DNA of 64,000 nucleotides from a virus (lineage: Duplodnaviria; Caudoviricetes), in IMG/VR virus record IMGVR_UViG_2916441648_000002, positions 1 to 64,000 of that record. One strand, given 5' to 3'. A program made the translations under genes and the position numbers. Positions 1-64,000 of this stretch are shown one piece after another (position 1 is the stretch's first letter; every line of letters begins with the position of its first letter). The notes below the pieces were generated by a model. That model was not told the origin of the DNA, ran no database searches, and worked only from the letters and a program-made list of their open reading frames with translations.

Positions 1-321
1 TTAAATTGGCACGCAATCGGCGTTCATAACCCGGTTAAGGCTATGGGTTAGCACGCCAAAAACCTCTACGTCATCCAGAGCTTCACCCTCTATAGCTTCA
101 CCATCCTCAGTTATTACTGCCGCACCATAAAGCTTTGCAAACTCGTTTCTGTTATCCATTCTTACAAGTAGTGTATCTCCCTGCTCTGGTCTTAATGCGA
201 CATTAACAATTGCCCATCCACATGACGTTTCTATTACCCGGCAATTTGCATCAATACCACATAGCAGATCGATTGTGAGCCTTTGCTCCTGGTAGTCCAT
301 TGCTGGCGAAGGAAAACCCAT
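1..321 (-). CDS. UmuD'-like (HumD-like) protein, pre-cleaved form
   Basis: Begins MGFPSPAMDY, matching the post-cleavage N-terminus GFPSPAADY of UmuD'; C-terminal VEVFGVLTH resembles UmuD DVFGVVIH. Confidence 0.75.
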   Translation of the reverse strand: MGFPSPAMDYQEQRLTIDLLCGIDANCRVIETSCGWAIVNVALRPEQGDTLLVRMDNRNEFAKLYGAAVITEDGEAIEGEALDDVEVFGVLTHSLNRVMNADCVPI

Positions 322-560
322 TAGAATACCCTCCCCATGTTGCGCAGGATCCAGTAACGGTTATTACTGCCGTCTGTAGTCTTATCTGCGAAGTCGGGCT
401 GGTATCGTTCAATCCACGAATTTGCATCTTCATGGCTAAAGTGCCAATTCTTCTCTCGCAATTTTGCTATGAATTCATCCGTGTTCAAGTAGCGATAACC
501 TTTGGGGTTTAGCTGTATAGCTGCAATGAAGGCGGTCTGTATGTCTGCTGTTCGTGGCAT
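321..560 (-). CDS. Conserved phage hypothetical protein (79 aa), first gene of SOS cassette
   Basis: Stop/start overlap with the next gene, GAGG RBS, close homologue at 41768-42007. Confidence 0.85.
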   Translation of the reverse strand: MPRTADIQTAFIAAIQLNPKGYRYLNTDEFIAKLREKNWHFSHEDANSWIERYQPDFADKTTDGSNNRYWILRNMGRVF

Positions 561-580
561 GTTTACCTCACAAAATTATA

Positions 581-596
581 CTGTATGCATGTACAG
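581..596. promoter_or_regulatory. LexA (SOS) box abutting a TATAAT -10 element of the leftward cassette promoter
   Basis: CTGTATGCATGTACAG fits CTGT-N8-ACAG; minus-strand TATAAT at 575-580. Confidence 0.85.
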
Positions 597-679
597 TATA
601 TGCATCAAATAGACATCGCGCAAGGATGCCTTAAATGATATCCTCCTCACCTGATTTTTAACTCTCACGGTAAAATATT

Positions 680-1069
680 ATGAAGATAAATGAATTAGTT
701 AGTGCTCTTATGCAAAACCATGATGTGACTTCAGAAGAAAATAATCGAAGAAAGAAAGAAATTGAAAGACTTGATAGTGCTTTCAATGATTACTTTTTTG
801 ATGGGAGGAAAGTCGGCAGGATTGTTTCTAATGTGGGGATCGCTGAAGGGGCAATGGGTGAATCGTCCATATTTACCTCTCTGAATAAAACGGAAATCGA
901 AGTTAGATTGTCATTCTCCACCGTAGACTCACAGAGCAAATATCAGGAGTATTTTTTCCTACATGTTATTAATGGAGAATATGTAATCTCTGAAATGGAT
1001 GGTAGCTTTTTATGTAAATCGTCTGAATTCCCTGAAAAATTATTTCAAAGAATTTTGTCACAAATTTAA
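680..1069 (+). CDS. AT-rich hypothetical protein (moron), convergent with tailspike
   Basis: 129-aa ORF on the strand opposite the late genes, visibly AT-richer than its flanks. Confidence 0.75.
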   Translation: MKINELVSALMQNHDVTSEENNRRKKEIERLDSAFNDYFFDGRKVGRIVSNVGIAEGAMGESSIFTSLNKTEIEVRLSFSTVDSQSKYQEYFFLHVINGEYVISEMDGSFLCKSSEFPEKLFQRILSQI

Positions 1070-1095
1070 TACTTGGCGCATCCTTGCGCCAACTT

Positions 1096-3354
1096 TTACA
1101 CAGCAGAAGCTACCGGGGCACCGTTAAATTCCATGCCCCATATTTCAATCTCCCATAGTGCTGTTTTTTGCCCTCCTGAAACTGCAGTCCAGTCCGCTCT
1201 TATTGACAGCCAGTCTCCCAGATCTGGGCGGCCAGAACCGTTAGCTACATCATTCGCGACAAATGGTACATCACGCAATGGCATGTTTGGAGCCACCTGG
1301 TTTGCGGTGTAAAGATTTGAGATGGCTTTCTGTGATTTTGTGAACGTAAACACGGGCCAGTCAGCCACCGCGCCAGACTGATAAGTTGGTGTGAACGTAA
1401 AAGTATCAACACCGCTCGCGGTTTTATAAAGCAACCCTTCCATTAGATGGTTAGCAAACGTCCCGCCAGTAGCCTTCAGGATCACTCTTGCTACCCCGCA
1501 GTCAAATGGCGATGCTTTGTTGTCTCGAGCCGTTCCCTTAAGCGCATCAGGCATGGGAAGCACTACAGTTGACCATGTGATCGGAGTCGGGTCGCCTGTG
1601 TTAGCACCTATAGAATCAGGGAGCATCTGTCGAATTACTCCAATATTCCCCCACTGCTGCCCACGACGCACCGGGTTTGCTTTACGCAAGTTAACTGGCC
1701 TTACGGTAAACATCTGGATAAACTGATCAGTAGGAGAAGTGCCATCTGTTTTGTTGAATATAGTTACTGTTTTCCATCCCTTTCCATACAGCGTCCCGAC
1801 GAATTTCGGTTGTCCAGCCCTGGTGGAATCCTTGTTATAAAGTAGGCTATTTGCAAAACTTCCCTTAAAGCCTTGGCTTCTCTCATTATTAATCGTGATA
1901 CTGTCTCGGTAATATGTTACAGACCCGCGATACCAGTCACCTGATATAACCTGTAATCCTCCATCAGCCCAACTACCAATAATATCTACCTCTAACGCCT
2001 CGCAGTCCTGATAGAAGTGATACGCCATCAGGCAAGCTTTATTATTTGCCAGAATGCCAGTAATACCTGGATTAGTGTATGCGCCACTCGCATAGCCCAA
2101 ATCTATATTACCGACAGGGTTAGTGTAACCAATATGATTATCAGTGTTACCGCCCCAGATCTGCACTTCATGTCGGACCGGCTCATAGGTATCAAGCAAG
2201 CCACCAGCGCCACACATCGAAGTTAACGCTTCCCCAATACGCGCATAACCTATTGAGTTGAAATGAAGGCTATCACTTTGTACTGTGCCGTAGAGACGGT
2301 TGTAGTGGACTTCATGCGCGTCAAAAAAACGACAGCCGTAAACTTTGGCCATGTTTTTTGCCTGCTGAGCCCATATTTGGTAACCGGGGTTGCGCGCACC
2401 TTGCCCGCCAGCTCCGCAAGTCATAACAACAACGCCACAACCCCATTTAATGAGTCGGCGGATCAGCGTTTCCATTGCCGCCATATAACTTTCATGGGTG
2501 GATCCAGCAGTCCCGCTGTAGTCATTAATGCCGTACATAACAAATGCCAGGTCGCAGTTTGGGTTTGTCTGCCACAGAGGTTCGTTAACTGCCTGTTGTG
2601 CTGTATAGCCTGAAATAGCCCGGTATACTGGAGTGACAGTCACACCACACTGCTCAAGCATGAAATCAACGAAACGCTTTGGATACGTCATTGAGGCATG
2701 TGTCGCCCAGTCGCCGTTTTCCGCAGGCACTTTATCGGTCGACCCAACATCGTAACCAGCCGTGATTGAATCGCCCTGAAATAACACAGTCACGGGCTGA
2801 AGGGTGCGTATTTTGTAATTCACAGCCGCCAGTTTCGCGATGTTCTGAGCGCGATATTCAGCACTATCATTCGCCAGCAAGAACTCCTGGACGGTACGAG
2901 TTGTGCCATCTGTATTTGTCGCACCTACCATGTCTGCCCCAGTAGGCTTTGCAAGGTCTTTGCGAAGAACGTCCGCAACATCCACGGGTTGCCATTTGCC
3001 TGGACCAGTACCACCAGAAGAAGAAGGCGTTGACCCAGCAGGCACTGTTTTTGGAAGTGTCTGTAAATTATCCCATCGATACCAAATATCTGTTGAAGAG
3101 TCTTGGATGATATCCACGGCAGTATTTATGGTTGTACCAATCTGGAAAGTACCTACTGGATTCCAGCCAAGTCCTATAATAGCGCGCTTAGCCTCTTCTT
3201 CTATACCATGCCATGTATAGCGATTTCTACCCAGACGGTCTGGCCAAATTTCATTTACAAGGTCGTTTTCTCTATGATCAAGATTTTCAGCATTATCATA
3301 TAGATCTCTTGGGTCTTGTGAACCCAAAGGATTGTTTGTGGCGTAAGTAGTCAT
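1096..3354 (-). CDS. Tailspike with SGNH/GDSL esterase domain
   Basis: N-terminal tailspike attachment motifs (NPLGSQDPRDLYDNA, YRWD..LPKTVP..STP...GG); SGNH blocks GDSIT, ISG, GIND, DSLH; start set at MTTY after GGAG. Confidence 0.85.
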   Translation of the reverse strand: MTTYATNNPLGSQDPRDLYDNAENLDHRENDLVNEIWPDRLGRNRYTWHGIEEEAKRAIIGLGWNPVGTFQIGTTINTAVDIIQDSSTDIWYRWDNLQTLPKTVPAGSTPSSSGGTGPGKWQPVDVADVLRKDLAKPTGADMVGATNTDGTTRTVQEFLLANDSAEYRAQNIAKLAAVNYKIRTLQPVTVLFQGDSITAGYDVGSTDKVPAENGDWATHASMTYPKRFVDFMLEQCGVTVTPVYRAISGYTAQQAVNEPLWQTNPNCDLAFVMYGINDYSGTAGSTHESYMAAMETLIRRLIKWGCGVVVMTCGAGGQGARNPGYQIWAQQAKNMAKVYGCRFFDAHEVHYNRLYGTVQSDSLHFNSIGYARIGEALTSMCGAGGLLDTYEPVRHEVQIWGGNTDNHIGYTNPVGNIDLGYASGAYTNPGITGILANNKACLMAYHFYQDCEALEVDIIGSWADGGLQVISGDWYRGSVTYYRDSITINNERSQGFKGSFANSLLYNKDSTRAGQPKFVGTLYGKGWKTVTIFNKTDGTSPTDQFIQMFTVRPVNLRKANPVRRGQQWGNIGVIRQMLPDSIGANTGDPTPITWSTVVLPMPDALKGTARDNKASPFDCGVARVILKATGGTFANHLMEGLLYKTASGVDTFTFTPTYQSGAVADWPVFTFTKSQKAISNLYTANQVAPNMPLRDVPFVANDVANGSGRPDLGDWLSIRADWTAVSGGQKTALWEIEIWGMEFNGAPVASAV

Positions 3355-3369
3355 GCAGGCTCCGGGCAT

Positions 3370-3391
3370 AAAAAAACCCGCAGAAGCGGGT
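3370..3391 (-). terminator. Rho-independent terminator between tail hub and tailspike
   Basis: ACCCGC-loop-GCGGGT stem followed by a U-run on the minus strand. Confidence 0.7.
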
Positions 3392-3408
3392 CTGATTGCA
3401 ATTTCATT

Positions 3409-6400
3409 TTATGCAACATTACCTGGGTAAGTTGCATCGTCATATTGATATTTAGAGGGGTTATACTGAATTGCTGAAACATCGTTAGTACCGTCACTTC
3501 CTGGAGATATCTCTCCTATCAGAGCGTCGTAACCCACACGTGTAGAGGAACAAAACAAAATCCTGGGAGGCTCTACTGAAGGATCACCCATTATCCATGT
3601 TTCAGGTGCAAGAGTACTGCTATATGGAACTGTGAGCGTAAAGTCATTGACTCTGGTTGGAACAAGCAAATTAGATGCCTTGCCTTCCTGATCACGAATA
3701 ACGACACGAGGATTAGGGAAAGTCCAGTCAGGCGCTTCACTGAGTGTAAGAGTTATAATGCTACTGTTATAACTCATTTTCTCGATCAGACAACTTAGGG
3801 TATGGTTTCCAGGGATATCATCAGTAAGAATTACCCTGTCCATAAACTCATAACAGAGTGCATCCATCTCAGTTGATGTGTCATGAGAAAGCCTTTGCAG
3901 TTGATATCCCAACAAACGACGCATACCTATTCGATAAGCTCTATCCTGGTCAAGAACGCCATCTAACTTGAAATTCTCTACTTTTACAGGAGTGGGCTTA
4001 TCAGGCAATCGGCATTGAACAGTTTCCTCTGCCCAGGTGAGCTCGTTAATATACGTCACATCAACGCCATCATAATCGTCTTCATTCGGTGCTTTGAATG
4101 ATGTTGTCAGTTCGGCAGTCGTTTCCTGTGGCGTGATCATCCCGGCCCATGGCTTAATACCTTCCCTTCCGGCTGAAGCCATGCCATCAGAAAGAAGGAA
4201 ATAGCCCATGCCAGCGCCAGTGATGGTTTTAAGCATGTCCAGTGCAGAGACTGTATCCGTGGTAGCGAAATCGAATTTCTCACCGCGAGGTGTCCAGTAG
4301 GTTGTTTCAAGCGCGTCTATAGCAGCTCTGTCAATTTCATTATCCTGATACCCAAGTGATTTGAGTACGTGATAAAGAGCTGCGCTGATGCTGCGCGGTT
4401 CACCTTCTTCATATTGCCTGGTGGCCGTGACATTGATACGCCTGTCAGACTGAGCACCAAGTCGGTTACCCGTTCTGACGCTCAGCGCTACTGTAGTTAT
4501 ATCCCGGTAACTCGTTGGCCGCTTTGGAAGTCTTGACCGCATTGCCTGCCAGTAGACCTGATCGCGGGTAGAACCTCCTGCTGGCGCTTCCTTGCGTCTC
4601 ATCCTGACTTCATACTGACCAGGGTCCACATTAATTACCCGTGTAAATCCGATCTGATCTTCAACACTTCTGGTATACGACAACTCAAGAGTCGTCCAGT
4701 CTGTTGCTCCCGAAATCCGGTACTGAATGAGGATGCCTACAGTCTTGGATCTCTTTTTGCCCTTGCTGTTGTATTTGGCCAGGCCATTCTGAAAGTTAAG
4801 GTTAACCTCAATGCAGTCTGTCGTTTCTCCATCAGGACATGACAGGAACGGGCCAACCCAGTCATAATCGTCGTTCACGCCGGTTACCGAACCATCAAGA
4901 ACCGTTCGTTGAATAAACCCTGTCCATGCAGGATCATCAGTGGTAACAGGATTTCCTGATGAATCAACAGAAACAAGAACCCTGCCAACGGTAATTGTGA
5001 GGCCTGAAATATCAGTAATTTTATAGCTGTAATCGGTTGGGTATAAAGTCAGGCGCTGGAGTCCTACAGGTATTCCGGCAAACTTTGTGCCAGTAGCCGA
5101 ATCATAAGCGAGGCTGATGCTGGCTGGCACCGCTGCAGTTCCGCCCGTTGATTTTACCCCTGCGGTATCAACTGGTGAACTTCCAAATACACTGACAGGC
5201 AATGGACTGTGGGTGATTGAGCCACCAGCAAATGGGCTGCTTTGTTCGTCGATCACTACGCGGCCGGAATTATCACGGGCCCTCAAACCAGATGCATTGA
5301 TTTGGCTTGTTATTGCATTTACCAGCCCACTCATGGTGACGTAGTTGCTGGTCAGCGAAACGGTGTAAGTTACCGATTTCCATGTGATTGTGAATGTTTG
5401 TGGCGTGCTACTGAAATCATACGTTGTAGGTGACGCGCTGGCCGCAATGCTCGCGGTGTTGCCGCCGACTCCTGGAACTGCAGGTACAGCTGGGCTGTAA
5501 GCCGCAACAAACAATTCAAACGTATCGTTGTTTACCTCCAGCGTCATTGCCATTCCAACAACCGGGGCCATTTCAGATACTGAACCATAAATGACGCTGT
5601 AACCGTTATTTATTTCAATGGTGTAGGTGTCTGGCGCTTCAATATCAATAATGGTTCCAACCGTCCAGGATGATGGAATTTCAGTATCCTCTGTAATTGT
5701 CGAACCAATCAGCGTTACTGTATTGGTATTAAAAAGTAATGCATCCGCTACGACACTCACGTTTTCTGGACCACTTGTTCCAAGATCAAGGCCTGCAGTA
5801 CCGGATGTTGTGTTACCTACTTCAGGTGAGTTAAACCAGTTTTCTGTGCGTTTATCTGCTGATACATCAGCGCCAGGCGGATAGACGGTATAGGAAACGT
5901 CATCGCCAAATGCCGCAAAAGGCGTGTTACCGATACGCCATTCAGATGCTGGTAAAGTGAAATAACCGGCACCGACATTCAGAAACATATCGGTAACCAA
6001 GTTTTTTTCATTAACAAACCGGCTGACAGGCTGTACTACGTAATCTGGCCATACTCGGTATTTACCGAAAATTTCTCGGATAGGATCACCAAGTTTCGCA
6101 CTGTTCGCTTTTGCCGGGTTAAGATCAATCTGATCGCCATTACCAGGCTGGCTATAGCCTCCGGTCTGCATATTGCTCATCATGTAGATGGAATAGGCAG
6201 CACTTGCTACAGCAACTGCTACTGCTGCCCAGGCAGCAATCTCAAGACCAGTACCATATGGGATGGGGTAAATTTTTACGTCACTTTCTGGACTAATTTT
6301 TATGGATGGCCATTCGGCATGTGATACCGGCTTACCATTTACCTCTATGGTAATTGGGTGTTCTCTGTCTAGAGTCCATCCATCAATATTATCGGCAAGC

Positions 6401-6483
6401 CAACCTGCAAGGCTAACATCACAATGTTCGTGAGTTTCCAGTGGCTCGCCTGGCAGCCTTGACGGGTAAATTCTGATTGTCAC
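3409..6483 (-). CDS. Tail hub / host-specificity (J-like) protein
   Basis: 1024 aa downstream of NlpC gene; AKLGDPIREIFG motif typical of tail-tip hub proteins. Confidence 0.8.
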   Translation of the reverse strand: MTIRIYPSRLPGEPLETHEHCDVSLAGWLADNIDGWTLDREHPITIEVNGKPVSHAEWPSIKISPESDVKIYPIPYGTGLEIAAWAAVAVAVASAAYSIYMMSNMQTGGYSQPGNGDQIDLNPAKANSAKLGDPIREIFGKYRVWPDYVVQPVSRFVNEKNLVTDMFLNVGAGYFTLPASEWRIGNTPFAAFGDDVSYTVYPPGADVSADKRTENWFNSPEVGNTTSGTAGLDLGTSGPENVSVVADALLFNTNTVTLIGSTITEDTEIPSSWTVGTIIDIEAPDTYTIEINNGYSVIYGSVSEMAPVVGMAMTLEVNNDTFELFVAAYSPAVPAVPGVGGNTASIAASASPTTYDFSSTPQTFTITWKSVTYTVSLTSNYVTMSGLVNAITSQINASGLRARDNSGRVVIDEQSSPFAGGSITHSPLPVSVFGSSPVDTAGVKSTGGTAAVPASISLAYDSATGTKFAGIPVGLQRLTLYPTDYSYKITDISGLTITVGRVLVSVDSSGNPVTTDDPAWTGFIQRTVLDGSVTGVNDDYDWVGPFLSCPDGETTDCIEVNLNFQNGLAKYNSKGKKRSKTVGILIQYRISGATDWTTLELSYTRSVEDQIGFTRVINVDPGQYEVRMRRKEAPAGGSTRDQVYWQAMRSRLPKRPTSYRDITTVALSVRTGNRLGAQSDRRINVTATRQYEEGEPRSISAALYHVLKSLGYQDNEIDRAAIDALETTYWTPRGEKFDFATTDTVSALDMLKTITGAGMGYFLLSDGMASAGREGIKPWAGMITPQETTAELTTSFKAPNEDDYDGVDVTYINELTWAEETVQCRLPDKPTPVKVENFKLDGVLDQDRAYRIGMRRLLGYQLQRLSHDTSTEMDALCYEFMDRVILTDDIPGNHTLSCLIEKMSYNSSIITLTLSEAPDWTFPNPRVVIRDQEGKASNLLVPTRVNDFTLTVPYSSTLAPETWIMGDPSVEPPRILFCSSTRVGYDALIGEISPGSDGTNDVSAIQYNPSKYQYDDATYPGNVA

Positions 6484-6860
6484 TGGTAATACTCCACTTT
6501 CACAAAACGACGTTCAAAACGAGACAGAGGAAGGAATGTGACATTGGATTTAGGGTTGCACTCAGCCGCATACAGAGAACCGCCAATATCGACGACAATA
6601 CCAACATGCGTGACCATTCCGCCAGAATAACATGCAATACCGGCCCCGGGAGTTGGCTCACATTTAGTCAGTTCAGACATCAGACCACGAGCTTCTCTGT
6701 CAAGCCCGTTATCGTCCTTTGTCACCCCGGAGAACTCAGGCCACAAAGGCAAATCGAGGTCACGGCGGATTTCGTTAACTATCCCGAAACAGTCAAGCTC
6801 TGGGTAAACGCGGCCGCCTTTCAGCCAGGTGACTGAACGGTACTTATCAGGATTAAACAT
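6480..6860 (-). CDS. NlpC/P60-like tail tip protein
   Basis: LDCFG Cys motif and THVGI His motif; position in tail tip operon. Confidence 0.8.
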   Translation of the reverse strand: MFNPDKYRSVTWLKGGRVYPELDCFGIVNEIRRDLDLPLWPEFSGVTKDDNGLDREARGLMSELTKCEPTPGAGIACYSGGMVTHVGIVVDIGGSLYAAECNPKSNVTFLPLSRFERRFVKVEYYQ

Positions 6861-6869
6861 GGGTAGTCC

Positions 6870-7352
6870 TTACGTCAGATAACGAAGACCAGGGAAGTCC
6901 GGAAGTGTGTAACGGTAACGAGGCCAGGCGGTATCAAGGATATTCATATACCCTGCGGTAATCTGTACCTCTGTTGCTGTCCATGACCCGTTTTTAATAG
7001 CGAGCGTATATGGTGGAGCAGCAGGTGCTGACAGATCTGAAGAAACATAACGCCGAAATGTCAGACTGGCATTATCCAGACTATCGAGAGCATTCCTGAT
7101 AGCTGTTGAAACAACCCCGTCAATATTGCTGATGGCAAATTTCAAATCCTGCGTACCGTCAGCGTTACGAGCTGGCAAAGCAATATCAATCGCTGATCCG
7201 ATAAAGGTCGCTTGCCTACCGTCTTCCAGAGTCACCGTTACATCATCCCATCCACGTGTTAACCAGTAATCGACACCGCCAACCGTTATTTGCAGAGTAT
7301 CTAAGATCACTTCACTACCACTGCTCGCATAGAGTCTATTTAAAACAGTCAT
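6870..7352 (-). CDS. Minor tail protein (DUF1833-like, lambda L position)
   Basis: Position, ATGA coupling with upstream gene, C-terminal RYRYTLPDFPGL. Confidence 0.7.
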   Translation of the reverse strand: MTVLNRLYASSGSEVILDTLQITVGGVDYWLTRGWDDVTVTLEDGRQATFIGSAIDIALPARNADGTQDLKFAISNIDGVVSTAIRNALDSLDNASLTFRRYVSSDLSAPAAPPYTLAIKNGSWTATEVQITAGYMNILDTAWPRYRYTLPDFPGLRYLT

Positions 7353-7822
7353 GATTCTGGCCACTCCCTGTTAAGCGCAAGGTCGATAATATCCATCCCG
7401 GAAATAAATTCCGGGAACTGACCCCATGGAGGAGGAAGTAAAATTGCACGATCATAGAGTTCTAACTCTGCAGTGTACTGCCAGTAATTACCGCCGATGA
7501 GACTCGGCCCATCATAGATATCCGTGAACCGGCAGACCTTTGGTGATTCACCTCCCGGAGTACGGAGGTTCATGTTGAACCATGCCGCACCATCAGTTAG
7601 GGCATCCCTGAACCATGCTTCAAAGGTCTGGGCCTGCTTCTCAGTAAGCGTCCAGGTTACGCTGGCCATAGTCGGGGTGGACATATAACGGCGGCGCTGC
7701 CTTGCTCGTCCTGATGTCAGAGTGGTACGAAGTAGCGGGCTTACTGGTTTTAATCCATATCCATCCTGAAGAGGAACGGGAAGATAATCGTGCGGATAGG
7801 TAATGTTGGTTGTGATTGCCAT
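7349..7822 (-). CDS. Distal tail protein
   Basis: Immediately follows tape measure; GRARQRRRY motif. Confidence 0.7.
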   Translation of the reverse strand: MAITTNITYPHDYLPVPLQDGYGLKPVSPLLRTTLTSGRARQRRRYMSTPTMASVTWTLTEKQAQTFEAWFRDALTDGAAWFNMNLRTPGGESPKVCRFTDIYDGPSLIGGNYWQYTAELELYDRAILLPPPWGQFPEFISGMDIIDLALNREWPES

Positions 7823-10380
7823 TAGCCAGCCTTTCTCCTTACTCCCCAGCCACCAGAAAGAGATTTTGATGTCTTACCCTTCCCGCTTGCCAGATCGTCA
7901 TTCACCATCTTATAGCCGAGCTGAGCGCCATCCCTTACAGCTTGCTTTAGCATCTCGATTGTTCTGGCATCAGGATCCCCATTCACATAAATCTGAGGTG
8001 CGTATGTTCCCCCATTGCCCTCACTGGTCTGCTTATTTACCCGGTCAAGCGTTGCATCCAGTTTTGCACTGGTCTTCGCCGTAGTAACTCGCTCACCTTG
8101 CTGCAACAACCATGTCCCGGTTTCAGGAACGCTATCAATACCATCGTGTGCCATACCGGAAAGGGCTGATACGCTGACACCTGCTACCAGGGGAGCAGTT
8201 ATAGCTGCAGCTGCAGCCATTGATGCAGGCGCAAGCGCTGGGCCAACGATAGGGATTGCCGCTGTTGATGCGTAGGCTGCGAGCTGAGCCTGGAAAGATG
8301 TAGCCTGAGCATTACCTATAAGCGTTCCTGCTGCAGAAGCCTGAGCAGTTTTACCAACCAGCAACTGAACGCCCTGGTACACCAGCCACTGCGCCGCCAT
8401 TTCAGTGAGTGTTTTAATAACAACCTGGCCAAGGTCAGCAAAAATATTACTGAAGAAATCACCTATATCTTCAGCCCCGGTGATTAAGTCCTGAAGGTTA
8501 TCTGCTATGGAAGACGTTGCGCTATCAAGAATAGATGTCATCCCATCGGCAGCAATCTGATAATAGTCAGAAGACTTCTCAGCATAATCATTCAACGAGT
8601 CGAATATTCCGCTTTGCCAGTCCCCCATTTTGTCATCAGATTTTTGGTAATAATCCTCCTGTATTTCGAGACGTTCATTCAGTGCATCCTGCAGCGCCTG
8701 AGTCTCTTGGTCATACAGTGATTTTGTAATATCTCCACTCTGATACTGCTTCTGGAGATCGGCCTGTTTCTCAAGAAACCCGCTCTGGATATCCAGTAAC
8801 TCCTGCATGCGCTGACGGGTTTTCTTGCCCATGCCAGCACCAACAAAATCTGCATCATTGGCAGACTTATCGTTTTGATTTTGCTTTCTGAGATTTGCTG
8901 CGAACTCTGCAAGCTTCAGATTTTCTTCATTGGCCTTTTTGAGAGCATTCAGCCTGTCAACCTCAGTAGCTAATTGCTGAAGCCTCTCCTGCTGCGCGGC
9001 ATTAATGCCGGTTAGCTTGCCAGTTGTTAAATCAAATCTGAGTTTTTCAACCTCAGTTACTTCCTGATTTTTTTTCCCTGTTACGTCTATTAACGCGATT
9101 TGACGCTGATAACTTGTTTCCAGCGCCTTGAATGCAGACTCAAGTTTTTTTGCACCTGCATCAGGGGTGACTTTACCGTTGGTGCCACCAGGTGGAAGAG
9201 CAAATGGCTTGTCTGTCCCTACGGTGGCGGCCCCGAGAGGAAGATTACTTGGCTTTGGTTTTGCTAGTTCGTCCCTAGTTTTTAGCAGATCGTTTAACTC
9301 ATCATTCAATGCCTTAACGCTGTCATCGCCACCAGTAATCCATGCAAACATGGATTTACCCTGGGAATACATTCCATCTCGACCTTCAATATTTTTCTGA
9401 AGGTAAGCGATTCTCTCATTAACCTGGTCGATATTTGTGAGATCGATTTTCCCGCTTAAAGCAGCAAACCGGTTCCTTGTACTTGCTGCCAGTTGCCCTG
9501 CTCCTCCGGCAGCCTTAACCAACCACCCGGCAAGCTCAGCGACCTCAGAGACGAGATCAGAAATGCCCTGCAATACCACAGGATCGGTCAGTACGTCGTG
9601 AAGCTTATCGAGAGAGTTTTGCAATGGTGTAAGGTCAACTTTTGCCAGACCAGCTGCAATCTCCATCTTCAGGCCAGCAACCTGAGCTTCCATGTCTTCG
9701 AATAACTGGTTCACCTTCACCAGATCATCTATTGATGAAGGGTCTGGCGCTACTCCGTAGTCTTTTGCCAGATCAATAAACTGTTTCAGTTTTTCATTAT
9801 TGTTATCAAACAGCGGAAGAAGTTTTGAAAGGTCGTTACCAAGACTTTCCAGAATGGTAGTCTTTTCGGCATTGGTCCCGATCTTACTCAGTGATTCACC
9901 AATCGCCAGAAGCTGTTTGTCAGGGCTTACTTTTGATAATTTCTCAGCAGAAAGGCCAAGCGCATTTAGCGCATCAACAGCCTCTCCTGACTTGTTCAAA
10001 ACCGCGTCGCCAATCTTATCGCCAATATCTTTGAAGATATCGGCCATCTGATCGCCGGATACGCCTGCCTTTTCAGCAGCGAATTGCCAGGCTAAAAGCT
10101 CCTGTGTTGATATCCGTAAAGATTTTGCCCAGCGATCTGTTTCTGTGATCTGCTTTGAAGTGCTTTTCAGCAACTGAAACCCTGCCGCACCTACGGCCAG
10201 ACCAGCAGTTACAGCTGCCGCACCAATACCAGCCAGCGCCGCACTGGCTGATGCCGCATCATCCTGTACCTGTTTACTCCACTTTGCTGAGGCGCGTTCT
10301 GCCTGATTAAGACCTGCAACAAATCCACCCGTTTTTGCAATCAGGTCGATTGTGAGTGTACCGAGATTTTTCCCAGCCAT
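7822..10380 (-). CDS. Tail tape measure protein
   Basis: 852 aa, Ala-rich helical, LGTLTIDLIAKTGGF start and AHDGID C-terminal motif; follows chaperones. Confidence 0.9.
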   Translation of the reverse strand: MAGKNLGTLTIDLIAKTGGFVAGLNQAERASAKWSKQVQDDAASASAALAGIGAAAVTAGLAVGAAGFQLLKSTSKQITETDRWAKSLRISTQELLAWQFAAEKAGVSGDQMADIFKDIGDKIGDAVLNKSGEAVDALNALGLSAEKLSKVSPDKQLLAIGESLSKIGTNAEKTTILESLGNDLSKLLPLFDNNNEKLKQFIDLAKDYGVAPDPSSIDDLVKVNQLFEDMEAQVAGLKMEIAAGLAKVDLTPLQNSLDKLHDVLTDPVVLQGISDLVSEVAELAGWLVKAAGGAGQLAASTRNRFAALSGKIDLTNIDQVNERIAYLQKNIEGRDGMYSQGKSMFAWITGGDDSVKALNDELNDLLKTRDELAKPKPSNLPLGAATVGTDKPFALPPGGTNGKVTPDAGAKKLESAFKALETSYQRQIALIDVTGKKNQEVTEVEKLRFDLTTGKLTGINAAQQERLQQLATEVDRLNALKKANEENLKLAEFAANLRKQNQNDKSANDADFVGAGMGKKTRQRMQELLDIQSGFLEKQADLQKQYQSGDITKSLYDQETQALQDALNERLEIQEDYYQKSDDKMGDWQSGIFDSLNDYAEKSSDYYQIAADGMTSILDSATSSIADNLQDLITGAEDIGDFFSNIFADLGQVVIKTLTEMAAQWLVYQGVQLLVGKTAQASAAGTLIGNAQATSFQAQLAAYASTAAIPIVGPALAPASMAAAAAITAPLVAGVSVSALSGMAHDGIDSVPETGTWLLQQGERVTTAKTSAKLDATLDRVNKQTSEGNGGTYAPQIYVNGDPDARTIEMLKQAVRDGAQLGYKMVNDDLASGKGKTSKSLSGGWGVRRKAG

Positions 10381-10383
10381 AAT

Positions 10384-10695
10384 TTATGTCCACTCCTTCA
10401 TGGCCTCTTCGAGAGTGATCGCGGGCGCGTTGATGTGGGGGGTGAAGTCGGTAATTCTGAAAGGTGGGGTATCTTTACCCCGGTTGACGTTTGCCAGCAC
10501 AGAAGCAACCAAACCGGCAGCCCATTCGGTACGCATCATTGGGTTAAGGCTGCCAAATTTAGAACGGTACGCTGACCAAATTTGATACTCCCTGATGCTC
10601 AATAACTCCTGGGCTTCAGTAATGGTTCTTCCACCTATGCCATTGAGAACTAATTCACACCAGAATTCGTCTTCTGCACTGAGCTCTCCTTTCCC
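10384..10695 (-). CDS. Tail assembly chaperone GT, -1 frameshift extension
   Basis: -1 frame after GGGAAAG (10689-10695) reads GKGELSAEDEFWCELVLNGIGG... and continues open into the 10384-10602 ORF. Confidence 0.8.
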   Translation of the reverse strand, partial: GKGELSAEDEFWCELVLNGIGGRTITEAQELLSIREYQIWSAYRSKFGSLNPMMRTEWAAGLVASVLANVNRGKDTPPFRITDFTPHINAPAITLEEAMKEWT

Positions 10696-11030
10696 AGAGA
10701 GTTAACTTCCTGTATTGCTACGAGCAGGGCAATTGTCAGGCTTCCGTCCAGTGCGCCACGTTCCGGGTCAGCATGACCGGTAATATCATCAGGAGTGAAC
10801 ACAGGATCGCCATTTTCGTCACAAATTGAAGATGCAATGCGTCCAGCAACACCGTCCGATTTCCCAGTTACGGAAAGAATGTCGAACTTTGCCGCATGAA
10901 AACCCATAGGACGAACATAAGTGGTGGCCACATGCTTATTGCCGTCCTTGTCGGTCCACTCAATTTCCTTTTCTACCGGGCGGCCCGTAAATGCACCTAC
11001 ATTTTTAATCGTGTCGAGCGTCAGTTTCAT
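10650..11030 (-). CDS. Tail assembly chaperone G
   Basis: Between tail tube and tape measure; lambda-type slippery site near its end. Confidence 0.85.
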   Translation of the reverse strand: MKLTLDTIKNVGAFTGRPVEKEIEWTDKDGNKHVATTYVRPMGFHAAKFDILSVTGKSDGVAGRIASSICDENGDPVFTPDDITGHADPERGALDGSLTIALLVAIQEVNSLGKESSVQKTNSGVN

Positions 11031-11081
11031 TTCTTTGTTCCGTCAAAAGGCGGGGTTTCCCCCGCTCAGGTTAAATAGAAC

Positions 11082-11579
11082 TTAACTAGTTGGTTGCGCT
11101 TTCGGGATCCATACGCCCTGACCAGAGCGCTGAATAGTCGCGGATGTCTGAACAACGGTGTTAGCCTGGAAGTCAAACGGGAAGTCAGATACATAACCCT
11201 GGAATACATACCAGGTACGGTCGTCTGGAAGAACCAAACCATCAACCGCATCAGGATCGCTCGTGGTCGCCGCAGTCGGAACTGATTCACCGTCTGCCCA
11301 GCCAATCGCGAATGTTAAATTCGCCTGGTCATTTGATTCAGCAAGGTTGCTCAGCAAAAGGTGACTATCGTTCGCTGGGTCAGCGTTCAGAGCAACGGTA
11401 GCCTGTCCAGGAGTACGCAGGCCTTTTTTGTACTGGCGGGTATTCCGTTCACTGAGACAGGTATCCTCAATCTGATCAGCAGGGCTACTGCCGGGTGAAA
11501 ACGAAGTAATACATTCAATTTCGCTCACGACACCATTCGCGAGCACATACATCTGTGTGCCTTGAGTCACTACTGACAT
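11082..11579 (-). CDS. Major tail tube protein
   Basis: Position and motifs [26 protein letters not shown]. Confidence 0.85.
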
Positions 11580-11635
11580 AGTTATCTCCGGAAATAAAAA
11601 AACCGGCTCAAGGCCGGTGAGTGGAAGGGTTTGGT

Positions 11636-12004
11636 TTATCGTTTTACAAACCAGTCGACATCAAATGAATATCGGTAACGGTTGGTATTGGGGTCGCGAG
11701 TTTGTCCACCCCAGCGGGTAATATTGGCTTTAGTCTGGATTGCATTTCTGATTGCTTTTGCTACTGAAATGACTTCTTCATCAGTATTGCCATAAATGTC
11801 AACCTGCAGGGAGAAGCGGTCAATATCAGGGATCTGATTGAGGAAGTTTTCTGGCTCTCCACCTGGTATGGTCTGCCACACTGCATAAGGGTAAGTGACA
11901 TTGTCATTTTGCATACCAAATGGATAAAGCCTAACCGGGTCAGAACCGAGAAGATCTGTTACCGCCTGGCTTGCTGCACAAACAGGAAATATCGGGGGGA
12001 TCAT
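11636..12004 (-). CDS. Tail terminator (DUF3168-like)
   Basis: PYAVWQTI and LQVDIY motifs, position. Confidence 0.8.
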
Positions 12005-12570
12005 GTTGGCACTCCTTTTTTCTGAGCGCGCGAGATTGCTCTATCAATGGCCTTTTCAAATTCAGAAGAAAAAGTGCTGATAACTTGCATATCCACACCA
12101 TTCATGGCTGGCCTCAATATTGGATGAGCTTGTGCGTGCTCCGTTCCAAACTCCAAAAAACGCCAATAATAAGTTGCTCCTCCGGGGTTTCCTTTCCCTG
12201 CACCAGATATTTCACCCATGCTTTCCAGAAATGCTTGTCCTAGTCTGGATCTTCGTCTGTCAGATTTTCTTTGGTCTCTGGCTTTTACGTTGGCTCTGGC
12301 ACCACCTAAAACACCGATTCTGAAACCTATGTCTCCGGTAAGTCGATATTTTCTGTTATCAAATTTAGCGACAATGTTTTTATAAATAGCCTCTCGCGTT
12401 AGGGGGTCATCGACCCTTTGTGCATTACCTCTTGCTCTATCCCTGATGATGTTGGCAGCTTTTCTTAGCGCTAGTCTTCCGGCCTTGCTTTGTGTAACTT
12501 CACTTATCGCTGACATTTTACCCAGGAGAGAATCTAGCCCTTCGATATTAACTTCAACACCATCAGCCAT
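12001..12570 (-). CDS. HK97 gp10-family neck protein
   Basis: YYWRFLEFGTEHAQAHPILRPA motif. Confidence 0.85.
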   Translation of the reverse strand: MADGVEVNIEGLDSLLGKMSAISEVTQSKAGRLALRKAANIIRDRARGNAQRVDDPLTREAIYKNIVAKFDNRKYRLTGDIGFRIGVLGGARANVKARDQRKSDRRRSRLGQAFLESMGEISGAGKGNPGGATYYWRFLEFGTEHAQAHPILRPAMNGVDMQVISTFSSEFEKAIDRAISRAQKKGVPT

Positions 12571-12901
12571 CTTTCACCCCCTGAGAACATGGGAGAGTGA
12601 GGTATTCAAGCCCACTATCAGGATCAGGAAGAATCCCCTCTACCGCGTAAATTTTTCCTCGGAAAGTAATCCTGTCCTGATTCTTAATATCCTCCCGATA
12701 TCGTATTTTGACGCGGGCAATTAACTCAACATTAGCGGCCTGAGAGGTGATGAACTCTTTGACGGAAACAGGTGTTACTTCAGCATAAACATCTGCAATT
12801 TTTTCCCAGGAATATGACATAGCGCCGGTAGAAGGGTTTTGCACGCCTGTTCTGCGCTCAATGCTGATCCTGTGCCTCAATTTTCCGAGGTTCATCTTCA
12901 C
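12563..12901 (-). CDS. Head closure protein
   Basis: NLGKLRHRISI start; RVKIRYR motif; position. Confidence 0.85.
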   Translation of the reverse strand: MKMNLGKLRHRISIERRTGVQNPSTGAMSYSWEKIADVYAEVTPVSVKEFITSQAANVELIARVKIRYREDIKNQDRITFRGKIYAVEGILPDPDSGLEYLTLPCSQGVKDG

Positions 12902-13098
12902 CTCACTTTTCTGTCACTCAGGTAAGTTTGCTGAGGGAGGTTATCCTCTTCAACTTCTTCGGCCAGCGTTTGCATTATCAATTTGCAAAGTGACTCATTC
13001 GAGTTGGCCAGACGGTTAATTGCCTCAGTTTGTTTTGTCTGAGCTGCTGTCTGGGCTTTTAGCGCTGCCAGGAGTTCTGTTACGAGTTGCTCGTTCAT
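12898..13098 (-). CDS. Hypothetical protein (66 aa, helical)
   Basis: Stop overlaps head-closure start. Confidence 0.6.
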   Translation of the reverse strand: MNEQLVTELLAALKAQTAAQTKQTEAINRLANSNESLCKLIMQTLAEEVEEDNLPQQTYLSDRKVR

Positions 13099-13159
13099 AG
13101 GCTTTTTTCATCCATTTTTTTATCCATTCACGGCGGCGGGCACAACCTGCACAAGCCAT
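13025..13159 (-). CDS. Micro-ORF, 44 aa, MACAGCARRREWIKKW (not in the ORF track)
   Basis: AAGGAG RBS just upstream of ATG 13159, TGA at 13025-13027; translated by hand. Confidence 0.55.
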   Translation of the reverse strand: MACAGCARRREWIKKWMKKAYERATRNRTPGSAKSPDSSSDKTN

Positions 13160-13168
13160 ATCAACTCC

Positions 13169-13495
13169 TTAAATTATTGTCGGCCTTCGAAGGTCATAAA
13201 TAAGCATGGTGACAGCGTAAGGGAGTTCACCCTGCTTCAGTTTTTCTTCTTCCTCACCGCCGCGGTTCCTGTCCAGATAGCCCAGCAAAACAAGCAAGGC
13301 TGTCTGGCAACGCTTAAGCGGCTCTCCCTCTACCAGAACCCCGGAACTATCTACAACGAGCTCACGACTTCCCTGAATGAAAGACAATATGGCAGCGCTT
13401 CCGCCCTGTATTTTCATCTCAAGATCGGAGTCTCCATAATCATCATCAATTCGAAGGTGAAGCTTTGCTTCGTCAAGGTCTACCAGTTCAATCAT
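13169..13495 (-). CDS. Head-tail connector (HK97 gp6-like)
   Basis: LDEAKLHLRID motif, ALLVLLGYL..NR. Confidence 0.9.
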   Translation of the reverse strand: MIELVDLDEAKLHLRIDDDYGDSDLEMKIQGGSAAILSFIQGSRELVVDSSGVLVEGEPLKRCQTALLVLLGYLDRNRGGEEEEKLKQGELPYAVTMLIYDLRRPTII

Positions 13496-14394
13496 GGTTT
13501 ATCCCTCAGGTCCCGCCCCTTTTTAACTGCAAGCGTCCAACCTTTTGTACCTGGTTCACCTGGCTTATCTGCAGTTTTTTTATTGCAGTGCCATAGCGAA
13601 CCAGCCCAGGTGACGGTGTCTCCAGGTTCGTACTCTTTACCCGCCTTAAATACATCGCGGTAAATGGTGACCGGGATAGCAAAGGTTTTTACGTCAACAA
13701 GTCCGCTAGCTTTTTCAAGTGAGATAGTGAAGAGACGTTCTTCATCCTGCTGGATGTTGACCCCGGCGACACCGTCCACAATGCATTCCCATCCGCGCAT
13801 TCCATCGGTCTTCTGATAAGAACGCCATAGCCCTCCTTTGTGAGTTGCATATGTTCCACGCGGGTAGGATTTTGTTTCATCAATGCACGGTTCTAATTCA
13901 ATTTGCAGTGCATCGCGACCATCGCTGGGGATGACTGGTTCAGGAATCTCAGACACAGCCAACTTCACCGCATCGTTGACCAGTTGCGTAACGTCTGGCA
14001 GATCAGGAGCTACCGGTGCTGGAATTTCGGAGACTGCGGCTTTCACCGTATCGTTGACCAGTTGAATAACGTCAGGCAGGTCAGGAATTACCGGTGCCGG
14101 AATTTCGGCAACGGCGGCCTTCACCGCATCGTTGACCAGTTGCGTAACGTCAGGAAGCTCAGGAATTACCGGTGCTGGAATCTCGGCCACGGCGGACTTA
14201 ACCGCATCGCCTACCAGTTGCGTAATGTCAGGCAACTCTGGCACTACCGGTGCTGGAATATCAGCTACAGCAGCCTTCACCGCATCAGTAACGAGACTCT
14301 TCACTTCCCTTTCAAGCTGAGATTTCATAGCGGTGATGATATCCCTCACCTCTTCACCGATCGCCTGAATGATAGATAATTCGCGCTCATCCAT
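13492..14394 (-). CDS. Tandem-repeat protein with two C-terminal aromatic (CBM5/12-like) motifs
   Basis: Coupled to portal and gp6 genes; 26-aa repeats, then YPRGTYATHKGGLW and YEPGDTVTWAGSLW. Confidence 0.8.
   Translation of the reverse strand: MDERELSIIQAIGEEVRDIITAMKSQLEREVKSLVTDAVKAAVADIPAPVVPELPDITQLVGDAVKSAVAEIPAPVIPELPDVTQLVNDAVKAAVAEIPAPVIPDLPDVIQLVNDTVKAAVSEIPAPVAPDLPDVTQLVNDAVKLAVSEIPEPVIPSDGRDALQIELEPCIDETKSYPRGTYATHKGGLWRSYQKTDGMRGWECIVDGVAGVNIQQDEERLFTISLEKASGLVDVKTFAIPVTIYRDVFKAGKEYEPGDTVTWAGSLWHCNKKTADKPGEPGTKGWTLAVKKGRDLRDKP
13927..14295 (-). repeat. About 4.7 tandem copies of a 78-bp (26-aa) coding repeat
   Basis: Unit LV(T/G/N)D(A/T)VKxAVxEIPAPVxP(E/D)LPD(V/I)xQ at aa 34, 60, 86, 112 and 138 (last partial). 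Confidence 0.95.
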
Positions 14395-15724
14395 TGTTAA
14401 TAATCCCTCTCAGTGAAGTTTTTACGAATGACTTTTCAACCAGAGAAATGGCTGATTTCGCAGGTGGCGTAGGATCAGAAGTATTTTTACCAAATGGGTT
14501 ATCTGACGCATCGCGCCTTGCAAGTGCAGGGAGGCTGAAGTTTTGCTGTTGCAGGTAAAGAGCATCTCCACCTTCAACAGGTGGAAGGTTTTCACTTTTT
14601 CTTGCTTCGTTAGGTGTAAGAATTGTGTTTTTAACCCCTTCACCAAGTGCTTTCATTCTGCGTTCGCTATCCATGCGCAGCAATGCTCCAATATCAAGCT
14701 CAACACGCTTATTTTGGCCAAGTTCGAAGGTTTCCTTAAGCAATGCCTCAATTGACTCAATGAGCACCTGAAGGCACTGTGAATAGTATTGCTGTTCAAG
14801 TGCCTCCACGTTGTCAGAACTTGGGATTTCACCGACTCCAGCCTTATATGCCGGTACGTGAAATGCTGAGCAAACCATTTCAGCAGAAAGTTTTTGCTGT
14901 TCTACCGTCTGTGCATCCACTGCAGACATGGTAATTGCTTTATATTCAGCTCCACCAGATAGCAGCCCAGTTTTACCTGCGTTCTCACCGGTATAACCTA
15001 CATCCCATGCCGCCTTAATTTCTTTTGCTTTTTCAGCATCAACAGCGCCAGGGATGGTAATCACGCCGCTGGGCTTACCGCCGTTTTTAAAGAAGAATGC
15101 TGAACTTTCCTGAATGTGTTTACCCTGCATTGCAGCCAAGCCACAGGCGTAGATAGGTGAAATACCAATCAGTGGGTGAAACAGGCAGTTAAAACGGTCA
15201 TGAATGATCTCTCGTGCCGGCACCGTAACCTGTGTAGGGAGGCCGCTAATCTGGTCAGGGCTAATCTGATAAAATACAGAGCCATCATCAGCAACCAGAG
15301 GGATAACTTTATCCGGATCAAGAATGCGAAGTTCTGTAATCTTTCCTGCACTGTTTTTTACCTTCATCACGTATGTATTACCGCGTGAAAGCTTAGAGTT
15401 CATCCATGTTTCAAAGAACTGAATCGTGTTCTGAAACTGGTTTGGTTTGGTGATAAGAGTATCGAAACTGGCATCAGAAACATCCTTCCAGATACCGTTA
15501 GAATCCTTTGACTGAATAGCAGGTGACATCTTAGAAATGTCACTTGCTATTAACGTAATGCAGGAAAACACTGCATAGTATGAAAGTACAGTTTCATTCC
15601 TTACTTCCATATTACGCTGCCATGCCCCACCAAATGGCTCACGAACGTAAGAAAAAAGTGGAGTCCATACGCCGGATGGTGGTTGCTGTAGTGCTTTCTC
15701 TTTCCGTCTAAAAGGGTTCCACAT
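14387..15724 (-). CDS. Portal protein, HK97 family
   Basis: 445 aa; IIHDR, GISPI, NGGKPSGVI, LTPNEARKSENLPPVEGGD motifs. Confidence 0.92.
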   Translation of the reverse strand: MWNPFRRKEKALQQPPSGVWTPLFSYVREPFGGAWQRNMEVRNETVLSYYAVFSCITLIASDISKMSPAIQSKDSNGIWKDVSDASFDTLITKPNQFQNTIQFFETWMNSKLSRGNTYVMKVKNSAGKITELRILDPDKVIPLVADDGSVFYQISPDQISGLPTQVTVPAREIIHDRFNCLFHPLIGISPIYACGLAAMQGKHIQESSAFFFKNGGKPSGVITIPGAVDAEKAKEIKAAWDVGYTGENAGKTGLLSGGAEYKAITMSAVDAQTVEQQKLSAEMVCSAFHVPAYKAGVGEIPSSDNVEALEQQYYSQCLQVLIESIEALLKETFELGQNKRVELDIGALLRMDSERRMKALGEGVKNTILTPNEARKSENLPPVEGGDALYLQQQNFSLPALARRDASDNPFGKNTSDPTPPAKSAISLVEKSFVKTSLRGIINNG

Positions 15725-15894
15725 CAGCCATTCTCCGCGTTTTCTTTTTTGTTTTTACGCACCTCTGCTTTTTTGCCGGTTACGTATTCCGCTTTTTTCA
15801 GCAGAACCAGTACCTTTGCGCACTGGTCATTCACAATTTTCTCATCGCCTGGCAATGAGTCATGTGTACGCTGAAGGTATCTGATTTTTGCCAT
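15724..15894 (-). CDS. Small basic hypothetical protein (56 aa, MAKIRYLQRTHD)
   Basis: Hand translation; its TGA overlaps the portal ATG (TGATG). Confidence 0.7.
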   Translation of the reverse strand: MAKIRYLQRTHDSLPGDEKIVNDQCAKVLVLLKKAEYVTGKKAEVRKNKKENAENG

Positions 15895-15926
15895 CTGAAA
15901 TGGCGGGGTTTCCCCCGCCCTCCTGT

Positions 15927-17864
15927 TTAGCTTGTGGACCCAGTGCTGTAATCAACACCAGAGATAACTGCTACGGCTGCATCGCGACGGCGTTTCCAGT
16001 TAATCCAGCGTTCAGCTCGAATTGCCACGCTGTTCGTCTGGAACATGGATACAAGTTCAACACCAGTTGGTGTCGTGCTGTCATGGGTCGGCGCACTCTG
16101 CATTTCCAGAGAAGCCTCGCGAGACATATCCACCGCAACACCACCATCATCTGCCAGGTACACATCAGGCGCATTAACCAGTACCAGCTGATTACCAACG
16201 TACTGAGAAACAATAACTGGCAGCCCCTGGAATGTACCGCCAAGCATGGTCATATCCGGGTACTCTTTCTGACCAAGCGCGTTTTTACGCATAGACAGAG
16301 TAAGTGCCGTAGTGCTTGACATCAGCCATACCGCGCCATTCGGTTGCAGGTTGTTTGTGATGAACTGGCCGAACGCAGCGGAGGCATCGGCATCCGGGTC
16401 ACCAGTTGAAGGGATAGCAGTAATGCCGTTGGTGATGGATGCTGGAGAAACATCAGCAACCGCCGCTTTAGAGGGGTCAATGAAGTCTGTATCCAGACGT
16501 GCGATTACCGCTTCCGCCAGGGCATTACGTACCAGTGCGTCAGCTGAAGGGTTTGAGAAACGGATCAGCTCTTCAGTAAGCACCGCGATAGAAGCCACTT
16601 TGGAGAAACCGAAGGTGATCGTTGCGAAATCAAATTTTGTCAGAGGTTTCGCTTTACCCTGGCCAACCCAGTTTGCTGAACCACCTGAAGTCTGAGCAGG
16701 GATACGGACATTAAATGGTACCTGACGCAGTGACGGGATATTACCCTGACCGAAGCGGCCGATAATCGTCTGAGGACGCAGGAACTCAACAAAGTCTTGC
16801 GCATAATCCTGGTATTCCACCAGCGCGCCTGCCCATGTTGGGTCTGTCGTAGTGCCAGCACTGACAGCCGCCTTCAGAACGTGATGAAGCTTTGTGTCTT
16901 CTGGGTACTGATTTTTTGCAATCTGCAGCGCTTCAGAACGGCTGCCGTTCCCCGCTGCCAGTGATTTGGCAAAGCGAGCGAACGCGATACCTTTTTCCAG
17001 CTTAGGCTCAACGCGAATGATAGCCGGGGCCTGGCTGACAACAGTTACTTCGCCATTGGCCGCTTTGGTTACTGGTTTAGCCGTAGATGCCATGTTGGCT
17101 TCCATATCACGTAGACGTTTCAAGTGTTCGTCTACTGATTTGATTTCAGCCGATGTGTTGTCGTAGCTTTCTGTTTCTTCAGAATCGAGCGTTCGGCCTT
17201 CATCTGCAGCTTTGCTCATGATTTCGCTCAGTGAACCAGCCAGCGCCGCACGTTTGTTTTCAAAACTTTTGATCTGTTCAGCGATATTCATCGTTGGTTT
17301 TCCTTTTTGAGAAGATTTATTCGGTGCTGAAGCGCCAGCAGAATTTATGGTTTTAACTACCGGTTTCTCAGTGCCAAGCGCGGCGAGTAACTGGCGGTCA
17401 AAAGATTTAACCGTTTGAATTGAGCACTCGGCGTTAGCCGGGATCGTTACAGCAGAGACTTCAAGTAGCTCCCATTCGAGAAAATGGATGCCGCCTGAGT
17501 CCAGAAATGCGTATTTAATCGGCCTGAAGCCAATTGAGAGGCCTTTTACAAGACCTGATTTGATAGATGCCCATGCTTCTTCAAGCCTGGCTACCAACTG
17601 CGATGGCATGTCAGATGTTGGTTTAACAAGTTGCGCCGTGATCTGAAGTCCCTCTTTCACTTTCTTTGCAGAGCAGTTCCCGATAGGTTGGGTTCTGTCG
17701 TGCTGCCAGAGAAAGGGGTTTTCACTACCAAACTTCGCGCCGTCAGGGTCCATAATGTCGCCGTCACGGTCAGGTGATGGTGTGGAGGCAATCCCGGTAA
17801 TTATCCGTTTGTCCTCATCCACAGCTTTCACCGTCATGATCGTACATGCGCGGTCAAGCTTCAT
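15927..17864 (-). CDS. Fused prohead protease - major capsid protein
   Basis: N-terminal HK97-type protease motifs (LWQHD, GLSIGF, LLEVSAVTIPAN), coiled linker, C-terminal capsid domain (FQTNSVAIRAERWINW). Confidence 0.9.
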   Translation of the reverse strand: MKLDRACTIMTVKAVDEDKRIITGIASTPSPDRDGDIMDPDGAKFGSENPFLWQHDRTQPIGNCSAKKVKEGLQITAQLVKPTSDMPSQLVARLEEAWASIKSGLVKGLSIGFRPIKYAFLDSGGIHFLEWELLEVSAVTIPANAECSIQTVKSFDRQLLAALGTEKPVVKTINSAGASAPNKSSQKGKPTMNIAEQIKSFENKRAALAGSLSEIMSKAADEGRTLDSEETESYDNTSAEIKSVDEHLKRLRDMEANMASTAKPVTKAANGEVTVVSQAPAIIRVEPKLEKGIAFARFAKSLAAGNGSRSEALQIAKNQYPEDTKLHHVLKAAVSAGTTTDPTWAGALVEYQDYAQDFVEFLRPQTIIGRFGQGNIPSLRQVPFNVRIPAQTSGGSANWVGQGKAKPLTKFDFATITFGFSKVASIAVLTEELIRFSNPSADALVRNALAEAVIARLDTDFIDPSKAAVADVSPASITNGITAIPSTGDPDADASAAFGQFITNNLQPNGAVWLMSSTTALTLSMRKNALGQKEYPDMTMLGGTFQGLPVIVSQYVGNQLVLVNAPDVYLADDGGVAVDMSREASLEMQSAPTHDSTTPTGVELVSMFQTNSVAIRAERWINWKRRRDAAVAVISGVDYSTGSTS

Positions 17865-17883
17865 TTACTGTCCTCCAGAAACG

Positions 17884-17904
17884 AAAAAACCCGCCGTAGC
17901 GGGT
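17884..17904 (-). terminator. Rho-independent terminator after terL
   Basis: ACCCGC/GCGGGT stem plus U-run on minus strand. Confidence 0.65.
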
Positions 17905-17922
17905 CATTAACTGACGTGTGAT

Positions 17923-19581
17923 TTATATGAAAAATACCTGGTAATCTTTTTTCTTCGCTTCGGGATTAAGAGCCATTAGCGAAACGGCATTGAACAGGGC
18001 CATTAGTGGGTCAATTTTCCCCTTCCCGCTGGCCTGCTTGGTAATGAGGATTGCGTTACCTTTGGGTTCTACCCTTGCGTTGCCAACACACCAGGCCATT
18101 AACGGCTGACCGCCATGAATAAGAACACCCTCCGCAAGCTTGCGCTCTGTGGTCTTTATCGCACCACCAAGCCGCCAGCCCTGACTCACGCCAACTACCG
18201 AATCTTCAGGTATTTCAGCCTCAACGAGAGCATCAAGGATCTGACCAACTCCTGAAGGGTCAATACCAATTTTGTCCAGCAGCTCCGCATCATTGATACG
18301 ACTGACATATTCAGCCACTTCTTCTGTGTCCTGTCCTACGCGCTTAACGATGGTCAGATCACCAGCCTTAACGAAATCGTTGAAACGGGATTCTTCGCTT
18401 TTACGGCGGCGTACTGCAATTTCATGTGCCCAGGCATGCCCCCATCCAATCCATTCACGGGTGTTTTTGTCGCGCCCGATCACATAAAGACCAAGAAGGT
18501 CATCCAGTCCACCGCCATCTATCCCAACAGTAGCAACCTCAGCACGCTGCAGGATATCGGTGAAGGTAACTGGCCTGATTTGCGGCTCCCAGAAATCAAC
18601 ACCAGCCCAGCGGTCTGTCCTGAGGTTAAGGCCTATTTCGATATTAAGGTGCTTTGCCAGAAACTGCTGAAGAGTGCCGTCTGTTTTGGCCTGGTTCTTA
18701 CGAAGCTGATCGGCTATCCACTCAGCACTGACAGAGCGTCCAATATTTGGGTTCGTGATGTAAAAATTATCAGGGTCGAGATATGCTTTTTTCTCAACCA
18801 TTTCCTCAGGGAATTCGTATAGGATACCCAGCGTTTTTTGGTCGAGTATTTTCCCGTCCCTGACATCACGCCAGTAATCCAGTCGTTCCTTGAAAACTCC
18901 AGCCGGAGGCTCATCACTCTGTGTGGTAAGAAAAATTACCCAACCTTCATTACGTGATACCTGACCGCCAAGCGCCTCCATAAACATCGCTTCAGCATTA
19001 GAGCGTTTTCCGAACAACCAGAGCTCGTCTACCAGGATGCGGCCAGATTTTTTACCGGAAACCGTGTCAGTATCAGCGGCTACAACTTTGAGGGTATTTC
19101 GTGTTATCCGATGCGTGATTGTCCTGATATGGTCCTGTATCTGGAACATATCTGAAAGTTCATCGTCCGCCCGTATCATTCCGGCTGCTGGCTTGAAGCT
19201 GTTATCAGCAACCTCTTTTGTTGGGGCCAGGATCAGGTGTTCTTCATCCTCACGCCAGCAAAGTATGAGAGCGGTCAGCATAATTCCGGCAGCAATGGTT
19301 GATTTGGTGTTTTTCTTTGAAATCAGTAACCCATACTCACGTATAAGCTGGTTCCCTGTTTCAGCATCGTAGCCACCAAAGATGACCTTAACAAAATCAA
19401 AAACCCATTCCTCAGAACATTCGCCGAAGGTTGGCTTCCCTGGTAAATCAGAAACCCGCAACTCACGAAAAATACCAAGCGCCTGCTCTGCCTGATCAGG
19501 GAAAATTGGTGGCGGGATGATTGACTCACCGGCAATTAGTCGCCGTTCCCAATCGAGGCAGGCGGTAGACCACTGAGCCAT
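17923..19581 (-). CDS. terL: Terminase large subunit
   Basis: Walker A-like SKKNTKST, Walker B ILVDE, nuclease GIDGGGLDDL and GKIDPLMA. Confidence 0.93.
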   Translation of the reverse strand: MAQWSTACLDWERRLIAGESIIPPPIFPDQAEQALGIFRELRVSDLPGKPTFGECSEEWVFDFVKVIFGGYDAETGNQLIREYGLLISKKNTKSTIAAGIMLTALILCWREDEEHLILAPTKEVADNSFKPAAGMIRADDELSDMFQIQDHIRTITHRITRNTLKVVAADTDTVSGKKSGRILVDELWLFGKRSNAEAMFMEALGGQVSRNEGWVIFLTTQSDEPPAGVFKERLDYWRDVRDGKILDQKTLGILYEFPEEMVEKKAYLDPDNFYITNPNIGRSVSAEWIADQLRKNQAKTDGTLQQFLAKHLNIEIGLNLRTDRWAGVDFWEPQIRPVTFTDILQRAEVATVGIDGGGLDDLLGLYVIGRDKNTREWIGWGHAWAHEIAVRRRKSEESRFNDFVKAGDLTIVKRVGQDTEEVAEYVSRINDAELLDKIGIDPSGVGQILDALVEAEIPEDSVVGVSQGWRLGGAIKTTERKLAEGVLIHGGQPLMAWCVGNARVEPKGNAILITKQASGKGKIDPLMALFNAVSLMALNPEAKKKDYQVFFI

Positions 19582-19584
19582 ACG

Positions 19585-20046
19585 TTACACCTTATTGTTG
19601 ACCACCAGCTTTGGTGGTGCCATGGCACCGAATTTACTGGCAGTGGCTGCAACCTTCGCGGCGGCGTGGCGGGCATCTTTTTTACCCCCCTCACCTTTCT
19701 TAGGATGGAGATAAGGCAACATTGCCTTTGCCGCATCCTTTCTGGTGTCAATTTCTTCTGTGGTGTCGTTCATTACCGACTTAAGAAATTCGAGAGGGTC
19801 TTCAAAGGTTTTTACTGTGCTGTTAACTACTGGAGGTGGTGCAGTGCTTTCATCCCTGGTCGGTACATCATATGGATCTGCAGCACGTTTCTTGTTGATA
19901 AACGCGATGACATCCGGGTCTTTTGCCAGCCGTGAACCCTGTGACCTTGCGGTTTTCTCGGAATAACCGGCCTTACGGGCTGCTTCAGCCTGGGATGAAC
20001 CGGACATCAGCGCCAGTGCGTATTTGCGCTTTTGTCCTGTTAACAC
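19585..20046 (-). CDS. terS: Terminase small subunit
   Basis: HTH QAEAARKAGYSEKTARSQGSRL; GTG start at 20046 after GGAGG. Confidence 0.85.
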   Translation of the reverse strand: MLTGQKRKYALALMSGSSQAEAARKAGYSEKTARSQGSRLAKDPDVIAFINKKRAADPYDVPTRDESTAPPPVVNSTVKTFEDPLEFLKSVMNDTTEEIDTRKDAAKAMLPYLHPKKGEGGKKDARHAAAKVAATASKFGAMAPPKLVVNNKV

Positions 20047-20049
20047 GTT

Positions 20050-20145
20050 AACACCCTCCAAAAGGGAATTTTTTCTGTGCGTGAGAGGGGGCGCGGTGTC
20101 CAGCGCGATCGGCGTTGACACCCGCTAATACCCCCCCCCCGGGGT
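20050..20145. other. Probable cos region of prophage A
   Basis: Non-coding gap between HNH and terS with a C10-G4 run and GCGCCCCCT (minus, 20086-20094); position typical of 3'-cos phages; exact cut site not determinable. Confidence 0.5.
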
Positions 20146-20149
20146 TTGG

Positions 20150-20518
20150 TTAGAGAATTACGATGCCGTCTTGTGAATTATCTTTCGGCACTGAGTGCTT
20201 CAGAGCCTCACTGTCAGGCTGGTTCATTGATGCTTCACGCGATGACTTACCTGAGTGGCACTCGATGCACAGCGTCCACAGGTTGCGCTCATCGTTTTCA
20301 CCGCCAAACTGCAGTGCTATTCGGTGGTCAAGCTCACTGTCATGAAGATCTACTACGCGTCCACACATGCAGCAATGGCCACCATCACGAACATATATCC
20401 TGCGCTTAAGGCCAACCCTTGCACTTCCACTTACTCGGCGGTTCTCGCCATATACAGGTTTAATGCGGCGGGTGTCGATAGCTTTAAGACGCGGCTTCAG
20501 CGTCTTTAGTTTTCCCAT
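20150..20518 (-). CDS. Packaging-associated HNH endonuclease (HK97 gp74-like)
   Basis: CxxC, LDHRI, NLWTLCxxCH, directly upstream of terS. Confidence 0.85.
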   Translation of the reverse strand: MGKLKTLKPRLKAIDTRRIKPVYGENRRVSGSARVGLKRRIYVRDGGHCCMCGRVVDLHDSELDHRIALQFGGENDERNLWTLCIECHSGKSSREASMNQPDSEALKHSVPKDNSQDGIVIL

Positions 20519-20735
20519 CGGTTGCTCCAGAATCTTTTATATCCTTTAATGCCCTCACCGCAGGCCGAGACATGACGATGCTTTGACACGCATGGATAGC
20601 CTGACAAAACTCTATGCGCTCATTGGGGTGTTCTACGGGAAGTTTTAGATATAGGTTCCAGGCTTCACCTAGCATCTGAGCTACATCTCTTTCTTCTACA
20701 CTCAAATAACAAGGAATTGACTCTTCTTTAGACAT
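20484..20735 (-). CDS. Hypothetical protein (83 aa, MSKEESIP)
   Basis: GGAGG RBS before ATG 20735; overlaps neighbours on both sides. Confidence 0.7.
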   Translation of the reverse strand: MSKEESIPCYLSVEERDVAQMLGEAWNLYLKLPVEHPNERIEFCQAIHACQSIVMSRPAVRALKDIKDSGATDGKTKDAEAAS

Positions 20736-21321
20736 GTAACCTCCATGCCTTGCGGCGTTCTGTTCTTGGTTGCTTATCTCTCGCAGGTTCAACAGGCTTC
20801 CCATCAGCATGATCAACCAATGAATAACACGGGTAGATGACTGGTCCTCCGTGCGCATCACCCACGGCATAATCAGCAGCTTTACTGTGGCTCCATTTAT
20901 CCAACACTTTCTGGATATGCTTTGGTGGGACACAGTAGCAGACTCCGTGTATCAATCGCGTGAGCGTGATGAATTCAGCCCGAGACTTATCAGCAGCGAT
21001 AAGCTTCGATGCAATCTCAAGCTGATACTGAGGTGGCCTTCCTGTACCGAGATAGAAGCTGATAAGTGAATCTGGGTAGCGCTCAATCCAGTCGTAAACA
21101 GAAGAGATAAATCCTTCCACTGGCAGAGCATCATCCTCTAACACAACAACGTGGCAGCCTTGCTCTTTTGCCCACTCAAGTGCGCGTCGATGGTTCCAGT
21201 TCGCGCCATGGTCTTCGTAGTCAATGAGCATGTGAGCATCGAGTATGCCGCATAGCTCCTTAGCTGCATCAATGCGCTTATGATGGCCAACCACAACAAA
21301 CTTCACTTGTGTTTCCACCAT
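20728..21321 (-). CDS. Glycosyltransferase-like protein (GT-A fold)
   Basis: HRRALEWA followed by hydrophobic strand and acidic motif VVVLEDDA. Confidence 0.65.
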   Translation of the reverse strand: MVETQVKFVVVGHHKRIDAAKELCGILDAHMLIDYEDHGANWNHRRALEWAKEQGCHVVVLEDDALPVEGFISSVYDWIERYPDSLISFYLGTGRPPQYQLEIASKLIAADKSRAEFITLTRLIHGVCYCVPPKHIQKVLDKWSHSKAADYAVGDAHGGPVIYPCYSLVDHADGKPVEPARDKQPRTERRKAWRLHV

Positions 21322-22763
21322 GCCGCCTCCTTACCGATACCATCAGTCTTGAAAACGGTATGAACCATAGGGCCGGTGACCAGCCTGTCAGCGAATAACT
21401 GCGCGACAATACCGAACGCCAGCATGTCACCCACCGCAGCGCCAGCCTGTTCTTTCTTCCAGAAACGATAACTCTCTATCCGGTAGTAAAGACGGATGAT
21501 GCCGTGAGCGAACGCCATTACATCAGTGCGGGTTCCACCCAGCAGACCAGCGTTAAGCATCACATCGCCGCGGTGCGTTTCAATGAATTCCTGATAGATA
21601 CGCTCAGGATGATTCTGTTTCGCCCAGGTGTCGGCGTAGGTCTTCGGTTCAGAACCGACGTATACAGTGCCGGGATGCATTTCTTCCCACGGTGCACGGA
21701 GCATTTCTACATCGGTACCATCGGTACACCAGACGAACCGGTATTCAGGGTGATCGCGCAGGTGCTGCCAGATATGCAGCCAGCGACGGAAGTAGACATT
21801 CATCTTCACGTCAGAAACGCGATGCAGCTCAACGTCTGCCGGTGCCGTCTGAAGTTCATCCACCAGCGCGATACGGCCACAATTCCGAAGCGATGAGGCC
21901 CATTTAGACAGCATGTCAGGCGAGGCCGTCATTTTCGTGCCGCGCTGAGGGTCAGGCTGACTGGTCAGTAACGTAGTGATTACCACGTCGCGTTGCCGCC
22001 GGTACTCCACATAACCGGTAAACCCGGTATCGCGCCGTTCGTTGTGGATTTTAACGTTACGTTCCACCAGCGCCTGCCGGTCTGGTTTCGGTACCGAACG
22101 CTCCACGGCCTCATGCTCATCGAGAGAATGAATCAGCTTTTCTGAACCGACGACGTCACCGTAAGCCCACGTCGTAAGACCAGCGTTATGGATGCGCAGG
22201 GCAAGGTCGCTGTGTTCGTACATGCCGCGACCGTAAACCGGATCGAAACCGCCAACCTTCTCGATAGCGCTACGGTGGTAATACAGCATCACGCCGCGCT
22301 GCCCGGTGTAAGCGATGTGCTTATCATCCCGGTACAGGACCGCCATATCCTTCAGCTTATTCGTCCCTGCCAGATCGAGAAACTGGTAAGCCAGGTGCGG
22401 TTCGGGTGATTCGATGTATGGAAGGTGCCAGTTATCAGCGATGGGCCAGGCGTCATCGTCCCAAAGGAAAAGATGCTCACACCCGGCGTCCATCAGCGCG
22501 GTTAAACTGGCGTTCTTCGAAGCAACAATGCCGAGTGATGTTTCATGGCGAAGCAGCTGCACGCCGTGGGGAACTACCGCTGCAGGCTTTGAGCCATCGT
22601 CTATCACAACCACCAGCGCACCAGATGGAAGATGCTTCATGTGCTGCTCAATCGCGCGTAGTAACACTTCAGGACGATTATGAGTAGTGATTGCTATCCC
22701 GATTCTGCTGGAGACTATGCTGGCAGGTTCATACTGAACACCATCAATTGTGACCTTCGGCAT
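21303..22763 (-). CDS. Two-domain glycosyltransferase (GT2-like plus second GT-A domain)
   Basis: IAITTHNR, VVVIDDGS, FLWDDD in domain 1; VWCTDGTD and MLNAGLLGG in domain 2; start at MPKV after AGGA. Confidence 0.8.
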   Translation of the reverse strand: MPKVTIDGVQYEPASIVSSRIGIAITTHNRPEVLLRAIEQHMKHLPSGALVVVIDDGSKPAAVVPHGVQLLRHETSLGIVASKNASLTALMDAGCEHLFLWDDDAWPIADNWHLPYIESPEPHLAYQFLDLAGTNKLKDMAVLYRDDKHIAYTGQRGVMLYYHRSAIEKVGGFDPVYGRGMYEHSDLALRIHNAGLTTWAYGDVVGSEKLIHSLDEHEAVERSVPKPDRQALVERNVKIHNERRDTGFTGYVEYRRQRDVVITTLLTSQPDPQRGTKMTASPDMLSKWASSLRNCGRIALVDELQTAPADVELHRVSDVKMNVYFRRWLHIWQHLRDHPEYRFVWCTDGTDVEMLRAPWEEMHPGTVYVGSEPKTYADTWAKQNHPERIYQEFIETHRGDVMLNAGLLGGTRTDVMAFAHGIIRLYYRIESYRFWKKEQAGAAVGDMLAFGIVAQLFADRLVTGPMVHTVFKTDGIGKEAAWWKHK

Positions 22764-22838
22764 ATGTTGATCCTGCTCTTTTATGTTTTTAGTTTTCCAG
22801 ATGATAAATTGATTGCTCAATCAACAAAGGGCATAAAA

Positions 22839-23186
22839 ATGGGTTTAAAAATTACAGGTTGCATCGTTCAGCACGTAGGAACCATTGTCAGGGCTCCAGA
22901 AGGTTTTGATATATCCATTGATTCATCATCACTTCATAACGTTGGGACAATTGCTGATATTTATGAGAAAAAATCAGAAATTTTAAAGGCTCTCGGTATA
23001 GATACCAACACGCCGGAGGAAGTGCTGAAATCAGTTGTACAGGAGATGAGACACTCTCCTAACGAAACTGAAGAGAAACGTTTACAAATCGTGAAGAACT
23101 CCAAGCTGATGGAATTCATATCGACTTCTGCAAACCTTGCAACCATCGCCACATTCATATTTGAGGTTTCAAAACTGGTTGTTTGA
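22839..23186 (+). CDS. Antisense moron, hypothetical protein (115 aa, MGLKITG)
   Basis: AT-rich, opposite to late operon, candidate promoter TTGATC-17-TAGTTT at 22767-22795. Confidence 0.7.
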   Translation: MGLKITGCIVQHVGTIVRAPEGFDISIDSSSLHNVGTIADIYEKKSEILKALGIDTNTPEEVLKSVVQEMRHSPNETEEKRLQIVKNSKLMEFISTSANLATIATFIFEVSKLVV

Positions 23187-23257
23187 GAAAAGTTGCACGC
23201 CCCTTTCACACCCATTACGAAGTTATTCTTCTTTAATGGGGGTGAAAGGTTCAGTAG

Positions 23258-23503
23258 TTAACTTCCAGATTCAACTCCAAACAGAAGCAGGGCTTCTTCC
23301 GACTCTTTGATAGCTTTAGTCGTTCTGGCCACCAGCCCGCTTTCAGATGTTACCCGGCTTAACTGGTTAACGAAGATTTGATACTTCAGCGGATCGTCAC
23401 CAACAAACTTAATCGCGTCTGCAGCGGCGGCAGTGTCGTAGTTCAAGTTCTGCAGCAGGTTTAAGCGGATTTGCTGGGCAGGTGTTACCGTGATTTCAGC
23501 CAT
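23258..23503 (-). CDS. Hypothetical protein (MAEITVTP)
   Basis: ORF with GAGGA RBS in post-lysis region. Confidence 0.65.
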   Translation of the reverse strand: MAEITVTPAQQIRLNLLQNLNYDTAAAADAIKFVGDDPLKYQIFVNQLSRVTSESGLVARTTKAIKESEEALLLFGVESGS

Positions 23504-23538
23504 TGCTGTTCCTCTGTATGGGGTGATTGGCATTACTG

Positions 23539-23733
23539 CTATTTTACGATGCTATCAATTTGATCGCCGAGGGTGGCCGTCTCGCGTATCTCCTGGACAA
23601 TATAGGAGGCATGCTCACGGTTTACGGCGTATATAGTGAAGGAGAAAGAACGCCCATCTGCATCGGAAAAGTTAACAGAGAACGGGTACCAGTCTTTCCC
23701 TTCGTGATGAACGGATCCAGGCATGCTTGCCAT
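23539..23733 (-). CDS. Hypothetical protein (64 aa)
   Basis: GAGGA RBS; late-operon orientation. Confidence 0.6.
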   Translation of the reverse strand: MASMPGSVHHEGKDWYPFSVNFSDADGRSFSFTIYAVNREHASYIVQEIRETATLGDQIDSIVK

Positions 23734-23965
23734 GCTTTATCCTCTGGTGGGTATATTGATTGTCTTATCCGCTGGTGGGGATAGGATTAGATTTTTCTTA
23801 GCATTGGCATCCGATGACACCATGGAAAGTAATCAATAGGCTTTAAATCTCTGTATTCAATTACTCTACCGCAGCATAAGCACTGATAAATTGTCATGCT
23901 GTCACCCTCATGCATTGTTGATGGAAACCATTATCAAGCCCACCAGCAGGTGAGCTTTGTAATGG

Positions 23966-24202
23966 CTATCCGTCAGCAAAAGAAACACCGAGGTCGATGA
24001 TGACTTTTTTCTGTTCCTCAATACGACGTTCAAGCTCTGCTACCGCATGAGGGCGGATTGCCTCTTCAAAGGCAGCATCCTGATATGCTGACTGGATAGT
24101 CACACCGAGACCACCTCCGCCAGCGATGAGATCGCGCTGTTTTTGCAGTTCTCGAATGTTTTCCCAGATGCTATAGGCACGACTTAAGTCCTGAACTTTC
24201 AT
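23966..24202 (-). CDS. Hypothetical protein (MKVQDLSR)
   Basis: ORF downstream of spanins with purine-rich RBS. Confidence 0.6.
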   Translation of the reverse strand: MKVQDLSRAYSIWENIRELQKQRDLIAGGGGLGVTIQSAYQDAAFEEAIRPHAVAELERRIEEQKKVIIDLGVSFADG

Positions 24203-24268
24203 CTGTGTCTCTCTTTTGGGTGGGTATGGAAATATCCCCGCTATTGAATGTGAACACAGCAGCATGCT

Positions 24269-24484
24269 TCACTCCTGTTTCTGGCAGTTCGCCTGCCACG
24301 CTTTGTTATGCGCCAGGATGTCTTTCTTCGTCTGGCGGTCCATAACGTCGATGTCGTGATCCGTCAGGTAGATTGGACTTACCCATTCGCAGGCAGTATC
24401 AACTACCACCGGGACGCTTCCACGATTCGCGCAGCTCGCGGTTAACATCGTCATCAGGCATACGGCTAATAGTCTGCTGAACAT
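24269..24484 (-). CDS. Outer-membrane spanin (Rz1-like lipoprotein)
   Basis: Signal peptide with lipobox TASC, overlapping the i-spanin 3' end. Confidence 0.75.
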   Translation of the reverse strand: MFSRLLAVCLMTMLTASCANRGSVPVVVDTACEWVSPIYLTDHDIDVMDRQTKKDILAHNKAWQANCQKQE

Positions 24485-24674
24485 TCCTTGCCTCCTTAAT
24501 GACTTCTACGCAGCGTTCTGCTGAAGCTTTCATTGCTGCGGCCTTTTCTTCTGTGCGCTGCTGGTCTGCTTTCGCTTCCGCTTTGCTGGTGCCGCGTGAA
24601 TGCCCAATGCCAAAAGCACCAGCGATAGCCGCCATTATCAGGGCAGCAATACCGACGATTGTTTCTAATCCCAT
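24399..24674 (-). CDS. Inner-membrane spanin (Rz-like)
   Basis: N-terminal TM helix then coiled coil; follows endolysin. Confidence 0.75.
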   Translation of the reverse strand: MGLETIVGIAALIMAAIAGAFGIGHSRGTSKAEAKADQQRTEEKAAAMKASAERCVEVIKEARNVQQTISRMPDDDVNRELRESWKRPGGS

Positions 24675-24681
24675 ATCAACC

Positions 24682-25308
24682 TCACACCAGTACCGTTTTG
24701 GCCTGCCCGAAGCGAGCGCGACGATCTTCCAGTCCGTTCGTGCCGCCGTTGATAATCTTCGTCACCTGCATCAGGTCGCCGGAATACTTCAGGCATCCCT
24801 TAGTAGCAAAGAACCACGCTGCGCTTCTGGCTGCATAAACATCTTCGGCCAACAGTTCAGGCTGCTTAACCAAATCAACCTTCAAGCCGTTCCCACAATC
24901 ACGGTAGTTATTGAGGCCGGTAATCTGGATAAGTCCACGCCCACGGTACAACCAGCCGTCGCCGGGAGCGTTGTTCCCCATGCGTTTGCTGTATACCAGG
25001 TTAGCGATAGCTCGCTGCCGTTCAATGGGTAATGTTCGTTCTTCAGGGCGGCGTCCAAGCGCGTTTGCCTGATCAGTAGTGATGCGGCCTGCTCGGATGA
25101 AGTTAACAAGGCCAGCAATGCGATAGTTGAAGCTCTCCACCAGCAGAATGAACCCAGCTGATTCATGCCCTGCCTGAGCAATGAACATTGCCTGATCTAC
25201 CGGATTGGTGATGCCAAACTCTTTCATCGCATCACTGACTGGCTGAAACCAGCGCACAGCTAATTCGGCGCTTAACCCAGCCGCCTTTTGAAATTGTGAT
25301 TGGTTCAT
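24682..25308 (-). CDS. Endolysin, glycoside hydrolase family 19
   Basis: FIAQAGHESAGF and YRGRGLIQITG..NY motifs. Confidence 0.9.
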   Translation of the reverse strand: MNQSQFQKAAGLSAELAVRWFQPVSDAMKEFGITNPVDQAMFIAQAGHESAGFILLVESFNYRIAGLVNFIRAGRITTDQANALGRRPEERTLPIERQRAIANLVYSKRMGNNAPGDGWLYRGRGLIQITGLNNYRDCGNGLKVDLVKQPELLAEDVYAARSAAWFFATKGCLKYSGDLMQVTKIINGGTNGLEDRRARFGQAKTVLV

Positions 25309-25589
25309 TAGTGCCTCAGTGCATCAACCAGACGCGCTACGTTTCCCCGAGCCCAGAGAACGGCAGCACAAATCAGGACGTTCACCAGCACCACAAACCA
25401 GTGCGATTCATGGTACAGGCCGAACAGGTAACGGAAAGGGACGCTGGCATATACCAGCACCGTGAAATAAGCCATCAGCGATATCAGAGGGCGATGTCTC
25501 GCCCCACCGCGCTGGTAGAACATCAAAGCAATAACGATCACCGCACAGATAAGGGCGTTCACCATTGCTGTAGGATCACTTGCCACCAT
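25308..25589 (-). CDS. Holin-family membrane protein
   Basis: Three hydrophobic segments, coupled to endolysin. Confidence 0.7.
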   Translation of the reverse strand: MVASDPTAMVNALICAVIVIALMFYQRGGARHRPLISLMAYFTVLVYASVPFRYLFGLYHESHWFVVLVNVLICAAVLWARGNVARLVDALRH

Positions 25590-25971
25590 TGCTGGTCCCT
25601 CCACCACGTAAACGAGAGAGAATTCCAAACAGGCTACCCAGATCCTGACTGTTGACGAAAGTCAGCAGCTTAATTGCAATAGCAGCTACGATTACCGCGC
25701 CAAGCGCATCAAGCGGCCTGTCGCTATACCCCGTCCATTTGGAGAAGTAAGAGCCAAGCAGCGGTGCACCGATGACACCGAAGATAAATGAGGTGATGAA
25801 GTAGCCCACCAGTTTAAGGCGGCTGATATTAACCGCCGTAGCGACGTAGAACACCGCACCAGCAAATGCGCCAAACACCACACCGTAATCAATTCCGGTT
25901 GCCAGGCCAAACATGCTGGCCCCCATCAGACCACCAGCAGCTACCGTAGTGCCAGAAACAGGATCGGACAT
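25576..25971 (-). CDS. Putative holin / antiholin membrane protein
   Basis: Multiple TM segments (GVVFGAFAGAVFYV); first gene of lysis cassette. Confidence 0.7.
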   Translation of the reverse strand: MSDPVSGTTVAAGGLMGASMFGLATGIDYGVVFGAFAGAVFYVATAVNISRLKLVGYFITSFIFGVIGAPLLGSYFSKWTGYSDRPLDALGAVIVAAIAIKLLTFVNSQDLGSLFGILSRLRGGGTSNGGK

Positions 25972-26051
25972 TTAGCCCCCTCTTATTGCCGTGAGTCCTC
26001 TCAGAACGAGGGGAAACAAAAAAGGCCGCCATTTGGCAGCCCTTAGAAACA

Positions 26052-26154
26052 ACAAAACCCCGCCGTAGCGAGGTTTTTTATATTTTCTTTCTAACCGTGG
26101 ACATACAAAGCCCATCGTTAGTGTCAAATTACATCAAAAACGGCAACATTGCAA
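26052..26154 (-). promoter_or_regulatory. Candidate late promoter pR' and downstream tR' terminator
   Basis: TTGCAA(26149-54)-17-TAATTT(26126-31) on minus strand, hairpin plus U-run near 26052-26080, between Q and lysis genes. Confidence 0.55.
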
Positions 26155-26170
26155 GCATCGTGACGTTAAA

Positions 26171-27001
26171 TTACGCGATATCCGTCAAATTATCGTTTCG
26201 TGTTACTTTTTTCAGTTGGGTGTTTGAATAGCTCTCCTCCTGAAAGCAGCGAGAAACAAGCATTTCGTAGAATGGTTTCCAGCTGTAGCGCCAGGTGCGA
26301 TCAGGAAGACTTGGCAGCTCAGAGAATATTCCCCGGTAAGCAACAGATGACTTTGGCCTGCTGTAACCGCGCCCTTCGCAGCGCTTGCATTCCTTATAAA
26401 CAGGTACGCCTTGCAGCTCAGTTGCTTTGCGGTCCAGTGTCTTACCTGTTCCTCCACACTGGCAGCGCTTACTTATTTTCCCGGTACCGTTGCATTTTGC
26501 GCAGAGTGATTGCTCAACGTTCTTCACCTCTCGTTTCTTTTCAAAAGATGATGGCGACTGTCCGAGGTCTTTTGCCCACTGAGGAATCCTCATTGTGTAA
26601 TGGCTTTTGGTGACCGTACCGACTTTTTCAATTAGACCTTTACCGTTGCATTTTGGACAATCGGATAAATCAGCAGCTGACGATGCATAGTCGTTATAGG
26701 CGAACTTGGCCATGATGAGCATACAGAGGGGAAATTTCTTACCTGCGAGACGGCGTACAGCAAAAGGCGCGGATTGCTTGGCATATTCAGCAAGCCAGTT
26801 TATTGAAGCTTCTCTGTCCTGCTTGCTGACTCTGGCCTTACCAAGATACATAGCAAGGCCAATTCCTGCGTCAGCCTGAGTCATACCCAGCGCAGCCATA
26901 ACATCAGTAACCGTCAGTTGTTCGCTGGCAGTAGCGCGAACACTATCGGAAATATGCATTCCTTTTGGGGCAAAGAATTTAACAACGTTATCGAGGTCCA
27001 T
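26171..27001 (-). CDS. Late antiterminator Q (Zn-finger type)
   Basis: Position before pR'/lysis; CPKCNGKG, CAKCNGTG, CQCGGTG, CKRCEGRG repeats; WRYSWKPFYE. Confidence 0.8.
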   Translation of the reverse strand: MDLDNVVKFFAPKGMHISDSVRATASEQLTVTDVMAALGMTQADAGIGLAMYLGKARVSKQDREASINWLAEYAKQSAPFAVRRLAGKKFPLCMLIMAKFAYNDYASSAADLSDCPKCNGKGLIEKVGTVTKSHYTMRIPQWAKDLGQSPSSFEKKREVKNVEQSLCAKCNGTGKISKRCQCGGTGKTLDRKATELQGVPVYKECKRCEGRGYSRPKSSVAYRGIFSELPSLPDRTWRYSWKPFYEMLVSRCFQEESYSNTQLKKVTRNDNLTDIA

Positions 27002-27013
27002 GAGCGTCTCCAC

Positions 27014-28003
27014 TTACGCCAGTACGCCGATTTCCAGCGCACGATCTAAAAACCGAAACAACAGCACCAACTGGTCGCCGTGCTTCGCTTCAAATGCCAC
27101 AGGATCAGCGTGCAACTCGTCGTGATGTGCTCTGCACAGCGGTATCACAAACAGGTCATGCGCTTTGGTTCCCATTCCACCCTGCCCATGGCCTATCAGG
27201 TGGTGGGGGTCGTCTGCCGGGTTATTGCAGCAACTGCATTGCTGCGACTTCACCCAGCGGGTGTACTTCTCGTTCTCCCAGCGGCGGCGCTTTGGCCTAA
27301 GCATGAAAGATTCCGGTGACTCGGGGTCTACCTTAACGGAGACAACCTTCTTCACCTTCTCCTGGAGGATTTCAGTCGCCGGTAACGACGGAACAATGTC
27401 GCTTTCCCTCATTACGGAATTATGCGATTCAGGCTTTATCCTGAGGGCTTTGCTCGCCACTGATTCAGGAATAAGGTCAACCAGATCGTTGCGTACCATC
27501 CACCAGCAGAACTCCGGAAGCGTCAGGGTGTGGTCTTCGCTGAATCCCAGCATAATATTCACCCTTTCGAGTAACCATTTTACCAGGTTCTGCATGGCAA
27601 TTCCTGCCAGTCTTTCAGTGGTTTGTTCACGTAACTGGTTATCACAACCCCAGCAAAGACGAATGCTACCGGGTGCATGCCGCATCACGGTAAAGTCTCT
27701 GGCATGCCAGTCTGTATGAGGCCACTGACATTCAAATTTTCTTTCCAGCCAGGCATCAAGCCCATTCAGGCCACCAGCACGCTGGATAACCCTTTCATTC
27801 TCAAAAATAGCCTGCATACTGTCATCATCTGTCAGCGGCTGGTGCGCTTCCGGAATCAGCCCAGATGGCAGGTGCAGGATTGCTTCCGAAGGCTTTTCGA
27901 TCACCACCCTTCCCTGTCGGAATAACCAGAGCAGTTCGTTTCCGGGGCGGAACAGCACCACACCGGACATCGGAGCAACTTCAGGTGTCAGTATGGCTCT
28001 CAC
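27014..28003 (-). CDS. DUF968-family protein with C-terminal HNH-like Zn motif
   Basis: CSCC, DDPHHLIGHGQGGMGTKAHDLFVIPLCRAHHDELH. Confidence 0.8.
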   Translation of the reverse strand: MRAILTPEVAPMSGVVLFRPGNELLWLFRQGRVVIEKPSEAILHLPSGLIPEAHQPLTDDDSMQAIFENERVIQRAGGLNGLDAWLERKFECQWPHTDWHARDFTVMRHAPGSIRLCWGCDNQLREQTTERLAGIAMQNLVKWLLERVNIMLGFSEDHTLTLPEFCWWMVRNDLVDLIPESVASKALRIKPESHNSVMRESDIVPSLPATEILQEKVKKVVSVKVDPESPESFMLRPKRRRWENEKYTRWVKSQQCSCCNNPADDPHHLIGHGQGGMGTKAHDLFVIPLCRAHHDELHADPVAFEAKHGDQLVLLFRFLDRALEIGVLA

Positions 28004-28725
28004 GAAATTTGCCCCTTAGCGATATGCTCTGCCCACAGGCCGCCAATCCAGCGCACCCCCTTTGCGGTAAAGCGAGACTGGTTGAAAGCGTAGTTGGTCT
28101 GGTTGGTAGTCCCGGTCTTAACTTCAAAGCGCCCTGCTTCGATATGTTTGCTCTTCGGAGTAAGCACGCGGTTAAGTCGGTACATGATGCCGTTCTCAAT
28201 GAGGAACATCGCGAACTCGGGCTCTTTGGCGTTCAGGAGCTTGGCAACCTGCCGGAACGTCATTGAGCCAGTGGCTTTAACATAGCGATCAACAAATTCA
28301 GCCTTAGGCGCTGCTATGGCCAGTTCTTCACTCAGACGTTGCTTCTGTTCTGCAAGGTCAGCGGCAAGGCGTAGTGCTTCAGGAAGTGTTTGAGGAACCA
28401 CCATCCCGGCCCCGCTCTCCAGTTCCTGCCAGCGGTCAACAAGACGGGCGGTAAACTCTGGGCAGAGCTGCGCGACGATAACGTAGCTATCGCGCTTGTT
28501 AACTTCGTAGTAATGGTAAACCTGCTGGTTCTGGGGATGGGTGTACTGCATTGCAGCATACCCCCCAATTACGCCCGAGTTCATAAGTCGCTCGATTGTC
28601 ACGCAGACGTTGCTGTGGCGAGAGTCGACCAGTTTCGCAATTTCACGGCTGGACATCGTTATTTGATGCCCCATCGCGGCGCTGTGATGGGTCGGACACA
28701 TTACGGTGATATTCATCTGATTCAT
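28000..28725 (-). CDS. Rha/KilA-N-like regulator with antirepressor (ANT/KilAC) C-terminus
   Basis: MSSREIAKLV; PQTLPEALRLAADLAEQ; APKAEFVDRY; FTAKGVRWI. Confidence 0.8.
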   Translation of the reverse strand: MNQMNITVMCPTHHSAAMGHQITMSSREIAKLVDSRHSNVCVTIERLMNSGVIGGYAAMQYTHPQNQQVYHYYEVNKRDSYVIVAQLCPEFTARLVDRWQELESGAGMVVPQTLPEALRLAADLAEQKQRLSEELAIAAPKAEFVDRYVKATGSMTFRQVAKLLNAKEPEFAMFLIENGIMYRLNRVLTPKSKHIEAGRFEVKTGTTNQTNYAFNQSRFTAKGVRWIGGLWAEHIAKGQIS

Positions 28726-28740
28726 GCTCTTCTCCACTTA

Positions 28741-29130
28741 TCAGGCGGCTGCACCCGCCAGAGGTTCATGTTTCTTGATCGATATCTCTACTCGCCCACC
28801 AGGTACTTTCGGCCCCCACTCCACCAGCATTCTCTGCACCTGACTGTCATCCTCCCAGATGCCAGCGTGAGTAAGCGCATCAAACAGAGCCTTGTTGTAG
28901 TTGTCGATATCACGGCGTCGTTCGTCAGGTGGGTAAAGCATAATTTCGACGGCTGCCGGTGCAGTTGAAGGCTTGGGAAGAAAACGTAACTGCTCAACGA
29001 TAGCCACACAGGCAGCGCTTTGATATGCCCTGCCCTTGGCGCTGATCAGATGCCGGCCTTTTAACGGCCCCTTATTCGGGGCTCGCCAGTAGGTGTTTAC
29101 GCTCGGCGGGAACGGGAGCACCAGTTTCAT
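28741..29130 (-). CDS. rusA: Holliday junction resolvase RusA
   Basis: LPFPPSVNTYWR and RRDIDNYNKALFDAL..AG motifs. Confidence 0.9.
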   Translation of the reverse strand: MKLVLPFPPSVNTYWRAPNKGPLKGRHLISAKGRAYQSAACVAIVEQLRFLPKPSTAPAAVEIMLYPPDERRRDIDNYNKALFDALTHAGIWEDDSQVQRMLVEWGPKVPGGRVEISIKKHEPLAGAAA

Positions 29131-29447
29131 ACATTCACTCCCTGCTTTTTCAGCCATTCAACCGCGTTATCTCTGGCCTTGCCTGCACCGGATAACAGGT
29201 CTTTGATGATTGTTACAGGATCTGCATCCAGTTCCGTTTTGACGACAGTGATCCCCCTGGCAGCGCCAGGAGCAATGGAGAGATAACCTTTTTTCTTTAG
29301 CGCCTTCACATGCTCAGCAGCAGCGTTCGGTGATGAGCAACCAATCAGTTCAGCAAGCTCTATTAAAGTTGGTGGGAAGCCAACCTTCTCAATGTGAACC
29401 TTGATAGCTTCATACACTTCACTCTGGCGCGACGTTAATTCGATCAT
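29127..29447 (-). CDS. LexA DNA-binding-domain protein lacking the protease domain
   Basis: LTSRQSEV..GFPPT..ELA..IG..SPNAAAEHVKAL.KKG..GAARGI aligns with the LexA N-terminal wHTH. Confidence 0.85.
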   Translation of the reverse strand: MIELTSRQSEVYEAIKVHIEKVGFPPTLIELAELIGCSSPNAAAEHVKALKKKGYLSIAPGAARGITVVKTELDADPVTIIKDLLSGAGKARDNAVEWLKKQGVNV

Positions 29448-29671
29448 GACTCGACTCCATAACGCCCGTTCAGGCGTCCGATTACGCTGTTGAACATCAC
29501 CAGACTTACGCCCATCGGTTTTACCTTCTCGTGGTACTCCTTAAGAATCGGAGGTACAACGACGTTCCAGCTTGGCTTCGGCTTCTTCTTCAGGGCTTTT
29601 TTAATGGCATCAGAGCATTGACGGGCTACATCACGCACAGCGTTTTCCTGCTCGGTTGATAGCTTCTTCAC
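29444..29671 (-). CDS. Hypothetical protein (75 aa)
   Basis: ATGA-type coupling on both sides. Confidence 0.7.
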   Translation of the reverse strand: MKKLSTEQENAVRDVARQCSDAIKKALKKKPKPSWNVVVPPILKEYHEKVKPMGVSLVMFNSVIGRLNGRYGVES

Positions 29672-30633
29672 GCAACCTCCAAGTAAGCTCGAATGAATTC
29701 AGCCGCGGCTTGTGCGTTTATGGCGTTACCATAGCCTTTGAGTCGGCCGACGCGGTTGCTGCTTGCCACTCTTGCCACCCCGGGCTCGACTCGTCCCATG
29801 CGTGCGGCAGCCCCATCAACCAGCGGGAATGTGCCGGGTTCAACTGGACGCCATTTGCCATCTCGACAAAAGAGCCAGTCCGCATCTCGCCAAAAACCGT
29901 TAACCTCAAGGGCCCGCATGTGTACGCCTGGCGGGGTAGCTGATCCAGTCTGTCCTTTCCATCCCGCTGCGCTGTCATTCCCGCCGAGTCCTTCCAGTCG
30001 CGTGAGGTTGGTGTCACCCATGCCGCCAGCACTGCAAAGTCCTGAAGGTTTGGCTGACGGCCAGCCTCCTTCCTCGCTATTACCTTTTTCCAGTCCTGGT
30101 AACAGTTTTTGACGTTGCTCGCTAATGGACTCGGCCACCCAATAAGCCCGCTCTCTGATGTGCGGAGCACCGATGCCCGCTGACGTAAACGGCACAAGCC
30201 CGAAGGCGTAGCCCATTCCTTCCAGATCTGCCTGTACAAGGTCGAACCATGTGTTTGCGTTACCGCTTGCAACCTGTTCGCCAAAGACATGCTGAGGCCT
30301 GCGCTCGCTGATGAGCTGGAAGAAGTGTGGCCAAAGGTGCCGCTCGTCAGCAAACCCATCTCCTTTGCCTGCCGCGCTGAAAGGCTGGCACGGGCAGGAG
30401 CCAGTCCAGACTGGTTTATCGTCAGGCCATCCGGCGAGGCGCAAGGAATGAGACCAGACGCCAATTCCGGCGAAGAAGTGGCACTGCGTGAATCCTCGCA
30501 GATCGTCAGGTGTGACATCTTCAATACTCCTTTCATCAACTTCGCCAGGTGCAATGTGACCGTTAGCGATCAGGTTACGCAGCCACTGAGCTGCATAGGG
30601 ATCAATTTCGTTGTAATAAGCCGAGGATTTCAT
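29668..30633 (-). CDS. C5 cytosine DNA methyltransferase, main (alpha) polypeptide
   Basis: Motif I FFAGIG, motif IV GSCPCQPFS, motif VI GEQV, motif VIII PHIRER, motif X GYGNAI; no recognisable motif IX. Confidence 0.88.
   Translation of the reverse strand: MKSSAYYNEIDPYAAQWLRNLIANGHIAPGEVDERSIEDVTPDDLRGFTQCHFFAGIGVWSHSLRLAGWPDDKPVWTGSCPCQPFSAAGKGDGFADERHLWPHFFQLISERRPQHVFGEQVASGNANTWFDLVQADLEGMGYAFGLVPFTSAGIGAPHIRERAYWVAESISEQRQKLLPGLEKGNSEEGGWPSAKPSGLCSAGGMGDTNLTRLEGLGGNDSAAGWKGQTGSATPPGVHMRALEVNGFWRDADWLFCRDGKWRPVEPGTFPLVDGAAARMGRVEPGVARVASSNRVGRLKGYGNAINAQAAAEFIRAYLEVA
29718..30518 (-). CDS. Nested alternative-frame gene (266 aa), putative methyltransferase beta polypeptide
   Basis: AAGGAG (30527-32) 8 nt before ATG 30518; encodes WPSP/WVTP..RDWKD and motif IX-like QLNPAHSRWLMGLP. 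Confidence 0.7.
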   Translation of the reverse strand: MSHLTICEDSRSATSSPELASGLIPCASPDGLTINQSGLAPARASLSARQAKEMGLLTSGTFGHTSSSSSASAGLSMSLANRLQAVTQTHGSTLYRQIWKEWATPSGLCRLRQRASVLRTSESGLIGWPSPLASNVKNCYQDWKKVIARKEAGRQPNLQDFAVLAAWVTPTSRDWKDSAGMTAQRDGKDRLDQLPRQAYTCGPLRLTVFGEMRTGSFVEMANGVQLNPAHSRWLMGLPHAWDESSPGWQEWQAATASADSKAMVTP

Positions 30634-31289
30634 GCTGCACGCTCCTGAGGTTTGCCCATTGGAACGGCTACTGCCGGGATAAGCTCAACAGCCGGTGATA
30701 GCGACTGATTTCCCCAGTGGTCCCAGCCTGGTGCACCGCAGCGGCTAAATAGTTCGATGCGCGGAACATCACCGTAAAGCTTCTCCAGACGGAAACGCGC
30801 CTCGGCGGGCTTTTGGCTGTGCTCACCGAGTGGACTGTAGATAACCTGCTTGATGCTGGCGCACTGGCGTTCGAGTCCATTCCCCCTGGTGGCGATCAGC
30901 AGGTCTTCGGTATTGGCTCGGGTGTAGTTCCCGCCGTTCATGCGGGTCTGTACGTTCAACAAGTCGAGGAAGTCGTAAAAGTCCTCCACTCCACCAGCCT
31001 GAAGTGCTTTGTTGATGTGCTGCTCTGCCAGAGGGTTGAACTTAACCCAGGTGAAGCCCTTCATCGTACGGACCTTAAAGCCCCATGCTTCAGACAGTTC
31101 AATCGCTTCGCGGGTATGCGTGCCGGTGAACCACATAGCCAGAACAGCATCATCAGCAGCAAGGTCCCAAACGGGGAGGCGTTTCATGTCGATAAGCTTC
31201 GTCGTGCCGTAGTGATTGGTGGCAGCGCCGTTACTTACTGTATTGCCATATTCCCAGGCTGGGTCAGCGTAAATCAGTGAGTATTTCAT
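30630..31289 (-). CDS. MT-A70-family adenine methyltransferase
   Basis: IYADPAW catalytic motif, LAMWFT, AWGF, FTWVK, EHSQKP. Confidence 0.85.
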   Translation of the reverse strand: MKYSLIYADPAWEYGNTVSNGAATNHYGTTKLIDMKRLPVWDLAADDAVLAMWFTGTHTREAIELSEAWGFKVRTMKGFTWVKFNPLAEQHINKALQAGGVEDFYDFLDLLNVQTRMNGGNYTRANTEDLLIATRGNGLERQCASIKQVIYSPLGEHSQKPAEARFRLEKLYGDVPRIELFSRCGAPGWDHWGNQSLSPAVELIPAVAVPMGKPQERAA

Positions 31290-31783
31290 CAGACGTTCCT
31301 CGCTCTGCCAGCAAGGCACCAGCCATCACCACATGGTTTAGCTCTCTGAACCATGCTCAGGCAGCGCTGGCGCTCATCCAGAATTTTTTCCCGCATCTCT
31401 TCGCTTTTGGAGCGGTTGAAGGCATCCATCAGGACCGTGGCGGCCCTCAGGAACAAACCCTTGTCAGATAATTCCTTGGCCTTCTCCATCATCGCAACGA
31501 CAGCAGGGTTTGGTGCGCTTTCCTGTTTTGGCTCAGGCATCACTTCGGCTTTTTCGACCGGGTAGCGCGGGACAATAGGCCCAATCGGACCAATTGGAGC
31601 TTTGGCGTAGTAGCGGAAGGTTGGACGTTCTCCACGGCGTTCTGCTCGTCCCAACATTGCCAGGCGGCATACCGCACGCTGAACACTGTGCAATTCATAC
31701 TCTGGCAGTGCTGCGGCGATCTCCTTATTCGTCATTCCAGGGTTATTGGCCACGAACAGTTGGATTGTTTTGAGAAAGCTCAT
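31289..31783 (-). CDS. HTH protein with PerC-like C-terminus
   Basis: NPGMTNKEIAAAL HTH; AKELSDKGLFLRAA; coupled to O-like gene. Confidence 0.6.
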   Translation of the reverse strand: MSFLKTIQLFVANNPGMTNKEIAAALPEYELHSVQRAVCRLAMLGRAERRGERPTFRYYAKAPIGPIGPIVPRYPVEKAEVMPEPKQESAPNPAVVAMMEKAKELSDKGLFLRAATVLMDAFNRSKSEEMREKILDERQRCLSMVQRAKPCGDGWCLAGRARNV

Positions 31784-32706
31784 GAGTTCGCTCCTCTGAA
31801 ACCGTTGGGGACTTTGCTGTAGTCAGTGTTCTTGAAGCTGGAACGGAACACGCCATCCTCTCGGGCCCACTCTCCGTTGACGCGAGGAGGACGCCCAGCT
31901 TTGGCCCAGCTTTTCGCGGACTTCAGGTAGCCAGGGAATTTGCTAGGCTGGAAAAGAGTCTGTGGGCGGAGATAGGCTGCCATCGTCAGGTCTTCGCTCC
32001 ACTTGGCGTTGCAGTAGTCCACCACCAGCGATAACTCTTCAACGGTGTAACCTTCCCCGATTCTGGCACGAATGTTTTGCAGCGAGGTTGTTGAAACCTG
32101 ATACTTGGAGTTAGTAACCTGGTTCAGGTGAACCAAAACCTGTTTAGCCTGATCGGTGATCAACACATCACGGTCTGGTTGCGGCGCAACCGGACAAATA
32201 GGTTTTTTAATATCTGTAGTATTCTCTGTTGTATTCTCTGTAAGAACATCAGTGCAATTTGACCTGATGAGAGCGGTTCGTTTTGACCCGATGGAGCGTT
32301 TCACTTTGACCTCTTCCATCGGTTCATTTTGACCTGATGGAAGAGTGCATTTTGAACTCTTCGATTTGGTCACTTTGACCTCATCTAAAAGTTCGCTTTC
32401 GTAGTTGATCGTGTAGTAGTTAGTCATGTCGCGCTGAGACTTGTTCAGTTGCTCAACTTTGAGCACGCCGAGGTTCTTCAGTCTGGTAAATGTGCGCTTC
32501 AACGTAGACTCAGACCAGAACGGGAACTGCTCCAGCCACTGCTCGTTGGTGTTATAAATCCAGCGCACGCCGTCACGCTCCAGTCCGGAGGTGGTTTCTT
32601 TAAGCCAGTAGTTAACCTGCTGCAACGCAATGGCCTCGTTCAGGCCAATGCTGTACGCAAGGTCAGGGTTTATCACTATCGGCCGGGATGGCATCAACAG
32701 GCTCAT
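31780..32706 (-). CDS. Replication initiator (O-like)
   Basis: N-terminal wHTH (WIYNT..QW..QFPFWSESTLKR), internal iterons, C-terminal YLRPQTLF domain. Confidence 0.85.
   Translation of the reverse strand: MSLLMPSRPIVINPDLAYSIGLNEAIALQQVNYWLKETTSGLERDGVRWIYNTNEQWLEQFPFWSESTLKRTFTRLKNLGVLKVEQLNKSQRDMTNYYTINYESELLDEVKVTKSKSSKCTLPSGQNEPMEEVKVKRSIGSKRTALIRSNCTDVLTENTTENTTDIKKPICPVAPQPDRDVLITDQAKQVLVHLNQVTNSKYQVSTTSLQNIRARIGEGYTVEELSLVVDYCNAKWSEDLTMAAYLRPQTLFQPSKFPGYLKSAKSWAKAGRPPRVNGEWAREDGVFRSSFKNTDYSKVPNGFRGANS
32200..32380. repeat. Replication origin: six TTTGA(C/A)C iterons at 23-24 bp spacing plus AT-rich tract
   Basis: Copies start at 32258, 32282, 32305, 32328, 32351, 32374; AT-rich segment near 32200-32245. 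Confidence 0.85.
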
Positions 32707-32875
32707 GGTCGTCCTTTAACTCTGTAAATTTACGCTGGAATTGGTCAAGAGGGCTGAAGCACTCATGTTCGTACCCTTCGCGCAGGTATATAACGCGTCG
32801 ACTCTCAGGCTCCCATCTGATGACACGGACCGGGACGCCGTAGTGGTCTTTGAATCGCCGGTTAAGTTCACGCAT
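32663..32875 (-). CDS. DUF4222-like hypothetical protein
   Basis: FKDHYGVPVRVIRW..YLREGYEHEC..PL..F; directly upstream of initiator. Confidence 0.65.
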   Translation of the reverse strand: MRELNRRFKDHYGVPVRVIRWEPESRRVIYLREGYEHECFSPLDQFQRKFTELKDDHEPVDAIPADSDKP

Positions 32876-33042
32876 AACGATTCCCCTTTACGACGCCACA
32901 CACCCACAATTCCCATGGCCCTGCTGTGGTTACACGCAACCCAGCGGCCTGATACCATGCGCTCATACCGAAACGACGAGGTTCCAACAACGGGAATACC
33001 ACGGAGTTGCGGGAGACGGTTGTTTACCGTTAAACTGTTCAT
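32716..33042 (-). CDS. Hypothetical protein
   Basis: GGAGA RBS, coupled to cII-like stop; 3' half overlaps next gene. Confidence 0.45.
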   Translation of the reverse strand: MNSLTVNNRLPQLRGIPVVGTSSFRYERMVSGRWVACNHSRAMGIVGVWRRKGESLCVNLTGDSKTTTASRSVSSDGSLRVDALYTCAKGTNMSASALLTNSSVNLQS

Positions 33043-33593
33043 GCGTTAGTTTCTCCACTGATACGACACGCCACGGAGCCCGGAGCTGCACACTCGCGGG
33101 CTTCACTCTTTTCTGGTGCGCAAAACACACGGAAAAGTAGCGTTAAATGCTCTTGCCACTTGGCCATAACCTGATAGCTGTTCTCTTCGATTTGAGCGCG
33201 TTCTGACGCGTCAATAACACCATCGGCTGTAGCCTTTCTGAGGTATTGAGAGTGTTTGCCAATCCACTCTACTGATTCCATCAAGCGCTGATTGATATCT
33301 CCGTTCTCCACTTCCTCAACATCAGCCAGTGGAACAAAGACGCCGTTTGAATGGCGAGCAATTGCGTTTGCAATGTGATTTGACCCACCAGCTCGCTGTA
33401 ACACCATGGCCCAGCCAAGAGGGAAAATCTGATCTCCATCCATGCGGAGACGGTTAAATAAAGCGTTTTCTGTAACTCCAAGCCACTCGGCAGCTTCGCT
33501 ATATCCGCCAGGTAATTCAGTAATAGTTTTTTTGATAGCAGCAACCAACCAAACCGGTTGTTTATCAACTTTCCATTCAGGTTCTATACCCAC
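33039..33593 (-). CDS. CII-like / YmfL-like regulator
   Basis: Follows cro; LPGGYSEAAEWLG..ENALFNRLR; GTG start 33593. Confidence 0.75.
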   Translation of the reverse strand: MGIEPEWKVDKQPVWLVAAIKKTITELPGGYSEAAEWLGVTENALFNRLRMDGDQIFPLGWAMVLQRAGGSNHIANAIARHSNGVFVPLADVEEVENGDINQRLMESVEWIGKHSQYLRKATADGVIDASERAQIEENSYQVMAKWQEHLTLLFRVFCAPEKSEARECAAPGSVACRISGETNA

Positions 33594-33618
33594 GGCCAAC
33601 CCCTCATCTCTGTGGTTA

Positions 33619-33819
33619 TTAACAAGCTGCTGAATCTGTAGACTTTTGGTAAAGACTGGCATCGTACTTAAGCTTGCCTTTCGTAATTCTCTCGATAACG
33701 AACGCTTGCTTTTGAGGGATAACTTCACCCCATCGGCAAACTGCCGGGTGGGAAATCCCAAGAACACTTGCGGTTTTTGATACGCCGCCGAAGTGCTCAA
33801 TGACTTCTGATTTACGCAT
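33619..33819 (-). CDS. cro: Cro-like repressor
   Basis: HFGGVSKTASVLGISHPAVCRWG..IP; divergent from cI; GGAGG RBS. Confidence 0.85.
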   Translation of the reverse strand: MRKSEVIEHFGGVSKTASVLGISHPAVCRWGEVIPQKQAFVIERITKGKLKYDASLYQKSTDSAAC

Positions 33820-33846
33820 GGTTCCTCCTGGTTAACTCACGCCTTA

Positions 33847-33912
33847 AAGGTAACAAAAGGTACATCAAATAGCAAACAACAGTTACAAGGAATCAATGTA
33901 ACATTGGTTACA
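33847..33912. promoter_or_regulatory. OR region: pR (TTGCTA-17-TACCTT, minus) and operators GTAAC-N4-(G/A)(G/T)TACA
   Basis: Operators at 33850-33864 and 33897-33912 (palindrome TGTAAC-ATTG-GTTACA); same motif recurs at OL. Confidence 0.75.
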
Positions 33913-34571
33913 TGAAAACAGAGATGAAAGACCGAATAAGATCCCGTCGAGTTCAACTCGACATAACACAGCAGACCCTGGCTAAACGCTTGGGCGTCAG
34001 CCGTGTTTCCGTGACTAAATGGGAGAGCGGTACAACCAAGCCTGATGGAGAGAACCTCCACCAGCTGGCAATGGCGCTGCAGACAACTCCAGAATGGATT
34101 CTTTACGGTCAAGGTGAGGAAACCCAGGACGATACGAAAGTTGTTCCCTTCCTTAAGCCACCAACGGCAGTCCCTATTATCTCGGCCGTTCAAGCCGGGA
34201 TGTGGACTGATACTTATGCATGCTCAAGGCTTTCTGATGTGATTTCATGGACGCAAACCACTGCAAACGTTTCTGATGAAGTATTCGGCCTGGTAGTTCG
34301 CGGGGAGTCAATGACCAACCCTCACGGCCTCCCATCCATTCCAGAAGGATCGATCGTTATTGTTGAGCCTCATTATGGCCAACTGGATGACCTTTACGGG
34401 AAAATAGTTGTGGCGATACTTGATGGTTCAGCAGAGGCAACGGTCAAAAAGCTTGTTTGGGATAGCCCTTACGCATATTTAATGCCCCTCAATCCTTCAT
34501 TTAAACCCATCCCAATAGACGGTAATTGCCGAATTGTTGGGAAAGTAGTTCAGATAACCCAGAACATTTAA
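33912..34571 (+). CDS. cI: CI repressor (HTH + S24 peptidase)
   Basis: HTH LGVSRVSVTKWE; AG cleavage site VQAG; catalytic GESM and TVKKL. Confidence 0.93.
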   Translation: MKTEMKDRIRSRRVQLDITQQTLAKRLGVSRVSVTKWESGTTKPDGENLHQLAMALQTTPEWILYGQGEETQDDTKVVPFLKPPTAVPIISAVQAGMWTDTYACSRLSDVISWTQTTANVSDEVFGLVVRGESMTNPHGLPSIPEGSIVIVEPHYGQLDDLYGKIVVAILDGSAEATVKKLVWDSPYAYLMPLNPSFKPIPIDGNCRIVGKVVQITQNI

Positions 34572-34584
34572 GTCCTTCATTTCC

Positions 34585-34613
34585 AATGCCAGATATCCTT
34601 CTGGCATTTTTTT
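34585..34613 (+). terminator. Terminator after cI
   Basis: AATGCCAGA/TCTGGCATT stem plus T-run. Confidence 0.75.
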
Positions 34614-34624
34614 CGCTCATCAAG

Positions 34625-34705
34625 GTAACAAAAAGTACATTCGCCGCTTGACCATTGAAGTAACTAAAGGTACATTTAAATCACACCACAGGTACTGACA
34701 GTTAC
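34625..34705 (+). promoter_or_regulatory. OL operators and pL (TTGACC-17-TACATT)
   Basis: Operators at 34625-39, 34660-74 and inverted 34691-705; -35 at 34648-53, -10 at 34671-76. Confidence 0.75.
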
Positions 34706-34957
34706 CTGCGCCGGTGTGGTAGTTAGCAGTACGGTATATGGCACATGTGCCGCAGCGGTCCGGGGATTTCTTTCAGTATCCAGATCCAGCGGGTAGCCGG
34801 AATGTGCAAGCCAGGCGTGTACGGCAGCCAGAAGCGTTTCACCAGCGTGGCGATCAGGTGTGACACCTCGGAAGAGACGAGGATAAAAGCCACTCACAAT
34901 AAGTATCAGTTGGATGCTTATCGGGACTGGAGGAATCACCACTTGAAGGAGTTAAGC

Positions 34958-35170
34958 ATGACCATTCAGGTTCGTGTTACTGACAACCCTTGCAATATCG
35001 GAAATGGATTTTGGGATATAGGTAAAGCTTTCGAGGTTGTTGGTGAAACTAATTGCTTTTACATAATTGAAGGTGGTTTCAAGGTTAATAAGAAACACTT
35101 TTCGATTGCTGGGACAGCATGTGGTAATCACAGCGTGAAAGTAGAGCTTATCACAGAGAAATCACGATAA
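34958..35170 (+). CDS. Hypothetical protein (70 aa, MTIQVRV)
   Basis: AAGGAG RBS; AT-rich. Confidence 0.65.
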   Translation: MTIQVRVTDNPCNIGNGFWDIGKAFEVVGETNCFYIIEGGFKVNKKHFSIAGTACGNHSVKVELITEKSR

Positions 35171-35257
35171 AAGCCGGGATAACCGGAACATAACTGAAAG
35201 CGCATTCCTCTTTCACTGATGGGGATCGGTTTGTTAACTGGCGGAGTGCGCTTCCAG

Positions 35258-35358
35258 TTGTGGTGAATGCGCAGGCTGATGCGTCGTGACTACAGTAGTG
35301 CGCGCTTCACGGGGAATTGCTACAACCCTGAGCCGGATTTCAGCACCGGTCACCACAA
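35258..35358 (+). ncRNA. C4-antisense-like structured RNA
   Basis: Closing stem TTGTGGTGA/TCACCACAA, GCAGGCTGATGCG, 3' hairpin GCCGGATTTCAGCACCGGT recalled as C4-motif-like; not confirmed by covariance model. Confidence 0.55.
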
Positions 35359-35691
35359 CCACATCACGTTAGGACCGTGGTAACCCGTAGTAGCTGTACC
35401 AGATGCTGTGTGTAGTCTTGGCGGTCGGCAGTTGTGAATGTCCTTAATGTCGACCGCCCCTTTTCACAACTGAAAGCGCGTTCGGCCAATTCCTTGAGAG
35501 GCCTCAGTCGTTAAATCAACTCAGGGGAACGCGCTCCCAATTGTGGAGAAGCTAACAGGCGGTGGCAGCCGCCCGTTTCACTAAGTGCCCTTTTTGGGTG
35601 CTTATTAAAACGAAACCCACTTATGTTTTGTCGCCAATCGGCGAGGGATTCGTGCAACCAAAATTCAGCGGATATTTCCACTGGAGGACTG

Positions 35692-35946
35692 ATGAACCAC
35701 CTCGAATTTATTGAGAAAAACGTAAGGGAACAGCTGATTAAGCAAGGCTTTTCTTCTTCGGTGGCTCAGGGGGGGGCTTGGCAAGCACTTGATTTATATA
35801 AGCGCATGTCACAAGCCAGTAAGAAAGGCGCGATTTTCGATGATGTGATGAGGCATGCGAAAGCCTGGGCAGATAAACAGGTTTCAAAAGCTGAAGTTAC
35901 GCGGAGAAAACGCACCTCACACAAAGACCAAGGCGGCCTCTTCTGA
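35692..35946 (+). CDS. Hypothetical protein (84 aa)
   Basis: GGAGG RBS before ATG 35692. Confidence 0.75.
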   Translation: MNHLEFIEKNVREQLIKQGFSSSVAQGGAWQALDLYKRMSQASKKGAIFDDVMRHAKAWADKQVSKAEVTRRKRTSHKDQGGLF

Positions 35947-36004
35947 GTTGTAAGGCCAATAATTCAGCGCTGTGCAGAGCGCTTATAACACGGAGAAACT
36001 ATCC

Positions 36005-36364
36005 ATGACGAACACACAGAACGTCACCGAGCTACAACCACGCATGACCAGAGAGCAGCTGATCGAAGCAGCACGTATCGCCGCTAAGTTCCTGCCAGTT
36101 GCATCAGCTCAGCTTATGAATGAGCTTGCTAACCGTCTCGATATCACCAGCGTAGCGCTTTGCGAAGCGATGGCACAGCGTAAGGAACTTGCTGAGCAGA
36201 ACGCCACCCTACGCGAAGATGTTGCCAGCTGGGCCAAAGAGTGTGACCGCCTTGAAGAGCGCCGCACAAAGACGCCTACGAATGTTCACTCACTGGAAGC
36301 GCAGCGCGAATTACGTGAGTTGCCGGCGGTCGTATTTACCCATGAAGACGAGGTAGCGCTCTAA
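36005..36364 (+). CDS. Hypothetical early protein (Ead/Ea22-like coiled coil)
   Basis: GGAGA RBS, coupled to next gene. Confidence 0.65.
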   Translation: MTNTQNVTELQPRMTREQLIEAARIAAKFLPVASAQLMNELANRLDITSVALCEAMAQRKELAEQNATLREDVASWAKECDRLEERRTKTPTNVHSLEAQRELRELPAVVFTHEDEVAL

Positions 36365-37191
36365 TGGCTAACTCATTCAAACAAATGACCCGTGACGGTA
36401 CCATTAAGCGTACCGATACCGGGATGTTCATCCCCCTTTCCGATATCCATGTTCGTGAAGGTTTCAACAAGCGTGAAGACGATGAACGCACCCGCCAGGC
36501 TGATGATGACCTGTTTAACTACCTGATGAACGGCGGATCAGTTCCACCGCTGGAAGTTATCGCCCGTGATGAAGGTGGCGTGTGGGTTGTTGAAGGTCAC
36601 CGTCGCCGTCGTTGCTACGCGCGCTGCGCTGAAGCTGGAAAGCCAGTAGACCGCATTCACATCATGCCGTTCAACGGTAACGATGTGCAGAGACTGGCGC
36701 GCATCATGACCAGTAACAACCAGCTGCCGCTCTCCGATATGGAACAGGCCGCAGTTATTCAAGAGCTGCATAACGCCTTTAACCAGACCACCAGCGAGAT
36801 CGCAAAACTGGTCAATAAGTCTGTACCTACTGTCGAAAAGCTCTTGCTACTTAGCACAGCTAACCACGACGTTCAGAAAGAAGTTAAATCCGGCAACGTG
36901 TCCGTAGATGTGGCTGTTGATCGAGTAAAAGAGTTCGGCGAAAAGGCCGGTGAGGTTCTCCAGAAGGATAAAGCTTCCGCTGCCGCAAAGGGTAAGAAGA
37001 AAGTTACCCGCAGCGTTATAGCGCCGGAAATTAGCGTGAAGAAAGCGCGACGTCTTGTAGAGCTGATCAGCCTGGCGGGTGTAAGCGACACAGGCGTTAT
37101 CTCTCTCGAAGGATTGGTCCATGCGGAAGTTTTAGGAATCATCGACGAGCACAAAGCTATCGCAGCTCAGCGTCAAGGAGAAACATCGTGA
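36364..37191 (+). CDS. ParB-N-domain protein
   Basis: VPPLEV..VWVVEGHRRR motif followed by HTH (EIAKLVNKSVPTV). Confidence 0.75.
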   Translation: MANSFKQMTRDGTIKRTDTGMFIPLSDIHVREGFNKREDDERTRQADDDLFNYLMNGGSVPPLEVIARDEGGVWVVEGHRRRRCYARCAEAGKPVDRIHIMPFNGNDVQRLARIMTSNNQLPLSDMEQAAVIQELHNAFNQTTSEIAKLVNKSVPTVEKLLLLSTANHDVQKEVKSGNVSVDVAVDRVKEFGEKAGEVLQKDKASAAAKGKKKVTRSVIAPEISVKKARRLVELISLAGVSDTGVISLEGLVHAEVLGIIDEHKAIAAQRQGETS

Positions 37192-37664
37192 TTACCGAAA
37201 AAAATAATGTCTTTTATTGCGACTGTGGATTTTCTTTCCTGAGAGGTCACAGCGGCGCGCATGACTGTGCTGTTGGCCTTCGTAATAAGCTGTCCAAGTC
37301 TGAAGCCAGGTGCGCGGCGCTGGCTGCGGAGAATGCGGGGCTGAAGGCTGCATTAAATCCTAAAGTAATCCCTGATGCGGCAGTCGAAGCGTTTAATGAA
37401 ACAGCCATCATGGACCACGACTGGAATGAGACAAGCGAATGGTCATGGGTGGAGAACGATACCGATGTTATTCGTGCCGTACTTGAATCCATCAAGCCTG
37501 ATACCCCAGCCACCGACGCTTTCCTGGCTGAAGTGCGGGCGCAGGGTGTTGATGTAGCTATCGAGCACTTGATTAACAAATTCGAAGGAACAGGGCGCAT
37601 TGGCGTTCCCATAATGGCTCTGGAGTGGCTGTCGAAGGAACTTCGCAAAGGGGTGCGGTCATGA
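37188..37664 (+). CDS. Hypothetical early protein
   Basis: Coupled ORF; TPATDAFLAEVRAQGV motif common in Ead-like proteins. Confidence 0.65.
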   Translation: MITEKNNVFYCDCGFSFLRGHSGAHDCAVGLRNKLSKSEARCAALAAENAGLKAALNPKVIPDAAVEAFNETAIMDHDWNETSEWSWVENDTDVIRAVLESIKPDTPATDAFLAEVRAQGVDVAIEHLINKFEGTGRIGVPIMALEWLSKELRKGVRS

Positions 37665-38257
37665 GCAACATCGACAAGCAGTCGCTGCGTGAGCGCTACT
37701 CCGCAAAACCGATACCAAAATGCCATATTTGCGGTACCGAAATGACAATACAGCGGATGTCTGGTAGCCGCGTAACTTACGGCTGCTCAGGCGCAATTTA
37801 CGATGAAACCGGATGCCACTACGCCGATGGCCGCAGCCTGGCTGATGACCATTATGAACAATCCCGCGTCACTGTCACAGATGAAAGTGATCCTGATGTG
37901 CTAGCGCTGCAGGATGAGCTGGAAGCCGCAGAGAAGCGGATTTCTGAACTTGAGAGCGACAATGCATACATCAGAAACAGGCACAAAGAACTAGACCTGT
38001 TAATCGGGAAAAACATTCTGGTAATGCAGGCCGCAATCATCGAATGGCAGGGAACTGGCGACGCCAGAAAGGGGCTGGCATGGATTTATAACACGCTATT
38101 TGGCCCAGGCGAACTGCCGGACGAATCGGAGAAAGACGCCCAGGCCTATTTTGACCGTAAATATGCTCCTCTCGACGAAGAACTCATGAATCTTCATCGG
38201 TGGTTCTGGGAGCAAAGCGAAGCTGAGCGCGCCGCCGCAGCCGGTAAAGGAGAGTGA
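37661..38257 (+). CDS. Ead/Ea22-like protein with CxxC
   Basis: MSNIDKQSLRE start, CHICG, DPDVLALQDELEAAEKRISELE. Confidence 0.7.
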   Translation: MSNIDKQSLRERYSAKPIPKCHICGTEMTIQRMSGSRVTYGCSGAIYDETGCHYADGRSLADDHYEQSRVTVTDESDPDVLALQDELEAAEKRISELESDNAYIRNRHKELDLLIGKNILVMQAAIIEWQGTGDARKGLAWIYNTLFGPGELPDESEKDAQAYFDRKYAPLDEELMNLHRWFWEQSEAERAAAAGKGE

Positions 38258-38547
38258 GCATGGCTACTTTGCAGGAATTAATCGACCTGACGCCAGAACA
38301 AGAAAAGGCGTGGAAGCGCCTTGAGAAAGCAGTGAAGGATTTCCGAGCAGCCGGAGGTAAGTTCTATAGCGTTTTGGACACGCTGAGCGCCTACAACGGC
38401 GAGCACGTTGCCTACATTGATAACGACACGGGCTATCACACCGCAAGCGTCTACATGCCGAGCATTGATGCTACAGGATTTACCAGCTGGGCTGATGATT
38501 GGCACGGCATCACGCTGAAAGATGGCGTTAAAGTGGATGAGGACTAA
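38254..38547 (+). CDS. Hypothetical protein
   Basis: Coupled ORF with GGAGA RBS. Confidence 0.7.
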   Translation: MSMATLQELIDLTPEQEKAWKRLEKAVKDFRAAGGKFYSVLDTLSAYNGEHVAYIDNDTGYHTASVYMPSIDATGFTSWADDWHGITLKDGVKVDED

Positions 38548-38550
38548 CCC

Positions 38551-39183
38551 ATGAGCACTATTACCAAAGAGCGCGTTGCGGAATTCATTAAAAACCCTCT
38601 CGATAACGGCTTAACCCGTGGCGAACAAATGGAGCTGGCGCGTATCGCGCTGGCATCGCTCGAAGCGGAGGCTGTGCCGGAATGGACAAACGAGCAGTGC
38701 ATGGAGTTCCTGTCTATCGCTTTCCGGCATGCAGAAATTAACGGCGACCTTCAGCTGGACGATATCCGCCTGGGTGTGAAGATGGTTAATGGTAGCCGCG
38801 CCGCCATGCTTCAGGGTGCCGATGGCAACTCTCCGGTGATTACGGATGAGAAAGGCTCATCTTTGCAGTTACGCAATCTCATCCGTCAGCGCCATGCTGA
38901 GTGGTCACAGGCTACGTTCGGCGATGTTGGTCCTGTTGGACCGCTTAAACACCTCAGCAAAGAAGCGCTGGAAGCAGCGGCGGAACCTGAAGACCTCAGC
39001 GAGTGGGCTGATATGCAATTCCTGCTATGGGATGCCCAGCGCCGCGCCGGTATCAGCGATGTTGAAATTACAGCAGCGATGGAAGAAAAGCTGAAGGTGA
39101 ATATGGCGCGCCAGTGGCCAGAGCCGAAAGACGGAGAGCCGAGACAGCATATCAAAGCAGCACCACAGCAGGAGGTGAAGTGA
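38551..39183 (+). CDS. DUF550 / dATP-dGTP pyrophosphohydrolase (MazG-like) domain protein
   Basis: HAEWSQATFG..GPVGPLKHLSKEALEA...DLSEWADMQFLLWDAQRRAG. Confidence 0.75.
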   Translation: MSTITKERVAEFIKNPLDNGLTRGEQMELARIALASLEAEAVPEWTNEQCMEFLSIAFRHAEINGDLQLDDIRLGVKMVNGSRAAMLQGADGNSPVITDEKGSSLQLRNLIRQRHAEWSQATFGDVGPVGPLKHLSKEALEAAAEPEDLSEWADMQFLLWDAQRRAGISDVEITAAMEEKLKVNMARQWPEPKDGEPRQHIKAAPQQEVK

Positions 39184-39416
39184 TGGTTACTGGAGGATAT
39201 ACCCTTGACCTCACCTGTGACTGCCAAAAGTGCCAGTCCTACATGGGCGATCCTGATTACAGAACGGAAGAGCGCGGGTTTAAGCGGCTAATTGGCGACA
39301 ATTTTACGGAGTGTTTCAGGGCGGCCAAGAAGCGAGGCTGGAAATTTAACGCAAACAAAACTCACTGCCTTGCGCCTGGTCATTCATACCGAAAAGATGG
39401 TGACATCCATGCCTAA
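39183..39416 (+). CDS. Cys-rich hypothetical protein (77 aa)
   Basis: GGAGG RBS; CDCQKC motif. Confidence 0.6.
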   Translation: MVTGGYTLDLTCDCQKCQSYMGDPDYRTEERGFKRLIGDNFTECFRAAKKRGWKFNANKTHCLAPGHSYRKDGDIHA

Positions 39417-39489
39417 CCCATTCGACGCAGTAATGTTCGTACTGCTGGCAATCGGCGCACTTCAGCAAATTGGGTGGCTGCCATGGTGA
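39409..39489 (+). CDS. Small membrane peptide (26 aa, MPNPFDAVMFVLLAIG)
   Basis: Overlap-coupled on both sides; single hydrophobic helix. Confidence 0.45.
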   Translation: MPNPFDAVMFVLLAIGALQQIGWLPW

Positions 39490-39752
39490 GCAAACTCAAA
39501 CAGCGGCGCTTGCGCCGCCTTAAAGCAGATGTCGCCTGGTGGCGTGAAGAGGCTGAGGATTGCCGCGCCCGCCTGCTGGAGCTGGCCGGGGAAATAGACA
39601 GGCTAAAAAAGCTGGTTATCCGCGTACCGATGCCTGTTCTGATGCCAAAGGAGATGCTCCACCAGCTCTATTACACCGAAACAAAAAGATGTCGTACCTG
39701 CAATGATGGGCTCCGTGGTGGTTGTTCATCATGCATTTTCTTTAAGAGATAG
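39483..39752 (+). CDS. Hypothetical protein (Eaa-like, C-terminal Zn motif)
   Basis: KQRRLRRLKADVAWW; CRTC..CSSC. Confidence 0.65.
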   Translation: MVSKLKQRRLRRLKADVAWWREEAEDCRARLLELAGEIDRLKKLVIRVPMPVLMPKEMLHQLYYTETKRCRTCNDGLRGGCSSCIFFKR

Positions 39753-39783
39753 CCGGGTGCAGCCGGTTAAGTGGAGAATAGCC

Positions 39784-39993
39784 ATGGCCAAGTTGATGAA
39801 GGCGAGTCTGTGGGGTAAGCGAGAGTTTGAACCAGGCTCTGTTCCAGATAACAGAACTATTAAACGCTGGATTGAAAACGGTAAGCTTCAGGGTCGCATC
39901 GTAGATGGAACGATCCTTGTAAGTTCCTCAGAAAAATGGGGCGTTGACTCAATGGTCAGTGAAAGAGTTCGTCAGTTAATTCAAGAGGATTAA
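39784..39993 (+). CDS. xis: Excisionase
   Basis: Small wHTH (TIKRWIENGKLQG) directly before integrase; GGAG RBS. Confidence 0.75.
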   Translation: MAKLMKASLWGKREFEPGSVPDNRTIKRWIENGKLQGRIVDGTILVSSSEKWGVDSMVSERVRQLIQED

Positions 39994-39994
39994 C

Positions 39995-41173
39995 ATGGCC
40001 GCAAGACCACGTAAAAGGGAAAACCGCAATCTCCCTGACTTCCTGCTTTATGATAAAGCCACCGGACAATATCGCTTTACGCTTATAACCGGGAAACGTA
40101 AAAGCATTGGAACTGATCGCGTAATGGCAATCGCCATTGCCAAAGAATATAACCTCAGAATGAGGCCTGAAACGGTCCCATCCGTTGAAAGTCTAATCAG
40201 AGACTCAGGCGGACTTAATGGAGAAGCGCAACCATTCAGCCACCATGTTGATCGCATTATGGCGCGTGCCGTTGCCGATGAAAAACCATCACAAAGTACC
40301 TTGGACGACTGGAATAATGACGCTATAAGGGTTAAGGAATTTTTTATCGACATCCCTGCTTGTGACATTGAGCTTGAGCATGTTAACCAGTTTATTAACC
40401 GCTACCATGCTGATGCATCAGCTAACGTTCAAAACAGGAAAGTGAGCTTTCTAAAAAAACTGTTCTCTTATGCTGTTGACGAATCATTAATGATGGATAA
40501 CCCGGCAGCACGTAAAAAAATGCGCCGCGTTGAAGAGAAGAAGCGCAAGCGGCTCGCGCTGGATAACTTTATTGCTATTAGAAACGCAGCAGAACCATGG
40601 TTAAGAACCGCAATGGACCTTGCCCTTCAAACGACACATGCTCGTCTCGAAGTTTCAAGAATAAAATATTCGATAAGAGAACCGAAGAACGGCGTTTGTG
40701 GATGTGTATGGTTAGACCAACCTGAAAACGGAATATACGGAACTTTGTACATTCACCGCCAGAAGGTGCAAAAGAAAGAAGCATCGCACGTAGCGATCCC
40801 AATTGGAGAGGAATTGAAGAGGATTATTGACGATAGCCGGGATAGTGTTGCCAGTCCGTATGTTGTTCACCGGATACCAGAACGAAATAACAAGCGCAGT
40901 AAAGAGGTTTCGCACCCTACTCAGGTAGCGCCAGATTATCTTAGCCGTTCGTTCTCTGCACTGCGTGACAAACTTGGGTTGTGTGATCATCTTCCAATGG
41001 ATGAGCGTCCAACCTTTCATGAGATCAGGGCACTTGCCGCTCACTTGTTTGATAGCCAGGGTATCGACCCTCAGGGCAGGATGGCTCATAGTGATGCCAA
41101 ATCAACGAAGATATATACCAGTAATCATATCGACTGGGTTATGGTTCCACATGGTGAGATCAAGGCAGGATAA
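39995..41173 (+). CDS. int: Tyrosine integrase
   Basis: N-terminal arm-binding domain; catalytic R (THARLE), H-x-x-R (FHEIR), H (MAH), Y (TKIY); adjacent to att. Confidence 0.93.
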   Translation: MAARPRKRENRNLPDFLLYDKATGQYRFTLITGKRKSIGTDRVMAIAIAKEYNLRMRPETVPSVESLIRDSGGLNGEAQPFSHHVDRIMARAVADEKPSQSTLDDWNNDAIRVKEFFIDIPACDIELEHVNQFINRYHADASANVQNRKVSFLKKLFSYAVDESLMMDNPAARKKMRRVEEKKRKRLALDNFIAIRNAAEPWLRTAMDLALQTTHARLEVSRIKYSIREPKNGVCGCVWLDQPENGIYGTLYIHRQKVQKKEASHVAIPIGEELKRIIDDSRDSVASPYVVHRIPERNNKRSKEVSHPTQVAPDYLSRSFSALRDKLGLCDHLPMDERPTFHEIRALAAHLFDSQGIDPQGRMAHSDAKSTKIYTSNHIDWVMVPHGEIKAG

Positions 41174-41235
41174 CCAATGGCGAAACCACACCTTAAGTCA
41201 TTGATGTGTATAGTGCAGATAATGCGTAAATTTCA

Positions 41236-41251
41236 CTGTTTGCTTATACAG
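41236..41251. promoter_or_regulatory. LexA-box-like site between int and att core
   Basis: CTGTTTGCTTATACAG fits CTGT-N8-ACAG. Confidence 0.5.
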
Positions 41252-41306
41252 TCGAATGATGTGCAAGCCAGTAATGGCGCGGCTTAGAGGCATTTTACAC
41301 AGGTGA

Positions 41307-41352
41307 CATGGGGTGTCGGGGGTCGGAGGTTCAAATCCTCTCGTGCCGACCA
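41307..41352 (+). other. att core: 3' half of tRNA-Pro(GGG) (proL-type), not an intact tRNA
   Basis: CATGGGGTGTCGGGGGTCGGAGGTTCAAATCCTCTCGTGCCGACCA matches anticodon loop to CCA; upstream sequence lacks acceptor and D arms. Confidence 0.92.
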
Positions 41353-41365
41353 AAAATACTCTTTA

Positions 41366-41392
41366 AACCAGCCAGCTATGGCTGGTTTTTTT
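41366..41392 (+). terminator. Phage-supplied replacement terminator for the tRNA
   Basis: AACCAGCC/GGCTGGTT stem plus T-run right after att core. Confidence 0.75.
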
Positions 41393-41410
41393 ATTTATGT
41401 AAAATCAAAA

Positions 41411-41440
41411 TGGTGAAACTGTGGTGAAAAGGTGGTTAAA
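41411..41440. repeat. Three TGGT(G/T)AAA repeats at 11-bp period, probable integrase arm sites
   Basis: Copies at 41411, 41422, 41433; similar TGGTGAGA (41152) and TGGCGAAA (41178) on the int side. Confidence 0.6.
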
Positions 41441-41447
41441 CCGCTCC

Positions 41448-41768
41448 TTAAATTGCCGGACAGTTATCATTAACAACTCTGTTTAGGCTGTGTGTAAGCA
41501 CCCCAAAAACCTCAACCCCATCTAGCGCGTCACCTTCTATTGATTCCCCATCTTCAGTTATCAATGCCTCACCGTAGAGCTTCGCGAACTCGTTACTGTT
41601 ATCGATTCTTACAAGTAACGTATCCCCTTGCTCTGGCTTCAATGCAACGTTAATTACAGCCCATCCGCTTGACGTTTCAATTACCCGGCAGTTTCCATCA
41701 ATCCCGCATAGAAGGTCGATAGTTAATCTTTGTTCCTGATAGTCCATGGCAGGTGAAGGAAAGCCCAT
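41448..41768 (-). CDS. UmuD'-like (HumD-like) protein, prophage B copy
   Basis: MGFPSPAMDY start; highly similar to 1-321. Confidence 0.75.
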   Translation of the reverse strand: MGFPSPAMDYQEQRLTIDLLCGIDGNCRVIETSSGWAVINVALKPEQGDTLLVRIDNSNEFAKLYGEALITEDGESIEGDALDGVEVFGVLTHSLNRVVNDNCPAI

Positions 41769-42007
41769 TAGAAAATCCTCCCCATGTTACGCAGGATCCA
41801 ATATCGGTTATCGCTACCGTCTGTAGTCTTATCTGCGAAGTCAGGCTGGTAACGTTCAATCCATGCATTTGCATCTTCCCTGCTGAAGTGCCAGCTCTTC
41901 TCTCGCAGCTTTGTGACAAAACTGTCTGTTCTCAAGTAGCGGTACCCTTTAGGATTTAGTTGTATGGCCGCACTGAAAGCGGTTTGGATGTCAGATTGAC
42001 GAGGCAT
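41768..42007 (-). CDS. Conserved hypothetical protein (79 aa), prophage B copy
   Basis: Homologue of 321-560; start at MPRQ. Confidence 0.85.
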   Translation of the reverse strand: MPRQSDIQTAFSAAIQLNPKGYRYLRTDSFVTKLREKSWHFSREDANAWIERYQPDFADKTTDGSDNRYWILRNMGRIF

Positions 42008-42025
42008 GATCCCCCCAACAAGTAA

Positions 42026-42041
42026 CTGTATATGCATACAG
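42026..42041. promoter_or_regulatory. LexA (SOS) box
   Basis: CTGTATATGCATACAG, same position relative to cassette as 581-596. Confidence 0.88.
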
Positions 42042-42087
42042 TATCATTGTTTATTGCGGAGGGATCAAGTCAGGAAAAGACTATCAA

Positions 42088-43395
42088 TTATTTATTCTGG
42101 ATAATGTTTTGATCTTCATGAGAAGACTTAGCATGCATGTTCCAAATGCTGTCATCTGGCATATCAAGGCGCACGTCTATCCAGCTGTTGTCTGGTACGT
42201 CCATCGGCTCACCTTTTGTTTTAACGATCTCACCATCATCGCTAAGCATGTACTTGCGTTTAAATAGACGAATTGTCAGGCCGCCGCTTTCCGTTTGCTC
42301 TGCCTCAACCACACCCAACTCACCCATTCCGCCTGGGTCCATCGGTGGAAGAAGTTGCCACCCCTCAGATGCCAGGCCCGCTGAACCCGTAAGTACATAA
42401 ACACCAACATCAAAACGGGTAATTTTGATGCCCTCCGCTTCTTCGTTAGCCGTTCCGCATCCGCACCAGGTGAAACCTTCTTCTGCCACATCAGTACGCT
42501 GGCTATCTTCCTTAGATTTGACGATACGAGCCACCGGCGATGCTGCTTTAAGCGTTCCATCACTGGCTTTTGTGGTGTTGGCGGTTGAGTAATTTTCATA
42601 CCAGCTTGTATAGGTTCCACCTTCCAGAGCCCGAAGGTAAGAACGCCCGCCTCTGAATGCAACCTGTGTATTATAAGCGGATAACTGTGTGGAGTGGGTT
42701 ACTGTAAAACCAAAAACAACACCGGAGATCGGTCCGCTACCTTGCCCAGTCCAGAAACAGGTTTTACCGGCAAACGTATTGATGTTTTCAGACCCAGTTC
42801 CGATACTGTTGCCTCCAATACCAGAAGAACCTACCGTAACAACGTTTTCACGAGACTCGCCAGTATTAAGAGTGGCTACGTTGCCCAAACCGAGGTTTGT
42901 GCGAACGCCTGCAGCGTTCGTTGCACCTGTCCCGCCCTGGCTGATACTGAGCGCGGTAGTCAGGCCGCTTAGGCTGGTTATATCGCTGTTAGCCCCTTTC
43001 TTCGCCAGTGATTTCTGACCCGGTACTGTGACGGCCACGCCGTTAATCGTGATGGTGACGTCTGTAGTACCGTTCATCACATCAGCGAACCCGCTCATGT
43101 AGCGCTGGTACATCGTGAAGGTTTCAGCAATATCCTGTGCCAGGCCGTCAACGCTCAGGCTGTCGCTCAGAAGAATGGCGTATTTAGTTCCAGAAGGTAC
43201 GGCAGGGTTAGCAGCGGGCGTAACGGTAAGAGAGGTTGCGCTTCCAATCGCGGTAATCTGAAAAACCTGCGCCGGACTGGTCAGGGCGATAACAGTGCAG
43301 CCGTTACGAATAAGTGAGCCAGCTGCAGTGAAGTTTGTGCCGGTACCTGTAAGGGTGTTTCCGCTGATGGCAATAGTGCCAGTGGTATAAATCAT
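42088..43395 (-). CDS. Tail fibre / receptor-binding protein
   Basis: MIYTTGTIAISGNTLTGTGT anchor, KGANSDITSL and GGTGAT fibre motifs, conserved DGTLKAASPV C-terminal domain. Confidence 0.75.
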   Translation of the reverse strand: MIYTTGTIAISGNTLTGTGTNFTAAGSLIRNGCTVIALTSPAQVFQITAIGSATSLTVTPAANPAVPSGTKYAILLSDSLSVDGLAQDIAETFTMYQRYMSGFADVMNGTTDVTITINGVAVTVPGQKSLAKKGANSDITSLSGLTTALSISQGGTGATNAAGVRTNLGLGNVATLNTGESRENVVTVGSSGIGGNSIGTGSENINTFAGKTCFWTGQGSGPISGVVFGFTVTHSTQLSAYNTQVAFRGGRSYLRALEGGTYTSWYENYSTANTTKASDGTLKAASPVARIVKSKEDSQRTDVAEEGFTWCGCGTANEEAEGIKITRFDVGVYVLTGSAGLASEGWQLLPPMDPGGMGELGVVEAEQTESGGLTIRLFKRKYMLSDDGEIVKTKGEPMDVPDNSWIDVRLDMPDDSIWNMHAKSSHEDQNIIQNK

Positions 43396-43456
43396 ATTTT
43401 CTCCAGGAAATAAAAACCCCCGCCGGAGCGAGGGTGCATTTAAATGGTGATATTTT

Positions 43457-44422
43457 TCAGACGTACATATCGGGAAGAACGGGAAGACTGAGGGGCGTTA
43501 CCGTGTCATTACCAAAAATGGCATATTGTTCGCGCCCGAGATACTTGCCTCCCTGAACTGAAGCGTAACCATTCTGAATTTTTATACCGAACATTCGATA
43601 CACATATACCCCGTTAACCTCATGGGTCATTAACCCAAACCTGCCCAGCGGAACATACCCGCTGCCTATGTTCACAGCGCTTTTAGAAGGCGACCAGAGT
43701 TGATTGAGGTATACGAAAGGTCGTTTTGTGGTTGAAAAGGTACAGGCCCCTGCAGCATTGAAAATATTGAGGCCGATACCAGCCTGCGGCGCTACACCAC
43801 TGGCGAAGATAACGATGTCTATCGTGCCGGTCGCGGGAGCGTCATCGTTCGTGGACGGAGGGCTGAAGAACCTGACCGTGTTACCGTCGAAGTCAATCGT
43901 GTTACCACTGTTACAGCGCCCGAAAACGACATACTTCGACTTGTCGTATCCTGCTATCGTGGGAACCGCCCACCCCCCGGTCGGAACATTAACGGTACCC
44001 TTCCAGATACACTGCCCTGACTGCGTGGCATTGGTTATCGAGGTGAAGTCAGTACTGTCGCTGATAAGCAGGCCCACCCCGCTTCGCTGACCTGTCGGAA
44101 ATATCTGCCAGACACTACCGGGAAACGTATAGGTGCTATCTCTTTCACTAATGCCCAGAGCCTGCATTCTCGAATTCTGCGTAACCCTGCCACCAGAGAT
44201 GGTGATGGAATTCATTTTATGCCACAGCCCCGCATCAACATAGGCAGTCGCATGCGGTATAAACAGCACCTGCGCACCTGAAACATAACCGGCAATATCC
44301 ACATACTTTGATTTCTGGTAGCCAGTATCAAAGCTTGCACCAAACGACGGGCATCTCAGGCCCGCAGTTATCTCCATGCGCTTTCCACCGTCATTCAGGT
44401 CAATCAAAAGTCCTCTTGGCAT
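43457..44422 (-). CDS. Minor tail protein downstream of J (DUF6453-like)
   Basis: Coupled to J; GLNIFNAAGACTFST motif. Confidence 0.65.
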   Translation of the reverse strand: MPRGLLIDLNDGGKRMEITAGLRCPSFGASFDTGYQKSKYVDIAGYVSGAQVLFIPHATAYVDAGLWHKMNSITISGGRVTQNSRMQALGISERDSTYTFPGSVWQIFPTGQRSGVGLLISDSTDFTSITNATQSGQCIWKGTVNVPTGGWAVPTIAGYDKSKYVVFGRCNSGNTIDFDGNTVRFFSPPSTNDDAPATGTIDIVIFASGVAPQAGIGLNIFNAAGACTFSTTKRPFVYLNQLWSPSKSAVNIGSGYVPLGRFGLMTHEVNGVYVYRMFGIKIQNGYASVQGGKYLGREQYAIFGNDTVTPLSLPVLPDMYV

Positions 44423-44423
44423 A

Positions 44424-47400
44424 TTATGTCCATTCTCCAAGTACGATACGGCCGCCTCCGGTCAGGTTGATAGTGACACCATTGCTATCAATCACAGTCG
44501 CCTTGTTCGGTCCACTGAAGCCAAAGTTACCCGTTGTGGCGTAAAGTGCCCCACGGAAGGTGCCACTGTTAAACTCTGGTGAGCCATTTTTGGGAATACT
44601 CCAGCCCTTTGAGCCAGCCGCATAATCATTGGACTGGATGTAGTTACCGATCTTGGCGTTGCTGATGGTACCGTCCTGGATGAACGTATCCCGGATAAAT
44701 GTCTGCCCATTCTGGATGACAAAAGGCAGAGTAACTGCGCCGCCAGCCTGACTCATCACAGCGAAGCGGTCAGCAAGGAACAGAACCTGCGGTTGCATGC
44801 CGGACGGCGTATTCTGAACACCAATGCCAATTCCTGCTGCGTACTGTTTGCCATTAGAATCAACAGCGACCTTGATGCTGTACATCGCATTCAGGTTGTT
44901 ATTGATATCTGCCGACACCTGAGCGTTCGTGACAATTGCCGCTGACTGACCGTTAACCGTGACCTTTAGCGAATTGATTTGCGTAGCAGATGCCTGAGAG
45001 AAGTCCGCCATGGTTTTGGCAAAATCCGTCACGTTCGCGGTGTTACCACCTGCGCTGGAGTCCAGCGTTTTCAGCGATTCAGTAACTGCTTTGCTCGCAT
45101 CAGCCATCACGTTATCAACGCGCTCAATACCGGCTTTGTTATCGCCATATTGCACGCTCAGGAGGTTGCGCTGGTTAACCTGCGCGAGCGTACTGGTGAT
45201 CAGCGCGATAGCATTGTTCTGAATACCGCCGCTGGCCTTATCAGTTTGTGCTCCCAGTTCTTCCAGGCGTGATGCCATTGAGGAATCGAGGTCTGTGACA
45301 ACCTGGCTAAGGTCAGTGATTGATGCTGTATTCTGAGCACCTACAGCAGCTGCTGAATCAGCTTTATCAGAGGCGCTCTGCGTGGCAGCAGTCAATTGGC
45401 TTACCGCAGAAGCGCGAGCTTCAGTTTCCGTTGCTAACGCCTGGCGAACATCAGTAATACCCGCTTCATTCTGGGCAGTTTTCGCCTCAAGACGAGTAAC
45501 ATCCGTAACGCGGGCTTCCGTCTCAGTGGCGATCACCTCCCTGAGCTGTTCGAATGTCGCAGAGTTAGCGCCCTGCTGGGCTGTCTGGCGCACGACAACA
45601 TCGGCAATAGCCAGCGCGTTTCCGATGATTGCTTCTGCTGTCTGCTTATTCGAACCTACTGCTGCAGCCAGCCCATCGGCGTTCTCCTTAATTGCATCAG
45701 AAAGCTCGGCCAGTTTCTCGCTACTGTCTACAGCACTTTCAATCAGATCCTTAAATACCTCGGAATCTTTAATCTCCTCCAGGATCGCATCGGTGATATC
45801 GGATACATCGATGCTCGCCTGTCCGCGCACCCAGTCTGTGTACCCTGATTCGTTGCCGCTGCGGTCCACCAGCTGCGCGCGGTACCAGAAAATCTGCCCA
45901 GCCTTCAGGCCCATCTGCTGATATTTGCGCTGCGGATAGGGTACGTCTGCCAGCAGCATCGCATCGTCTTCCGTCCCGGTCAGGCTGTACTGAATTTCCG
46001 TCTTCAGCGTGTCGTCGGTGTTCGCCGGGAATCCCCAGCTCAGCTCGATACCGAAAACCACATTATCAGAAGCGATGAAGCCGACCGGTTTCGGCGGATT
46101 GCCCACTTTACCCGTAAGATTTACTTCTGATGATGTCGCCCATACTGATGAAACGTCGCTGGCGTTCACCGCCCTGACACGGACCAGATAGCGACCCGAG
46201 TAGATGCCCTGCACTTCAAAGCCGAGAGAAGACGTTCGGGGCACACTAATCCAGTTGCCGCTGTCACGCCGCCATTCCGCCTCGTAAGCAACTGCACCCT
46301 GAACAGAATCCCAGGCAACGCGCATAGTGGTAATCGCAATGTTCTGGTTAACCGTAGAGTAACTGTCTACGACAATATTTCCTGGGGGAGCCTGAACCCC
46401 CGGTGGAATGACACTGACTGGCCGCTCGTCCAGTCTTGCGCCGGTATCAACAGCGGAATAGATATCAGGGTTGTAAGTCGTCCCGGTGACCTCGAAAGTA
46501 CCGTCGTTGTTGTCCCGCGTTCCCGTAACACGGAAAAGCGCTATAAACAGATCGTCAGAGTCCACACCCCAGTTACATTCAGCCTCCGGCGTTTCGCTGT
46601 AGGGTGTGGTGACAGTGACTGTGTTTCCGTTAACGGCCTGGACGGTTCTGGCCTGAGCTGTGCCTGACGGAAGATTCAAAAACAGCCTGTTACCGGCTTT
46701 CACATCAGCAGCGCGATCGAGGGTTATGTTGCGGCCGTTAACCGCACTCACCCTGCCGCCGATAGTTCTTCCGGCCAGCTCGTTAGCAGCCACGCCGATC
46801 ACCTCACCAACAGGGGGGACGTCCATGCCTGTGCTGAAGGTCACCACCTCGCCGATACCGTTGGTAAGCAACGCCCAGCGCCCCCGCCGGTTTGCCTCTG
46901 ACTGCCTGGTGCAGCCGATCGCAGTCATTTCGAGCTGACGATAATCGAAGCGCATGGCCAGATCGCTATCGTAAACAGGCTCAGGCGTATCTTTGTAGTG
47001 GTTGGCAGGATCTGACCAGTTCACCAGCGCGGCAGTGTTTCGGGTGGTTTCACTCGGGTCCGCAAAGGTAAATTTTCCTTCAACAACGCTGGCGTGGTTG
47101 TAGATGTGCCACACATCCCGGGGCATATCGGCCAGGACATACATCTTATTGTCGCCCCAGTACGTCATGCCGCGAAATATACCCGCCAGATCACGAAGTA
47201 CGGTCCAGGCGTCATTACGGTCCTGGATATAAACGTTGCAACGAAAACGAGGCTCCGTCCCGCTGCCGCCCTTGCCGTCTGGTACCAGTTGATCGCAATA
47301 CTGGGCGATGCGATAAAGTTCCCATTTGTCTATCTGAGTCGCATCGATTCTTTGACCCAGCCCGAAGCGCTCGTTCAGAATGATGTCGTAATAAATCCAG

Positions 47401-48260
47401 GCAGGGTTATCCGTCCACGCCCATTTAAATACGCCCTCCCATGTACCAGAATAAGTGCGGGTTTCGGGATCATAAGTATCAGGTACACGGATGATTCGCC
47501 CTTTCGGATTGCAAACAACCTGAGGAATGCCATTAGGGAACTGCTTTGCGTCAAACTCTACATACAGCAGCGCTGTGTTAACGTAGCGAAGTTTGGCGTC
47601 AATAATTTCAGTAACGGCCACAACGCGCATGGTGTCGACGATATTCACGCTCGTGGAATCCGGCGTGATTCTGCGAACCCGCAACTGCCATCCAGTCGAG
47701 GCTTTCGGAAGATTGACGCGGTGACTGCGCTCATAAAGCGACGTGGTTTTGTCATCAACAGCACCGTTAACCACCGTTTCATACGGCCCGCCATCGACCG
47801 ACAGATCGATAGCATACTCGACGCGGGTGCCGACTTTATCACCGTTGTTTTTCTGGAGTAAAAGAGTTGGCCATCCCAGGCGAATTCGCAGCGCAGAGAG
47901 CTGCGTGTTGGATACCGCGCGCACGTACGGCACAGCCTGTTTCAGCTCGTATGAAACCTGAAGTTCGTTTTCAATGCCGGGGAAGCCCTGAATGTAGTCC
48001 TGGTCCTGAGTACCGGAACGGAACTCATATTTCACATTATTGAAGTTATAACTTCCGTCGGCGTTCTGAAGAGGCGTGTAGGAAGATGAGTCACCAAGAA
48101 AAATGTTTTTACCATCAAGCCCGCCAGCGAACTCACCCTCTCCAAGCGCAATCAGCACCTTTGCCCTTGCAATGGACTGAATGCTGTCCGGTGCTTCAAC
48201 GGGTGTTCGGGTCTGATTGCTGCCACCTTTACCGCGGCCTTTGATGATTGTCGTCGTCAT
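44424..48260 (-). CDS. J: Host specificity protein J
   Basis: 1278 aa; IALGEGE, TDNPAWI, FN3 repeats, coiled coil, FLADRFAV, IQDGTISNAKIG. Confidence 0.93.
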   Translation of the reverse strand: MTTTIIKGRGKGGSNQTRTPVEAPDSIQSIARAKVLIALGEGEFAGGLDGKNIFLGDSSSYTPLQNADGSYNFNNVKYEFRSGTQDQDYIQGFPGIENELQVSYELKQAVPYVRAVSNTQLSALRIRLGWPTLLLQKNNGDKVGTRVEYAIDLSVDGGPYETVVNGAVDDKTTSLYERSHRVNLPKASTGWQLRVRRITPDSTSVNIVDTMRVVAVTEIIDAKLRYVNTALLYVEFDAKQFPNGIPQVVCNPKGRIIRVPDTYDPETRTYSGTWEGVFKWAWTDNPAWIYYDIILNERFGLGQRIDATQIDKWELYRIAQYCDQLVPDGKGGSGTEPRFRCNVYIQDRNDAWTVLRDLAGIFRGMTYWGDNKMYVLADMPRDVWHIYNHASVVEGKFTFADPSETTRNTAALVNWSDPANHYKDTPEPVYDSDLAMRFDYRQLEMTAIGCTRQSEANRRGRWALLTNGIGEVVTFSTGMDVPPVGEVIGVAANELAGRTIGGRVSAVNGRNITLDRAADVKAGNRLFLNLPSGTAQARTVQAVNGNTVTVTTPYSETPEAECNWGVDSDDLFIALFRVTGTRDNNDGTFEVTGTTYNPDIYSAVDTGARLDERPVSVIPPGVQAPPGNIVVDSYSTVNQNIAITTMRVAWDSVQGAVAYEAEWRRDSGNWISVPRTSSLGFEVQGIYSGRYLVRVRAVNASDVSSVWATSSEVNLTGKVGNPPKPVGFIASDNVVFGIELSWGFPANTDDTLKTEIQYSLTGTEDDAMLLADVPYPQRKYQQMGLKAGQIFWYRAQLVDRSGNESGYTDWVRGQASIDVSDITDAILEEIKDSEVFKDLIESAVDSSEKLAELSDAIKENADGLAAAVGSNKQTAEAIIGNALAIADVVVRQTAQQGANSATFEQLREVIATETEARVTDVTRLEAKTAQNEAGITDVRQALATETEARASAVSQLTAATQSASDKADSAAAVGAQNTASITDLSQVVTDLDSSMASRLEELGAQTDKASGGIQNNAIALITSTLAQVNQRNLLSVQYGDNKAGIERVDNVMADASKAVTESLKTLDSSAGGNTANVTDFAKTMADFSQASATQINSLKVTVNGQSAAIVTNAQVSADINNNLNAMYSIKVAVDSNGKQYAAGIGIGVQNTPSGMQPQVLFLADRFAVMSQAGGAVTLPFVIQNGQTFIRDTFIQDGTISNAKIGNYIQSNDYAAGSKGWSIPKNGSPEFNSGTFRGALYATTGNFGFSGPNKATVIDSNGVTINLTGGGRIVLGEWT

Positions 48261-48312
48261 ATCGCGTCCATAAAAAAGCCACCGTCAGGTGGCTTGCAGT
48301 ACGTGGTTTGGT

Positions 48313-48900
48313 TTATTGCTGATCTTCTGCATAAACCCCGGCGGATATAATGGCGCCGCCAATTTCCCGTTGCCCATAAAGCAGGGGGACTGGATTTCCA
48401 GATGCCGTCGTGTTAACGGGACCACCAAACGCATAGGAGGGTTTGTTATCAGGATCCTGACGCATTCGCAGACCTGAAACCTGAGGAGAGAGCATTTGCA
48501 CTACACCGCCAACGGCCATAGAACCAGCTGCGGCATATAGTGCCATTTGTGTGCTTGCTGCCCATCCTATTGGATTCCACCAGGTGAAGGCCGCAATTGC
48601 GGCGGCAGTAACAATTTGAAAGAGGCCCGCCCTTTTACTACCGCGTATGACAGGGATAATTCGGATCTCATCGCCAGGCCCAAGAAGATCAAACTCTTCC
48701 TTGCCTATGTTAATTTCGTTTCGGAAGATGACAAAATCCAGCCCTTTCGCTCTGGTCTCGCGCAGGTAAGCATCAAAGCCATCAATGGTGTTAGAAAGCG
48801 CTCTGAATACTTCGCTGGCGGACGTTAGTGCACGGCGATGTGTCCTGCCGAATCGCTGAGCCATTGAGCCGCTGAGTTTGATAATGGTTTTTCTTTCCAT
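48313..48900 (-). CDS. I: Tail assembly protein I
   Basis: PSYAFGGPVNT..GNPVPLLYG.REIGGAIISAG. Confidence 0.9.
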   Translation of the reverse strand: MERKTIIKLSGSMAQRFGRTHRRALTSASEVFRALSNTIDGFDAYLRETRAKGLDFVIFRNEINIGKEEFDLLGPGDEIRIIPVIRGSKRAGLFQIVTAAAIAAFTWWNPIGWAASTQMALYAAAGSMAVGGVVQMLSPQVSGLRMRQDPDNKPSYAFGGPVNTTASGNPVPLLYGQREIGGAIISAGVYAEDQQ

Positions 48901-49610
48901 TACATCAAATCCTTATAACGCAGAATTTTGATGGTACGGTCACGGTAATAGCCACCGTAGGGAATACGCTGGCTTAGCTGGCCATACATGTGATGCAGTA
49001 GCATGTTGCCATCAAGCAAAATCCCGGCATGGTTCGGGACGGTGGACTGAACCTGCATGATAACCATATCACCGGGCTGAGCGGGACCGTCGTACTCACG
49101 GAAACCGCATTCCTGCCAGTTATCCATATAGAGATTTTCACCCTGCTCCCACCAGTGGCGATCTACACTGTAGTTGGGCAGTTCAATGCCGTGTTCGATG
49201 CGGAAATAGTCCATGATGAGAGACCAGCAGTCTGCATATCCGAGTACAAACTGGCGCCCTGTGAGGGGTCGGTCTCCGCGAGGCATGACGGTGCGAATGT
49301 CGCCCTCCGGCCACGATGCAATAATCCAGGGCAGTTCCGTGGCATCACACATCAGCATGTCGAGCTCGCTCGGCTGGGTTGTTGCCCCGTCGCCGGGGTG
49401 ACTGTGGACGATCGCCACCACAGTACCCTGCTCTTCGGCGGCCGCATAATCCTCAGGATTGAGTTCAAATTGCTCAGTTGGCGACTCAGCATTATTTTTG
49501 CAGGGGATGTACTTCTCCACCCGCCCCTTCTGGATAACCACGCCACAGCACTCTTCAGGGAAGGATGCGGCGGCATGCGCCAGAATGGCGCTAACTGTTT
49601 TCTCGCGCAT
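48900..49610 (-). CDS. K: Tail assembly protein K (JAB + NlpC/P60)
   Basis: PEECCG, HSHP, DCW, NHAG motifs. Confidence 0.9.
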   Translation of the reverse strand: MREKTVSAILAHAAASFPEECCGVVIQKGRVEKYIPCKNNAESPTEQFELNPEDYAAAEEQGTVVAIVHSHPGDGATTQPSELDMLMCDATELPWIIASWPEGDIRTVMPRGDRPLTGRQFVLGYADCWSLIMDYFRIEHGIELPNYSVDRHWWEQGENLYMDNWQECGFREYDGPAQPGDMVIMQVQSTVPNHAGILLDGNMLLHHMYGQLSQRIPYGGYYRDRTIKILRYKDLM

Positions 49611-49612
49611 GA

Positions 49613-50371
49613 TTATCCTCTCAGAAGTGAAGCCCCAGGGAACCCGCCATAATCCAGTTGCTCATTCTCTCCGAAACGAGGTTTGCAGCCCGTTGACAGC
49701 AGTCCGGAGCAAACATCCTGTGAAGGATCGTCCACCCGGTTGCCGTCTTTATCGAACCAGCCATTTTGCCCGGCGTAGGTGCAGCCGTTCCCGGTTTTGT
49801 ACCAGCCCCGCATACACCACGTACACATGGGCTGAATCTGCCGGGTAGGGATTAACTGCCCGCGAAGATCAGCAGGACTGGAAAGCTCAAACTCTACTGT
49901 TTCATCATCAGAGCCTGATTTTCTGTCGATGTAATAAACCTGCTTGCGTTCCTCATTGGGATTCGCGGTTGGGTTACCATCAGAAAAGTTTCTGGCGTCA
50001 AGGTAATGAGCGAAGGTGTCGTGGATTATCACCTTAGCTTTTGCCATACCCTGAAATCGCCGGCAAAGCGCACCAATCGTGCCGCTGATGTTTGCCACGG
50101 TGAGAGACGGCCGTGAACTCTGGCCGTCACTGCTGACAGATATGCCGGTCAGTTCATACGGCCACGCGCCATACTCCTGCCCCTGCCACCACACCGACTT
50201 CGGCTCAAGTTTTGACTCGTCGCCGCCTGCGGCGATGATTTCCGCCTCGGTATGCGGGATTGTCTCGTTGTGAAAGCGAAGAATACCGGCACCGAAAGCT
50301 GAGCCGTCCACCTCGATCAGACGGACGCGTTTACCCGGTTCCAGTTTCTGGACATCAGATGAAATGCTCAT
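49613..50371 (-). CDS. L: Minor tail protein L
   Basis: VEFELSSP, Cys cluster CTWC..C..C..C, YGGFPG; ATGA coupling with M. Confidence 0.9.
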   Translation of the reverse strand: MSISSDVQKLEPGKRVRLIEVDGSAFGAGILRFHNETIPHTEAEIIAAGGDESKLEPKSVWWQGQEYGAWPYELTGISVSSDGQSSRPSLTVANISGTIGALCRRFQGMAKAKVIIHDTFAHYLDARNFSDGNPTANPNEERKQVYYIDRKSGSDDETVEFELSSPADLRGQLIPTRQIQPMCTWCMRGWYKTGNGCTYAGQNGWFDKDGNRVDDPSQDVCSGLLSTGCKPRFGENEQLDYGGFPGASLLRG

Positions 50372-50706
50372 GGATGGTATGCCTGTATGAATGTGCTGCT
50401 GAGGGTGTATTTTTTGTTGCCGTGGGTAGATATCTGGAAGGATTCCGCGCGCCATAAACCTGAAGGCTCAAGCGGCGGCTTCCAGATAAATGACTTCCAC
50501 CCTGCATGTCTGTTCAGAAAGTTTTTAATGGCCTGAATGTAAGCCTCGTCACCGGTAAAGCTCACGCTCCACTGAGGTGTTACCGGGTTGATACCGTCCC
50601 CGGCCACCTGCGCATAGCCATCGCCAAACTGTGCCTTTCGGGTACGAAAATTTGTATCAACCTGAGAGGCAACCTTTGGGCACCAGCTGAAGGTTTCGAC
50701 TGCCAT
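50368..50706 (-). CDS. M: Minor tail protein M
   Basis: AQFGDGYAQ..GIN, FLNRHAGWKSFIW. Confidence 0.9.
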   Translation of the reverse strand: MAVETFSWCPKVASQVDTNFRTRKAQFGDGYAQVAGDGINPVTPQWSVSFTGDEAYIQAIKNFLNRHAGWKSFIWKPPLEPSGLWRAESFQISTHGNKKYTLSSTFIQAYHP

Positions 50707-50708
50707 GG

Positions 50709-53700
50709 TTAAACTCCCTTGATTAATCGCCACAGAGGCGAGCCCGGCATGCTGGCCTGTTCGTTAATGACACCAGTGATGGCATCCTTAAGCTGCCTGC
50801 CTGCTGCTCCAGCAGTACCCTGACTGGCCGCCTGGGATGATCCGCCCTGAATATTGATATCGCCGAAGTTAACTGAAGGCACGCCGCCAGAGACCTGCGG
50901 CATCCCTACTGCGCGAACAGCAAGATCACCATTAGGTGCCCGCGTGAGTGGCATGATTGCTTCAGGACCTGCCTCGCCGAAAATCCCTGCGCCTTTAGCA
51001 AAAGCAAACAGTTGAGGTGTCTGAAAAACACCATTGCTGTAAGCGCTCAGGGACGGAGAGTCGTAAACATTACCCTTCGCATTAAAGGTAAAGTTCGCGC
51101 CGGCATTCTGAATAGCGGTACCGCTGCTGGCGGTTGCGGCTGACGAGGCGCCAAAACTGAACAGTGATCCAATTGAGCTGACGCCATTAGCAACAGCCAT
51201 ATTCACCAGGACGTTCTGGATAATCTTCAGTACGCTGACGCCCCAGTCCTTCCAGCTGTCAACGTTGCCATTGAGCATGTCGGTGATCGTGGTGACCGCG
51301 CCACCCATGGCCTGCTTCATGCCGTCAGCGGCCATGGAAGAATAATCAGTAGCTTCGTCCACCCAGTTCGCATAACCCTCAGACAGTCCCGTCATCCAGT
51401 CGTCACGCTGCGCATCAGAAGCTGCGTAATATCCCTCCTGGTCGCGCAGGCGCTCTTCGAGGTAGCGCTTATTAAGTGCCAGCCCCTGCTGATAGAACGT
51501 CTCGTCGATTTCACCAGCCTGACGCTGGCGGAGAAGATCGGTATTCTTCTGCTCAAACTCCTTACGCAGATTGAACTGCTCCTGAAGTCTTTCACGGAAC
51601 CTGGAGCCCTGCCCGTAGCCCAGCAGTTGCGCTTCATTGGCTGCGCGGGCGCTGGCGTTACTGTCAGCAAGGTTGGCTTCGTAATTTCGCAGTTGCTCAC
51701 GTAATTTAACCTGGTCAATCAGCGCAGCATTCTGCAATACCGTCTTTTTCTGGGCTTCCGTCAGAGAAGCAAGTTCGCCCTGGCTGACCTGATATTTAAC
51801 CTTCGCCAGTTCAGTATTCTGACCTTGCAGGGCAATCTGCTCTTTTTGCTGCTTGATAAGGCGCTTATACACATCCTCGGTTTTCTCGCCTTCGGTTTTA
51901 CCGCCCTTCGCCTTAGGTTTGTTGGCCTCATTATTCCGCCATTCAGCAAGACCGTTATTAATCAACTCCTGACGGCCTGTCTGGAATTGCGGATCACTGG
52001 TTAACCCCAGGTCATCGGCTGCATAACTCAGTCGCAGACGCTCTTTTGCTTCACCCTTCAGGCGTGACAACTCCAGATCCCGACGGCTCTTTTCGAGGGC
52101 ATCGGTTTGCTTTTTGTCGAGGTCGGCCTGAGGAAGTCTGAGAGGGACGTTCGCCAGCCCTTGCCGAGCCATTAATAGCTGATTTCCCAGCCCCAGTAGA
52201 CGGTTAAATTCAGTATGCTGACCATTCATCATGATCATAGATTGATATACCGCATTCTGTCGCCAGGCTTGTTCGCGTATTAAATCATTACGACGCCGCT
52301 CAATTTCTTCGAGAGCCTGCTGTATGCCGCGAGATTTATCTCGCATGTCATTCAATTTTCCCTCTTCAACAGCGAGTTGATCCGTAACAATAGCTATTGC
52401 TTTAAGGATATTTGCATCGTTCTCGCTGGTAATGCCCGGTTTTCCACGCGATGCATTCAAATCGTCGATCTGGTTCTTCAGCTCACCAACCTTTTTGGCT
52501 TGCTCATCAACCAAACGATTTTGTTCAACGAGAGCCTCAACGGTTTGCCCACGATTTTCATCCGTCTCGGTCAGAGACATTTTTGAGGTTTTTTGCCTGA
52601 TTTCATCAATCTGACCAGCATACTCCTGGGCGGAACGACGTGCCTGCTCCTGATTCTGATACATCGTGTACCAGGCACCGGCCCCCAGCATCAACAGCCC
52701 AGGCAACCCGCCGACAAGACCCAGCAGGCCTGTAGCGCCTGTTTTTACAAGCCCCAGCACTGATGTTGCAGAGTTTAGTGCCTGCTGAGAGGCTGCAACG
52801 GCTCTGTTTGACTGTACCAGTGCCGCATTTGCTGCAATCATTGCCCGGCGCTTGGATATGGCATTTTGAGTGGCAGTAGCCTCAGCATTAGTATTCTTTG
52901 CCAGCACAAGTTCTGACTGGGCAAGCTGGTAAGCCCGCTCAGCAGCAATAGCATCGGCAGCGGCCTTGCGCTGTGATTGTGTGGCTGTACTTGCCCTTGC
53001 GGCGGCGAGCGCTATTTCATTTTTCCTCGCTTCAACCAACTGTGCCGTCTGGCTTCCAAGATCGCCAATCATGCCGCCAATAAATCTTGAACCTCCGATG
53101 GCCGCCAGCACGCCAGCAGCAGAGGCAACGGTATTGATATTATCTGAAATCGCATTCAATGCCCCGGTTAGCGCGCTTGTCGCCCCAGTGGCTTCATTTG
53201 CACCACCTACCCACGCCAGAAATGCGTTTTCAATTTTGGTCGTTGCTGATGCAACGGTCTGTGGCATCGCGCTATATTCATCCTGTAACGCCCCAAGCTG
53301 GCTGATTAAAGCCGGAACAACTTTATCGGCGGTAAGTTGTCCCTGATCGGCCATAGCCTTTAAGTCTTTCCTGGCGACACCCATGCCGGATGCCAGCGCG
53401 CGAATAACGCGATCACCGTTTTCGTTGACGGAGTTAAATTCCTCGCCACGAAGAACACCCTGCGCCAGAGCCTGGCTGAACTGCGTGATTACAGAACTGG
53501 CCTCAGACGAGCTTGCACCTGACAGCTTAAGCCCTGTTGATATAGCCTCGGTTACCTTCAGAACCTCTTCTGAACTGTAGCCATATTCACGCATAGAAGC
53601 GGCTGAACGCGCAAAGAGGCTGGCATTATCTGAAAATGCCGTACCGGTTCGCTGACTGATTTCCATCAGCGCGCGCTGTGACTCGTTGAAATCATCTGTA

Positions 53701-54011
53701 GATTGTGATGCCTGCTTTAACCTGGCGTTAACTGAACTCCACTCGTCAGCTAAAGAAATAAGGTGCCCGGTGGCATATGCTCCTGCAAATGCTCCGGCAA
53801 GACCAACAGCAGATGCCTTAGCGGAATTAAGTTGCCCCGTTAAGTCAGCCAAAGCTCTCTGAGTTTCTCTGGACGCGGCAGCCGCCTGGCGGCCACCATT
53901 TTGCATGGTTCGGTAATAATCCTGCCCCATGCGTGAGGCGCGGGAAATTTCCGACTGGAACGATTGGGAGTTAGCAGAGATTTTGATTATCAGTTCGCGA
54001 AGAGTTGCCAT
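50709..54011 (-). CDS. Tail tape measure protein
   Basis: TMP N-terminal domain (QFSQALAQGVLRGEEFNSV), C-terminal GEAGPEAIMPL. Confidence 0.92.
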   Translation of the reverse strand: MATLRELIIKISANSQSFQSEISRASRMGQDYYRTMQNGGRQAAAASRETQRALADLTGQLNSAKASAVGLAGAFAGAYATGHLISLADEWSSVNARLKQASQSTDDFNESQRALMEISQRTGTAFSDNASLFARSAASMREYGYSSEEVLKVTEAISTGLKLSGASSSEASSVITQFSQALAQGVLRGEEFNSVNENGDRVIRALASGMGVARKDLKAMADQGQLTADKVVPALISQLGALQDEYSAMPQTVASATTKIENAFLAWVGGANEATGATSALTGALNAISDNINTVASAAGVLAAIGGSRFIGGMIGDLGSQTAQLVEARKNEIALAAARASTATQSQRKAAADAIAAERAYQLAQSELVLAKNTNAEATATQNAISKRRAMIAANAALVQSNRAVAASQQALNSATSVLGLVKTGATGLLGLVGGLPGLLMLGAGAWYTMYQNQEQARRSAQEYAGQIDEIRQKTSKMSLTETDENRGQTVEALVEQNRLVDEQAKKVGELKNQIDDLNASRGKPGITSENDANILKAIAIVTDQLAVEEGKLNDMRDKSRGIQQALEEIERRRNDLIREQAWRQNAVYQSMIMMNGQHTEFNRLLGLGNQLLMARQGLANVPLRLPQADLDKKQTDALEKSRRDLELSRLKGEAKERLRLSYAADDLGLTSDPQFQTGRQELINNGLAEWRNNEANKPKAKGGKTEGEKTEDVYKRLIKQQKEQIALQGQNTELAKVKYQVSQGELASLTEAQKKTVLQNAALIDQVKLREQLRNYEANLADSNASARAANEAQLLGYGQGSRFRERLQEQFNLRKEFEQKNTDLLRQRQAGEIDETFYQQGLALNKRYLEERLRDQEGYYAASDAQRDDWMTGLSEGYANWVDEATDYSSMAADGMKQAMGGAVTTITDMLNGNVDSWKDWGVSVLKIIQNVLVNMAVANGVSSIGSLFSFGASSAATASSGTAIQNAGANFTFNAKGNVYDSPSLSAYSNGVFQTPQLFAFAKGAGIFGEAGPEAIMPLTRAPNGDLAVRAVGMPQVSGGVPSVNFGDINIQGGSSQAASQGTAGAAGRQLKDAITGVINEQASMPGSPLWRLIKGV

Positions 54012-54024
54012 GCTTTCACCAAAT

Positions 54025-54049
54025 AAAAAAGCTCGCACACAGCGAGCTT
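54025..54049 (-). terminator. Moron terminator
   Basis: GCTCGC/GCGAGC stem plus U6 on minus strand. Confidence 0.75.
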
Positions 54050-54068
54050 CGTATTGAATAAAATTGCC

Positions 54069-54410
54069 CTACCTGCAAAGCGTCTTATAGACCTCAAGAA
54101 ATGCCTTGTCGTCCTCTTTAATCACCACTGCTGAACCATTACTTGTTAATTTCCCATCAATAATCTCGACATAGACGTAAAATTTATTACGATAACTTGT
54201 GCCATCATTATTTTTTTTGTAAGTCACATCACCACAAACGTATGCTGCATTATCACCATACTTAAAATATTCAGCGTTAAACTTAGCATCATCTGGGTTA
54301 TTTAATTTCTCTCTGACGATGTTTTCGCCATTTTTAATAAAATCATTTTTCTCAGGCTTGCACGCGCTGATAAAAAACAAACACATGACGGCTATAATTA
54401 ACTTTTTCAT
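54069..54410 (-). CDS. AT-rich lipoprotein moron
   Basis: MKKLIIAVMCLFFISAC lipobox; flanking promoter and terminator. Confidence 0.8.
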   Translation of the reverse strand: MKKLIIAVMCLFFISACKPEKNDFIKNGENIVREKLNNPDDAKFNAEYFKYGDNAAYVCGDVTYKKNNDGTSYRNKFYVYVEIIDGKLTSNGSAVVIKEDDKAFLEVYKTLCR

Positions 54411-54440
54411 TTTTGCACCTTGATTGCATTATTCATGCTA

Positions 54441-54469
54441 ATGCTAAACCCAGGTACTAGATTTGTCAC
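54441..54469 (-). promoter_or_regulatory. Candidate sigma70 moron promoter GTGACA-17-TAGCAT
   Basis: -35 at 54464-69, -10 at 54441-46. Confidence 0.55.
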
Positions 54470-54778
54470 TGAGTTGCAGCTGTAAGTGCAGCCTCAAGCC
54501 CAGCAAACGGGTCCTTCGGTGCTGATTGCTCATCACCACCCCAGCGCAGGATCGCATCGTCCAGCGGTACTTTTGCCCCCTGCGAACCGTAGATGGCAGA
54601 GACGAGCTGGGCGGCCTGAATGTCACCACGAATATCGCCAACCGGACTTTGCCTGTCGTACTCAATCCACATCAGAAGCTCGCTTGCCGTCATATTCTGC
54701 CGAAGCTCTGAGAGCGTGCGCCCCATCCGGAGCGCAAGCGACATCAGAAACTTTACGCCGGGGGTTGAGACTTTTCCC
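54466..54778 (-). CDS. Tail chaperone GT, -1 frameshift extension
   Basis: -1 frame after GGGAAAAG (54771-78) reads through VSTPGVKFL into the MSLALRMG ORF. Confidence 0.7.
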
Positions 54779-55136
54779 GCGCTTCGTCCGCGTTGTTGAT
54801 CAGGTCAAGCGCCTGCTTGAGCAGGCGTGAATGGACGGGGCCGTAGATTTCACGCACCTGCTCTTCTTCGTCTACGCTGAATACCGGTTGCTTATCGGTG
54901 TCGCACAGGACGTCAATGAAGAGCACCACGTCAGCGCAAAGATTACGGTGTGCCTTTTCCGATACCGACACATTTTCATCATCAGCACCCGCTTTCACCA
55001 CTTCCTGCCAGCGCAGCCAGGCTTCACCTGACGGCTCACGGAGAACCACTTTGACGCCCTCCCACTCAGGAACGGCGACCGTCTTATGACGGAAACCCGA
55101 CATCTTAGCCAGGGCGAGATTTTTAATATTCTTCAT
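54753..55136 (-). CDS. Tail assembly chaperone G
   Basis: VPEWEGVKVVLREPSG; position. Confidence 0.85.
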   Translation of the reverse strand: MKNIKNLALAKMSGFRHKTVAVPEWEGVKVVLREPSGEAWLRWQEVVKAGADDENVSVSEKAHRNLCADVVLFIDVLCDTDKQPVFSVDEEEQVREIYGPVHSRLLKQALDLINNADEAREKSQPPA

Positions 55137-55144
55137 GCGACCTC

Positions 55145-55588
55145 TCAGGAGCCAGACTCGATATTTTCAGGCTTACCTTTCAGACGCAGGGAGAACGTTG
55201 CCGCCACTACGCCGTTGGTACCTGAAGACCAGGTGTGCTGGCGGATTTCAGCCAGGAACTTAAAGCCCTTGCCGGAAGGGAAGATTACCTGGAAAGCGTA
55301 GGTCGTATCGTTGTCATACGCATCACGCAAGGCGTCCTGCGCCGGATTCTTGTAGAAGTTTCCGGACAGAGAGATTTCTGACGGAGAAGGCAGGCCGTTA
55401 ATGTTCTCCTGCTCGGTCGAGCAAAGCGTTGTTACGTCGATATCCTGCTTCTGACCACCGGTGAACTGAATTTCTTTGATGGTGCAACTCAAATCGAGGA
55501 AGGTTGCGGAGTCCATCGTTTCTTTGGTGGCTGGCAAGGAGGAAATAAGGATCTTCGTCAGCTGCGATTTTTCATAAAGTGCAGACAT
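55145..55588 (-). CDS. Major tail tube protein
   Basis: GGQKQDIDVTTLCS motif; position. Confidence 0.85.
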   Translation of the reverse strand: MSALYEKSQLTKILISSLPATKETMDSATFLDLSCTIKEIQFTGGQKQDIDVTTLCSTEQENINGLPSPSEISLSGNFYKNPAQDALRDAYDNDTTYAFQVIFPSGKGFKFLAEIRQHTWSSGTNGVVAATFSLRLKGKPENIESGS

Positions 55589-55647
55589 AGCTGTCTCCTG
55601 GAAAAAGAAAACCCGCCATCAGGCGGGTTCGTTGGGTGAATTAATTG

Positions 55648-55995
55648 TCAGGGGGTAACTTTAAAATCCAGGGTGGCACGGTAGAGCCGATAATCTGGCT
55701 CGTACCCGGGGATTTTTACCACCTCTGTAGGGTTTAACGGCTCAAGCGAAGCGAGCACCAAATCTCTCAGGGATCGTGATTCAGCGATCGAAGTGGAATA
55801 CACATCGACCTGAACGGAAACCCTGCTCTCTGCCTGGCCACACAGTACGTCAGCGGAAACATCATCGACGATGGAAAAGATAATCCAGGGTGGAGAGACA
55901 GACGGTTTCCCGTCACTACCTAATGGCGCAACATAGGGGTATACCCGTCCTTCTGCCAGGGAAGAAAGCAAGGCGTAGATATTATCTTCATTCAC
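55648..55995 (-). CDS. Tail terminator (DUF3168-like)
   Basis: RVYPYVAP, VQVDVY. Confidence 0.8.
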   Translation of the reverse strand: MNEDNIYALLSSLAEGRVYPYVAPLGSDGKPSVSPPWIIFSIVDDVSADVLCGQAESRVSVQVDVYSTSIAESRSLRDLVLASLEPLNPTEVVKIPGYEPDYRLYRATLDFKVTP

Positions 55996-56441
55996 TTGCT
56001 CAATACCTCATCAATAGCCTGATTCATCCTGGCAATGGCGACGCTGGCGGCCTCTTCCTCGCGAGTATCGTAAGCGGGTCGCACAAACGGATGTGCAGGC
56101 ATGTTCGCGGTGCCCAGTTCAACGAATCGCCAGTAAAAGGCGTTTCTCGGGTTATTCGCCTTCATCGTGTTATCGCTGTTTCCGGTGCGCGGATTAACGC
56201 CACGAATATGGACGCCGGAAGAAATCTCCCCGCGACGGCGGCTTTTTTGGGTCACCACCACCACATTTTTTTTCAGTTTCCCTGTACGCACCGGAGCGCG
56301 GGCGATCACTTCTTCCTTAAGCACTTCGGCGCCAGCGCGCGTGGCATCACGCAGAACCTTGTTGTTTTCAGCGCGACTAAGCGCCTCCAGGTCCTTTGCG
56401 ATATCATTTAACCCAGAAAAATCGAGGCTCGTGTCTATCAT
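55992..56441 (-). CDS. HK97 gp10-family protein
   Basis: APVRTGKLKKN, FYWRFVELGTANMPAHPFVRPA. Confidence 0.88.
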   Translation of the reverse strand: MIDTSLDFSGLNDIAKDLEALSRAENNKVLRDATRAGAEVLKEEVIARAPVRTGKLKKNVVVVTQKSRRRGEISSGVHIRGVNPRTGNSDNTMKANNPRNAFYWRFVELGTANMPAHPFVRPAYDTREEEAASVAIARMNQAIDEVLSK

Positions 56442-56776
56442 TTTTCGATCCCCTGCTTACAAAGAATTTCGAGCTGAATACCACGAGAATCAGGGATAGG
56501 CGGACCAATAATATTCAAAATGGCCCCCTTGAACGGGCCAGTCATAACCCTGAGTCTGGACGCAGCAGTTATATCGCTACGAAATCGTGTCCATACCCTG
56601 ATGGTGGCGACTGCGGTTTCAGCACCAGCGGCTACCAGCTCTCGCCCACTGATACCTTTTACTTCTGCCCAGGTTTCTGCACCGTCATGCCACGTTTCAA
56701 CAGGCTGACCAGAAGGATCACGCGATGTTGTAATGTTCTGAATTACCACCCTGTCTCTCAGTCTTCCGGCCTGCAT
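56438..56776 (-). CDS. Head closure protein
   Basis: MQAGRLRDRV start. Confidence 0.88.
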   Translation of the reverse strand: MQAGRLRDRVVIQNITTSRDPSGQPVETWHDGAETWAEVKGISGRELVAAGAETAVATIRVWTRFRSDITAASRLRVMTGPFKGAILNIIGPPIPDSRGIQLEILCKQGIEK

Positions 56777-56785
56777 AATGTCCTC

Positions 56786-57112
56786 CTATACCCCATAAAT
56801 TCGGTATGGCTGCAGCAAGGCTTCAACAGCAAGCGGGACCTCTGCAACGGTTTGCCCGATGGCCACGGATTCCCGGTTTGCATACCAGTGACCGATAAGC
56901 AGTAGCATGGCTGCCTTAACATCATCATTCAGTAGAATTGGGGCCGGGTCGTCTGAATAGCCAGGGCTGCTTTCATTCTCATACAGCGTTCGCCTTGTCC
57001 ATGTCTGGACGTACCGGGCCGCCGCGCCTGTGTAAATCTCCAGCAGAGCATCATCACCCGTAAAGTCGGTATCAATGCGGCAATGCTGTTTCACCACATT
57101 CTGATCAAGCAT
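56786..57112 (-). CDS. Head-tail connector (gp6-like)
   Basis: VKQHCRID, AMLLLIGHWYANRE. Confidence 0.9.
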   Translation of the reverse strand: MLDQNVVKQHCRIDTDFTGDDALLEIYTGAAARYVQTWTRRTLYENESSPGYSDDPAPILLNDDVKAAMLLLIGHWYANRESVAIGQTVAEVPLAVEALLQPYRIYGV

Positions 57113-57154
57113 TTGTTTGCCCCAAAAAAAGCGGCCCGAAGGCCGCCATTGATT

Positions 57155-58363
57155 TTAGCTACCAGCACCGGACAGGTCGCCCCAGACAAATGCTTCTGGA
57201 CGGTATACCGCCAGCGCCGCACGCTCTTCGCAACGAATCGAGATCATGTTTTTCTCGAAATCGTCGGCGTTCTCGGTTGAAATAACCACGTTGGCTTCTT
57301 CACGGTCGAACAGTTGCGCACCAGCATTAAATGCGCCCGTAAGGAACTTACCGATAAACTGCGCGGTCTCAGTCGCCACCACTGGCAGCGCCCACAATGT
57401 CGGCGTAGTGAGCTGCGCCGGGTTCGCCAGGATGTAACGACCAAGCTCATCTTTGGTCAGCTCAATTTTGGCCCAGTCGATGAAGTGCAGCACATGTCCT
57501 GATGCAGGGAAGCGCGCCAGTTGCGCCTGAAGCATCGCCAGACGCAGGCGGTCAATACCTGTTTCACGCTCTACCGCAAATGCCGGATTAAACGCCGTCG
57601 CCTGCGGAATGATGCCCTTCAGATGTGCGCCGGTGCCGTCGCCGAATAGAATTTCCTGCTCTTCAGCATATTTCAGGCCGTAGCGCATCTCAGCGTCGAT
57701 AGTTGACTGAAGCTGTGCAAAATCGTCCAAGATCTGTTTGGATGCTTTGAACATGTGCGCAATGGTGCGCACGGGCGTTGTTTCTTCAGCGAACTCAATT
57801 TCACTGTAAGGTTTGGTGGTATTTTCCGGAACAGCAGCGGCGTTATTAGTGAATCCTGTCTGTTTCACGTAATAAATGGTGTTGGACTGCGTGCGGCCCG
57901 GGGAGATAAGGTCACGGATGAACAGACGCTGCTTTGGTGTAGTGTCGATACCGGGCAGGCGCTGCGGAGCGACAATGGTTCCACCTACATCCACTGTGGT
58001 CAGTGCCGCCTTAACAGGCACGGCAATACGTTTATTACCTTCTAGGCTTGAGCGAATGTCTTTCATCATGTCAGCAGAAACTACCTGCTGACCGACGGAC
58101 TGAATAACTTCCTTTGCGGCATTCAGCGGCATATTTGCCACATGCTGCTCAAGCTCCCCCAGGGAAGCGGCCAACGTTTTATGCGCACCGTTAAGGGCAT
58201 TAAATTCGGTAGCAATTTTATCCACCGACTCTTTGGTTTCTGCGGAAAGCTTGCCTGAGGCCTGAGCCTCGTTAATCGCTTTTTCCGCCTTCTGGCTGAA
58301 TTCACCAGATACTTCTTCCAGCTTCGCAGAAACTTTTTTCAGCAATTCGTTTACATCAGACAT
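57155..58363 (-). CDS. Major capsid protein, HK97 family
   Basis: N-terminal coiled delta domain; EEQEILFGDG; IRCEERAALAVYRPEAF. Confidence 0.93.
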   Translation of the reverse strand: MSDVNELLKKVSAKLEEVSGEFSQKAEKAINEAQASGKLSAETKESVDKIATEFNALNGAHKTLAASLGELEQHVANMPLNAAKEVIQSVGQQVVSADMMKDIRSSLEGNKRIAVPVKAALTTVDVGGTIVAPQRLPGIDTTPKQRLFIRDLISPGRTQSNTIYYVKQTGFTNNAAAVPENTTKPYSEIEFAEETTPVRTIAHMFKASKQILDDFAQLQSTIDAEMRYGLKYAEEQEILFGDGTGAHLKGIIPQATAFNPAFAVERETGIDRLRLAMLQAQLARFPASGHVLHFIDWAKIELTKDELGRYILANPAQLTTPTLWALPVVATETAQFIGKFLTGAFNAGAQLFDREEANVVISTENADDFEKNMISIRCEERAALAVYRPEAFVWGDLSGAGS

Positions 58364-58372
58364 ATTTATTCC

Positions 58373-59221
58373 TTATTTGCCGAACGCGGCCAGCGCGTTT
58401 TCAAGCGTTTGAATGTTTTCGGGGTTTATTTGGTCGGTAGCGCCCGGCATACCGTCAGGATTGGTGGCAGCGCCAGGCATGCCACCGGATAAGGCTTTAA
58501 TGAGTTTTCTGCGCTCAGAGCGCGGGGTGTTGGTTTTAGCCAGCAGCGCATCAAGTTTGCGAAGCGCGGCCGCGGGTGATTCATCGCCATCACTGACCGC
58601 ATCAGCAGAAAGCAGGCTGTCTGCCAGTCCCTTCGCCACAGCGTCACTGCCACCGATATAGCTTTCCGCGTCCATCAGCTTCTGCACAGCGGCCATATCA
58701 AGGCCGGAGCGCGCCGCGTAGATGTCAGCCATAGCGGTATCGAAGGGTTCCAGTGACTGTGCCAGTTCTGCAAAATCATGGCGGTTTCCCATCGCATATA
58801 CCCAGCAGTTGTGGATCATCAGGAAGGCACCGCGGCCAATCTGAATATCATCCCCGGCCATCGCAATTATCGAGGCGGCGCTGGCGGCAATGCCCAGCAC
58901 CTTCACCGTTACACGGCCTTCGTATTCGCGGAGCAGGTTGTAAATAGCCAGACCTTCGAACATGTCGCCGCCCGGTGAGTTGATATTCACCGTGACGTCG
59001 GCGCCGTTCATCGCCCGAAGCGCACCGGCAATACGTTTAGCTGTTACCCCTTCGCCCCAGTAGTCCTGTCCGATAACATCAAAAACAGAAATGCTGTTAT
59101 CGTCGGTGGCCGCCGCTTTGATCCCGCCGTCCCAGCGGTCCAGTGCGGACGGTAATGTTTCACAGGTAACGCGCGCGCAGGGGCGACCCGCCGGTGCTAC
59201 CGGAAGTTGTTTTTTGCTCAT
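58373..59221 (-). CDS. ClpP-like (S14) prohead protease
   Basis: INSPGGD, AASAAS, MIHN. Confidence 0.9.
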   Translation of the reverse strand: MSKKQLPVAPAGRPCARVTCETLPSALDRWDGGIKAAATDDNSISVFDVIGQDYWGEGVTAKRIAGALRAMNGADVTVNINSPGGDMFEGLAIYNLLREYEGRVTVKVLGIAASAASIIAMAGDDIQIGRGAFLMIHNCWVYAMGNRHDFAELAQSLEPFDTAMADIYAARSGLDMAAVQKLMDAESYIGGSDAVAKGLADSLLSADAVSDGDESPAAALRKLDALLAKTNTPRSERRKLIKALSGGMPGAATNPDGMPGATDQINPENIQTLENALAAFGK

Positions 59222-59234
59222 CAGGAAAGTGCTC

Positions 59235-60539
59235 CTAAGCGGCCTGTTTCAGCGGAGATTGTTCAAAGGAAATGTCAGGGAATATGTGGTTATGCAATTC
59301 TCTCAAGGCCAGAGCCTGAACAGCAGGATTGCTGCTTTCGAGATTTTTCAGTTGCGTCAGGTTGAGCTGAACGGTGTAAATGTCGCCCCCTTCAATCGGT
59401 GGCATATTTTCAAGGCGACGCACGTCATTGCGGGACATCCACCCATTCTGGAGCGCGCTGGTATAGTACGCAGCACGACCGGCACTATCGGCACGCAGCA
59501 GTCCTTCTACGGAGAACTCCGCGAATACCTCATCATCGCTGTCCAGCAGGCACCGTCCAATTTCCTGTTCGATGTTCACCAGCAGGGGACGCAGGGTATG
59601 CGTCAGGAACTGGAGGTTCATGCCCTCCAGACTGGATGCCCAGCTGCTTTGCTTCGTGGTATGACCGACCATGAAAGGTGGAACGCGAAACCAGCGACAG
59701 ATTTCCTCAATACTGAAAGAGCGGCTTTCCAGCATCTGGGCGTCTTCCGGATTCATGGTGACGCCCTGATACTTCAATCCGCCTTCAAGTACCATTATTT
59801 TCCCGGCGTTTTTTGAGCCGGTAAATGCAGCCATGTAGCTGCGAAGTCTTTCACGTTGTTCGTCAGACAGCGCATTATCAGCGGAGAGAAAACCTGAACT
59901 CTGAAGCCCCTGTTCAAATATCTTTGCAGCAGACTCCTCAACCGCCATTGCAGAACCGAACACATCCCGGCCTGTTTTCATCGGCATCATGCCGCAAACA
60001 CCGTCCAGACCAAACCCGCGAATGTGCATGATGTTTTTGACGGGAATGACGCGCTCGTTACCATTTTCAGTGTATTTGTATTCCAGCGCCCCGGTAGTGA
60101 GACGTTTAACCACCATGTTCTGCGGAAGCAAAGGCACCAGCGAAACCAGGCGGTTTGCGATGAATTTCTTCTCAATGAAGGCGTTCCCGCGCAGGCAAAT
60201 ACTGGCGACAACCATCAACATAAAGCGTGATGGTGTCATTTCTAAATTGGGTCGTCGGCACAGTATCGAATAGGCCGGATGATCGGTTGCTGCTTTACGC
60301 GAACCGTCAGGCTGTCGAACGTATATTTTCAGCGGAAGGGTTGAAATAGACTCGCTTAACAGTCTTACGCATGCCCACACAGCAGATAGCTGGATGGCTT
60401 TATCGGCCGTGACCACCTTTCCGCTACTGCTGGTGCCAAACCATTCCTCCCAGAACGTGCCGGTAGTCAGGCTGATAGGCACCCCAAGCCAGTTAAGCAG
60501 AGCGCTTTTCACCCTGCCTGGCTGTTTGTTTTTTTTCAT
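59235..60539 (-). CDS. Portal protein, HK97 family
   Basis: SAVWACVRLLSESISTLPL, ICRWFRVPP, NGWMSRNDVR. Confidence 0.93.
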   Translation of the reverse strand: MKKNKQPGRVKSALLNWLGVPISLTTGTFWEEWFGTSSSGKVVTADKAIQLSAVWACVRLLSESISTLPLKIYVRQPDGSRKAATDHPAYSILCRRPNLEMTPSRFMLMVVASICLRGNAFIEKKFIANRLVSLVPLLPQNMVVKRLTTGALEYKYTENGNERVIPVKNIMHIRGFGLDGVCGMMPMKTGRDVFGSAMAVEESAAKIFEQGLQSSGFLSADNALSDEQRERLRSYMAAFTGSKNAGKIMVLEGGLKYQGVTMNPEDAQMLESRSFSIEEICRWFRVPPFMVGHTTKQSSWASSLEGMNLQFLTHTLRPLLVNIEQEIGRCLLDSDDEVFAEFSVEGLLRADSAGRAAYYTSALQNGWMSRNDVRRLENMPPIEGGDIYTVQLNLTQLKNLESSNPAVQALALRELHNHIFPDISFEQSPLKQAA

Positions 60540-62275
60540 CAGAAACCTACCATGATGGGATTATTGAAGAATCCGGAGAGATCCTGCTGGTCGTTGCCGC
60601 CGTTAACCAGAACGCGGCTCATTGCTGTGAACAATGCCGCCGGGCCATCAATCTTGGCCTCTGGTGTGGACTTGTTCGGGAAAATGTTCTCGTTCCGGTC
60701 AGGTTTGACGGTTACGTTGGACATCATCCAGTTCATTACCGGGTGATCGCTGTGATGGAAGCGGCCACCGTATACCAGTGCTTCGACCTCTTTCATCGCC
60801 TCAGAGAAATTGCGAACCGTCTGCGGCACTTCCACCAGCGGCAGCCCTTCTTCTGCCAGCGCAAGGCTGAACTGCGTCGCACTCCACGGGTCGAAGCCAA
60901 TTTCTTTCAGACTCTCGCCAGCAACCCACACCTGCAGCTCTTCCTTAATCTGAGCATGGTCGATTACATCCCCGTCGGTAAGGATCAGCTTGTCCATCTC
61001 GGCCCACTTACGATAGAGCTCTGCCATCTGGCGGGAACACTTCTCAAGGCGTCCCTCCGGCAGCCAGAATTTAAAATCCGCATGAACGTGGCCACCTGGC
61101 GCGCGCCAGACTTTAGCGGCTGCACAGATATCAATTTTGTTTGAAAGGTCAACGCCCACCCAGGAGGGATAGGTTTTAAGTTCGTGCTGCGGGGCGATAA
61201 ACTCGCATTTTTCCCATTTCATCATGTCCATCCAGGCAGACTCAGCGGTAACCCAGATATTCATGTGTTTGGTGAAAAAGTTAATCCTGGCCGAAACCTG
61301 CTCTTTCGCCTTTTTAGCCAGGCGGCGCAGGTCATCCCAACGCTTACAGATACCCAGCCCCGGATTCGCCTTCTGCCAGACTTTTTCATCGAAGGGATCG
61401 TCACCTTCATCTAAGGTGTAGATGATGGCAAAAAACGTATCGTCTTTAACCAGGCCGCGCAGGACCTTGATTGCGTAATCGCGTAGTTCGTAACAGATAC
61501 CTTCTTTGTTGAAGCCGGCGGTGGTGATACCGAAAAGCAGAGATTGCAGGCGCGCGCCGGTGGCCGTCTCAAGAACGTCCCAGACGTCACGGGTTTTATG
61601 AGCATGCAGCTCGTCGACGATGGCGCAATGAATGTTCAGGCCGTCGAGGTTGTTCGCATCTGATGATAAAGGCTCGAATTTGGAGGCCGTTTGCTCTTGG
61701 TAGATAGCGAGCTTGTTGAATTCGAAAATCCGCCCAAGAGTGGCTTTCGCCTTCTTGACCATATTTTTCGCGTCTTCAAAAACAATTCGCGCCTGGTCAC
61801 GGGTGGTTGCAGCGGAATAAACCTCCGCTCCGCCTTCGCCGTCTGCGCCAGCCATATAAAGCCCCACACCGGAGCAAAGCGTTGATTTGGCATTTTTACG
61901 GGCCACCTCAACATCTGCTGTACGGAAACGCCGAACCATCACCGGCCGACCGCTGCCGTCGTTACGCAGGACGGTTTCTCCCGTTTCTTCGTTAACCAGT
62001 GGGATAACAAAACCAAAAATATTAATCAGGATAAAAACATGCCAGTCCATCAGCTCGATAGGCTGGCCTGCCAGCGCGCCTTTTACGTGAGGCACAAAAT
62101 TATAGAAATTCAGAATGTGCTGCGCGCGCGGCTCACTGAAGAAAATACCGCGCTCTTCGCCATGTGCCAGATCGTCAAGAAAACGCTGGCAGGCAAGGCG
62201 CACATACTCACAGGCAATAATTTCCCCCGCCACCACCCTCTCGGCGTAGCGGATGCCTTCTGCAACCTTAGCCAT
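60539..62275 (-). CDS. terL: Terminase large subunit
   Basis: ARKNAKST Walker A, AIVDELH Walker B, GVDLS, KIDG. Confidence 0.95.
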   Translation of the reverse strand: MAKVAEGIRYAERVVAGEIIACEYVRLACQRFLDDLAHGEERGIFFSEPRAQHILNFYNFVPHVKGALAGQPIELMDWHVFILINIFGFVIPLVNEETGETVLRNDGSGRPVMVRRFRTADVEVARKNAKSTLCSGVGLYMAGADGEGGAEVYSAATTRDQARIVFEDAKNMVKKAKATLGRIFEFNKLAIYQEQTASKFEPLSSDANNLDGLNIHCAIVDELHAHKTRDVWDVLETATGARLQSLLFGITTAGFNKEGICYELRDYAIKVLRGLVKDDTFFAIIYTLDEGDDPFDEKVWQKANPGLGICKRWDDLRRLAKKAKEQVSARINFFTKHMNIWVTAESAWMDMMKWEKCEFIAPQHELKTYPSWVGVDLSNKIDICAAAKVWRAPGGHVHADFKFWLPEGRLEKCSRQMAELYRKWAEMDKLILTDGDVIDHAQIKEELQVWVAGESLKEIGFDPWSATQFSLALAEEGLPLVEVPQTVRNFSEAMKEVEALVYGGRFHHSDHPVMNWMMSNVTVKPDRNENIFPNKSTPEAKIDGPAALFTAMSRVLVNGGNDQQDLSGFFNNPIMVGF

Positions 62276-62748
62276 TAATCCCTCGCATTCATAAACTCGG
62301 TCAGCGGATCAACCGCATCAGGACCTTTGGCATTAACCTTAGAACGGCTGGCTGGCGTCATGCCAAACTCACCGAGCATGGCGCGCAGACGTTTCCAGGC
62401 ATCAGCTTTCATGATGGCCGCCGGGTGAGCCTTTATCAGCACATCCCCGCTCTGCGTTTCGGTCCGGTAGGTGTAGCCCTCAACTTCAAGCGTGTCGCAG
62501 TGATGCCGGTATTCGGTATAAGCCTCAACAAGCAGCTCAAGGGCTCTGGCGTCCAGCTGAGACATCACACCGATAGCATCAAGCTCGTCGGCCATCCGTT
62601 TAAACCAGTATTTCCCCTGCTTATCGAAATGCTTCGGCGTTGGGGGTACCCCTGAAGGGGGTTTTGGTTCGTTCTCATTGATCGGGCGCTTTGATGGGTT
62701 ACCCCTCACCAAACGTAGATGGGTCGGGGTTTTCGGTGGTCCAGACAT
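62275..62748 (-). CDS. terS: Terminase small subunit (P27-like)
   Basis: GPPKTPT..LVRGNPSKR start; EFGMTPASR. Confidence 0.9.
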   Translation of the reverse strand: MSGPPKTPTHLRLVRGNPSKRPINENEPKPPSGVPPTPKHFDKQGKYWFKRMADELDAIGVMSQLDARALELLVEAYTEYRHHCDTLEVEGYTYRTETQSGDVLIKAHPAAIMKADAWKRLRAMLGEFGMTPASRSKVNAKGPDAVDPLTEFMNARD

Positions 62749-62759
62749 AATCGAAAACT

Positions 62760-62900
62760 CCTATTAATCATCGAATGGGGTACCCCTAAAAAAAGTTTTC
62801 TAACCTGCGGCGATGTGAAAAGAGGTTAGGCGGCGGTCCTTTAGGGTGATTTCCCTGAGGTTTTTACCCGCCCTCCCCCAGACCGCGCAAATGAGAGCAG
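62760..62900. other. Probable cos region of prophage B
   Basis: Non-coding gap before terS containing CGCCGCCTAA (minus, 62826-62835), resembling HK97-type 3' cohesive ends as recalled; cut site not determinable. Confidence 0.5.
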
Positions 62901-62903
62901 ATA

Positions 62904-63560
62904 TCATTTAACCGACTCATGCACGATTTTCGCCAGTTTCCGGCTCGGGGGACCACTGTTACCAATGCGAGGGCTGAACACCTTACTGATGTCCCAGCCT
63001 GCCTTCAGTCGATACTCAATGGAGTTTCTCGAAATACCCAGGTAATCCGCCCATTCGTTAAGACACATCGTCTTGCCGTGAGCGGTATATCTGCGGTCGG
63101 AGTTCTCTCGCATTGTCTTTCTCATCTTGTCTACGCCTCGCTTCTGATTGCACACAGGGCAACTTGGCACAAGATTGTCAGGCTCGTTATTGGTCTTACA
63201 GTCATCGAGGTGGTCGATGTGAAGGGTGTCCCAGCCAACGGTTTTTGCACACCAGTGACAACGGAACGGTCCAGCCCCATGTTTGTCGTAATAGACTTTC
63301 CGGTGCTCGTAAACACGAGGACTCCCACATGCCAAAGGATGATCGGGCGCATACACCAGCAGATATCCGCCAGTGTGCTCCAGCTTGCCATCCTTTCTTG
63401 TGCTGAGCTTCTCTGTCGTTCCATGACGCCGGACGCGCATGTAATGCTTTTCACAGTAGTGGCTGTTACGGGATCGTACCGATAATTCGCATCCATCCAC
63501 AATGCAGGCAGCATGGGCGTGCGGAAGCCCTGAACCATGTTTCGATTCAGTCATCTTCAC
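62904..63560 (-). CDS. Free-standing HNH homing endonuclease with C-terminal HTH
   Basis: C..C..CEKH N-terminal motif, YEHR, LHIDH..NN..DNL..C..C, LNEWADYLGISRNSIEYRL. Confidence 0.75.
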   Translation of the reverse strand: MKMTESKHGSGLPHAHAACIVDGCELSVRSRNSHYCEKHYMRVRRHGTTEKLSTRKDGKLEHTGGYLLVYAPDHPLACGSPRVYEHRKVYYDKHGAGPFRCHWCAKTVGWDTLHIDHLDDCKTNNEPDNLVPSCPVCNQKRGVDKMRKTMRENSDRRYTAHGKTMCLNEWADYLGISRNSIEYRLKAGWDISKVFSPRIGNSGPPSRKLAKIVHESVK

Positions 63561-63568
63561 CTCGTTAC

Positions 63569-63925
63569 TTAATTTCTGTTCAGGCGCTCGCGTGCTGTCT
63601 TAGCTTTATGGCAGCCGCGGCAAATTGATTCCAGATTAGAAAGATCGTCAGTGCCACCGTGAGCTTTCGGCTTTATGTGGTCCACCGTCTCAGCGGGTGT
63701 ATACCTTCCATTTCGCAGGCATTCCTGACAAAGGTGTTTATCTCTGTCGAGAACGATTGGACGCAGCCTGTCCCACTTGCTGCCATAACCTCGCTGATGC
63801 CTGCTCTGTCCTCGCTGATGCTGCTGCCAGCCTTCGTTAAGGTGCTGGGGACAATAGCCTGAGCGGTCTGTGGTTGTGCCAGGACAGCCACGCTTGCGGC
63901 ATGCTCTCGGTATTAACGCAGGCAT
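63569..63925 (-). CDS. Packaging-associated HNH endonuclease
   Basis: RGYGSKW, LCQEC, VDHIKPKAHGGTDDLSNLESICRGCH. Confidence 0.88.
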   Translation of the reverse strand: MPALIPRACRKRGCPGTTTDRSGYCPQHLNEGWQQHQRGQSRHQRGYGSKWDRLRPIVLDRDKHLCQECLRNGRYTPAETVDHIKPKAHGGTDDLSNLESICRGCHKAKTARERLNRN

Positions 63926-64000
63926 CAGGCTAACCTCCACGCCACCCGGCGTTCTGTACGTGGCGCTGAGTCAGGGTGACGCTCAACCGGTTCACCATCT

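Follow-up and report, generated by a model that had tools for sequence, protein, structure and literature searches.

Two co-selected reading frames in one phage C5-cytosine methyltransferase gene: a probable two-subunit orphan enzyme of the M.EcoHK31I type

In the early region of a prophage, a gene for a C5-cytosine methyltransferase holds a second long open reading frame, which lies wholly inside it and is read in another frame. The question raised by this locus is whether the inner frame encodes a protein at all and, if so, whether the two polypeptides form a single enzyme. The locus belongs to the window, that is, the whole stretch of 64,000 nucleotides which was analysed (positions 1 to 64,000 of the IMG/VR virus record IMGVR_UViG_2916441648_000002). 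A first-pass annotation, made from the sequence alone, had proposed a methyltransferase split into a catalytic chain (alpha) and a nested chain (beta) that would bear motif IX, and on re-reading all its coordinates for alpha, the nested ORF, the Shine-Dalgarno (SD) sequence and the stop were correct (Table 1). Both ORFs exist and both are under protein-level selection, and the interpretation of the locus as a two-subunit orphan C5-methyltransferase of the M.EcoHK31I type, encoded by one DNA stretch read in two frames, is regarded here as quite probable.

Table 1. Features of the alpha/beta locus, in positions of the window
Feature	Position	Strand	Remarks
MT-A70 family N6-adenine methyltransferase gene	30630..31319	-	PF05063 at 1e-22; stop overlaps alpha start (ATGA)
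Alpha gene, C5-cytosine methyltransferase catalytic chain	29668..30633	-	321 aa; ATG 30633; ORF and PF00145
Shine-Dalgarno-like AAAGGAG	30527..30533	-	8-nt spacer to ATG 30518
Beta gene, nested +1-frame ORF	29718..30518	-	ATG 30518 to TAA 29720-29718; 801 nt; 266 aa
Dual-constrained stretch 1	30129..30392	-	beta core (about aa 43-130) over alpha motifs IV-VIII
Alpha linker, aa 170-243	29905..30126	-	unconserved, predicted disordered; other frame is the beta W-x-T-P repeat region
Motif IX-like element (putative), beta aa 225-238, QLNPAHSRWLMGLP	29805..29846	-	overlaps alpha RPVEPGTFPL
Alpha motif X, GNAIN, aa 302-306	29716..29730	-	G302 and N303 invariant in 103 sequences

The alpha chain can be recognised by its motifs, which on reading are FAGIG (motif I, aa 54-58), PCQ (IV, aa 81-83), GEQV (VI, aa 118-121), HIRER (VIII, aa 158-162) and the C-terminal GNAIN (X), and the catalytic motif residues show little or no variation in an alignment of 103 sequences. 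The Pfam family PF00145 is matched with 50.5 bits (gathering cut-off, 22 bits), over aa 76-168 only, and phrog_363 provides a full-length match. No motif IX or target-recognition domain was found in alpha's own chain between motifs VIII and X, whether by conservation, in the model or in the alignment with M.HhaI; the set of motifs I, IV, VI, VIII and X without IX, on which the original proposal was built, is borne out by both sequence and alignment. A comparison of 20 diverse homologues gives conserved stretches of alpha at aa 6-165, 246-275 and 296-315, the intervening aa 276-295 being a clade-specific insertion that interrupts the conserved C-terminal part, and an unconserved stretch at aa 166-245. 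In the linker, alpha has a column identity of 0.06-0.24 among diverse homologues, whereas that of beta reaches 0.35.

The AF2 model of alpha, built with the 103-sequence alignment, has pLDDT values above 90 for aa 1-170, of 38-60 for aa 170-240 and of 35-49 for aa 269-295, with a moderately confident helix and hairpin at aa 243-264 and C-terminal motif X helices at 76-96. The closest solved fold is that of M.HhaI (Z 13.9, rmsd 2.7, 167 of the 327 M.HhaI residues aligned), and the modelled alpha is the large catalytic domain only, without a variable domain. The lack of a folded or conserved variable region in alpha fits, in turn, with target specificity being carried by beta, as had been suggested initially.

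Beta occupies about 83% of alpha's length and stops, as first described, inside motif X, its TAA falling within the GNAIN codons of alpha. Additional in-frame starts, which were absent from the first-pass annotation, exist upstream at ATG 30536 and TTG 30554. Among the phrogs, beta matches phrog_1008 (1.3e-21) and phrog_31772, and when 1.84 billion protein representatives were searched with beta, 9797 relatives came up at E<=1e-3, of which 1260 also reached E<=1e-30; many of the relatives share the same start residue. The first 42 residues or so after ATG 30518 are poorly conserved and are followed by a conserved core, by variable repeats and by the motif IX-like block. The core consists of a helix and a beta-hairpin, with GSTLY and W-K motifs and nearly invariant residues. 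The repeats are W-x-T-P modules, present in 0 to 6 copies among homologues, and their number correlates with the length of the alpha linker (r = 0.73). The layout had been considered a rare design; it is instead common to thousands of phage and prophage genes.

The retention of the nested frame has been assessed in the window and in its relatives. When synonymous alpha codons were shuffled, with protein and codon usage kept, the mean +1 open stretch obtained from the composition of alpha alone was 100-170 codons, and a +1 ORF of the observed length arose with P = 0.003 in the window; for eight homologues, P ranged between 0.018 and less than 0.0005. The length of the +2 frame was not unusual in any of these tests. 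In a close set of 80 viral loci (65-95% alpha identity), a +1 ORF of 270-345 codons is present in 77, and an ATG equivalent to that at 30518 is kept in all 80; in three loci beta is interrupted by one TGA while alpha remains whole, and in one locus alpha is broken. In each locus of a distant set of 160 further viral loci, gathered with two distant alphas as queries, the open +1 frame spans at least 70% of alpha (median 0.91), the longest +2 stretch having a median of 0.18 of alpha length. The expectation that both frames stay open in homologues is borne out, apart from the three close loci with a beta stop and the one in which alpha is broken.

The nested layout is also found in isolate phages, including N15 and K1H (Escherichia), Rhodobacter RcMrWorf, Burkholderia BcepC6B and vB_E228, Xanthomonas PhiXhv-18 and FoX4, Vibrio Baybae, Aeromonas AeroV_348, Komagataeibacter phiKX1 and Tunturiibacter Tunturi_1. 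Moreover, alpha and beta match the same loci in diverse phages, with 35-50% amino-acid identity, and the similarity between beta and its counterparts in distant phages exceeds synonymous-shuffle nulls by 4 to 12 standard deviations. In the loci examined, beta was never seen without an alpha gene. No beta relative longer than 466 aa, and none of ten long representatives which were scanned, joins PF00145 and beta in one chain, and some long beta relatives continue instead into genes that lie downstream (N6/N4 methylase, Dam, HNH, helicase, polymerase).

Further evidence comes from the internal start. The first-pass annotation had pointed to a strong SD sequence 8 nt before the ATG, built partly from an AGG Arg codon, and this is what is seen: the AAAGGAG is formed by the alpha codons Glu34, Arg35 (AGG, 30531-30529) and Ser36 (AGT). 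Codon choice at the D-E-R-S and D-V positions of alpha was examined in 224 loci, which are not phylogenetically independent, and its direction is consistent. At the SD site, Arg is encoded by AGG or CGG in 67% of cases vs 33% gene-wide, and by AGG alone in 39% vs 8%; AGT or AGC makes up 71% of the Ser codons vs 49%; and the Asp codon supplying the beta ATG is GAT in 92% of Asp codons vs 42%. The favoured alpha codons are exactly those from which GGAG and the +1 ATG arise. The beta ATG is kept in 180 of the 224 loci and the SD-like motif in 145; conservation of the SD and start, proposed at the outset as a check on the nested gene, is upheld in the form of this biased codon choice.

Selection on both frames has been measured region by region, as codon homozygosity at alpha columns with conserved residues relative to the expectation from codon usage. 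The observed/expected ratio is 1.10 for alpha codons 1-33, which precede beta, and again 1.10 for codons 34-80, opposite the unconserved beta leader, vs 1.75 for codons 81-168 (first beta core) and 2.26 for codons 244-275 (second beta core and motif IX-like element). In absolute terms, synonymous-codon homozygosity is 0.63 vs 0.36 expected in stretch 1, and 0.40-0.42 vs 0.36-0.38 expected in alpha 1-80. Relatedness among the sequences cannot explain this regional contrast, because one phylogeny is common to all regions. The dual-frame codon constraint foreseen for a genuine nested gene can be measured here against an internal control. In the cross-phage similarity comparison, the +2 control also lay above the shuffle null (z 1.8-7.5), because dual constraint conserves nucleotides, and the regional synonymous-site test was used instead.

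The linker completes this picture. Conservation alternates by frame along the gene, beta being better conserved over the alpha linker and over the motif IX-like block that follows directly. After filtering for diversity, the linker itself is free of stops in 65 of 65 loci, although under a null in which the beta protein was fixed and its synonymous codons were shuffled a stop-free linker has a median probability of 0.11. The linker is open against expectation, and therefore alpha is read through as one chain.

The identity of beta is a matter of pattern and position. In the window, the element QLNPAHSRWLMGLP fits L-x-P-x5-L-M-G-L-P and can be written as L-N-P-x-H-S-R-W-L-M-G-L-P; the block is the most conserved of beta (0.86 column identity) and lies about 27 codons before motif X, its usual place. 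Of the 160 distant loci, 143 show a strict form of the pattern when read in the +1 frame. Profile searches yielded no Pfam or NCBIfam family on the window protein or on any of 92 relatives, and nothing at E<=10 when the beta profile was compared with PDB sequences. In an hhalign comparison with E. coli Dcm the motif IX regions were left unaligned, the beta block being placed onto the motif IV region of Dcm with a probability of 0.07. The beta model, built with a 92-sequence alignment, is of moderate quality (mean pLDDT 64, pTM 0.30), with residues 1-45 disordered, a helix (70-89) and hairpin (95-117) at pLDDT 80-91, and helices around the motif IX-like element. Foldseek returned nothing for it in the PDB at E<=0.001, and the best hit of a wide VIA fold search (Z 4.0) covered the helix-hairpin residues 67-125 only, which is uninformative on the methyltransferase small domain. 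The assignment of motif IX to beta made in the first-pass annotation is a match of pattern that finds no HMM or fold support; the label is putative, though likely, given the pattern, the position before motif X and the part that alpha is missing. Beta likely carries the variable region together with motif IX, and the nested chain probably holds the whole recognition part.

Several other readings of the locus have to be weighed. The nested ORF might be a by-product of base composition and of the amino-acid content of alpha, with no functional protein behind it; the composition of alpha alone does give long +1 stretches, as the shuffling null makes plain, but the ORF length goes beyond that null in the window and in all eight homologues, the similarity of beta between distant phages lies several standard deviations above its own shuffle null, synonymous constraint is found only where the beta core is encoded, and the ORF is conserved in hosts of other composition, as in the case of Vibrio phage Baybae. 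Such an origin is hardly credible. It is also very unlikely that the gene makes one polypeptide through two programmed frameshifts (0, +1, 0), or that a frameshifted pseudogene or faulty assembly lies behind the layout. The alternation of conservation between frames 0, +1 and 0 would suit a frameshifted product, and the joined chain would have the standard order of motifs I-VIII, variable region, IX and X; against this, the unconserved alpha linker is kept open in all the diverse loci, beta has kept its own ATG and SD some 350 nt upstream of the shift that would be needed, and about 90 codons of beta core lie over alpha motifs IV-VIII with both frames constrained. Furthermore, independent assemblies and isolate phage genomes share this layout, and the single-chain form was not found among the long beta relatives.

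A more serious competitor, which is still rather unlikely, accepts beta as real and selected and assigns to it an independent phage function, for example in DNA binding or anti-defence, overprinted on the methyltransferase gene. It draws on the lack of any detectable resemblance, in sequence or in fold, between beta and the parts of a C5-methyltransferase, on the repeat-built middle of beta, which is unlike known target-recognition domains, and on the genomes in which the beta frame runs into other genes (N6/N4 methylase, Dam, HNH, polymerase). What speaks for a shared function is that beta is always found with alpha in the loci examined, that the part missing from alpha is precisely the one required by a C5 enzyme between its motifs VIII and X, that the motif IX-like block sits at the usual distance from motif X, and that M.EcoHK31I offers a working precedent.

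In the two-subunit interpretation favoured here, alpha would form the large catalytic domain, with motifs I-VIII, from which a disordered linker of about 75 aa and a short hairpin would lead to the motif X helix, the linker having presumably no function of its own except keeping the frame open. Beta would be initiated internally, from the SD and ATG 30518, its first 42 or so residues serving as an unconstrained leader, and would supply the small DNA-recognition domain that alpha lacks, docking non-covalently as in M.EcoHK31I. We infer, in short, translation of beta from 30518, its binding to alpha and its setting of the target specificity. More tentatively, beta might be a target-recognition subunit built of W-x-T-P repeats, and the specificity of phage orphan methyltransferases would then be altered or broadened as modules are gained or lost; this extension is possible but somewhat doubtful.

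The genomic surroundings agree with the description of the enzyme as an orphan phage methyltransferase given in the first-pass annotation. The order in the prophage early region is replication protein, unknown gene, MT-A70 adenine methyltransferase, alpha/beta, small ORF, LexA-DNA-binding-domain protein, RusA and Rha/KilAC antirepressor; no restriction enzyme was found near alpha/beta in this region, and no Dcm in the source record, an 84-kb provirus. RNA libraries cover the stretch only in small shares (<=0.15), all of them as contigs, which cannot show translation or starts.

Annotation of the two frames is uneven. Alpha only is annotated by RefSeq (PGAP) and in the record of a close Klebsiella phage; the GenBank records of K1H and PhiXhv-18 have both nested CDS annotated as DNA methyltransferases, and that of FoX4 has the beta frame only, as a hypothetical protein. 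In two contigs with called beta relatives, the gene caller took beta and dropped alpha, leaving a gap of about 115 nt at the alpha start. The prediction that standard annotation would miss the second gene is accordingly correct for RefSeq (PGAP), although a few GenBank phage records have both. A literature search found no description of the phage family or of the LNPAHSRWLMG motif.

If the two-chain reading is true, thousands of phage and prophage genes annotated as "DNA cytosine methyltransferase" represent half an enzyme, and the half which determines specificity is either unannotated or, in some records, called in place of alpha. The prediction of methylation targets, studies on anti-restriction and expression from the annotated CDS alone would all be affected. 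Moreover, alpha/beta is a clean and large natural case of two conserved proteins on the same codons, useful both for studying the evolution of overprinted genes and for testing gene finders. Should the repeat-built reading also be true, the family would be among the largest of long (about 800 nt) same-strand dual-coding phage genes, and the alpha linker would exist only as the other frame of beta.

As regards known systems, overlapping genes with joint products are familiar from phage lambda, in which the Rz1 spanin gene is wholly embedded in the +1 frame of Rz and the products act as one complex. That overlap is of unrelated function and much shorter, and does not place two conserved protein cores on the same codons. 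Among methyltransferases, the monomeric M.HhaI and M.HaeIII share with alpha the large-domain fold and motifs IV, VI, VIII and X, the small domain being what is missing from the alpha chain; in addition, the N-terminal motif order of alpha looks permuted, since a segment like residues 34-60 of M.HhaI (motifs II/III) comes before the FAGIG of motif I. M.AquI, whose subunit genes are not known to be nested, is another two-chain enzyme to be considered. Its break lies in the variable region, and its small subunit has both motif IX and motif X (PMC3404938), whereas in the phage system alpha keeps motif X and the two genes share 801 nt.

The nearest parallel is the two-polypeptide enzyme type of M.EcoHK31I, to which its isoschizomer M.EaeI also belongs. 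M.EcoHK31I is the two-polypeptide C5-methyltransferase of E. coli HK31, with the target YGGCCR (Lee, Kam and Shaw 1995, as given in PMC2836561 and PMC3404938). Its alpha chain has motifs I-VIII and X without IX, and its beta chain, encoded in another frame inside the alpha gene, bears motif IX (PMC2836561, PMC3404938); when the beta starts were silently removed, alpha was inactive, and beta supplied in trans restored the activity (PMC2836561). The likeness to the phage locus consists in an alpha without motif IX and in a beta gene fully contained in that of alpha and read in a different frame, here under selection, the kinship being judged by the layout described in the papers. The differences are also clear: M.EcoHK31I is part of a restriction-modification system, whereas the phage gene is an orphan in a prophage, and the literature places the target-recognition domain of M.EcoHK31I on alpha and only motif IX on beta. 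In the phage enzyme, by contrast, the variable region of alpha is unconserved and disordered and is covered by the 266-aa beta, and the nested chain is much larger than its counterpart in M.EcoHK31I.

Nested beta, the presumed second subunit encoded in the +1 frame inside the gene of alpha, the C5-cytosine methyltransferase catalytic chain, varies in its content of W-x-T-P-like modules, from 0 to 6 per protein among 188 loci, with 3 in the window when a loose pattern is applied. Across these loci the module number correlates with the length of the alpha linker, which spans 47-184 aa (r = 0.73), and thus length change in both chains stems from the gain and loss of W-x-T-P modules.

Another length difference lies between the alpha hairpin and motif X, where most homologues lack the insertion found in the window. 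This stretch is predicted to be disordered (pLDDT 35-49), and the beta tail that the other frame encodes at this place is missing its usual D-x-C-A-P-T-E ending. A very long alpha insertion occupies the same interval in Komagataeibacter phage phiKX1 (1198-2847 of L097), in which beta ends about 500 nt ahead of alpha.

Features of the alpha gene (window coordinates)
Feature	Position	Alpha aa	Strand	Detail
Clade-specific insertion	29740-29810	276-295	-	~16 extra residues, RMGRVEPGVARVASSN
N-terminus, apparently permuted	30460-30633	1-58	-	
Overlap with MT-A70 gene end	30630-30633	start	-	ATGA

In some genomes, the beta frame extends into a downstream gene (beta relatives P0095, P0165, P0173, P0176 and P0185), so that beta is fused to a methylase of the N6/N4 or Dam type, to an HNH nuclease or helicase, or to a polymerase A domain; since most of these forms are single sequences, some may represent lost stops.

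As regards annotation, gene callers or annotators chose the beta frame and omitted alpha in two contigs (L082, L083) and in Xanthomonas phage FoX4 (L096), so that some 115 nt upstream of beta seem to be non-coding. In RefSeq annotation the opposite error, alpha alone being called, is the rule. The GenBank record of phiKX1 carries neither chain as a full ORF and shows only the last 203 beta-frame codons, together with one further short CDS on the plus strand and an ORF on the minus strand, each labelled hypothetical protein.

Upstream, the MT-A70 adenine methyltransferase gene overlaps the alpha start and the two are probably translationally coupled. The motif order of the alpha N-terminus looks permuted: the segment YYNEIDPYAAQWLRNL...GEVDERSI matches C5 enzymes from position 25 of the TIGR00675 profile and from M.HhaI residue 34 onward, while FAGIG and its helix (motif I), which align weakly with M.HhaI 3-32, are placed only about 25 residues ahead of PCQ. 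The segment precedes motif I in alpha, whereas its counterpart in M.HhaI and other C5 enzymes follows it.
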